Assembly: GCF_009914755.1 (NCBI RefSeq)
Contig: NC_060930.1
Direction: 5' to 3' (one strand)
Source: the human T2T-CHM13v2.0 reference genome, Homo sapiens
DNA length: 64,000 nt
Part shown: piece by piece, positions 1 to 64,000 of the stretch
How the letters are laid out: the number at the start of each line of letters is the position of its first letter
How positions within the stretch are numbered: position 1 is the first letter of the stretch
Notes under the pieces: generated by a model
The model's database searches: none
What the model saw: the letters and a program-made list of their open reading frames with translations, nothing else
What the model was told of the DNA's origin: nothing
Program-made: the position numbers and the translations under genes

Positions 1-226
1 CCCTTTTCAGAAGCCCCCATTTTCACTCAACTCAGAGCAGCCTAACCAGGCTCCAGGCCTGAGAGGAGGAGTTCCTGAAAGCACCGACTTTTGTGCCTGG
101 CTCCTTCCCTGGGCTGGGCCTCCCCAGACCTCAGCACTTGCCCAGAGAATCCCCTTCAGGGCTGAATAATTTCATCCTAAGGAAAGAGGACAGCACATCG
201 AAGGCTTTGCATCATAGGTAGCTTAT

Positions 227-232
227 TTTATT
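227..232 (-). terminator. KHDC1L: KHDC1L polyadenylation signal AATAAA
   Basis: tttatt on + strand, ~180 nt downstream of the TGA stop; paralogous signal at 17998-18003. Confidence 0.75.
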
Positions 233-409
233 GGATTGCTTTGCCAATAACACTTCTAACACTCAGGAGACTTCCCTCAGACACATGCCTAGAAGGCCTG
301 AGAGGGGCAGGTCTGGCCACAAATTCAAACTTTCTTCAGTGTTTTTCATGTCTTTCTCACCAAAAGCGAAGCCAAGACTTCTCCTCTCATCCCCTCTTCC
401 CAGGGGAGA

Positions 410-501
410 TCAGTCTCCGGTGTACGGTGGCAGGCTAACGGAGGTGACCAGGTCATCATTGGTCAGGGGCTGGCTTCGGACACGCTCTAGCATCTTCAGA
501 C
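410..501 (-). CDS. KHDC1L: KHDC1L coding exon 3 (GLKMLERVRSQPLTNDDLVTSVSLPPYTGD*)
   Basis: Acceptor ttttgcAG at 503-502, phase 1; TGA at 412-410. 112+183+92 = 387 nt = 128 aa + stop. Confidence 0.93.
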
Positions 502-827
502 CTGCAAAAGAATTGCCTGGAGCTGAAGAACCAGAGTCCCATTACTGGGGCCCTTAGTAGGCCCAGACTCCACCAGGAAGGTTCCAGAGAGGATGTCACC
601 CCAGCCCAGGTCTTCCAAGGTAACCCATTTACTCCTCCCTGCTACCCTCTCCTCCCTGAGCAATCGCATGCCACAAAAATGAGCCCTTCCCTTCCCAATG
701 GACTCTGGGAAGCACCTGGATTCCCCAGCCACACAAGGGATTCTTCACGAATCCAAGATGCCACACAACACAGCCAGAACTCCACCATCAAGCCCTCCAC
801 CTCCACAGTTCGGCCAAGGATACCTAC

Positions 828-1010
828 CTCGAGCGTGACACTTGGAGTCCTGGCTCCCCACGCAATGGAACATGAGCAGCAGCCACTGCTTTGCCATTGG
901 TGGTCCGACTACAGTCACACGTGTCTGGCCTGTAGCTGTGAAACACCTCTCCAGCTGAATAAGGGTGTGGCTGTGCAGCTCAATGCAGCGAAGGTACGTG
1001 TCATCAAGTC
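828..1010 (-). CDS. KHDC1L: KHDC1L coding exon 2 (atypical KH domain, GLDDTYLRCIELHSHTLIQLE...KCHAR)
   Basis: Acceptor gcttacAG at 1012-1011, donor GTAGGT from 827; 183 nt, phase 1-1; matches ORF 745..1020. Confidence 0.95.
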
Positions 1011-1152
1011 CTGTAAGCACAAGAAGTGAGAAGAGAAACTGTCAGCCACCAGTCCTTGGGGAGTGAGGAGGTGGCCTTGAGGGTAGGGATGTGTGACTCA
1101 TGAAGGTGGGAGGAGAGGGGAAGATTGAAAATCGAGAAGGGGATGAAGGAGG

Positions 1153-1922
<770 letters not shown>

Positions 1923-1958
1923 CAGATGAAGGAGGGGACGTGGGCAAAGGCCACTCAC

Positions 1959-2070
1959 CGAAGATGAGCTCCTCCTGGTCCTCTTCCATGTGGAACACCA
2001 TTGGAGAATGAAAGTTTTCGGGCAGGGTCCACCACGGCTCCTTGCTGAGAGCACTCGTTCCCACGGCCAT
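1959..2070 (-). CDS. KHDC1L: KHDC1L coding exon 1 (MAVGTSALSKEPWWTLPENFHSPMVFHMEEDQEELIF-G)
   Basis: ATG at 2070-2068, donor G|GTGAGT from 1958; recognised KHDC1L N-terminus with PWW...P.VF...IFG family motif. Confidence 0.95.
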
Positions 2071-2458
2071 GCTGTGCTCCCACCTGATTCAGAATAGGGG
2101 AAAGTCTAACAAACTGGTTGGCAAAAGACTTGGAAAAGCGAGGAAGGGCCTAGGCTCTGTCCTTAAAAAGGGTTGTCCTTAATAAGGGTTGTTGGAATCC
2201 AAACAACCCGCCCCTTGATCCACCTTAGGGTGGATGTCCAATCCCCGGAGGTCTTCCCAAGATAATTCATTCCAAGTAATTATCTGCTCTGAGCTTAATT
2301 CTTTCAAGTCAAACTTAATCATCTGATAAGTGCTTGGCTTTCTGATGTCCTGGAATCAGAAATTTTTCTTCACTCTAAATTCAAAGAATTTTGGAGCAGG
2401 GGGTTGAGGGTATGGAGGTGCAGGAAGGCTCCAAATGGGCTCCCTAGATTTGCACAGG

Positions 2459-8320
<5,862 letters not shown>

Positions 8321-8489
8321 GAATTTTGGCTTGAACCAGGGAGTCGGAGGTTGCACTGAGCTGAGATCGCACCACTGCACTCCAGCCTGGCGACAGAGTG
8401 AGACTCGGTCTCAAAAAAAAAAAAAGAAAAAGAAAAAAAAGAAAAAAAATTTTTTTTTTTGAGACAAAGTTTCACTCTTGTTGCCCATC

Positions 8490-9475
8490 ACATAGCTTCT
8501 GCATAGCAAAAGAAACTATCCACGGAATAAACAGACAGCCTAAAGAAAATACTTGCAAACTATGCATCTGACAAAGGTCTAATATCCAGGATCTATAATG
8601 AACTTAAACAAATTTACAAGAGAAAAACAAACAGCCCCTTAAAATGTGGGCAAAGGGTATGAGCAAACAATTTCAAAAGACATACATGTGGCCAACAAGC
8701 ATATGAATAAAAGCTCAGTTTCACTGATCATTAGAGAAATGCAAATCAAAACCACAATGAGATGCCAACTCACACAAGTTAGAATGGCTATTATTTAAAA
8801 AGTCAAAAAATAACAGATGCTGGTGAGGTTGCAGAAAAAAAGGGAACACATACACTGTTGGTGGGAGTGTAAATTAGTTTAGCCATTGTGGAAAGCAGTA
8901 TAGTGATTCATCAAGCTGCTAAAAGCAGAAGTGCCATTCGACCCAGCAATCCCCTTACTGGGTATATACCCAGAAGAATATAAATCATTCTACCATAATG
9001 ACACATGCACATGAATGTTCATTGCAGCATGATTCACAATAGCAAGCACATAGGATCAACCTAAATATCCATCAATGACAGATTGGATAAAGAATATGTG
9101 GTACATATACACCATGGAACACTATGCAGCCATAACAAAAAGAATGAGATCATGTATTTTGTGGGAACATGGATGGAGCTGGAGGCCATTATATTTAGCA
9201 AACTAATGCAGCAAGAGAAAACCAAATACCACTTGTTCTCACTTACAAATGGGAGCTAAATGATGAGAACTCATGAACGCAAAGAAGGAAACAATAGACA
9301 CTGCGGTCTACTTGAGGGTGGAGGGTAAGAAAAGGGAGAGGAGCAGAAAAGATAAATAGTGACTAATGGGCTTAATACCTGGGTGATGAAATAATCTGTA
9401 CTACAAACCCCCATGACACTAGTCTACGTATGTAACCAACCTTCACGCGTACCCCCAAGCATAAGCGTTTTAAGA
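8490..9475 (+). mobile_element. L1 (older L1PA/L1PB) ORF2 3' end and 3' UTR fragment
   Basis: Diagnostic L1 text: gaaatgcaaatcaaaaccacaatgaga, cccagcaatccc..ttactgggtatataccc, atggatggagctggaggccatta. Confidence 0.9.
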
Positions 9476-10524
9476 AAATTATCTTTGGAAAATAACAAAC
9501 CACTTATGTAGTCAGCAGGGGTAGAGGAGAAGGCAACCAGCTAGGACCAGCTGGTGGCCCTGGAAAAATTATTCATGCATAATTATGAAAATAACATTAT
9601 CCAAAGTACCACATAGGACCACAAACACAGTTAGAAATAGTGTGCAGTGAGTTGTCTAATGCTAGTTATGCACAATCTTGGTTACCTCATATTTTAGAGC
9701 AATAAAAAAGGCAAGGTTTGCAAGTGTAACACATGGAGTAAGTAATCATCTTTATTTATTATATTCATGGGAAGGTGCACGCACACAGGAAGGAGAAGAG
9801 CCCTGGTGCTCTTAGCTTTGCCTGTCCCTGCTGGATGTGGACTCACAGCAAGACGGGCACATCTGAAACCAAAAGTGTCGATAATTTTCTGATGATAGAG
9901 GGTTTCCTGGTTTTGTTTTTCTTATTTGGTTTGTTTTTAGAGACAGAGTCTTGCCCTATTGCCCAGGCCAGAGAGTAGTGGCGCAATCATAGCTCACTGC
10001 AGTCTCAAACTCCCGAATTCAAGCAATCCTCCTGCCTCAGCCTCCCAAGTAGCTAGGACTACAAAAGTGCACCACGCCAACCAGCTAATTTGTTGCATTT
10101 TTGCTTTGGTTTGGTTTGGTTTTTTGTAGAGACAGGGTTTGCTATGTTGCCCAGGCAGGTCTCAAACTCCTGGGCTCAAGAGATCCTCCCGGCTCAGCCT
10201 CCAAAGCACTGGGATTATGGGCATGAGACACTGCACCCGGCCTGATTGTAGAGTTTTTAAAAAGCAGGAAAATGTTAATGAATATGCACTCAAATGAAAT
10301 ATAGGTTCTATTGCATCCTACATGAGTTTCTCAAGATTCCTTATACTTAAACAAATAGATAATCTATGAGAAATTGGCAGCTTCAAATTTATAGGTTTCA
10401 TTTAGCATGGCTTCTCCACTTCCCAAGTCATAAATCTATTTCTTATTCAGTGGCTCTATCACTCTGTCAATCTCTGGCTCACAGTTGCAGTTTTTCAACT
10501 CCCAGATGATGTCAAAATATAGAA

Positions 10525-10960
10525 GAATAGAACCCTGTTTAGTGCTGATGGACATTAACTTCTAACATCAATTTAACTCCAGGTGATTAGTTTAGACTAA
10601 TCGTGATAATCTCATTCCCCTTGCCAGTGATTGCTTTAGGAAATGGCACATGTCCCAATTTTGAAATGAAGTAAAACCTAAAGGAGGCTTCCAGCAGAGG
10701 TTGTCTCATTTCTGAAAAGAGACACAAAAAAGGACTCATATCTTCTTTCTTTCTCCTGGTGTTTATAACAGGATATGATTTTGGAAACGGCTACAAGTAT
10801 TTTGCTACCAACCCGAAGAGGAAGCCAACACGGGTGGAAGGGAGCCCTTGGCATAATATGCCTGGAATGTCTGCTATTGGCACTAATACAGTGCTTTATT
10901 AGCATCCAACTAGACAAGTGTTTCCTGTTATTTGCTGTTCAAATCATGCTACATGATTCT
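10525..10960 (+). mobile_element. Old ERVL-type solo LTR (LTR16/LTR33-like)
   Basis: cccttgccagtgattg...gcacatgtcccaattt and 3' tttcctgttatttgc..aaa motifs typical of the family; paralog at 26860-27320. Confidence 0.5.
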
Positions 10961-11242
10961 GGTCCCTTTTACATACTTCTCTCATTTTGATTGATTGAGC
11001 CCAGCAATGTTCCACTTTCCAAAGAGGGAGAATGAACTGTAGGTAACCAATGTTTTATCACATAAAACCTCAAGATTGAAAAACACAAAGTATGTCTTTA
11101 TTATTTTCATTTATAGCACTTTCCAAGTCATATAATATTAAGCATCAAAGAATTTATAATAAAAATGTGTATGCTCTATTGAGTACCAAAATACTAATAC
11201 TATAGAAAAATCCTGACCACTCCATCTGGTAGCCAACAATAA

Positions 11243-11470
<228 letters not shown>

Positions 11471-11854
11471 TAGAGACAAGGTCTCACCATCTTCTCAGGC
11501 TGATCTCAAACTCCCAGGCTCAAGCAATCCCCCTTCCTGTGCCTCCCAAATTGCTGGGATTACACATGTGAGCCACTCTGCCTGACCTCAAATGGATTTT
11601 TAAATGGTTTGCTTGTTTATCACAATGATTACTCATTCACTGATTGAGTAATCTGCCTTTCCACATTAATCTGAATCATCTTATCAAATATTAAATTTTT
11701 ATGCATATATGTGGGGGTATATTTGGTTTTCTATTCTATTCCATTGATTTGTCTTTCCATTCATGCATTAATAAAACACAGCCTTTTATTTACTGAAGTT
11801 TTGTACTATTTAGGACATAGATAGGACTAATGCTTTTCCTTTTTTTTCTTTTTT

Positions 11855-12813
<959 letters not shown>

Positions 12814-13079
12814 TAAAAAATCAAAAAACAAATTATTTTTTCTTACACATAAAATTATGTACAATTCATTTTGTGTTTATAAATAAAGTTATATTGGGAC
12901 AGTGCAGTACCATTCAGTTATGTATTCCCTCTGACTAATTTTGCACTGTAATCATTGAGTGAGTAGTTTCGACAGAGACTGCATGACACAGAACGTAAAA
13001 TATTTACTATCTGGCACTTTATAGAAAAAGCTTGCCTGACTGTTGCTCTGAATCACCAGGAAGAGCTAATTTACTTTGA

Positions 13080-13377
<298 letters not shown>

Positions 13378-13993
13378 TGATCAATCTGCCTTGGCCTCCC
13401 AAAGTCCTAGGATTACAGGTGTGAGCCACCTTGCCCAGCGGATACAATTTAATTTAAATTTTTTTTGTCATAGAACTGTGTACTTCCTTCAGTGCAAAAT
13501 AGCTGAATCTATGACTTTAGTATAGTTGCAACTCACTAAAAAGTGATTTCCTCACGTCCAAAATAGAATGAAAAGACATTAAAACATTTCTGATTGATAC
13601 GTTTATATTTTCCAGTGTACATTCAGTGATACTTAATAAATTAAGACAGGACTGAAACTTCACATGGGCTAGCTATAAAAGTTTTCCATCTAGTGGGCCA
13701 ATGATTGGCCTTATATATTACCTATAGTATTTTTCTCTACTATAGGTTCTCTGATTCAACATTAAGTCTAGTGTCCTTGATCATAATTTTTTATTTTATT
13801 ATATGTATTGGATTTCTCCCCAGTGTATTTCTCAGGTTTGACAGAAATATCACTGCAGGCCAGGCACAGTGGTTCACACATGTAATCCCAGCACTTTGGG
13901 AGGCCAAGGGGGACAGATCACTTGAGCTCAGGAGTTTAAGACCAGCCTGGCCAACATGGTGAAACCCCTTGTCTAAAAAAATTATAAAAATTA

Positions 13994-15340
<1,347 letters not shown>

Positions 15341-17997
15341 AATGAAAATGACATAGCTGATATTCAATTATTGGTTCAGTACAATAAAGAGTAGTTCCAC
15401 ATACAGAACATATCTTAAGGCTTCAGAGGACATTCTCTATGGGAAAATAAATATTGACCCTATTGAACAGGAAATATGGTAGCAAAACACACACACACAC
15501 AAATCCATTTAGCATCATTCTTGGTTTTTTGGTGTTTTTTTGCTTTGTTTTGTTTGTTTTTGAGATGGAGTCTCACTGTATCGCCCAGGCTGAAGTGCAG
15601 TAGCATGATCTTGGCTCACTGCAACCTCTGCTTCCCAGGTTCAACTGTTTCTCATGCCTCAGCCTCCTAAATAGCTAAGATTACAGGCATACGCCACCAC
15701 ACCCAGCTAATTTTTGTATTTTTCATAGAGACAGGGTTTTACCATGTTGGCCAGGGTGGTCTTGAACTCCTGACCTCAAGTGATCTGCCTGCCTCGCCTC
15801 CCAAAGTGCTAGGATTACATGTTTGAGCCATCGCACCTACCCTGTTGTTTTCTCTTTTTTTTTTTCCAGCTTCCCCATGAAAATACTTCAGACAGGGATC
15901 CTTCAGTGGGATCATTGCTTACAGCTCATTAGAAAATGACAGCTCAGCCGGGCGCAGTGGCTTACGTCTGTAATCCCAGCACTTTGGGAGGTTGAAGCAG
16001 GTGGATCACTTGAGGCCAATAGCTCGAGACCAGCCTGGCCAACATGGCAAAACCCCATCTCTACTAAAACTACAATAAATTAGCCAGGCGTGGTGGCATT
16101 CCTATAATCCCAGGGAGACTGATGCACCAGACTCGCTTGAACCTGGGAGACAGGGGTTGCAGTGAGCCGAGATCACGCCACTGCACTCTAGCCTGGGTGA
16201 CAGACCAAGATTCCATCTCAAAAAAAGAAGAGAAAAGAAAGACGAAAGAAAATGACAACTCAGACTCCTTAAACTGTACTAAGGTATACACAGACCTTTG
16301 CCAGAAGTTTGATTGGAGTTAGAAATACTATGGTACCTTTGACAATCATGAGACTTTTTCCCTAGGAAATTTTTAGTAAAAGCAATGTTGATTATTGTCC
16401 AAAGGTCAGGGATATACATTTATCTTTGTATGCCTAGCAAACTAGAATGTGCTTCACTTCTTTACAGGTTATTTTTATTTCAATATTAGAATACATTCCT
16501 AGCCATTAAAAAGAATTTCATGGCTGGGTGCGGTGGCTTACGCCTGTAATCCCAGCACTTTGGGAGGCTGAGGCAGGTGGATCATGAGGTCAGGAGATCG
16601 AGACCATCCTGGCTAACACGGTGAAGCCCCGTATCTACTAAAAATACAAAAAATTAGCTGGGCGTGGTGGCAGGCGCCTGTAGTCCCGGCTACTCAGGAG
16701 GCTGAGGCAGGAGAATGGCGTGAACCTGGGAGACAGAGCTTGCAGTGAACCGAGATCACGCCACTGCACTCCAGCCTGGGTGACAGAGCGAGACTCCATC
16801 TCAAAAATAAAATAAAATAAAATAAAATAAAATAAAAAGATGTTCATTCACTTTTCAACAAATAATTATTAAGGCACTGGGCTAGGCCTCAGGACTAACT
16901 GAACAATTCAATTCTAGAAAGAAAAAAGTGGCCATTTTGTGTAGACAATTTATTTTGGCAGTCTGTGTGACAGTCTGTAAACAACCTGAGTTTTTTTTGT
17001 TTTGTTTTTGTTTTGTTTTGTTTTTTTTGAGACAGAGTCTCACTCTGTCACCTATGCTGGAGTGTGGCGGTATGATCTTGGCTTACCGCAACCTCCGCCT
17101 CCTGGGCTCAAGCAATGCTGCAACCCCAGTGACCACCTTAAGCAGCTGGGATGACAGGTATGTGCCACCACACCAGGCTAATTTTTGTATTCTTGGATGA
17201 GACAGGGTTTCACCATGTTACCATGGTCTCCAACACCTGAGCCCTTCTCAGCCTCCCAAAGTGCTAGGATTACAGGCATGAGCCACAGCATTTGACTACT
17301 ATAACCTGAATTCTTTCGACATTTTCTCTAAGTGTTTTTCTACTGTGAATATGATCTTTTAACCTTTATTTGGTAATTGGCCTTCTGAAAACCATGTAAT
17401 TAGCAAATCTTGCTGGCTTCAAATTATTTTCCAAATTCAACCATTTCCTAACACTTCAACCACTCCACTCTGGTCCAAGTCACCATCGTCACTCTCCTAG
17501 AGTACTGCAATTGCCTCAATATAAGATGCAGGCTGCTGGAGAAGGGGCAAATTTGAAGAGGAAGAGTTCAGCTGAGGACAGGTTTAGCTTGCCATAATCT
17601 TGCCTAGACAGATCCAAATATAGACTTGGCAATCGGAGAACGTTCTTCAATGGAGATTCAGGAAGCCTTCGTATTTGATTTAATTCATGGCATGAGGGAC
17701 TTCAGAATCCATTGCTCCCTGAAAACCACCCCCTCCACCCCCACCCCCACCCCCACCCACAAACTTGGGCAATCAGGGACAAGGCTGGCTACCTCATGTT
17801 CACCAGCTTCCCTGGCTGCCTACTTCACCAGGCAGTTGTGGTGGGAACACCTTCCATCTCTGTCTGGACCCTTCCTCCCACCTTTCCATTCTCCCCATTT
17901 GTCTGCACTTTAAGGTGCAAGAAAACTCTGGGGTGAATAATTTCATCCTAAGGAAAAAGGACAGTACATCGAAGGCTTTGCATCATAGGTAGCTTAT

Positions 17998-18003
17998 TTT
18001 ATT
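17998..18003 (-). terminator. KHDC1: KHDC1 polyadenylation signal AATAAA
   Basis: tttatt ~190 nt after the TAA stop; paralogous to 227-232. Confidence 0.75.
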
Positions 18004-18191
18004 GGATTGCTTTGCCAATAACACTTTCTTACATTCAAGAGACTTCCCTCAGACATGTCTAGAAGACCTGAGAGGGACAGGTCCCGGCCACAAGTTCAAA
18101 CTTTCCTCAGTGTCTATCATGTCTTTCTCACCAAAAGTGAAGCCAAGATTTCTCCTCTCATCCCCACTTCCCAGGGGAGATCAGTCCTTAA

Positions 18192-18391
18192 TTACGGATA
18201 CAGTGAACTCAAATGGAAACCCGAACAACCAATCACTTGGTAAGGGGAAGGCTGAGGAACGCTAAGACACACGGTTCCACTTATCCTGGGAGCCAAAGAC
18301 AGGTCTCCAGTGTATGGTGGCACACTAATGGAGGTGACCAGGTCATCGTTGGTCAGAGGCTGGCTTCGGACACGTTCCAGCATCTCCAGGC
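18192..18391 (-). CDS. KHDC1: KHDC1 last coding exon (GLEMLERVRSQ...GFHLSSLYP*)
   Basis: Acceptor ttttgcAG at 18393-18392; TAA at 18194-18192; 200 nt; 112+183+200 = 495 nt = 164 aa + stop. Confidence 0.93.
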
Positions 18392-18717
18392 CTGCAAAAT
18401 AAGTGCCCAGGGCTAATGAACCAGGGCCCATAACTGGGGCCCATTGGCAGGCCTGGACTCCATCAGGGAGGCTGCAGGGAGGATGTCACCCCAGCCCAGA
18501 CCTTCCAAGGTAGCCCATTTACACCTCCCAGCTACCTCTCCACCTTAAGCAATCTCATGCCACAAAAAAAGATGAGCACTTTTCTTCCCAATGGACTCTG
18601 GGAAGCACTTGGATTCCCCAGCCACACAAGGGATTCTTCAAGAATCCAAGATGCTACACAACTTAGCCAGAACTCCACCACCAAGTCTAAAACCACAGTT
18701 CAGCCAAGGATACCTAC

Positions 18718-18900
18718 CTCGAGCATGATGATAGGAGTCCTGGCTCCCCACACAACAAAACATGTGCAGCAGCCACTGCCTTGCCCTGTGTGGTCCGACT
18801 ACAGTCACACGAGTCTGGCCTGTAGCTGTGAACCAACTCTCCAGCTGAATAAGGGTGTGGCTGTGCACCTCAATGCAGCGAAGGTATGTGTCACCATGCC
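18718..18900 (-). CDS. KHDC1: KHDC1 KH-domain exon (GHGDTYLRCIEVHSHTLIQLESW...YHHAR)
   Basis: Acceptor gctcacAG at 18902-18901, donor GTAGGT from 18717; 183 nt, phase 1-1. Confidence 0.95.
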
Positions 18901-19068
18901 CTGTGAGCATAAGAGGTGAGAGGAGGTTCTGTCAAGCACCAGCCCTTAGGGAATGGGGAGGTGGCCTTCAGGGTAGGAATATGTGACTGATGAAGGTGGG
19001 AGGGGAGAGGAAGAGTGAAAACTGAGAAGACAAGGATGAAGAAGGGGACGTGGGCAAAGGCCACTCAC

Positions 19069-19193
19069 CGAAGATGAGCTCCTCCTGGTCCTCTTCCATG
19101 TGAAACACCATTGGTGCATGAAAGTTTTGAGGCAGGGTCCACCACGGCTTCTTGCTGAGAGCACTCGTTCCCATGTCCATGCTCTGCTCCGAC
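19069..19193 (-). CDS. KHDC1: KHDC1 exon (SEQS-MDMGTSALSKKPWW...LIF-G); ATG of the 164-aa form at 19180; the longer form splices in from exons outside the window
   Basis: Acceptor tgtatcAG at 19195-19194, donor GTGAGT from 19068; 112 nt from ATG to donor, as in KHDC1L. Confidence 0.93.
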
Positions 19194-19566
19194 CTGATAC
19201 AGAATAGGGCCAAGTCCAAGCAACTGGTTGGCAAAAGACTTGGAAAAGTGAGGGAGGGCCTAGGCTCTGTCCTTAACATAGGAACCCAACAACCTGCCCC
19301 TTGAACTACCTTAGGGTGGGTGTACAATCCCGGTATCTCTTCCCAAGATAATTCATTCCAAGTAATTATCTGTTCTGAGCTTAATCCTTCATGCCAAACT
19401 TAATCATCTGATTAGTGCTTGCCTTTCTGATGCCCCGGAATCAAAATTTTTTCTTCATTCTAAATTCAAAGGATTTTGGAGCAGATCTACTGGGTATGAA
19501 CCAGGACAGGGGTTGAGGGATGGAGGTGCAAGAAGGCTCCAAATGGGCTCCCTAGATTTGCACAGG

Positions 19567-20021
19567 TGCTGGCAGTCACCCAATGACCAGAGTGTATTCC
19601 AACAAGACGGGGTTTGTTTGGTGTGCTGCATCAAGGGAGAGCAAACAACACGGGAAAATACACTTTACACAAACAGAAGAATGTTGTAGGGAGCCAATCG
19701 TAGGAGTTGACTGGGTGAGTCTAAGGAGTGTTTAGGGTGTAGCGGCCAGTTTTCTAAAATGGGGCAATTTGGTGATTATCCTGGTAAATTTATCTAGGAA
19801 GGGAAGTAAAGAGATTAATGTGGTCTTCATTGTGGAATGTTCTCTCTCTCTGGTTTCAAATATAGTTACAGATGGACTTTTTACACCTTGTTGCATGACA
19901 ATCACTGAGCAACCTTGACTGGTTAAAATATTTAGCAGGAGATGTTTATGTTTGGTAGGGAAGATTCAACTATGCCTGTCAGCTCCCAACTGTGAGTTCC
20001 TAGGTGCTTTTTCACTCTTCA
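19567..20021 (-). mobile_element. Ancient ERV1-class 3' LTR (uninterrupted paralog of 2459-3208)
   Basis: 455 bp, TG...CA on minus strand, preceded by a degenerate PPT; collinear with copy A. Confidence 0.65.
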
Positions 20022-23877
<3,856 letters not shown>

Positions 23878-24636
23878 TGATCACCCACCTCAGCCTCCCA
23901 AAGTGCTGAGATTACAGGTATGAGCCAACACGCCCAGCCCAACATGTTTTAGAATAGAGTAGTAGTGGTTGAAATGTATTGGGATGTATTTTGAAGACAG
24001 AGCCCTCAGGACTTTCTGATTTCAAGATTTGGGGCAAGTAGCTCCAAAATAAAATGTTTTTAAAAATTTGATTCCATACTTCCCCCAGTGCCTTTCCACC
24101 TCTTCCTCCTGCAGCTGTGGCAGCAGCACAGCAGTTACCCCAACCTGAGGCTGCTCCCTGGGTAATACCCATAGGCCTCCTCAGCTGAGCCCCTTTCTGT
24201 GCCCCACAGACATCCATTTGAAACAATCAAGTGGACGGCCGGGCACTGTGGCTCACGCCTGTAATCCCAGCACTTTGGGAGGCTGAGGCAGGCAGATCAC
24301 CTGAGGTCAGGAGTTCATAGACCAGCCTAGCCAGCATGGTGAAACCCCGTCTCTACTAAAAATACAAAAATTAGCCGGGCATAGTGGCACGCATCTGTAA
24401 TCTCAGCTACTCGGGAGGCTGAGGTAGGAGAATGGCTTGACCTGGGAGGCAGAGGTTGCAGTGAGTGGACATTGCACCACTGCACTCCAGCTTGGGAAAT
24501 AGAGCAAGACTCTGTCTCAAAAAAAAAAAAAAAAAAAGAGAGAGAGAATCAAGTGGAAGTGGTAGCCCCTTGCAAGAAGGAGATTCAGTCACACTTGCTG
24601 CTTCCCTCAGTCAAAAAGCAGGGTGCAGCAAGCTAG

Positions 24637-24654
24637 GACCACCAGGTGGCCCTG
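24637..24654 (+). promoter_or_regulatory. Candidate CTCF site (CCACCAGGTGGC)
   Basis: Near-consensus CTCF core at 24639-24650; motif only. Confidence 0.5.
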
Positions 24655-24954
24655 GGAAAACACTAACACCCACTCACACCTTTCCTGTTGCAGGCTGTTT
24701 CCCCCAGAGTGGAGAGAAATGTGAATGCCTCCAACAAGTCTGTTCAGGGACAGCAGTGGAGTCCCAGACCTGGCATCAGGTCCTGGTCCTCCCTCCAGGT
24801 AAGGCATCGAGACTGGCTATATTGGGTTTTGCTAGTGGGAGACAGACCTGAGGAGGGAGCCTGGGTGGACTATTGTGAGAAATATGAGACCACATGTGCA
24901 TCTCCTGGAAAATCATTTTGCACAGTCCTGAGATTGAGAGCGTGGAGCATCCCC

Positions 24955-25130
24955 CTTCCTGCTCCCTCTTCCCTTCCCCTCTCTCCTCTGTCTTCTACTT
25001 TAATCCGATGTTCCACTTCTCTCTCTGTCTCTCTCTCTCTCTCTCTCCTCTATCTGTCTCTCTCTCCTCTCTCTTCTCTCTCATCTTCCCTTCTTCCCCC
25101 TCCTTCCTCTCTCCCTCCTGGTTTTCTTTC
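24955..25130. repeat. (CT)n / pyrimidine-rich low-complexity tract
   Basis: ctctctgtctctctctctctctctctcctc... read directly. Confidence 0.9.
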
Positions 25131-26859
25131 CCTTGTTAGAGAAGACTGCCTTTTCTCAGAGGAAAGACTTAGGGTGAAGTAAACAGAAAGATTTCTTTTT
25201 GCCCAGAGGGAAAAATAAGATAGAATATACAATCTGAGAAAATTAGAGTACAGAATGCAATTAAACAGAAAAGAGGGAGTTAACAAGATATCCCAGCCCC
25301 TTGGTCAGTGAGGCGAAGCATCAGGTGCAACTTAATCTCCCTCTTCCAAGAGGCTACCTCTTCCACTTGATTCTTTCGAATAAACAAATATTAACCAACA
25401 ATCCAATCCACTTTCAATTGCTTAATTACTGTTCCTTTTAAGTGCCAACCATCTGACTTTTCCTGTTTCCATCTGTCCTGTGGAGCTATTTGGTATTGCG
25501 TATCAGTGTTAATGTCTGAACTTCAAGGGATTTTTTGAAGAAAAAAAATTACAAATAAATTATTACATTCCTGAGGTTTTCTAGTATGGCCTTTATGTTG
25601 GGAGTCAAAAAAAAAAAAAAGAAAGAAAGAAAAGGTAAAGTTTCAGAACATTTATAAGTGACACCAGTGTTAACAGGACACTTGGATTTCTACTGAGAAA
25701 GCTAATCTTCTAGTTAGCTTTGTGTACATGTTGATAATCACTTTCTCAATTATTAACCCTTGAGTGAAATAAAGAAACCATTTAACTTTTGTGTTAAAGC
25801 TTAAAAAATAAAAAAATCCAGCTCACCAGTGTGGTGGCTAACAGGAAGCTGAGGCAGGAGGATTGCTTGAACCCAGGAGTTCAAGGTGTGCTATGATCAT
25901 GCCATTGCACTCCAGCCGAGGCGACAGAGTGAAACCCAGTCTCTTGAAAAAAAAAATTATATTCAACATTGAAAAAGTATCTCTGAAAAACAACAAAGTA
26001 CTTATGTACTGGGTAGGGGTGGCTGCCAGCTAGGGCCAGCTGGTGCCGCTGGAAAAATTATTCATGCATAATTATGAAAATAATATTATCCAAAGTACCA
26101 CATAGGACCACAAATACAGAGTCAGAGATAGTGTGCAGTGAGTTGTCTAATGCTAGTTATGCACAATCTTGGTAACCTCATATTTTAGAGCAATAAAAAA
26201 GGCAAGGTTTGCAAGTGTAACACATGGAGTAAGTAATCATCTTTATTTCGTATATTCATGGGAAGCGCACACACACAGGAAGGAGAGGAGCCCTGGTGCT
26301 CTTAGCTTTGCCTGTCTCTGCTGGATGTGGACTCACAGAAAGACGGACACATCTGAAACCAAAAGTGTGAATAACTTTCTGATGGTAGAGGGGTTTTTAT
26401 TTTTGTTTTTATTATTTTGTTTTGTTTTTAGAAACAGGGTCTTGCCCTATTACCCAGTCCAGAGAGTAGTGTCGTGATCATAGCTCACTGCAGTCTCAAA
26501 CTCCTGGGCTCAAGTGATCCTCCCGACTCAGCCTCCCAAAGCACTGGCATTACAGGCATGAGACACTGCACCCAGCCTGATGGTAGAGTACTTAAAAAGC
26601 AGGAATATGTTAACAAATATGCACTCAAATAAAATATAGTTTCTCTTGCATCCTACATGAGTTTCTCAAGATTCCTTATACTTGAACAAATGATAATCTA
26701 TGAGAAATTGACAGCTTCAAATGTATGGGTTTCATTTAGCATGGCTTCTCATGTTCCCAGGTCACAAATCCATGTCTTATTCAGTGGCTCTATCACTCTG
26801 TCAATCTCTGGCTCACAGTTGCAGTTTTTCAACTCACAGATGATGTCAAAATATAGAAA

Positions 26860-27320
26860 AATAGAACCCTGTTTAGTGCTGATGGACACTAACTCCTAAC
26901 ATCAATTTAATTCCAGGTGATTAGTTTAAACTAATCATGATAATCTAATTCCCCTGCCAGTGATTGCTTTAGGAAATGGCACATGTCCCAGTTTTGAAAT
27001 GAAGCAAAACCTAAAGGAGGCTTCCAGCAGAGGTTGTCTCATTTCTGAAGAGAGACACAAAAAAGAACTTGTCTATTCTTACCTTCTCACAGTGTTTATA
27101 GCAGGATATGATTTTGGAAATAGCTACAAGTATTTTGCTACCAACCTGAAGAGGAAGCCAACACAAGGTGGAAAGGGAGGCAAACCAAGAAACTGAATTT
27201 GAGCCCTTGGCATAATATGCCTGGAATGCCTGCTATTGGCAATAATACAGTGCTTTATTAGCATCCAACTGGACCAGTGTTTCCTGTTATTTGCTGTTCA
27301 AATCATGCTACATGATTCTG
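26860..27320 (+). mobile_element. Old ERVL-type solo LTR (paralog of 10525-10960)
   Basis: Same motifs as copy A; contains a 20-bp palindrome at 26918-26937. Confidence 0.5.
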
Positions 27321-27500
27321 GTCCCTTTTACATACTACTCTCATTTTGATTGATTGCGCTCAGCAGTGTTCCACTCTCCAAGGAGGGACAATGAACTGTA
27401 GGTAGCAATGTTTTATCACATAAAACCTGAAGAGTGAAAAGCACAAAGTTTATCTTGATTATTTTCATTCATAAGCACTTTCCAAGTTACAGAATATTAA

Positions 27501-27716
<216 letters not shown>

Positions 27717-29094
27717 TGACCTCAAGCGATCTGCCCGCCTCGGCCTCCCAAAGTTCTGGGATTATAGGCTGAGCCACTGTGCCCAGCCTAGCACCAAATA
27801 ATTTATAATCAAAATGTATATGCAATAGTTCTGGCCTTATTGAATACCAAAAAATCCTTACCACTTTATCATGTAGCGAAAAATAAATAAATAATGAGAG
27901 AAAAAGTCATATTTATACATTAAAAATCAAAGTCCTTCAGTTGGAATTCTCTTACTGTGTATCTCACTGGACAGAAATCCTATTAATACAACTAGTATGA
28001 GAAAGTCTGCAGTGATATTTCTATCAAACCTGAGAAAATACACTGGGAATAGGTCCAATATATGTAATAAAAGTCAAAAAATTATTCTCAAGGACACTAG
28101 ACTTAATGTTGAATCAGGGAACCTATAGCGAACAAAAATACTATAGAAAGCCAATCACTGGCCCTCTAACCTAAACATGTACCAGAAAAATATTGACATC
28201 TAATGCATAAAAAGTTTCAGTCCCATCTTAATTTTTAAGTATCACTGTCTGTATACTGGAAAATATAAACATAAAAAGAAATGTTTCAATGTCTTCTATT
28301 TTGGACATAAGGAAACTCACATTTCAATGAATTGCAACTGTACTAAAACCATAGATTCAGCCATTTTGAACTCAAGGAAGTACACAGTTTGATGACAAAA
28401 ATAATTTAAATTAAATCATATCCTTTTTAAAAAATTCTTTTTTTTCCTTTTCTTTTCTTTTCTTTTTTTTTTTTTAATGAGACAGGGTGTCGTTTTGTCC
28501 TCCATGCTGGAGTACAGTAGCAAGATCACAGCTAACTGCACCCTCAGCCTCCCGGGCTCATTCGATCCTCCCATTTCAGCCTCCTGAGTAGCCCAGGCTG
28601 ATCTTGAACTCCTGGGGTCAAGCAATTGGCCCATATCAGCCTCCCAGAGTAGAGGGGTTATAGGCGTGAGCCACAGGGCCCAGGCCTTGGCCTAAATCAT
28701 ATCTTTTTTTTTTTTTTTTTTCTGAAACACGGTCTCACCCTGTCACCCAAGCTGGAGTGCAGTGGTGCAATCAGGGCTCACTGCAACCTCTACCTCCCAG
28801 GCTCAAACAATTCCCATGCCTCAGCTTCCTGAGCAGCAGGGACTACAGGCCTGAGCCACCATACCCAGCTAATTTTCATATTTTTTGTAGAGATGGGGGT
28901 CTCCCTATGTTGCCCAGGCTGGTCTCTAACTTGTGGGCTCAAGCAATCTGCCCTCGTCGACCTCCCAAACTGGAGGGATTACAGGTGTGAGCCACTGTGC
29001 CTGGCCCTAAATCACATCCTAATAATAATTTCATTGAAAATTTTTTTATAGATATCACAATGTATTTAGAATAAATTAGCTCTTCTAGTAATTT

Positions 29095-29700
<606 letters not shown>

Positions 29701-29936
29701 GAAAAAGGCTTAGTCCTATCTATGTACTAAATAGTACAATACTTCAATAAATAAAAGGCTGCAGTTTTACTAATGCATGAAAAGACCAATCAGTGAAATA
29801 GAACAGAAAACCAAAAATACACCCACATATATGCATAGAAATTTAATATTTAATAAAGGGGACAATTCAGATTACTGTGGAAAAGGCGGATTACTCAATC
29901 AAGGATTGAATTATCATTGGAATAAACAGGTTAACC

Positions 29937-30295
<359 letters not shown>

Positions 30296-30840
30296 TCACA
30301 CCTGTAATCCCAGCACTTTGGGAGGCCAAGGAGGGAGGATCACTTGAGCCAAGGAGCTTGAGATCAGCCTGGGCAAGATGGTGAGACCTTGTCTCCACAA
30401 AAATAAAAACAATTAAAAAATTGGCCAGGCATAGTGGTCCATGCCTGTAGTCCCAGCTGCTCAGGAGACTGAGGTGGGAAGATAACTGGAGCCCAGGAAT
30501 TTGAGGCTGCTGTGAGCTATGATCATACACCGCACTCCAGCTTGGGTGGCAGAGTGAGGCTCTGTCTCCAACAACAACAGCAACAACAATAACAACAACA
30601 AAAAACAGTAAAATTAGACTTAAATATATGTAAAATAATAAAAATAATAAAAATTCACTTGAACTATACCTAACAACCTAAATCGAATCACACCTTAGGA
30701 ACATCAAACATTTAAATGTAAAAAAGAAAACTCAAACCATACCACAGGAAACCATTAGCAAATATTTTATAGGCATGGACTAAGGAGGGCATTCGTAAGA
30801 ATGAAACAAAATCCACAGATAATAAATATAAAAAGATTCA

Positions 30841-31291
<451 letters not shown>

Positions 31292-31339
31292 CTATACAGA
31301 AAAAAGAAGAAAAGAAATTGTGTATGTGTATTTATCTGA

Positions 31340-31456
<117 letters not shown>

Positions 31457-31530
31457 TGAGACCAGCCTGGCTAACACAGTGAAACCCCGTCTCTACTAAA
31501 AATACAAAAAATTAGCTGGGTACGGTGTCA

Positions 31531-31659
<129 letters not shown>

Positions 31660-31834
31660 TCAAAAAGAAAAAAAAAAAAGAAACAGGTTTCCTACAAGAA
31701 ATGATACTGTATAGCTGACAGACAGGACTTGGAGAGTATCTTTTTCATTAAAGGCACTTTTTGAATTTTGAGCTCAATAAAGATATATATTCAAAAAACA
31801 AAATTTTAAATTCAAATGAAAATGACTTAGCTGA

Positions 31835-32268
<434 letters not shown>

Positions 32269-32359
32269 TGACAGGTCAGACCAGACATGGTGGCTCATGC
32301 CTGTAATCCCAGCACTTTGGGAGGCCGAGGTGGGCAGATCACCTGAGGTCGGGAGTTCA

Positions 32360-32601
<242 letters not shown>

Positions 32602-33068
32602 TTACACTGAAGTTTATACAGACTTGCAGAGCCATGATTGTCGAGCCTGAAGTCTGAATGGAGTTAGAAATACTGTGGTACCTTAGACAATCATGAGATT
32701 CTTCCCTAGGAATGTTTTAGTAAAATCAAAGTGGATTACTTTCCAAAGGTCAGGCATATACATTTATCTCCTTAGGCCTAGTAATTTCGAATGTGCTTCA
32801 CTCCTTTACAGGTCCTTTTTTATTCAATATTAGAATAAATTGCTAGCCATTAAAAAGACTTTCATTCATTTATTCAACAAATAATTACTTAGTGCCTACT
32901 ATTCGGCAGGTGCTGTGCTAGGCCTCAGGGGCATTATAACATTGAACAATTCATTTCTAGAAAATAGCTTCATTGAACAACTGTTGAGTATATTATTTAT
33001 AAACTTATAGAAAATATTATTCTCCCATTAAAAAATGGCCATTATGTGTAGACAATTTTTATTGGCAG

Positions 33069-33255
33069 TCTGTGAACAATCTGAACTCTTTCAACATTTG
33101 CTTTATAGACTCGCTCCAGGTTTAGACATAAGCCAGTCAGGGAGTCTGGCGTTACAAATGATATTTGGTCAAGAAAAAGCAGCAGGATAGAAACTTCTAA
33201 CAACTATTAACAGCCAGTTTACCAATACGTAAGCATAATCTGCCAAACATAGCTG
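33069..33255 (+). pseudogene. Fossil KH-domain exon 2 of an OOEP-like gene
   Basis: Phase-1 acceptor at 33067-33068; DISQSGSLALQMIFGQE / (1-nt frameshift) KQQDRNF*QLLTASLPIRKH aligns ungapped with recalled OOEP [37 protein letters not shown]; ~187 nt to a GT. Confidence 0.5.
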
Positions 33256-34031
33256 GTGTAACTGGTGACTTCACACTTTAGCACTGCACATTTTCTTCTC
33301 AGCCAAATATGTGACAATAATAACAACATGGTAGGAGAAAGGTGCCTGTTGTTATAAGACATTTCCACGTGTCTCATCTCATATAATCCACACTCCCGTT
33401 ATCCCCATTTTGCTATCAGGAAACTGCTTTTAAGATAAGTTTCAATAGGTGTCTAACTAGTAAATGGAGTTTGAACTGGAACCCAACTCTCCTCATGCTA
33501 AGGTTTATATTCATTCTACTAACGCATGGGCTTAGTGTTTATAAAATAAAATGCTTTAAGTAAGTTATCTAGAGGTGCACCTGAGTTAACATAATTAAAA
33601 TTACCAGCTGATCCTTACAAAAAATTTCCCAAAGAAGGTTCTGACTAATATATATTAAAAGGCATGGCCAGTGGGGCACGGTGGCTCAAACCTGTAATCC
33701 TAACACTTTGGGAGGCTGAGGCAGGCAGACAGCTTGAGCTCAAGAGTTTGAGACCAGCCTAGGCAACATGGCAAAACCCCATCTCTACAAAAAATACAAA
33801 AATTAGCTGGGCATGGTGGCATGCACTTATAGTCCCAGCTACTTGAGAGGCTGAGGTGGGAAGATTGCTTGAGCCCAGGAGGTCAAGGCTTCAGTGAGCT
33901 TTCATCATACCACTGCAATCCAGCCTGGGTGACAGGGTAGAGTTCGTCTCAAAAGAACAAAAACAAAAAGCAAGGCATGGCCTTCCTTAGGAATTTGGTT
34001 TGGGGATTCTCTAACAATAGCAACCAATTGA

Positions 34032-34292
<261 letters not shown>

Positions 34293-34753
34293 TGATCCAC
34301 CTGCCTCGGCCTCCCAAAGTCCTGGGATTACAGGCGTGAGCCACCATGCCTGGCCCTTTTTGGTTCTTGATTATAATTCATCTTTAAATAGTTAAGAGCA
34401 ACTTGTGCTGTTTGATATTCATGGCCAAGTAAAACTCTTTGACCCTCAGACAAACAGTATGATTTCATATATATGAAATATCTAGGCCAGGCATGGTAGC
34501 TCACACCTGTAATCCCAGCATGCTGGGAGGCCAAGACAAGAGAATTGCTTGAGGCCAGGAGTTCAAGATCAGGCTGGGCAACATAGTGATACTTCATCTC
34601 TACTAAAAATTTTTAAAATAAAAATAAATTGTGCCAGGCACAGTGGCTCACGCCTATAATCCCAGCACTTTGGGAGGCCCAAGGTGGGCGGATCACTTGA
34701 GCTCAGGAGTTCGAGACCAGCCTGGCCAACATGGTGAAACTCTGTCTCTACTA

Positions 34754-34947
<194 letters not shown>

Positions 34948-35649
34948 TTAAGCAAGCCAGGTGTGGTGGCACGCACCTATAGTATCAACTACTTGGGAGA
35001 CTAAGGTGGAAGGATCACTTGAGCCTGGGAAGTTGAGGCTGCAGTGAGCCATGATTATGCCACTGCACTCCGGCCTAGGTGACAGAGAGAGACCCTGTCT
35101 CAAAAAAGAAAAAAAAAAGAAATATCTAGAATAAGCAAATATATCAGCAAAAGGTCTCCTACTACTGCTTGACCTACAAGAAAGAGTCAAATAAGTGTTA
35201 GCCCAGTTAAAGTGAACGTTGAGTCTCTGCATCACAGCTCATGCTGTTAGTAGGAAGGATGCATTTGACCATTCCACAAGATTAAAAGATTTCTTACTGA
35301 GAATCCAAGGGCCAAAGGCGGAAGGTGGAGGGAGTGATCAACTCTGAAACCTAGATTCAAAAAGCACTTCTGTGTGACCTCAGAAAAGGTATCTATCTCT
35401 CAGCATCAGTTTCCCTACCTGTAAAATGGTATTAATCATTCCTAATTCCCAGCAGTTGCTGGATCACATAAGTTAATGTGCCTGAGTGCAAGGCTGTGAG
35501 CCTTCTGCCTTTCCCTAAGACACAGGTGAGCTGCTCATCCAGCAGATGGAGACTGTCTGGAAGGGCCTATTGGGCTGCCTACTATGGTCTCAAGCTTTGA
35601 GTGGCTAGGGCTAGAGGCCTGACCCAACGGGAGCCCACTGGTGAGAGGA

Positions 35650-36653
35650 ATGGCAGTAATTGCAAGGGCAGGGCTTGCAGGAAGAATTTTTAATAGAATC
35701 TGCTGCTCAGGAGCCTTACACAAATTCCCTGGGGCCTGCTTCTTCCTACTCACCACCAGGGCAATACTGGGACCAACATGCTCTTAAGGGAACCTGGTGG
35801 CTTAAGACAGAATATTTTGAGATTCAGATAGTGTTTTACTTTCCCGTGTGGCTATGAAAGTGATTCTAGAGTTGGCACTCAAGTCCAGGTCCCATCTTTC
35901 CTCATTTTGGAAGGCTTTCTGCTGACAAATCCAATATGCTTTTTTTTTTTTTTTTTTTTTTTTTGAGACGGAGTCTCGCTCTGTCGCCCAGGCTGGAGTG
36001 CAGTGGCTATTCATAGGTGCAGTTATAGTGCACTAGCCTGGAGTTCCTGGGCTCAAGCCATCCTCCTGCCCTAGCTTCCTGAATAACTAGGACTACAGCC
36101 ATGCACTACCACACCTGGCTAAATCCAATTATTTTAAATTAGCTGGAAGAAGAAAGACATTGGGGTTCTTCTTACTTCTCCTTGAGAGGACCAGATTTGG
36201 TCCCCAATTTTTAGAACAAAAATATTCACATTGAGAAAGCCAAGGATAGATCGAAGGGAATGCAGAAGCAGTCACATACTAGTTACATGCAGCAAGAAAG
36301 TCATCCTTTAGATTTATAAACTCCTTGTCATGTTGTTTCCTCTCCTGGCCCCTTCTCCACACTTTTAAACAAGCATGTTGTGGTCTCAGTTGAGAGCTTG
36401 ACAAGGTTTTTGCTATGGTTGAGACATCAATCTCTTTTGTAATTGAATCTATTCACCAGGGAGAGTGTGAGCAAACCATGTTCAAGCTCTTTGTCTTTGT
36501 CCTAACTAGGCATTTACCATATAAACATAATAAGAAACAAGCCCCTGCAAGTCTTTCTTTTTAACCAATTATCTGGCTGTTTCTCTTGCTGTAGTCCTGC
36601 CTTCATTAAAAGCTGTCCAGGGGGTAGGGCACAATCTTTGGAAGCATATCTAA
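35650..36653 (+). pseudogene. Decayed multi-exon OOEP/DPPA5/KHDC1-family pseudogene
   Basis: Exon-1-like WWLKTEYFEIQIVFYFPVWL (35795-35854); exon-2-like phase-1 G|GA CCA GAT = GPD at 36189, then EGNAEAVTY*LHAAR...INSLS; exon-3-like acceptor at 36593-36594 (LPSLKAVQ). Confidence 0.55.
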
Positions 36654-38145
36654 GATGCCAATTTCTTTGCATTTCAGTGAAAAGTAAGTCATCAGGGTAT
36701 TTGGGACATCTCTTCAAGCTTTTCTTGATGGTCTATATCAGCATAGCCCCCTCCTTTCCAGCTTTCCTCATTCCTACTTTAGAGTCCGCTATTGTGCCTT
36801 TATGCCTTCAAATTGGGGTATACCCATATATCCATATAAAAAACATTTTTCTTTCTGTAATCATTACAGGGGAGTCCAGTGTGATTTACAGAACAAATTG
36901 AAATCATTCTATCAAGATGTAAAAAAAATTAAGGGGAAGGCTCTGGGCTGGGGAATGTTAATTAGCCCCTAACCCACCCTATCATCTTTCTCTAGTTCAC
37001 AAAGATAACTGTCAATTTATCCTCAATGTCCAGAATAATGCCTTATACCTAGTAAGCAATCAACAAATATTTGTTTAGAGAATGAGTAAACTATTACCAT
37101 AGTTTATTTACCTGCTGAAATTATATTTTTCTAATTTTAAACTATTATGCAAAAAAAGTTTCCAGTTAAATATTTTGCATACCTCTTTTTGAACACCTGT
37201 TTATCTGTAGAATAAAAAAGTTAAATTAGAATGTCTGAAGCAATGTTCTTCAGTATAATCAATATTACTTCAAAGATTAATTTTAATATTTTAACTTCAA
37301 TTAATACTGCCAAATCTACCCCCACCCCTAGCAGTGGCTATCCTGATTTATACTTCTACTAAGAATATTCACTTTTCCACAAAATTGATATTTTCAAATT
37401 TCAGTTTTAGCCAGTGTGGGAGAAAATGGATCTCTCTATTTTTTTGCTTTGCATGCCAGCATCACTAGTGCAGTTAAGCATCTTTTTTATGTGGTCAGTT
37501 TTATTTCATTCTTACTTCTTCATCTATTGTCTATTTATACATTTGCCCATTTCTCTGTAGGGTTGTCTTTTTCTTATATATATTTGTTTTCACTATCTAT
37601 TCCAGATGTTAATTCTTTGTGCACTGTATGTTTCCTCTTTTTAAACTTTATTCATGGCATTTTTGTTCTATGAAACATTTTAGCCCATAATCTCACATCA
37701 TGGAAGAGTAATTACCTTGCAAACCTCTCTTGTCTACTCCTACTCAGTAGCATCAAATCCAGTTGATTCAAGTCTTGCCCTCTCTTTAGAGGAAATATAG
37801 TGTGGTGATTAGAAGCATAGGCCAGGCATGGTGGCTCACACCTGTAATCCCAGCATTTTGGGAGGCCAAGGTGAGCAGATTACCTGAGGTCAGGAGTTTG
37901 AGACCAGCCTGGCCAACATGGTGAAACCCCGTCTTTACTAAAAATACAAAAATTAGCTGGGCATGGTGGCGCATGCCTGTAATCCCAGCTACTTGAGAGG
38001 CTGAGGCACGAGAATGGCTTGAACCCAGAAGGCGGGGATTGCAGTGAGCTAAGATCACGCCACTGCCTGGTGACAGAGCTAGACTCTGTCTCAAAAAATA
38101 AATAAATAAATAAAATTTTTTTTAAAAAAATAAGCATAGACTCTA

Positions 38146-38620
<475 letters not shown>

Positions 38621-38749
38621 TCAGCTACTCAGGAGGCTGAGGTGAGAGAATTCATTGAGCCCGGCAGGTTGGAGCTGCAGTGAGCCATGATGGTGCCACA
38701 GCCCTCCAGCCTAGGCAGCAGGAAAGAGGCCCTTCTCAAAAAAAAAAAA

Positions 38750-38975
38750 GCATAGACTCTAGGGCCAAATTGATGTGCTCAAGCAAAGGTTTTGCCACTT
38801 ACGGTGTAACCTTGGGCCAGTTGCTTAACCTCTCTTGACCTCACTTGCCTTCTTTGTAAACCAGAGGTGATAATAGTATACCCATTTCATAGGGCTGTGG
38901 TGAGAACTAGAGGAGTTAATACATTTAAAGAGCTTAAAAGTGTCTGGTGCATAGCAAGTGCTACGTAAATGTTAA
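38750..38975. mobile_element. MIR
   Basis: ccttgggccagttgcttaacctctct...ctttgtaaa...agggctgtggtgagaact MIR core; other MIR pieces at ~35340-35490 and ~42920-43110. Confidence 0.75.
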
Positions 38976-39698
38976 ACCTTTCCTGCCCTTTTCCTCTGCT
39001 CCTCCTTTCCCTTGTTTCCTGTTACAGCATTCCTTCTTTTTTTCTTACTATTTCCTCACTATGCCTTTGCTTGAATACTAAAAAGAAACTACTGGTCCAA
39101 CAGCAGGCAACACCTCATGCGATTACTTTAAATGACTTCAAAATAATACAAACATATCCAGCACAATAGTTTACATTTTAAAGGTGTTACACCCATTTTG
39201 TTTTGAGATGTGTCAACAAAACCCGTGTTTCTTTTCTTTCTATAAGTTTAAAATGTCCCCAAATCAATTAACAATAGAGGAAAGTCACACGATCTGTTTT
39301 AATTTTTCTCTTTATACTGCTATCTCCTGTTTCCCCTGTTTTTACACTTCTTTGCAGCTCACTTTCCTTATCTGTAAGATATTCTTAGGATGAACTTAGT
39401 AAGAAATGTGCAAGATCTAGATGAAGACCCACCAGATAGGATGCTCTCTTGCAGACACGCAACTCACTGACTCAACCAATGAGGAAATTATCCCACAAAG
39501 CAGATAATCCTAATGGAGGGCAGAATTCAGGACTGAGCATCTCAGTGATGCCGCCGGGAACCCAGGCTTCTCTGTCCCTTCACCGGACTAACCGAGTTCG
39601 AGACCACAGGGGGGTCAGGTAGCCAAGGCTGGGCTTTGACGGTAGGAATGAAGGAGGTGAGGGTGGCGCGCCGCAGGCCTGGGCCACTCCCTGAGTAG

Positions 39699-39728
39699 GG
39701 CGGCGGCGGCGGCGGCGGCGGCAGCGGC
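39699..39728. repeat. (GGC)8-AGC-GGC trinucleotide repeat
   Basis: Eight perfect GGC units at 39699-39722, read directly. Confidence 0.95.
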
Positions 39729-39869
39729 TGCAGGCCTGGCCGATTGTGAGGAGACAGCGGTACCTCCTGGGCCGCGCACCCGACCCTTCCAGGGGTCCCG
39801 GCTCGCGCCGCGGCCGCGCGAGGCGCGCTCGAGCGGAAGTGGCGGCGACCCCGCCGGAAGCGCGCGTCT

Positions 39870-40060
39870 GCGGCGCGGGAAGCAACCCAGAGCCCTCCTC
39901 CCGCCTGCTCTGTGTAGGAGACAGCCTGCGGAGCCCACTGCCGGCGCGCAGAGAGCCCAGCAGCTCTTGAGTCCAGGAAGCAAGGGTGGGAGGAGGGACG
40001 AGCCAGTGGCAATGACCCAGACCCGGACGACCCCCATTGCTGAGCCAGCGGAGCTGCTTG
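39870..40060 (+). ncRNA. Putative first exon of a divergent/antisense lncRNA
   Basis: Donor TTG|GTGAGT at 40061 just downstream of the ETS cluster; no credible ORF; start approximate. I recall an annotated KHDC1 antisense RNA here but cannot verify it. Confidence 0.45.
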
Positions 40061-40687
40061 GTGAGTGGCCTCCAGGCGGCATCTCTTGCTCTCAGCCCGG
40101 AGGGGGTTTTGGGGACCCAGGCTGTGGGGCTGCCTCTTCCCATGCCTTCAGTTCACCCCGATATGGGGTGAAAAACCCTAGAGACCCTCGGGAGTCGGTC
40201 CACCAAGGGAGGTCCAGACTCCCCAGGAATGTTGCCTGGGGAGGGGTGTCGCGGTGGGGGGGGGTGACCCAGGCCCACCCTCTGCAGGGCACTTAAAATG
40301 CTCCACATCCCCAGTGGATGCCTCCTGTCACGCATCACACCGTGGTGTATTTGAGATCCCATCTGCCACTTGGGCTGGAGGGAAATGAATGTTTTTGGGT
40401 TTCTTGTCATTGCTTCCTGCGGATTCCATTTTACTCCTGTTCGTTTATGGCCTCAAACATGAATTTGAAGAATTTTGCCCTCCCTGGCAGTATTGGGAAG
40501 AAGATTCTTTTGTTCAAGTCCGTTTGGACAATTAGATGGGAGTATTAACAAAAGGTCGGGCTGGGCACAGTGGCTCACACCTGTAATCCCAACACTTTGG
40601 GAGGCCAAAGAGCAAGGATCGCTTGAGCCCAGGAGTTCGAAACCAGCTGGGGCAACAGAGGGAGAACTTGTCTCTACAAAAAATTTA

Positions 40688-40843
<156 letters not shown>

Positions 40844-42007
40844 TCAACTCTGCCCCCAGGAAGGTATGGGACCTTGCAATCTTATCTAGGTTGCGTCTTT
40901 TTCATTGAAATCACGAAATCATTAAGGTAAGTAGGGAAGGGTCAAGATAGCTAAGATGAGTGAGGGGACACAGACACCAATAAAAGTTCTAACTTTGAGG
41001 ACTCCTCCAGTATTCTTTTCATCCTAAAGCTTCTGGCCTATCAGCTAGTTCAGACACAGCCTAGGAGTCTCAAGCCAGTACAGGAACAAGGAGGCAGGTT
41101 GCCCTCTTGGGGCAAAGCTGTGGCCCCACCCTTGATGAAGAACGCCTGTAGGAACCCAGGACCTGTGAGCAGGTAGAGTCCTGAAGGTTTAAGATTCTGT
41201 GGAGCAGGTATGTGCAGTGCCAGTGCGCAACCAGCAACTGATGGACAGGAATAGGTAGAGCTGCTCTGAGTGCATTCCTTTGGCAAGCCTGGGCCAGAGG
41301 CACACAGGAAGGAATTAGTCATGTGGTATCATAGGCCAGGTGTGGAAGCAAATGAGCCAGAGTGGAACCAGGACCAGCCAGGGCCAAGGCAGGGAGAAGA
41401 GTTCCTCTAGCTGACATTGACAGGAAAGCAGAGTCAAAAACCTGGAATGGTTTGCTTCAAAGACTGGATGCTGCCTAATGACCTCGAAGGCCAGTGATAC
41501 CTGGACTCTTGAGTGAGCAAGGCAGATTTTGGAATGAGCACACAACTTCAAGTAAGCCCGGAGATGATTACCTGTAGTTTCTGCTGCTCTTAGAGGCAGA
41601 ATCATCTGAGAACTGATTGAGGAGTGCATGTATACCCCAGAGACTAGTGCACTCTAGGATAAAAGGAGTCATTCAGCCCTTACTTTTGGTTGGATGCAGG
41701 GTGTAGTTTCAATAAAATGTCACAGAACAAATTTCTAAGACCTTTAGGTTGAGTGAGTGTTAGAGTTTGTCTAGTAGTATATTTCTCATCAGTTACCTAT
41801 TTAGCTGTTCTGCATAGGCCTTTGAGATAAGGAAATAAGTAAGATAAATTCTCCCCAGAAACCGCAAAACAATTATAATGTTGAGAGAAGAATGAAGTAG
41901 TAACTCTGTCTGTACTGAAGAAGGAATTCGGTGTACAGAAAAGAGGTCACTGCCTGAGGTCGGGAGTTTAAGATCAGCCTGGCCAACATGGTGAAACCCC
42001 ATCTCTA

Positions 42008-42244
<237 letters not shown>

Positions 42245-43129
42245 CTAAGGGCTCTTGCTGAGAGGAGTTTGAGTAAGCCTTTTTCAGGTTCTCTTGTCTT
42301 TAGCATTTAAATCCTGGACTTTATAAGTAGACTGACAGTTGTGGCATCAACACAACTAAAAGGCAGGGTTACCCTCTTAGAGTACACTTGGAAAATCAGT
42401 CTGAAATGAAAGAAACTTTCTTGGTGAAGTGGAAGTGGAAGTTTTGGTTGGGTGCAGTGGCTCATACCTGTAATCCTAACATTTTGGGAGGCAAAGGTGG
42501 GAGGATTGCTTGAGACCAGGAGTTTGAGACCAGCCTGGGCAACATGGCGAGATCCCTTTTCTTTTTCTTTTTTTTGGGGGGAGACGAGGTCTGGCTTTGT
42601 TACCCAGGCTAAAGTGCAGTGCAATGGCATTCTAACACTCACCCAACCTAAGGGTCTTAGTATCCATACAAAAAGCATTGACAAAAAGCATGCCATATGT
42701 TAAGATCAAGGTTTATCTTTGGGTGTTGAGTGCAACACTTGTTATAAGAAGCAAAATAAACTTAGAAGCAAAGGAGTGGATGAGGATCTGTCTTGGGGGA
42801 AAATCCAAAGATTAGTTGTGATCAGAGTATAGTACCTTTTGGCCTGACTTATATAACAAACTCTGCAATATGTTAAAACCTTTAATGAAAACAAGGGAGA
42901 TGTTGGACTCTAATGTCACTCTTAATAATGAAATAACCAACATTTGTTGAGCTTTTTACTACATACCACAGGTGTTCTTCTAAGCTTTTTACTTTCATTA
43001 GCTCAATAGTCTTTGCCTTATCATATAATAGGCACTACTGCATGGATATATGTTGTCATTTACTGAGGAAGCAGTTATCAAGAGCCCAGACAATAAGCTG
43101 AGAAATCTGAGTTGACTTTAAAGTCCTCC

Positions 43130-46078
<2,949 letters not shown>

Positions 46079-46171
46079 GTCAGGCGGGTCTCAAACTCCC
46101 AACCTCACGTGATCTGCCCGCCTGGGCCTCCCAAAGTGCTGGGATTACAGGCATGAGTCACTGTGCCCAGC

Positions 46172-47030
<859 letters not shown>

Positions 47031-47351
47031 TTAACCCAGGAGGCAGAGGTTGCAGTGAGCTGAGATTTTGCGACTACACTCCAACCTGGGCAACAGAGCG
47101 GGACTCCATTCCAAAAAAATAAGAAAAACAGAAAAATAATAATTACATCTGCAAAGACCTTATTTCCAGGTAAGTCCACATTCACAAGTATCAGGAATTA
47201 GAACTTGGACATATCTTTTTGAGGTATTCAATTTAACCCACTACACCCAGTTGACAATATATATCAACACCCTCTTCACTTAGTGTCCTGAAGGAATTGA
47301 TCCTATAGTGGAAAAGTTTTTGTTTCTATTTTTTCTTTTTTTTTTTTCTGA

Positions 47352-47612
<261 letters not shown>

Positions 47613-48334
47613 TGAGCCACCGCGCCCGGCCTGTTGCTCTTTTTCTTTGTACATTCTGTTAATATTTTCATCGTTAATTAGTAAATGATGGCAGTGTTTT
47701 TCAGACTGCAAGTTGTCACCCATTAGAGAATGGTGAAATTAGCTTAGTCGGTCACAATCAATACCCTTTATAATATAAAAGAATGTAGCAAAGTCTATTA
47801 ATTTCTTTTTGAAATATATAGACATGATGTAAAATGTTTTGGTTTTTTTTTGTTGTTGTTGTTGGGGGGGACAGAATCTCACTCTGACGCCCAGGCTGGA
47901 GTGCAGTGGCACAATCTCAGCTCACTGCAACCACCTCCGCCCTCTGGGTCCAAGTGATTTTCTGCCTCAGCCTCCTCAGTAGCTGGGATTACAGGCACCC
48001 GTCACCACACCTGGCTAATTTTGTATTTTTAGTAGACACAGGGTTTCACTATGTTGGCCAGGCTGGTCTTGAACTCCTGACCTAGTGATCCACCTGCCTT
48101 GGCCTCCCAAAGTGCTGGGATTACAGGCGTAATCCACCGTGCCTGGTGTAAAATATATTTTTTATTATGAGTCTAAGTCAAAAAAGCATAAGAAACATGT
48201 ATGATGCATTCCTACCTTGTAATAATGAATAGCCATTAAGAAGACTGAGGTTAGGCTGGGTGCAGTGGCTCACACCTGTAATCTCAGCACTATGGGAGGC
48301 CGAGGTGGGTGGATCACCTGAGGTCAGGAGTTCA

Positions 48335-48628
<294 letters not shown>

Positions 48629-48660
48629 TTATAGTGTAATCCCATTTAAAAAAAAAGGTT

Positions 48661-48735
48661 ACAAATTGTGCTTTTCTATGAGTAGTGTTGACTGTCAACA
48701 CCAGACAACACTACTCATAGAAAAGCACAATTTGT
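48661..48735. repeat. Perfect 30-bp inverted repeat with 15-nt spacer
   Basis: 48661-48690 is the exact reverse complement of 48706-48735. Confidence 0.97.
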
Positions 48736-49255
48736 CTCTAAAGGTCCACCAGAAAAAACTTTTGATCATGCAAACCTAAGTTTATTAGAATTCCTACACC
48801 ATCATTTTTGTTTGTTTGTTTTTGAGACGGAGTCTTGCTCTGTCGCCCACGCTGGAGTGCAGTGGAGCGATCTCGGCTCACTGCAATCTCTGCCTCCCAG
48901 GTTCAAGCTATTCTCCTGCCTCACTCCCAAGTAGCTGGGACTACAGGCACCTGCCACCACGTCGGGGTTTCACCATGTTGTCTAAGCTGGTCTCGAACTG
49001 CTGACCTTGTGATCCGCCCACCCACCCTGGCCTCCCAAAGTGCTGGGATTACAGGCGTGAGCCACCGCGCCCAGCCCTCCTACACCATCTTGACAGAACC
49101 TTAGTACAATCTCAGAAGGAAAAAGCCAGGTAGAAGGCCAGACGTGGTGGCTCACACCCGTAATCCCAGCGCTTTGGGAGGCTGAGGTGGGCATATCACT
49201 TCAGATCGGAGTTCCAGACCAGCCTAGCCAACATGGTAAGACCCTGTCTCTACTA

Positions 49256-50046
<791 letters not shown>

Positions 50047-50270
50047 TGATCCCCCCGCCTCGGCCTCCCAAAGTGCTGGAATTATAGGCATGAGCAACCA
50101 CTCCCAGCCTAAAATTGACATTTTAAAATGTTATTTTATTTATTCATTTTAAAATAATAGTAATAAGCCAGGCACGGGCCGGGCGCAGTGGCTCACGCCT
50201 GTAGTCCCAGCACTTTGGGAGGCCAAGGTAAGCAGATCATGAGGTCAGGAGATCGAGACCATCCTGGCTA

Positions 50271-50609
<339 letters not shown>

Positions 50610-51066
50610 TTAACCAGGTGTGGTGGCACATACCTGTAGTCCCAGCTACTTGGGAAGATTGCTTGAATTTCGGGAGTTTGAGGCTACAGTGAAATACAAT
50701 GGAGCCACTGCATACCAGCCTGGGTGACAGAGTGAGACCCTTTCTCTAAAAAAACAAAATGACAATAATAGCCACTACATGTTATAACATTTTTATTAAA
50801 TCAATTTTTATCCAATATTAACATAACATTACATTTTTAATGAAAAATAACTATTTGCCAAAACAAAAAAGAATGGCATCATTCTACATTTTTGCAAATA
50901 TGTATAGCGGGGCTCATTAGGCAATTGCCTGGACTCTCATCCCAGTCCACTTCTATTTATTAGCTGGTTAGCATTGCAGCAATCATCCTCATTCTAATGT
51001 ATCCATTGTCCATTGCTGAGAGAAAGAAATGTATGAACTCTACCTAATGTTGGTGAGCAGTGTGCC

Positions 51067-51408
51067 TTATATGGTTTGGCTCTGTGTCCCCACCCAGATC
51101 TCACCTTGAATTGTAATAATCCCCACATGTAAAGGGCAAGACCAGGTGGAAGTAATCGGATCATGGGGGCAGTTTCCCCCATGCTGTTCTCGTGATGAGT
51201 GACTCTCACGACATCTGATGGTTTTATAAGCGTCTGGCATTTCCCCTACTGGCGCTCATTCATTCTCCTACCACCTTGTGAAAAGGTGCCTTCCGCCATG
51301 ATTGTAAGTTTCCTGAGGTCTCCGCAGCAATGTGGAACTGTGAGTCAATTAAACCTCTTTTCTTTGTAAGGTACCCAGTCTCGTGTAGCAGCATAACAGA
51401 CTAATACA
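51067..51408 (+). mobile_element. Solo THE1 (ERVL-MaLR) LTR
   Basis: atatggtttggctctgtgtccccaccc...gtgagtcaattaaacctc...ctaataca; 5-bp TSD gtgcc (51062-51066, 51409-51413). Confidence 0.93.
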
Positions 51409-51699
51409 GTGCCTTTGATAATTTTATAACATTTATTATTGGGAAACAACTGGAGCAAAGAAGGCCTGTACTCCAACACAGGTTCATGCACCCTACCATG
51501 CGAGCGCCACCTGGACTGGCTGGAGATGGGATCTGTGCACTGCTGAGGCCTTGTACTGGCTAGCCAGGATCTGAGGGAGCCAATTAGCGGGTGCCCCTGG
51601 AGGAGGTGGAGCTTACAGAAGGAACTAACCTGGCACCATGGGCCAATCTAGAGCAGTCTTGTCCTGTCCCCAGTCCACAAGGGATTCTCTCTAATTTCA

Positions 51700-52019
<320 letters not shown>

Positions 52020-52089
52020 CAGATCCCAGTCTGTTTGCAGGCAGTGGCACCCAGCCTGGTTGCAACCCTGTGCGGGGTGACACGGCTCT

Positions 52090-52551
52090 ATGGGAAGTGT
52101 GTCCATCCCGGAAAGGGACTCCTTTTGCATACTTGCCTCACTGGTGCAGGTTTAGGCACATTCTGAAACCATCAGTGCTTTACTTGGTGGCTGGTCACCT
52201 GGAAAAGATATTTGGTAAGTGTCCTGGTGTCTTTACCACTGCGCTACACTTTTGACTCCCCTGGCTCACCCTAAACCACCCGCCTGAAACCTAAGGCAGA
52301 ATCTAGTGTCCTGCAGGCCAGCATCCCAGTGACATCTTTCCCCTCTCCCCCCAATCCCCTCCCAGCCTTGCCCCATTTGGTAAAACTTCAACCTTCCTTT
52401 CTACACAGGCTCAAGCAGAGTCTTCCTCCTGGTGTTCCAGAAGGAGTTCAAGGTCCTGCTCCATATGGGACAGCTAGATTCTGAGGGCAATGTTGAGATC
52501 CTCATCTCCAGAAGGTGCTGGTGCCAGAAATATGACAAAAGGCTGATTGAC
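52090..52551 (+). pseudogene. Unprocessed KHDC3L(FILIA)/OOEP-like KH-domain pseudogene: exon 1 52090-52214, intron 52215-52408, truncated exon 2 52409-52551
   Basis: Exon 1 ends LPHW...LKPSVLYLVAGHLEKIF-G|GTAAGT; polypyrimidine acceptor at 52407-52408, phase 1; exon 2 [40 protein letters not shown] has 12/40 identities, ungapped, to recalled KHDC3L exon 2; 1-nt frameshift after the ATG; cut by Alus. Confidence 0.75.
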
Positions 52552-53888
52552 GGGCCAGGCGCGGTGGCTCACGCCTGTATTCCCAGCACTTTGGGAGGCC
52601 AAGGCGGGTGGATCATGAGGTCAAGAGTTCGAGACCATCCTGGCCAATATGGTGAAACCCTGTCTCTACTAAAAATACAAAAAATTAGCTGGGCGTGGTG
52701 GCACGCATCTGTAGTCCCAACTACTTGGGAGGCTGAGGCAGGAGAATTGCTTGAACCGGGAGGAGGAGGTTGCAGTGAGCAGAGATCGTGCCACTGCTCT
52801 CCAGCCTGGGCGGCAGACTGAGTGAGATTCCGTCTAAAAAAAAAGAGGCCTGGTGTGGCGGCTCAGGCCTGTAATCCTAGCACTTTGGGAGGCTGAGGCA
52901 GGTGGATTGCCTGAGGTCAAGAGGTCAGGACCAGCCTGTCCAACATGGTGAAACCCCATCTCTACTAAAAATGCAAAAATTAGCCAGATGTGGTGGCACA
53001 TGCTTGTAATCCCAGCTACTTCGGAGGCTGAGGCAGGAGAATCGCTTGAACCCAGAGTGTGGAAGTTGCAGTGAACCAAGATCATGCCACTTCACTCCAA
53101 CCTGGGCGAAAGAGCAAAACTTCATCTCAAAAAAAGAAAAGTATTTAAAAAAAAAAAAAACTAGCCAGGCTTTGTAGCATGTGCCTGTTGCCCCTTCTAA
53201 TTGGAAGGCTGAGGTGGGAAGATCACTTGAGCTTGGGAGGTTAAGGCTGCAGTGAGCAGTGGTTGCACCACCTCACTCCAACCTGGGGTCAGAAGGAGAC
53301 CCTATCTCAAAAAAAACAACTTTGTAAACTGTGATCCACACCTCAGTGCAGTGGGATAAAACTGTCCAGTAGCCTTGGCCTCCGAGGCCCTGTCTGAATC
53401 CTCCTTTTTTGCACCTGTAGCTAAAGGGCAGCAAGTGTTTTCTGTACTCTATATTCACTTTTAGACAAGTCACTTTTAGAGACTTGTTTAAAGATTCAAA
53501 ATGAGTTATAATAAAAAATAAATGTAAAATATACCTAGCAATTGGTATCGATTGACAAGAAAGCTTTCTTTGCTTGTTCCCACATGAAGAAAAAAGGTGA
53601 AGAATTACAAAAGGTTGGTTCAGCTTTTCAATTTTTTTGTGTTAAGTGGGTGTAGCTAGGATAATTAATGTCCCAGGGAACTTTTGTAAATAAGGAAGAA
53701 CATTCCTGTTTATTCTTTCATTAATGCTAGTTTTGAAAAAATAGGCTCTATAAATTAAGTTTTCATGTGTTGAAACATTGACAAATTGATTCCATTCTCC
53801 TTAACTGTTAGTTAAAAAGAACAAGTCTGGTCGGGCACGGTGGCTCACACCTGTAATTCAAGACTGGGAAGTGGAGGCAGGCGGATCA

Positions 53889-54176
<288 letters not shown>

Positions 54177-54625
54177 TTATCAGTTAGTATAAAACTTTAA
54201 AATATCGCTTGGGCCAAGCGCAATTGCTTATATCTGTAATCCCAGCACTTTGGGAGACCGAGGCAGGAAGATTGCTTGAGTCCAGGAGTTCAAAACAAGC
54301 CTAGGCAGTATAGTGAGACCTTGTCTCTATAAAAAAAACTTAAAAATTAGCCAGGCATGTTGGCATGTACCTATATAGTCCCACCTACAGAGGTAGCAGT
54401 AGGTGGGACAGAGGCAAGAGGATCACTTGGGCCTGGATTCAGGCTGCAGTGAGCCATGATCACACCAGCCACTGTGCTATAGTCTGTATGATGGAGATCG
54501 TGTCTCAAAAAAAAAAAAAAATCACTAAATTAGCATTTGGTATATGTCAGGTTTTATGGTTTTTACTGTTTGTGAAGTTAAATATCTTTTTATACCTTTG
54601 TCAAACATTTGTGTTTCTTTTGTAG

Positions 54626-54778
<153 letters not shown>

Positions 54779-54849
54779 TGAGTAGCTAGGATTACAAGCA
54801 CAAGCCACCACGCCTGGCCAATTTTTTTTTTTTTTTTTTGTACTTTTAG

Positions 54850-55182
<333 letters not shown>

Positions 55183-55289
55183 TAATTTCAGTTTTCATTT
55201 GGTTTTACTTTTATTTATAGTACTTTTTCAGTATCACAAATGTTGATGTTTTTATGGGACTAAATCCATTCAACTTTTTCATTATGAAT

Positions 55290-55507
55290 TTTTGCATTAT
55301 GATTTTTATTTTATTACAGTATATTGTTGTAATTTTTTGTTTTATTGTTGTTAATTTCTTACTGTGCCTAACATAAATTAAACTTTATCATGGTATGTAT
55401 GCATAGGAAAAATCACAGTACATATAGAGTTCAGTTATATTCATGGTTTCTGGCATCCACTGGAGGTCTTAGACCATATCCCCCAAGGATAAGGGGGCAC
55501 TATTGTA
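55290..55507 (+). mobile_element. MER44/Tigger7-like DNA transposon 3' part
   Basis: ttactgtgcctaa...aaattaaactttatcat...ggcatccactggaggtctt...ggataaggggg...tg-ta terminal repeat. Confidence 0.75.
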
Positions 55508-55730
55508 CACGAATTTTACAGATGAGGACAGTGTGAGAACATCAAATAACGTTTTTCCTGCCTCTTTGTCACTTTTCATGTGAATACATTCTCTCACACT
55601 TGGCTACAAACTCCTTTTTGGCATGGATGATAAATCTGTATTCTTCTACTACTGAGACCCTAGGTACACAGTTAAACACTAGATGATTGACTGTTACAGT
55701 GATTGCATATTTATCAACCAGTTAGCCTTA

Positions 55731-56070
<340 letters not shown>

Positions 56071-57179
56071 TCAACTATATGGACATTTGACTGTATATAA
56101 ATCTCTCTATATGCTCTACAGTATCAAGAAAAGTCTGCGAAAATTGCATATTAATAATTGGGAAAATATATTGAAATTTTTTTCTCCATTTGCCTCAATG
56201 ATAACATGGGACCATGGATTTTTTTTTTTTTTTTTTTTTTTGAAGAGATGTGGTGTTGCTGTCACCCAGGCTGGAGTGCAGTGGCGAACATGGCTCACTG
56301 CAGCCTTGACCTCTTAGGCTCGAGCAATCCTCCTGCCTCAGTCCCCCAAGTAACTTGGACTATAGGCACCCACCACCACACCCAGCTAATGTTTATATTT
56401 TTCGTAGAGACAGAGTTTTGCTGTGTTGCCAGGCTGATCAACTCCTGAGCTTATGCAATCCACTCACCTCAGCCTCCCAAAGTGCCAGGATTACAGGCGT
56501 GAGCCACCTTGCCCGGCCAAGATGAGGTATTATTACATCATTATTGTAAGGTACTGTTGGGCCCTCTTTCTATTTTGTTATTTTGTATGTGATCATCATT
56601 GTTGCTCATCATTCCTGTTCTTGGTATAGTTCCTACTTTTTCTGCGTTCCTTTGGCCTATTCACAGTTTACTACATCCATCCTTCTCTACTTTTATAGTT
56701 AGAGAAATGTGATAGCCAGTCCTACACTTAATAGAAGAAATAATACCCAGATATTTACCCTCCTTCAAATTAAAATTAATAAAGATTAAATATATCCTTT
56801 TTTGTTTTATTTATTTTTGAGGAGACAGTCTCACTGTCACCCAGGTTGGAGTGCAATGGCACAATCACAACTCACTACAGCCTCTACCTACCCATGCTCA
56901 GGTGATCCTCCCATCTCAGCCTTCCAAGTAGCTGGAACCACAGGCATGCACCACCATGCTCGGCTAATGTTTGTATTTTATTTTTTGTAGAAATGGGGTT
57001 TTGCCATGTTGTCCAGGCTGGTCTCGAACTCCTGGGCTCAAGCAATCAGCCCACCTCAGCCTCCCAAAGTGCTGAGATTACTGGCATGACCCAACATGCC
57101 AAGCCAAACATATCCTTTTATGTGATTTATTTGTGAATTACAATGGTCTTTAATTTCTTTTTTTTTTTTTTTTTTTTGA

Positions 57180-57341
<162 letters not shown>

Positions 57342-58057
57342 TAGTAGCGATGGGGTTTCTCCATATTGGTCAGGCTGGTCTCAAACTCCAGACCTCAGGT
57401 GACCTGTCCACCTTGGCCTCCCAAAGTGCTGGGATTACAGGTGTGAGCCACCATGCCCAACCTAATTTCTTTTTTAATAGCTTTTTAAATCTTGTCAGTT
57501 TGCATTTTCCCCAGAACTCCCTTCTGTGATCATATATCTTCTTCCTAAAGCACATCCTTTAGAAGTTTTGGCTGGGCATGGTGGCTTACGCCTGTAATCC
57601 CAACACTTTGGGAGACCAAGTAGGGCAAATCACTTGAGGTCAGGAGTTTGAGATCAGCCTGGCCAACATGGGGAAACCCTGTCTCTACTAAAAATACAAA
57701 AATTAGCCTGGCATGGTGGTGCCTGTCTGTAATCCCAGCACTTTGGGAGGCCAAGGCAGGCGGATCACCTGAGATCAGGAGTTTGAGACTAGCCTAACAT
57801 GGAGAAACCTTGTCTCTACTAAAAATAGAAATTTAGCCAGGCGTGGTGGCACACACCTGTAATCCCAGCTACTCAGGAGGCTAAGGCAGGAGAATCACTT
57901 GAACCTGGGAGGCAGAGGTTGCAGTGAGCCAAGCTCATGCCACGGCACTCCAGCCTGGGTGACAGAACGAGACTCTCTCAAAAAAAAAAACAAAAAACCA
58001 CCTGGGTGCAGTGGGTCACACCTGTAATCCCAGCATTTCCTGAAGGTCAAGAGTTCA

Positions 58058-58328
<271 letters not shown>

Positions 58329-58641
58329 TTACTCCACACTCAGTTTTTCCTATTATTAACATCTTATATTAAAGCCCATACTTTATTCTGATTTCCTTAG
58401 TTTTTACCTAAGGTCCTTTTTCTGCCCCAGGAGCCCAAACAGTGTACCACATTACATTTAGTCATCATGTCTCCTTAGGCTCCTCTTGGCTGTGGTAGAT
58501 TCTCAGACTTTTTTTGTTTTTGATGACCTTGACAGTTTTGAGGCATACTGGTCAAGCATATTTTAAGATGCCACTCTAGGCCAGGTCCGGTGGCTCACGC
58601 CTGTAATCCCTGCACTTTGGGAGGCCAAGGTGGGTGGATCA

Positions 58642-58857
<216 letters not shown>

Positions 58858-58982
58858 CTAAAAAAAAAAAAAAAAAAGATGCCACTCTAGTGGAGTTTGT
58901 CTGAAGTCTCATGATTAGACTGGGATTAGGGGTTTTGAGGAGGAAGACCATAAAGTAAGCGCCATTTTCATCACATTATACC

Positions 58983-59666
58983 TGAAACTGCCATTGCAAA
59001 ATCATAACTGAGAGTGAAAGAGAGCTGATCTAACCAACTCCATCTTGCTTCTAACCTCCAAACTGTCCTTTTTCATTCCTGGGCTTAGGCTCAACTAACT
59101 TTAGGAGGAACTTAGTTTATAGGTTAAAACGAAGATGATAACAGCCCTTTCCCAAAACAAACCTCCTTGCCTGGGGACTAGACTCCCTTTGTAGGACTAA
59201 CAAAGGAGCCACAAGGTTAGAAATTATAGTTTAGGAGTCATGCAGCTGGAGGCTACAAGATTCAGACCCTCCCTAAACTGCTCTTAAGATCAGTGCTTGA
59301 GATACTTTACAGACCCTGCACTTGATGGATCAGCTGGCACCACCACCCAGATCGATAAACTGGCTCATCTGATCTTGTGGCCCCCACCCAGGAACTGACT
59401 CCGTGCAAGAGGCTTTAATTCCCTATGATTTTATCTCTGACCTAACCAATCAACACTCGACACACTGTCCTTCCCCCACCCACCATATTATCCTTAAAAA
59501 CTCTGATCCCCGAATGCTCCAGGAGACAGATTTGAGTAATGATAAAACTCTGGTCTCCTGCACAGCCTGTTCTACGTGAATTACTCTTTCTCTATTACAA
59601 TTCGCCTGTCTTTATAAATTGGCTCTGTCTAGGAAATGGGCAAGGTGAAGCCACTGGGCAGTTACA
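58983..59666 (+). mobile_element. Solo LTR8 (ERV1) inserted in an old L1M 3' end
   Basis: TGAAACTGCCATTGCAAAAT...GGCAGTTACA; TSD tacc (58979-58982, 59667-59670). Confidence 0.88.
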
Positions 59667-60581
59667 TACCGGAGGTACATGCTATTAACATGACTTCACT
59701 TTTTATGTTGACCTTGATCATCAGGCTGAAGTAGTCTGTCAGTCCTCTCCACTGTAAAGTTACTCATACCTTCCTTTTCCTTATTGTAATCTTTTGAAGG
59801 AAGTCATTACGTATAGCTCACATTTAATGAAGGAACCGGGAGTTATGCTCCACCTCCATAAGGACAGAGTACCTACATAAATTATTTGAAATTCTGCATG
59901 GGAGATTTGTCTGTTCTACCTCACTTATTTAATTATTCATTTTTAACTGTGTGGACTCAAGTGTTACTAGTTTTTTTTTTTTAAAAAGAAGCAGCTTGTG
60001 GTTTTGTTTATCCTATTTTGTTTCTTATTCCATTGGCTTTTGCTTTAATCTTTTATTTCCTTAGGTGTTTTGTTATATAGAGACAGGGTCTCAGTGTTGC
60101 CCAGGCTAGTCTCAAGTGATCCATGCAAGTCTCAACTCCCGACCTCAAGTGATCCTCCTTCCCAGGCCTCCCAAAGTGCTGGGATTACAAGTGTAAGCAC
60201 CCGGCCCTTAGTTTTTGTTTCTTTAGGATCATTCTGTTTTCTTTAATTTTTGGAGTTGAAGCTTTACCTCACTGGTTTTCATTCTTTTTTTTTTTTTTTT
60301 GGAGACAGAGTCTCTCTCTGTCGCCCAGGCTGGAGTGCAGTGGCGCGATCTTGGCTCACTGCAACCTCTGCCCCCCAGGTTCAAATTTTTGTATTTTTAG
60401 TAGGGAAAGGGTTTCATCGTGTTGGCCAGGCTGGTCTTGAACTCCTGACCTCAGGTGATCCTCCCGCCTCCGCCTCCCACAGTGCTGGGATTACAGGAGT
60501 GACCACCGTGCCTGGCACCATTCTTTCCTCTTTGATAACTGCAGTATTTTCCCACTCCACCCTTCATCCTCTCCAGCACAT

Positions 60582-61330
60582 TGAAACCACCTTTGCAAAG
60601 ATTATGACACCGAGAGAAGTCTAGCATGGCTGACCCCATCTTGCTTCTAGCCTCACTCATTCCTGGGCATAGGCCAAACTAACCTTGGGAGGAGTTTAAT
60701 TTCTAGTTTAACTTTAAGGCAAGGATGATAATCGTTCCTCTCTAAAACGGATCCCCTCCTTGTTCAGGAACTGAAACAGCCTTTGTAAGACTAATGAAAA
60801 CCCACAATATTAGGATTATGAGAGGGCCTGACTTCTGCCAAAATGTAGGCATAGTTTTTGTAATCCCTTACTGCTCAGAAGGTATGTGGTCATAGGTTAC
60901 AAGATTTGTGACTTCCTCAGTTTCTCTTATAGATAAGATCACTATTGTAAAACCTAAGATTGATCTTTTGAATTGTTTTTCAAACTTTTGCATTCTGGCA
61001 ACTGACATACCCTACCGGGGCCCATGACTCCTGACTCAGCCAGTCCTGTGGTCCCCACCCAGAGGTGGGCTTAGTGCACAAGGACCATTTTCCACACCCC
61101 TAAGATTTCATCTTCAACCATTCCCTAGCCCCCTGCCCACCAAATTATCTATAAAAACTCTGGCCTCTGAGCTCTCAGGGAGGCAGATTTTAGTAATCTT
61201 AAACTCCTGTCTCTCTGCTTGGCTGGCCTTGCATTAATTAAATTAAACTATTTCTTTACTACCACAATGCTGTCTCAGTGAATTGGATTTCCCTGTGCAG
61301 CAGGCAAGAAGAATCTGTTGGATGATTACA
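60582..61330 (+). mobile_element. Solo LTR8A/B-like LTR
   Basis: TGAAACCACCTTTGCAAAGATTATGAC...GATTACA; TSD acat (60578-60581, 61331-61334). Confidence 0.85.
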
Positions 61331-61434
61331 ACATTGCTGGATTGATAGCAGCCTCACCTGCCAGGCTCAAACTCCAGGTATGCTCTTAAAGCTGCCCTTT
61401 CTCTTGGGATATCAGGCTTATCCACCCTTCCTGA

Positions 61435-61827
<393 letters not shown>

Positions 61828-61971
61828 TAGAGTTTGTTTTGCCATAGAAAGACAATGTTACTTTTTATTCATCATCTTTTAAAGTCTTGGCAAAAATTCC
61901 ACCAGTCCTACCAGAGACCGCAGGTTGACTCTGCTGATTTGGCCTCTATGCCTTATTCATGCTTATCATGA

Positions 61972-62155
<184 letters not shown>

Positions 62156-62284
62156 TAGTAGAGACAGGGTTTCGCCATGTTGGCCAGGCTGGTCTCAAAC
62201 TCCTGACATCAGGTGATCTGCCTGCCTCGGCCTCCCGAAGTGCTGGGATTACAGGCCTGAGTCACTGTGCCCGGCCCATTTTCT

Positions 62285-62445
62285 TTTTTTTCTTTTTTTT
62301 TTTTTTTTATTATACTCTAAGTTTTAGGGTACATGTGCATATTGTGCAGGTTAGTTACATATGTATACATGTGCCATGCTGGTGCGCTGCACCCACTAAT
62401 GTGTCATCTAGCATTAGGTATATCTCCCAATGCTATCCCTCCCCC
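62285..62445 (-). mobile_element. Very short 5'-truncated young L1PA 3' end
   Basis: ttattatactctaagttttagggtacatgtgca...; flanking direct repeat cccattttct. Confidence 0.85.
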
Positions 62446-63229
62446 ATTTTCTATTTTTAGAAGAATCAGGCTTTCCAGATTTTGGTCAGTTCCTAGTTCC
62501 AAGAACTGATCAAAGTTAGCCACCAGATGGAGCTCAATCTTATCTTAACTCCATCCCCAGCTTGTTCTTTAAAAGACAAACTGGAAAGGCCTTTTTTCTC
62601 CTTTATGCTAGTTTCCAAAGCACATTTCCTATAAATAATCACATTTAGGAAGGGAAAGGACAAAGGGGAAAACTATTAAACTTATCTATCCACATGATTC
62701 AGCAAAACTGTCAACTCCGCAAGGCAAGACTTAGAACCCATCTGTGTAGCCAGTGAGAACTCTACACCCATTCCCAGCCTTATCCTGCTGCCAAACCATA
62801 CCACAGTGTGTCAGGGAATAAGAGCTACTTTTCCTTGCTTGGTCCTAAATGGATTCACTCGTTTGTGTGGGGTTTTTTTAAGTCAGTAAAGGAAAAATTC
62901 AGAACTCCAAAAAAGTCTCTATATAGTTTACATAAGATGATATTGGTGATAATTAGATACTAATCACATTAATTTCTCAGATTCACTGCTCTTGAGGACT
63001 TCTTTTCTTGAAATATATGAAAATTCAGAACTCTGAAGAAAAAGAGGGACCTGATGATAAAGAGACCTGATTCCCTCATTTATACCTGAGATAATGGATG
63101 GTATCACTAACAAACCAACTTTTCATTGATCAACTAAGCACTGAGAGCCACACCTCTTCTATTCTCTAAAAATAATTACAAAGATGAGCATGCAGAATGT
63201 GTTATGACAAAGAGCAATATATAATTTTA

Positions 63230-64000
<771 letters not shown>

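What the first reader, a model, noticed from the sequence alone, without database searches (positions are those of the whole stretch)
52090..53522. KHDC3L/FILIA-like gene with intact splice sites, disabled by a 1-nt insertion and an Alu pile-up
Deleting one T from the T4 run at 52123-52126 restores [42 protein letters not shown], ending at a perfect GTAAGT donor. KHDC3L exon 1 as recalled also ends EKIF-G. After a 194-nt intron, exon 2 is stop-free and shares G,Q,L,H,L,D,G,E,I,L,R,Q (12/40, no gaps) with KHDC3L GRGGERIPHVQGMSQILIHVNRLDPNGEAEILVFGRPSYQ. It stops at Alus (52552-53318) with no TSD, and AATAAA signals follow at 53510 and 53517. Low identity plus intact structure points to an old distinct paralog lost relatively recently, in primates given the Alu involvement.
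Basis: partly seen in the sequence, partly recalled or inferred. Interest (0 to 1): 0.85.

Follow-up and report, generated by a model that had tools for sequence, protein, structure and literature searches.

The report
Dead fifth KHDC/OOEP-family gene in human
This stretch is the broken human remnant of an unnamed fifth branch of the oocyte KH-like gene family (KHDC1, DPPA5, KHDC3L, OOEP) that is still intact in elephants, carnivores and bats; in humans it has no start codon, Alu elements sit in both surviving exons, its end is missing, and one exon is reused by a non-coding RNA.

Summary
The family resemblance is real. Both exons match Pfam MOEP19 (PF16005) separately and in the right order. 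Intron 1 sits at the family's phase-1 (I/L)FG|GT junction.

- It is not KHDC3L-like. Predicted proteins from elephant, manatee, seven carnivores and five bats are 45-60% identical to it, against 30% for human KHDC3L. In a tree they form a fifth clade that holds the human sequence, with support 100/99.
- There is no 1-nt insertion. The T4 run encodes the conserved Pro-Phe in the domain frame, and that frame stays open upstream. The ATG at 52090 is out of frame and matches no orthologue.

The real lesions are:
- an Alu in exon 1 (51712-52019) with an exact 14-nt target-site duplication;
- AAG where bats have ATG (51679-51681), and no in-frame Met anywhere in exon 1;
- an Alu block without duplication that cuts exon 2 at 52552;
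- the tail of exon 2 and all of exon 3 not found.

No other copy was found in the genome. This is an unannotated unitary pseudogene. When it died is not settled.

The parts
51679..51711 (+). 5' piece of coding exon 1. Its first codon is AAG, where bat orthologues have the initiator ATG. An in-frame TAG lies at 51649-51651.
   Evidence: Human [10 protein letters not shown] aligns without gaps to bat M-GFSLPSDPS.
51698..51711 (+). First copy of the 14-nt target-site duplication CAGATCCCAGTCTG. The second copy is at 52020-52033.
   Evidence: longest exact shared word across the two junctions; control.
51712..52019 (+). Full-length Alu with A-rich tail, inserted in exon 1 about 11 codons after the start position.
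   Evidence: 7.5% non-CpG divergence from the majority consensus of the window's Alus.
52034..52214 (+). 3' piece of exon 1 in the domain frame. It ends ..EKIF + G (phase 1) and holds no Met.
   Evidence: tblastn of P0120 covers 52103-52216, 60.5% over 38 aa.
52090..52155 (+). It is out of frame with the domain and spurious.
   Evidence: 0 of 5 orthologue N-termini match this frame.
52215..52408 (+). Intron 1, 194 nt, with a GTAAGT donor and a pyrimidine tract followed by AG.
   Evidence: Same phase and position as in all six human paralogues. KHDC3L intron 1 is 196 nt.
52409..52551 (+). The first 143 nt of exon 2 (180 nt in OOEP, DPPA5 and KHDC3L). It is open and aligns without gaps to the orthologues. 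Its acceptor is reused by the RefSeq KHDC1-AS1 exon 52409-52514.
   Evidence: hub annotation table for KHDC1-AS1.
52552..53318 (+). Alu block that cuts exon 2: Alu A 52553-52838, Alu B 52847-53130, and a right arm only (Alu C) 53152-53309. There is no duplication round the block or any part of it.
   Evidence: (5.9%, 9.9%, 22.1% non-CpG divergence).
53510..53522 (+). Two overlapping AATAAA signals. They cannot be assigned to the relic, because exon 3 was not found.
52056..52198 (-). RefSeq C6orf147 lncRNA exon, antisense to the 3' piece of exon 1.
   Evidence: Hub annotation table only.

Best explanation
This is a unitary pseudogene: the human remnant of an unnamed fifth lineage of the eutherian KHDC1/DPPA5/KHDC3L/OOEP (MOEP19, KH-like) family. 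The lineage is intact as predicted proteins of about 170-190 aa in Afrotheria, Carnivora and Chiroptera.

Shown. Exon 1 (51679-52214) and the first 143 nt of exon 2 (52409-52551) survive, with intact intron-1 splice sites. Once the exon-1 Alu and one copy of its duplication are left out, they form one open frame of 128 codons (stop-to-stop, from 51652).

The gene cannot make the protein, for four reasons:
1. There is no in-frame Met in exon 1, and AAG stands where bats have ATG.
2. An Alu splits exon 1.
3. An Alu block cuts exon 2 at codon 48-49, and the last roughly 12 codons of exon 2 plus exon 3 (about 55 codons) are not detectable.
4. 8 of 27 columns conserved in intact orthologues are changed.

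Inferred. The 3' part was lost by a deletion tied to the Alu block. The ancestral start was ATG at 51679. The loss happened in the primate lineage.

What remains acts only as RNA. The old exon-2 acceptor now serves the lncRNA KHDC1-AS1, and exon 1 is overlapped antisense by C6orf147.
For: - Pfam PF16005 matches both exon pieces in the right order.
- The exon-1 end, its phase, and the G|GC split codon are as in all six human paralogues.
- blastp of the frameshift-bridged 52090 reading against 150 library representatives found six proteins at 49-59% identity (E down to 2e-26); the next tier was about 32%.
- Source names for these proteins cover elephant, manatee, seal, foxes, cats, hyena, meerkat and bats. 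All carry PF16005.
- With the Alu left out, the reading aligns to bat P0156 from residue 2 to 120 (45%, E 2e-26), to manatee P0152 (54% over 110, E 1e-32) and to elephant P0120 (58% over 84).
- The duplication is an exact 14-mer.
- In the careful tree of 51 rows, five clades each have bootstrap support of 99 or more. The fifth clade plus the relic has 100/99. The relic groups with Laurasiatheria against Afrotheria (86/96), as in the species tree. The quick tree of 95 rows gives 99.
- The two best matches of bat P0156 in the whole human genome are this locus, and no better copy appeared.
- The human sequence keeps 19 of 27 conserved columns. Intact orthologues keep 25-27 of 27-30.
- The elephant orthologue model has a beta-alpha-alpha-beta-beta-alpha core with pLDDT 81-97. 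Its best PDB match is human OOEP (TM 0.84, rmsd 1.3 A over 83 columns), followed by Filia-N and classical type I KH domains.
Against: - Each human exon piece alone is below Pfam's 30-bit cut-off (15.5 and 21.4 bits), and the genome-wide PF16005 scan did not list the locus.
- Start codons differ among the orthologues: bats, afrotherians and carnivores start at different places, and carnivores read the N-terminal stretch in another frame. ATG-to-AAG is therefore an inference.
- The orthologues are automatic gene predictions. No expression or synteny data were seen.
- The relic's end branch (0.72) is long, but intact lineages also evolve fast (paths about 0.45-0.48), so branch length does not date the loss.
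- An open 119-codon frame fits poorly with very old decay: in my rough simulation its probability is 0.03-0.06 at 6-7.5% neutral divergence.
- Alu C is 22% diverged. If it marks the original break, the loss would be old.
- Absence of exon 3 rests on protein-level searches only. The genome search with P0168 had no positive control.
Confidence: 0.88

Rival explanations
1. One reading: a KHDC3L/FILIA-like paralogue that starts at ATG 52090 and was disabled by one extra T in the T4 run, plus the Alu pile-up.
For: Removing one T joins the ATG frame to the domain frame. Among human paralogues KHDC3L is the nearest (24/81 = 30%; 19/60 with z 12.4). The MG start lines up with the MGT of DPPA5 in the multiple alignment. 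Carnivores show that N-terminal frames can change in this lineage.
Against: Orthologues match the domain frame through and upstream of the T-run, where the conserved Pro-Phe is encoded by CCT TTT. That frame stays open for 60 more codons, across a perfect duplication. None of 5 orthologue N-termini match the ATG frame. The tree places the relic in the fifth clade, not with KHDC3L.
Confidence: 0.03
2. The locus still codes for something: a short peptide from the Met inside exon 2 that reads into the Alu, or a non-AUG-initiated product carried by a KHDC1-AS1 isoform.
For: An ORF from that Met through the Alu exists and is in the protein database as P0001, 118 aa. KHDC1-AS1 isoforms include 52409-52514 and longer versions (hub table). 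The frame is unusually well kept.
Against: Such a product would lack beta1, alpha1 and most of alpha3 of the KH-like fold (topology). No annotated + strand transcript contains exon 1 (hub table). 8 of 27 conserved columns are changed. P0001 is a purely mechanical ORF call.
Confidence: 0.04
3. A dead duplicate rather than a unitary pseudogene: a redundant copy decayed while a working copy of the same lineage persists in humans.
For: The cluster does hold such copies (KHDC1L; KHDC1P1 with an in-frame stop).
Against: The whole-genome search with bat P0156 gave only this locus as the top two hits. The other three were weaker matches to processed family copies or noise. The PF16005 genome scan lists only known members and processed copies.
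Confidence: 0.02
4. Chance resemblance in unconstrained DNA.
For: Each Pfam match is below the curated cut-off.
Against: The two matches are independent and collinear, with the family's exact intron position and phase. The E-values to orthologues are 1e-32 to 2e-26. 0 of 300 shuffles reach the observed score.
Confidence: 0.01

Closest known systems
KHDC3L (ECAT1/FILIA), chr6q13, 87 kb downstream
   Same: MOEP19 KH-like domain. Exon 1 ends ..EKIF|G in phase 1. Intron 1 is 196 nt against 194 nt. It is the nearest human paralogue (30%).
   Different: It forms a separate clade (100/97) that does not hold the relic. The relic is 45-60% identical to fifth-clade proteins instead. KHDC3L has a long repeat-rich exon 3; the fifth lineage has a short conserved C-terminus (..SLDEAMQSLEIG..).
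[quoted passage not shown]
   Same: It is the best solved-structure relative of the fifth lineage by sequence profile (E 1e-12) and by fold (TM 0.84, rmsd 1.3 A).
   Different: 24% identity to the relic and a separate clade (99/96). OOEP is intact and functional in humans.
DPPA5 (ESG1)
   Same: Same family and cluster. Several fifth-lineage proteins are auto-named 'DPPA5-like'. It is the weak sister in the quick tree (81).
   Different: The sister relation is unresolved in the careful tree. 20% identity to the relic.
KHDC1 / KHDC1L / KHDC1P1, the relic's physical neighbours
   Same: Same family, same three-exon plan, same window.
   Different: The most distant clade (14-16% identity; 100/100 split). 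Exon 2 is 183 nt rather than 180 nt. KHDC1P1 is a recent dead duplicate of KHDC1 (94% identical), not a unitary loss.
Human unitary pseudogenes broken by Alu events (for example CMAH; recalled, not checked here)
   Same: A gene intact in other mammals, single-copy, disabled in the human lineage with Alu involvement.
   Different: Here the date, the species range of the loss and any consequence are unknown.

Membership tests
MOEP19 / KH-like family (Pfam PF16005: KHDC1, DPPA5, KHDC3L, OOEP) | PF16005 match above the 30-bit gathering score | tested here: inconclusive
   The human exon pieces score 15.5 bits (profile 3-28) and 21.4 bits (profile 35-75). They are collinear, but each is below the cut-off, and the joined reading was not sent to Pfam. 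The orthologues P0120, P0156, P0155 and P0140 score 70-92 bits.
MOEP19 / KH-like family | Phase-1 intron directly after (I/L)FG, with the Gly codon split G|GC | tested here: met
   identical in the relic and in all six human paralogues.
MOEP19 / KH-like family | Location in the chr6q13 cluster | tested here: met
   Hub table: the relic lies between KHDC1 and DPPA5/KHDC3L/OOEP.
MOEP19 / KH-like family | Type I KH-like beta-alpha-alpha-beta-beta-alpha fold | tested here: met
   Tested on the elephant orthologue only. The core has pLDDT 81-97. The top PDB matches are OOEP, Filia-N, then PCBP2, hnRNP K and Nova KH domains. The human relic lacks most of the last helix and was not folded.
KHDC3L/FILIA orthology group | Groups with KHDC3L in a family tree | tested here: not met
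   The KHDC3L clade (97*; 100/97) excludes the relic.
Fifth lineage (unnamed; auto-named DPPA5-like, OOEP homolog or KHDC3-like in elephant, manatee, carnivores and bats) | One clade with these proteins, and reciprocal best match | tested here: met
   Clade support is 100/99 and 99. The best human-genome matches of bat P0156 are this locus. The relic's best matches among the 150 representatives are these proteins.
Fifth lineage | Shared synteny in species with the intact gene | not testable with these tools
   No mammalian genome other than human was at hand.
Unitary pseudogene | Disabling lesions, no working copy in the same genome, intact orthologues elsewhere | tested here: met
   Lesions. 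No other copy with query P0156. Intact predicted orthologues.

The most novel reading that the evidence does not exclude
The eutherian KH-like oocyte gene family has a fifth ancient member that the literature I could search never names. [quoted passage not shown] It may therefore be an unstudied lattice or SCMC-type component in those species. In the human lineage it kept an open frame until roughly the time Alus hit both exons. Its carcass now donates a splice acceptor and exon to KHDC1-AS1, a lncRNA reported to act in cis on KCNQ5.
Probability: 0.5. Interest if true: 0.6.

Novelty: new member of a known kind. Interest (0 to 1): 0.45.

Why it matters
KHDC3L and OOEP are maternal-effect genes. 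KHDC3L variants cause recurrent hydatidiform mole (abstracts of PMC11705469 and PMC5007383 in the listings). Both proteins sit in the subcortical maternal complex and cytoplasmic lattice (PDB titles).

A fifth, OOEP-like lineage that is intact in several mammalian orders but dead in humans changes the count of the ancestral family. It is also a species difference to bear in mind when oocyte biology is carried over from carnivore or bat models. It gives a worked example of a lncRNA exon (KHDC1-AS1) born from a dead coding exon. For annotation, it adds a missing unitary pseudogene and explains why this stretch looks protein-like.

Tried and rejected
- PDB phmmer with exon 2 alone: 0 hits at E up to 10.
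- The search for homologous proteins with exon 2, 'longer': only the window's own ORF P0001.
- blastn of the locus against the six paralogue loci: only a 22-nt match at the exon-1/intron junction of KHDC3L (86%) and Alus. This gave no help for exon 3.
- My idea that 53318-53354 is the missing exon-2 tail (143 + 37 = 180 nt): its score against the three 180-nt paralogue tails ranked 212 of 1544 windows, and it does not resemble the orthologues' tail. Rejected.
- Search for the exon-2 tail and exon 3: tblastn of 6 orthologues; a C-terminal HMM against 4196 ORFs of the window, best E 6 and none near the locus; whole-genome search with P0168, nothing, but without a positive control.
- First structure job with 14 sequences: pLDDT 42.9, unusable. 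It was repeated with 88 sequences.
- Dating from branch length: rejected, because intact lineages are nearly as fast.
- The genome search with an alignment is not accepted for this genome, so single proteins were used instead.
- Pierre et al. 2007 (Genomics 90:583), the family's founding paper, is not held. I saw it only as a citation.
- Literature searches found nothing on this relic or on a fifth lineage. Two returned no papers at all; the others returned papers, none of which describes either.
Full report
**1. What is in the sequence**

- an ATG at 52090;
- a T4 run at 52123-52126;
- an exon end ..ATATTTG followed by GTAAGT at 52215;
- a 194-nt intron with a pyrimidine tract and AG at 52407-52408;
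- an open frame from 52409 to an Alu at 52552;
- three Alu pieces reaching to 53318;
- AATAAA at 53510 and 53517.

The hub's RefSeq table shows no protein-coding or pseudogene model here. It shows the acceptor at 52409 used by KHDC1-AS1 exons (52409-52514 and longer forms). It also shows a C6orf147 exon (52056-52198, minus strand) antisense to the first exon.

**2. Is the family resemblance real?**

Yes.
- Pfam PF16005 (MOEP19, KH-like RNA-binding domain) matches the exon-1 piece (window:52121-52213; E 0.017, 15.5 bits, profile positions 3-28).
- It matches the exon-2 piece separately (window:52411-52551; E 2.4e-4, 21.4 bits, positions 35-75 of 86).
- As controls, the KHDC1 and KHDC1L exons of the same window score 33-54 bits, with the same break at position 28.
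- Each human piece is below the 30-bit curated cut-off. A genome-wide PF16005 scan (23 matches at E 0.001 or less) did not list this locus.
- All six human paralogues end exon 1 with (I/L)F + G in phase 1 before GTGAG and begin exon 2 with GC. These are KHDC1, KHDC1L, KHDC1P1, OOEP, DPPA5 and KHDC3L, the last four taken from the genome. The candidate does the same.
- Local alignments of the candidate reading give, against human KHDC3L, 19/60 identities without gaps (z 12.4, 0 of 300 shuffles); against OOEP 20/73 (z 10.5, 0 of 300); against DPPA5 15/61 (z 7.4, 0 of 300); against KHDC1 10/46 (z 3.3, 4 of 300).
- In a multiple alignment the identities are 30%, 24%, 20% and 14-16%. The four named lineages are 23-37% identical to each other. 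The candidate is therefore as far from its nearest human relative as those lineages are from one another.
- At DNA level nothing aligns to the paralogues except 22 nt across the exon-1/intron junction of KHDC3L.

**3. Its real relatives**

A profile of the six exon-2 translations (A1) was run over 1.84 billion representative proteins. It found 179 proteins at E 0.001 or less, of which 150 were returned.

Comparing the candidate with these 150 split them sharply:
- P0120, P0140, P0146, P0102, P0119 and P0117 are 49-59% identical, with E down to 2e-26.
- The next tier, which includes human KHDC3L, is about 32%.

Two word-index searches, with P0120 and then with an alignment of the group (A2), returned 12 and 24 proteins. 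All but two short fragments carry PF16005. The names given by the sources are inconsistent: 'DPPA5-like', 'oocyte-expressed protein homolog', 'KH domain-containing protein 3-like', 'uncharacterized', 'hypothetical'.

The named species are:
- Afrotheria: Loxodonta africana, Trichechus inunguis.
- Carnivora: Mirounga, Vulpes, Nyctereutes, Panthera, Prionailurus, Crocuta, Suricata.
- Chiroptera: Pteropus, Molossus, Phyllostomus, two Pipistrellus.

No primate, rodent, lagomorph or ungulate name appears. Pfam scores of four members are 70-92 bits.

**4. Trees**

Domain segments were cut with a local HMM. Of 172 proteins matched, 95 span both exons and 77 partial ones were left out.
- The quick tree shows a KHDC1 clade (100), a KHDC3L clade (97), a DPPA5 clade (99), an OOEP group (88), and a fifth clade of 17 proteins plus the human sequence (99).
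- For the careful tree I picked 51 rows: the relic, 16 fifth-clade rows and 8-9 rows from each other clade. All five groups have bootstrap support of 99 or more, and the fifth clade plus the relic has 100/99.
- Inside the fifth clade, the two afrotherians stand against bats, carnivores and human (86/96), as in the species tree. This argues for orthology.
- The order among OOEP, DPPA5, KHDC3L and the fifth clade is unresolved. The program also warns that long branches meet.

So 'KHDC3L-like' is not the right label.

**5. The frameshift is not there**

tblastn of the orthologues against the window matched the domain frame (frame B) not only after the T-run but through it. P0120 covers 52103-52216 and P0102 covers 52094-52216. 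CCT TTT of the T-run reads as the Pro-Phe that afrotherians and bats also have.

Upstream, frame B is open to 51995, which is the A-rich tail of an Alu. That Alu (51712-52019) is flanked by an exact 14-nt duplication, CAGATCCCAGTCTG (51698-51711 and 52020-52033). Both copies are read in the same frame.

Leaving out the Alu and one copy gives a single open frame of 128 codons, from 51652 to the exon-2 Alu. This reading aligns:
- to bat P0156 from its residue 2 to 120 (45%, 2 gap positions, E 2e-26);
- to manatee P0152 over 110 residues (54%, E 1e-32);
- to elephant P0120 over 84 residues without gaps (58%).

The bat initiator Met falls on human AAG (51679-51681). The next residues are GFSL.SDPS in both, and an unnamed genomic read-through (P0169) also shares the preceding SSLVL. 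An in-frame TAG lies at 51649-51651, and there is no Met in this frame anywhere in exon 1.

The frame of the 52090 ATG matches the N-terminus of none of 5 orthologues (z between -1.5 and 0.1). Elephant matches frame B (z 5.9, 0 of 300 shuffles). The three carnivores match the third frame (z 2.6-7.0).

The 21-codon ORF from 52090 is thus spurious. Its MG lining up with DPPA5's start was a coincidence that I first took as support.

**6. The lesions**

Shown:
- No initiator codon in frame.
- An Alu in exon 1.
- An Alu block cutting exon 2 after 143 of an expected 180 nt (exon 2 is 180 nt in OOEP, DPPA5 and KHDC3L), with no duplication round the block or any of its parts.
- The orthologues' exon-2 tail (..ILAAK.RRK..GG) and exon 3 (about 55 codons with a conserved ..SLDEAMQSLEIG.ETV..) not found. 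This was tested by tblastn, by a C-terminal HMM over 4196 ORFs of the whole window (best E 6, none near the locus), and by a genome search with P0168 (nothing, but no positive control).
- 8 of 27 columns that at least 15 of 16 intact orthologues share are changed in the human sequence (for example the invariant Gly after ..EILI. and the Y.KRAK motif). Each intact orthologue keeps 25-27 of 27-30 in a leave-one-out count.

Intact: the intron-1 donor and acceptor, and the frame itself.

Inferred: that AAG was once ATG, because starts differ among orders; and that the 3' part went in a deletion tied to the Alu block. The evidence for the latter is that the third Alu is a right arm only, starting in its A-rich linker, and that the block has no duplication.

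**7. No other human copy**

In the T2T genome, bat P0156 finds this locus as its two best matches: exon 2 (E 0.003, 49%) and exon 1 (E 0.015). The other three matches are weaker hits on processed family copies or noise.

**8. Fold of the intact lineage**

- With 14 sequences the model was useless (pLDDT 42.9).
- With 88 family sequences, the elephant protein's residues about 50-130 reach pLDDT 81-97, with beta-alpha-alpha-beta-beta-alpha order.
- Foldseek's best PDB matches are human OOEP in NLRP2-TLE6-OOEP and SCMC complexes (TM 0.82-0.84 on the target, rmsd 1.3-1.6 A). Then come mouse cytoplasmic-lattice chains and Filia-N, then classical type I KH domains of PCBP2, hnRNP K and Nova.
- The sequence profile also finds OOEP (E 1e-12) and Filia/KHDC3 (E 1e-7).

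**9. When did it die?**

This is not settled.

Divergence from a majority consensus of the window's own 62 near-full-length Alus (non-CpG sites) is:
- 7.5% for the exon-1 Alu;
- 5.9% for Alu A;
- 9.9% for Alu B;
- 22.1% for the right-arm fragment (Alu C).

The consensus is not subfamily-specific, so these values are overestimates. From recall, not from a tool, the first three lie in the AluS/Y range (tens of millions of years, anthropoid) and the last in the AluJ or monomer range (early primate or older).

I also ran a rough simulation with my own assumptions: a transition bias, one indel per eight substitutions, and a guessed indel length spectrum. It gives the chance that the 119-codon frame stays free of stops and frameshifts as 0.22 at 3% neutral divergence, 0.11 at 4.5%, 0.03-0.06 at 6-7.5% and 0.007 at 10%.

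Together these favour a loss of constraint within the primate lineage, not far from the time of the AluS-range insertions, and argue against decay since early eutherian times. This is inference only.

**10. What it does now**

Nothing as a protein, most likely. The old exon-2 acceptor, with a new donor at 52515 inside the exon, makes a KHDC1-AS1 exon (hub table). A FANTOM6 preprint reports that knock-down of KHDC1-AS1 changes KCNQ5 in cis in fibroblasts and iPS cells (10.1101/2022.02.16.480297; passages seen).

**11. Prior knowledge**

The papers I could search speak of a KHDC1/DPPA5/ECAT1/OOEP family, citing Pierre et al. 2007 (passages in PMC7226043, PMC2938380 and PMC5287230). None mentions a fifth lineage or a human relic here. 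The 2007 paper itself is not held, and GENCODE and Ensembl could not be consulted. 'Not described' therefore means only 'not found in these searches'.

**Verdict**

This is a real, ordinary kind of object, a unitary pseudogene. It belongs to a family of medical interest and reveals an unnamed fifth lineage. Its start codon, its frameshift and its KHDC3L label do not.

Noticed in passing
window 52035-52140 (third frame) against P0155, P0140, P0154: Carnivore orthologues read the stretch before the domain in a different frame from bats, afrotherians and the human relic (z 2.6-7.0 for the third frame), and they start at a different Met. The N-terminal extension of this lineage therefore changed frame in Carnivora.
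   Followed up: partly
P0119, P0167 (unnamed sources): Two genomic read-through ORFs share with the human exon 2 the states ..LLH.G.LDS.., where all named orthologues have ..LLQ.GEPDS... They may come from species nearer to human that have an open exon 2. Their origin was not sought.
   Followed up: no
L009 (G000:C6:74384501-74388500), KHDC1P1: KHDC1P1 exon 1 carries an in-frame stop at the second Trp of the PWW motif, and its exon 2 is open. It is 94% identical to KHDC1 over the aligned columns.
   Followed up: partly
window 52463-52821, protein P0001: The public protein collection holds a 118-aa mechanical ORF that starts at the Met inside the relic's exon 2 and runs into the Alu.
   Followed up: yes
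G000:C23:39191844-39192086 and seven other chromosomes: Intron-less PF16005 matches lie on chromosomes X, 15, 19, 1, 10, 12, 14 and 4. The X copy covers profile positions 5-85 in one open frame of 87 codons without stops. They look like processed copies of family members.
   Followed up: no
whole window: nhmmer with one Alu as query finds 87 Alu pieces in 64 kb, 62 of them near full-length. KHDC1L intron 1 is 948 nt against 168 nt in KHDC1.
   Followed up: partly
window 52215-52255 against P0169: The start of intron 1, read through in frame (human GKCPGVF..), resembles the read-through of an unnamed bat-like contig (GKCSGIF..). The first part of the intron is therefore conserved too.
   Followed up: no

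What the first reader, a model, noticed from the sequence alone, without database searches (positions are those of the whole stretch)
52090..53522. KHDC3L/FILIA-like gene with intact splice sites, disabled by a 1-nt insertion and an Alu pile-up
Deleting one T from the T4 run at 52123-52126 restores [42 protein letters not shown], ending at a perfect GTAAGT donor. KHDC3L exon 1 as recalled also ends EKIF-G. After a 194-nt intron, exon 2 is stop-free and shares G,Q,L,H,L,D,G,E,I,L,R,Q (12/40, no gaps) with KHDC3L GRGGERIPHVQGMSQILIHVNRLDPNGEAEILVFGRPSYQ. It stops at Alus (52552-53318) with no TSD, and AATAAA signals follow at 53510 and 53517. Low identity plus intact structure points to an old distinct paralog lost relatively recently, in primates given the Alu involvement.
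Basis: partly seen in the sequence, partly recalled or inferred. Interest (0 to 1): 0.85.

Follow-up and report, generated by a model that had tools for sequence, protein, structure and literature searches.

The report
Broken KHDC3L-like gene relic near KHDC1
This is the dead front part (first exon, intron and most of the second exon) of an extra, very divergent member of the egg-and-embryo KHDC1/DPPA5/KHDC3L/OOEP gene cluster, absent as a gene or pseudogene from the RefSeq table supplied here, and now partly reused as an exon of a non-coding RNA.

Summary
The similarity to the family is real. Profile tests hit both exon pieces collinearly (Pfam E 0.013 and 2.9e-4; hhalign P 2.2e-4 and 1.7e-5). 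No decoy window matched them. The intron sits at the family's position and phase. Ungapped DNA identity to KHDC3L, anchored at the splice sites, is 71/144 and 41/79, about twice shuffled levels.

It is an unprocessed, truncated pseudogene. It has one frameshift in exon 1. Exon 2 is cut after 144 of about 180 nt by an Alu block without target-site duplications. No exon 3 was found. Another Alu lies 56 nt upstream of the ATG.

KHDC3L is the nearest relative by protein score, by nhmmer and by intron length (194 vs 196 nt). Identity is only 27%, as far apart as the established paralogs are from each other. The tree cannot fix its place.

"Old distinct paralog" is supported. "Lost recently in primates" fits the nearly open frame and the Alus, but is untested. 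I found no orthologous protein in any mammal, and no mammalian genomes were available.

RefSeq annotates no pseudogene here, and 9 of 31 KHDC1-AS1 transcripts use its exon 2 acceptor. Modest interest.

The parts
52090..52214 (+). Relic exon 1. ATG at 52090. One frameshift is needed somewhere in 52090-52152 to reach the domain frame. The exon ends in phase 1 inside the Gly codon of ...EKIF-G.
   Evidence: Pfam MOEP19 positions 2-28, E 0.013. hhalign P 2.2e-4 on family columns 30-56. 41/79 nt identical to the KHDC3L exon 1 tail, against 20.3 for shuffles.
52123..52126 (+). It is a plausible site for the frameshift, not a proven one.
   Evidence: The ATG frame is open to 52152, and the domain frame is open from 51995.
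52215..52408 (+). Intron 1, 194 nt. GTAAGT donor, pyrimidine tract and CAG acceptor.
   Evidence: It sits at the same position and phase as intron 1 of all five human paralogs. KHDC3L intron 1 is 196 nt. Sequence similarity to paralog introns is only marginal, z 1.9.
52409..52552 (+). Relic exon 2: the first 144 nt of an expected 180-183 nt, stop-free, broken off at an Alu.
   Evidence: Pfam MOEP19 positions 34-75, E 2.9e-4. hhalign P 1.7e-5. 71/144 nt identical to KHDC3L exon 2. nhmmer E 3e-7.
52553..52844 (+). Full-length Alu (Alu1) abutting the exon 2 break. It is the least decayed of the four nearby Alus, with 11 CpG left.
   Evidence: No target-site duplication found.
52847..53162 (+). 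Second full-length Alu (Alu2, body to 53131) with its A-rich tail. 4 CpG left.
53163..53316 (+). Alu right-arm-like fragment, the most decayed of the four (0 CpG). It is 66-73% identical to the other Alus.
51712..52019 (+). Alu inserted 56 nt upstream of the ATG, flanked by a 14-nt target-site duplication (51698-51711 and 52020-52033). It probably separates the relic from its old promoter. That last point is inference.
   Evidence: The paralogs' 5' UTRs run 51-105 nt by RefSeq coordinates.
52409..53613 (+). KHDC1-AS1 lncRNA exon in four forms, ending at 52514, 52558, 52563 or 53613. All use the relic's exon 2 acceptor. The donors lie inside relic exon 2 (after 52514) or inside Alu1 (after 52558 and 52563).
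   Evidence: RefSeq table: 9 of 31 KHDC1-AS1 transcripts. Donor dinucleotides read.
53510..53522 (+). Two overlapping-spaced AATAAA hexamers. They are present, but a link to the relic is unproven.
   Evidence: With the Alu block removed, only about 335 nt separate the exon 2 start from these signals. That is too short for the rest of exon 2, an intron 2 and an exon 3 of the sizes seen in the paralogs.
52056..52198 (-). C6orf147 lncRNA exon on the opposite strand, overlapping relic exon 1.
   Evidence: RefSeq table.

Best explanation
The locus is a non-functional, unprocessed and 3'-truncated pseudogene. It is the remnant of a sixth, highly divergent member of the eutherian KHDC1/DPPA5/KHDC3L/OOEP (MOEP19, KH-like) cluster on 6q13, nearest to KHDC3L.

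What survives is the start codon region, exon 1 with one frameshift, intron 1 with working-looking splice sites, and the first 144 nt of exon 2.

Inferred history:
- The copy arose by tandem duplication about when the other family members split, in the eutherian stem.
- It diverged while still coding.
- It lost constraint much later, probably in the primate lineage. There it acquired a frameshift and an Alu just upstream of the ATG.
- An Alu block replaced the end of exon 2 and everything after it. The lack of target-site duplications suggests an Alu-Alu recombination deletion rather than a clean insertion.

Today it makes no family protein. Its only visible activity is that the old exon 2 acceptor serves as a cassette exon of the lncRNA KHDC1-AS1, with new donors inside the exon and inside the Alu.

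Shown here: homology, gene structure, the lesions and the reuse in annotated transcripts. Inferred: the timing, the deletion mechanism and the former coding function.
For: Homology:
- Pfam MOEP19 hits both pieces collinearly, at profile positions 2-28 and 34-75.
- hhalign against 46 family proteins gives P 2.2e-4 and 1.7e-5, on family columns 30-56 and 71-101.
- With a KHDC3-clade HMM, the two pieces are the top 2 of 2,911 six-frame pieces (E 0.0054 and 0.17). With a family HMM they come next after the four true KHDC1/KHDC1L exons (E 0.008 and 0.088).
- Seven decoy windows gave best E values of 0.47 and 2.5.
- Ungapped DNA identity anchored at the splice sites is 71/144 and 41/79, against shuffle maxima of 54 and 33.

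Structure:
- All five human paralogs end exon 1 in phase 1 at ...[IL]F-G, and so does the relic.
- It lies inside the cluster, in a KHDC1 intron.
- It has an intron, so it is not a retrocopy.

Nearest relative KHDC3L.

Ancient origin: identity is at paralog level, intron similarity is saturated as in other paralog pairs, and the DNA is unique in the genome.

Lesions.

Late loss of constraint:
- In a neutral simulation, 0 stops and at most 1 frameshift in 89 codons has probability 0.41-0.52 at d = 0.05.
- The probability falls to 0.017-0.057 at d = 0.17 and below 1e-4 at d = 0.55. That last level is the one needed to reach about 30% protein identity neutrally.

Reuse: 9 of 31 KHDC1-AS1 RefSeq transcripts use the acceptor at 52409.
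Against: - Each piece is below Pfam's 30-bit cut-off (15.8 and 21.2 bits).
- Genome-wide, the exon 2 hit is only E 1.12, ranking 26th of 30, and exon 1 is not listed.
- phmmer of either piece against PDB sequences found nothing. The Atlas search gave no usable hit.
- Tree placement is weak, and no alternative placement is rejected.
- No orthologous protein was found in any mammal: 1 candidate (itself), then 197 family proteins scored, with best local identity 11/26 and 16/31. This is odd for a gene that stayed functional until primates.
- The relic has lost the invariant Gly of the vFG motif and 12 of 18 columns where three of four clades share the major residue. That fits long relaxed constraint as well as divergence.
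- The ATG may not be the ancestral start. The domain frame has no ATG upstream.
- The simulation is crude.
Confidence: 0.8

Rival explanations
1. Early-dead duplicate. A tandem copy of a KHDC3L/OOEP-type gene died soon after duplication in early eutherians and has drifted ever since. The nearly open frame and the preserved splice sites are luck, helped by the reader's selection of open-looking sequence and by lncRNA use of the acceptor.
For: - No orthologous protein was found in any mammal.
- The invariant Gly and 12 of 18 columns where three of four clades share the major residue are lost.
- The end branch is very long, 3.8 changes per column.
- The acceptor is used by KHDC1-AS1, which could preserve it.
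Against: - Neutral drift from the eutherian root (d about 0.17-0.2, a recalled rate) gives 0 stops and at most 1 frameshift in only 0.8-5.7% of simulations.
- Neutral drift to about 30% identity (d about 0.55) gives it in fewer than 1 in 10,000.
- The donor remains a perfect GTAAGT although no RefSeq transcript uses it.
Confidence: 0.15
2. Recent primate-specific duplicate of KHDC3L that decayed quickly.
For: - KHDC3L is the nearest relative.
- The AU test does not reject nesting with anthropoid KHDC3, p 0.36.
Against: - Exon DNA identity to human KHDC3L is only 49% (71/144), the same as between old paralogs at 48-54%.
- Intron similarity is marginal.
- No DNA match elsewhere in the genome.
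- The relic scores slightly better against non-anthropoid KHDC3 than against primate KHDC3L.
- A copy younger than about 90 My should still be well over 70% identical. That figure is inference from recalled neutral rates.
Confidence: 0.02
3. Chance resemblance: ordinary intronic DNA that happens to look like two exons.
For: - Each piece alone is below Pfam's cut-off.
- The exon 2 hit is E 1.12 genome-wide.
- No PDB or Atlas hit.
Against: - Two independent collinear hits lie 194 nt apart on one strand inside the family's own cluster, with canonical splice sites at the family's intron position and phase.
- No decoy approaches them.
- Ungapped DNA identity is more than 5 sd above shuffles in both exons.
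- nhmmer E 3e-7 to KHDC3L.
Confidence: 0.01
4. The locus is still functional in some form. It could act as a regulated cassette exon of KHDC1-AS1. It could encode a short peptide from the ATG inside exon 2 (the 118-aa ORF P0001 that runs into the Alu). Or it could be a coding allele if the T run is polymorphic.
For: - 9 of 31 KHDC1-AS1 RefSeq transcripts include the exon.
- Passages of a FANTOM6 preprint (10.1101/2022.02.16.480297) report that KHDC1-AS1 knockdown affects KCNQ5 in cis.
- The ORF P0001 exists in a protein collection.
Against: - The exon is optional: 22 of 31 transcripts skip it.
- The ORF is mostly Alu-derived.
- Even with the frame restored, the last part of the MOEP19 domain and exon 3 are missing.
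- No RefSeq plus-strand transcript contains exon 1.
Confidence: 0.05

Closest known systems
KHDC3L (ECAT1/FILIA homologue), chr6:74,539,355-74,540,868 in this assembly, about 87 kb away
   Same: - Same cluster and strand.
- Exon 1 ends ...EKIF-G in phase 1.
- Intron 1 is 196 nt against 194 nt.
- It is the best protein and DNA match: 9/22 in the core of exon 2, 71/144 nt, nhmmer E 3e-7.
   Different: - Only about 27% protein identity to the KHDC3 clade.
- The relic's exon 1 has about 41 codons from its ATG, against 56 in KHDC3L.
- There is no recognisable FPTLVQL-type N-terminus and no exon 3 with the repeat-rich tail.
- The invariant Gly of vFGRP is replaced.
- It is frameshifted and truncated.
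OOEP
   Same: Second-closest clade at 24.4% identity. It has the same intron phase. The AU test does not reject a sister relation, p 0.37.
   Different: nhmmer finds no DNA-level match. Intron 1 is 217 nt. OOEP is intact and functional.
KHDC1P1, the annotated unprocessed pseudogene in the same cluster (chr6:74,385,548-74,386,692)
   Same: It is an unprocessed family pseudogene in the 6q13 cluster that keeps the exon-intron structure.
   Different: - KHDC1P1 is a recent KHDC1 copy with all three exons. Its matches exceed the Pfam cut-off at 49.1 and 30.6 bits, and it is annotated.
- The relic is far more divergent, belongs to no living human subfamily, lacks its 3' third, and carries no pseudogene annotation in the RefSeq table given.
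Processed pseudogenes DPPA5P1-4 and OOEPP1-2
   Same: They are dead family copies that the same Pfam model detects.
   Different: They match the model in one uninterrupted stretch spanning both exons, or in two abutting stretches with no 190-nt gap (OOEPP2). They lie on other chromosomes and are close to their parents. The relic keeps intron 1 and sits in the cluster, so it arose by DNA duplication.

Membership tests
KHDC1/DPPA5/KHDC3L/OOEP family (Pfam PF16005, MOEP19 KH-like domain) | Match to the MOEP19 profile at or above the curated 30-bit cut-off | tested here: inconclusive
   The pieces score 15.8 bits (profile 2-28) and 21.2 bits (profile 34-75), each below 30. The two matches are collinear and independent. 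hhalign gives P 2.2e-4 and 1.7e-5.
KHDC1/DPPA5/KHDC3L/OOEP family (Pfam PF16005, MOEP19 KH-like domain) | Phase-1 intron splitting the Gly codon after ...[IL]F, followed by an exon 2 of 180-183 nt | tested here: met
   All five human paralogs have this structure. The relic has GTAAGT at 52215 and an acceptor at 52408/52409, in the same phase. Only 144 nt of exon 2 remain.
KHDC1/DPPA5/KHDC3L/OOEP family (Pfam PF16005, MOEP19 KH-like domain) | Location in the 6q13 cluster between KHDC1P1 and DDX43 | tested here: met
   Window coordinates and the RefSeq table. The relic is about 33 kb from the KHDC1 coding exons and 87 kb from KHDC3L.
KHDC1/DPPA5/KHDC3L/OOEP family (Pfam PF16005, MOEP19 KH-like domain) | Residues invariant in all four clades | tested here: inconclusive
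   4 of 5 are kept (P, V, F and the junction G), and the Gly of the vFG motif is lost. Of the columns where three of four clades share the major residue, 6 of 18 are kept (125 family rows).
KHDC1/DPPA5/KHDC3L/OOEP family (Pfam PF16005, MOEP19 KH-like domain) | Third exon and an intact open reading frame | tested here: not met
   There is a frameshift in exon 1. Exon 2 is cut by an Alu. No exon 3 or exon 2 remainder was found by tblastn, blastn or nhmmer in 50001-58000. It is therefore a pseudogene of the family, not a gene.
KHDC1/DPPA5/KHDC3L/OOEP family (Pfam PF16005, MOEP19 KH-like domain) | KH-like fold | not tested
   The domain spans both exons, and the rules bar handing in a joined peptide. 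The pieces alone are too short to be informative.
KHDC3/KHDC3L orthologue group | Groups with KHDC3 to the exclusion of the other clades | tested here: inconclusive
   The best tree puts it as sister to all 20 KHDC3 rows, with support 79/64. The AU test does not reject OOEP (0.374), DPPA5 (0.465) or KHDC1 (0.429). Score ranking, nhmmer and intron length favour KHDC3L.
KHDC3/KHDC3L orthologue group | Within-group identity (KHDC3 rows average 69%, minimum 48%) | tested here: not met
   The relic is 24-31% identical to the 20 KHDC3 rows. It is not a KHDC3 orthologue or a recent copy.
Processed (retrotransposed) pseudogene | No introns, and located away from the parent gene | tested here: not met
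   It has a 194-nt intron at the family position and lies inside the cluster.
Unitary pseudogene (a gene lost in humans but functional in other species) | An intact orthologue at the syntenic site in other mammals | not testable with these tools
   No mammalian genome collection was available. Protein word searches of named sources found no orthologue. These searches need shared 5-residue words, and one search listed only 120 of its 280 hits.

The most novel reading that the evidence does not exclude
The relic marks a sixth ancient lineage of the eutherian MOEP19 family, a sister of KHDC3/FILIA. It stayed protein-coding for most of mammalian history and died only in the primate lineage. Intact, so far unrecognised orthologues may therefore still work in the oocytes or early embryos of some mammals, possibly alongside the subcortical maternal complex.
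Probability: 0.2. Interest if true: 0.5.

Novelty: new member of a known kind. Interest (0 to 1): 0.3.

Why it matters
The five living genes of this cluster act in oocytes, early embryos and pluripotent cells. KHDC3L and OOEP belong to the subcortical maternal complex. In passages I read, the family is described as specific to eutherian mammals (PMC2938380) and as gaining and losing members between species (PMC7226043).

A sixth lineage would add a data point on how the cluster grew and shrank. If it is intact elsewhere, it would be a candidate maternal-effect gene in other mammals.

For human annotation the gain is small. It amounts to one unannotated unprocessed pseudogene, plus an explanation of where a KHDC1-AS1 cassette exon and its splice acceptor came from. 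RefSeq also leaves at least three strong family retrocopies unannotated. Missing annotation is therefore not unusual for this family.

Tried and rejected
- **Exon 2 remainder and exon 3.** I looked downstream of the Alu block. tblastn of the five human paralogs against 50001-58000 gave only chance or Alu-derived hits beyond the two exons. All three frames after 53317 stop early. blastn and nhmmer of 53317-53830 against six paralog loci found nothing significant.
- **Longer exon 1.** The domain frame is open back to 51995 but has no ATG. Across the upstream Alu's insertion site, the frame meets a stop and no ATG.
- **Orthologous proteins.**
  - The exon 2 piece, placed inside a 137-aa stop-free reference and searched with region 1-46, found only the window's own ORF.
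  - A family alignment gave 280 hits, of which 120 were listed.
  - An alignment of a KHDC3L protein plus the relic pieces gave 91 hits, all listed.
  - None of the 197 proteins scored is closer to the relic than ordinary KHDC3 orthologues are.
  - The 160 unlisted hits, and the 469 and 101 candidates left out as sample-only, were never seen.
- **PDB and Atlas.** PDB sequence searches with both pieces gave 0 hits. The Atlas search gave scores of 0.78 or less with no family, so it is a blank.
- **Tree.** The first careful tree of 126 rows did not finish, so the quick tree was used. A 47-row careful tree replaced it.
- **Ungapped DNA comparison with KHDC1 and KHDC1L exon 2.** The 24-26% figures are out of register because those exons carry an extra codon. 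I disregard them.
- **Alu subfamilies.** I did not assign them, having no repeat library and building no consensus. I give only CpG counts and pairwise identities. The primate specificity of Alus is general knowledge, not a result from any call.
- **Literature.**
  - Four searches listed no paper whose title or abstract start points to a KHDC3L-like pseudogene between KHDC1 and DPPA5. I saw the listings only.
  - I read passages of PMC7226043, 10.1101/2022.02.16.480297, PMC13224869 and PMC2938380.
  - The family's founding paper (Pierre et al. 2007, PMID 17913455) is not held. I have not seen it or GENCODE/Ensembl pseudogene sets, so they may already list this relic.
  - I asked for no supplements.
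- **Structure prediction.** I did not run it.
Full report
**What is there.** On the plus strand an ATG at 52090 opens a frame that stops after 21 codons. The +1 frame reads ...[30 protein letters not shown] and then G. That Gly codon is split after its first base by a GTAAGT donor at 52215. After 194 nt, a pyrimidine tract and CAG lead into a stop-free stretch from 52409. It reads [47 protein letters not shown] and runs straight into an Alu at 52553. The ATG frame and the domain frame are both open only between 52090 and 52152. One frameshift somewhere in that stretch is therefore needed, and the T run is a plausible site but not a proven one.

**Is it more than chance?** I spliced the five human family genes from RefSeq coordinates. 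KHDC1, KHDC1L, DPPA5, KHDC3L and OOEP all end exon 1 in phase 1 at ...[IL]F-G, followed by an exon 2 of 180-183 nt. The candidate has the same junction.

- Pfam's MOEP19 model (PF16005) matches the exon 1 piece at profile positions 2-28 (E 0.013, 15.8 bits). It matches the exon 2 piece at positions 34-75 (E 2.9e-4, 21.2 bits). The matches are collinear, but each is below the 30-bit cut-off.
- A six-frame scan of the whole genome with that model lists the exon 2 piece only at E 1.12, ranking 26th of 30 matches. It does not list exon 1. Without context the signal would be lost.
- With context it is strong. hhalign against an alignment of 46 family proteins gives P 1.7e-5 for exon 2 (family columns 71-101) and 2.2e-4 for exon 1 (columns 30-56).
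- An HMM I built from KHDC3 orthologues ranks the two pieces first and second among 2,911 six-frame pieces of the window (E 0.0054 and 0.17). A family-wide HMM ranks them right after the four real KHDC1/KHDC1L exons (E 0.008 and 0.088).
- One reversed and six shuffled copies of the window gave nothing better than E 0.47 and 2.5.
- Without any alignment freedom, counting identical bases from the splice sites, exon 2 shares 71/144 nt with KHDC3L exon 2. Shuffles give 36.4 with sd 5.2 and a maximum of 54 in 2,000.
- The last 79 nt of exon 1 share 41/79. Shuffles give 20.3 with sd 3.8 and a maximum of 33 in 2,000.

Chance is excluded.

**What kind of copy it is.** It keeps an intron at the family position and lies inside the 6q13 cluster, within a long KHDC1 intron. 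It is therefore a DNA-level (unprocessed) copy, unlike the DPPA5P and OOEPP retrocopies. Its DNA has no second copy in the genome.

It is broken in at least three ways:
- A frameshift in exon 1.
- Loss of everything after nt 144 of exon 2. No remainder of exon 2 and no exon 3 was found by tblastn, blastn or nhmmer within 50001-58000. All frames stop soon after the Alu block.
- An Alu with a clean 14-nt target-site duplication (51698-51711 and 52020-52033) lying 56 nt upstream of the ATG. That is where the short 5' UTRs of the paralogs (51-105 nt) would place the promoter.

With the Alu block taken out, only about 335 nt lie between the exon 2 start and the AATAAA signals. That is too little for the rest of the gene, so those signals probably do not belong to it. 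This is inference from the exon and intron sizes.

The Alu block consists of two full-length Alus and a right-arm-like fragment, with 11, 4 and 0 CpGs left. No flanking duplications were found. This fits an Alu-Alu recombination deletion that removed the 3' part, but that is inference only.

**Which relative.** Two word searches of named protein sources returned 197 family proteins. Scored against the two pieces, the best are all KHDC3/KHDC3L orthologues, with non-anthropoid ones slightly ahead of primate ones.

- Over about 87 aligned columns, the relic is 27.4% identical to 20 KHDC3 rows, 24.4% to OOEP, 15.5% to DPPA5 and 15.8% to KHDC1. The established clades differ from each other by 23-36%.
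- nhmmer with the relic's DNA hits KHDC3L alone among six paralog loci (E 3e-7). The match spans the exon 1 tail, the intron and exon 2.
- Intron 1 is 194 nt against 196 in KHDC3L, 217 in OOEP, 168 in KHDC1, 81 in DPPA5 and 948 in KHDC1L.
- A careful likelihood tree (47 rows, 89 columns) puts the relic as sister to all KHDC3 rows. Support is only 79/64, and the end branch is 3.8 changes per column.
- AU tests do not reject joining it to OOEP (0.374), DPPA5 (0.465), KHDC1 (0.429) or even anthropoid KHDC3 (0.36).

"KHDC3L-like" is thus the best reading, backed by several weak but concordant lines, and is not proven.

**Age.** Exon DNA identity to KHDC3L (49%) equals that between DPPA5, KHDC3L and OOEP, the three paralogs compared this way (48-54%). 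Intron similarity is as marginal as between other paralog pairs, z 1.9 against 1.3-2.3. A primate-specific copy of KHDC3L is therefore excluded. The split is about as old as the family itself. Passages of PMC2938380 describe the family as eutherian-specific, and passages of PMC7226043 say that KHDC1 and DPPA5 are absent from several mammals.

**When did it die?** A simple neutral simulation on the matching 89 codons of human KHDC3L gives these probabilities for no stop codon and at most one frameshift:
- 0.41-0.52 at 0.05 substitutions per site.
- 0.12-0.21 at 0.10.
- 0.017-0.057 at 0.17.
- Below 1e-4 at 0.55, the level needed to reach about 30% protein identity by drift alone.

Most of the divergence therefore happened while the frame was kept open, that is, while the copy was coding. 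Constraint was probably lost late. Alus being primate-specific (general knowledge) places the truncation and the promoter-proximal insertion in primates.

Several points weaken this:
- The indel-to-substitution ratios are recalled values.
- The relic has lost the family's invariant Gly (vFG) and 12 of 18 columns where three of four clades share the major residue.
- No orthologous protein turned up in any mammal.
- That last blank is itself weak. The searches need shared 5-residue words, 160 hits were not listed, sample-only proteins were left out, and unannotated genes would be missed.

**What it does now.** RefSeq has no gene or pseudogene for it. Nine of 31 KHDC1-AS1 lncRNA transcripts splice into the relic's exon 2 acceptor at 52409. 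They leave through new donors, one inside the old exon (after 52514) and two inside the Alu (after 52558 and 52563). One form runs on to 53613. No plus-strand RefSeq transcript uses exon 1, and a C6orf147 exon overlaps it on the other strand. The relic's only visible present role is as raw material for lncRNA exons. Passages of a FANTOM6 preprint report a cis effect of KHDC1-AS1 knockdown on KCNQ5. They say nothing about this exon.

**Verdict.**
The locus is a genuine, old, KHDC3L-leaning family member, dead and truncated. Recent loss in primates is plausible but untested.
- It is a new member of a known kind, if it is indeed unlisted elsewhere. I could not see Pierre et al. 2007 or GENCODE.
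- Interest is modest, because dead copies in tandem clusters are common. RefSeq also leaves three strong family retrocopies unannotated, at chr1:106.58 Mb, chr10:8.73 Mb and chr4:166.33 Mb.

Noticed in passing
window 51698-52033: The Alu at 51712-52019 has a clean 14-nt target-site duplication (51698-51711 and 52020-52033). It lies 56 nt upstream of the relic's ATG and retains 7 CpGs.
   Followed up: yes
window 52409-52565: KHDC1-AS1 isoforms leave the relic exon through three alternative donors. One is a GT after 52514 inside old exon 2. One is a GC after 52558 and one a GT after 52563, both inside the Alu, which is Alu exonisation.
   Followed up: partly
window 52465-52821: A 118-aa ORF (P0001) starts at the Met inside relic exon 2 and reads into the Alu. 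It is present in the protein collection as a predicted protein with 4 member sequences. It is mostly Alu-derived and probably not a real protein.
   Followed up: partly
G000 C1:106581869-106582114, C10:8725430-8725633, C4:166332672-166332879: Three strong MOEP19 matches (E 2e-20, 4e-18 and 8e-10), each uninterrupted or nearly so, lie where RefSeq lists no gene or pseudogene. They are likely unannotated retrocopies of DPPA5 or OOEP.
   Followed up: partly
G000 C23:22583727-22583921: A weak MOEP19 match (E 0.38) falls inside the DDX53 coding region, in a 643-aa open frame. It is presumably the KH domain of that DEAD-box protein cross-matching the KH-like model.
   Followed up: no
L001 1720-1800 (chr6:74530720-74530800): DPPA5 intron 1 is only 81 nt, a multiple of three with no stop. 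Exon 1, the intron and exon 2 therefore form one open frame of 272 aa in the genome.
   Followed up: no
window 51526-51546 vs 52090-52110: A second ATG followed by codons for G-S-V lies about 560 nt upstream (MGSVHC then a stop), echoing the relic's MGSVSIP start. It is short and probably chance.
   Followed up: no
window 52056-52198, minus strand: The C6orf147 lncRNA exon overlaps relic exon 1 in antisense. Read by eye, its flanks look like a GC-AG intron pair.
   Followed up: no
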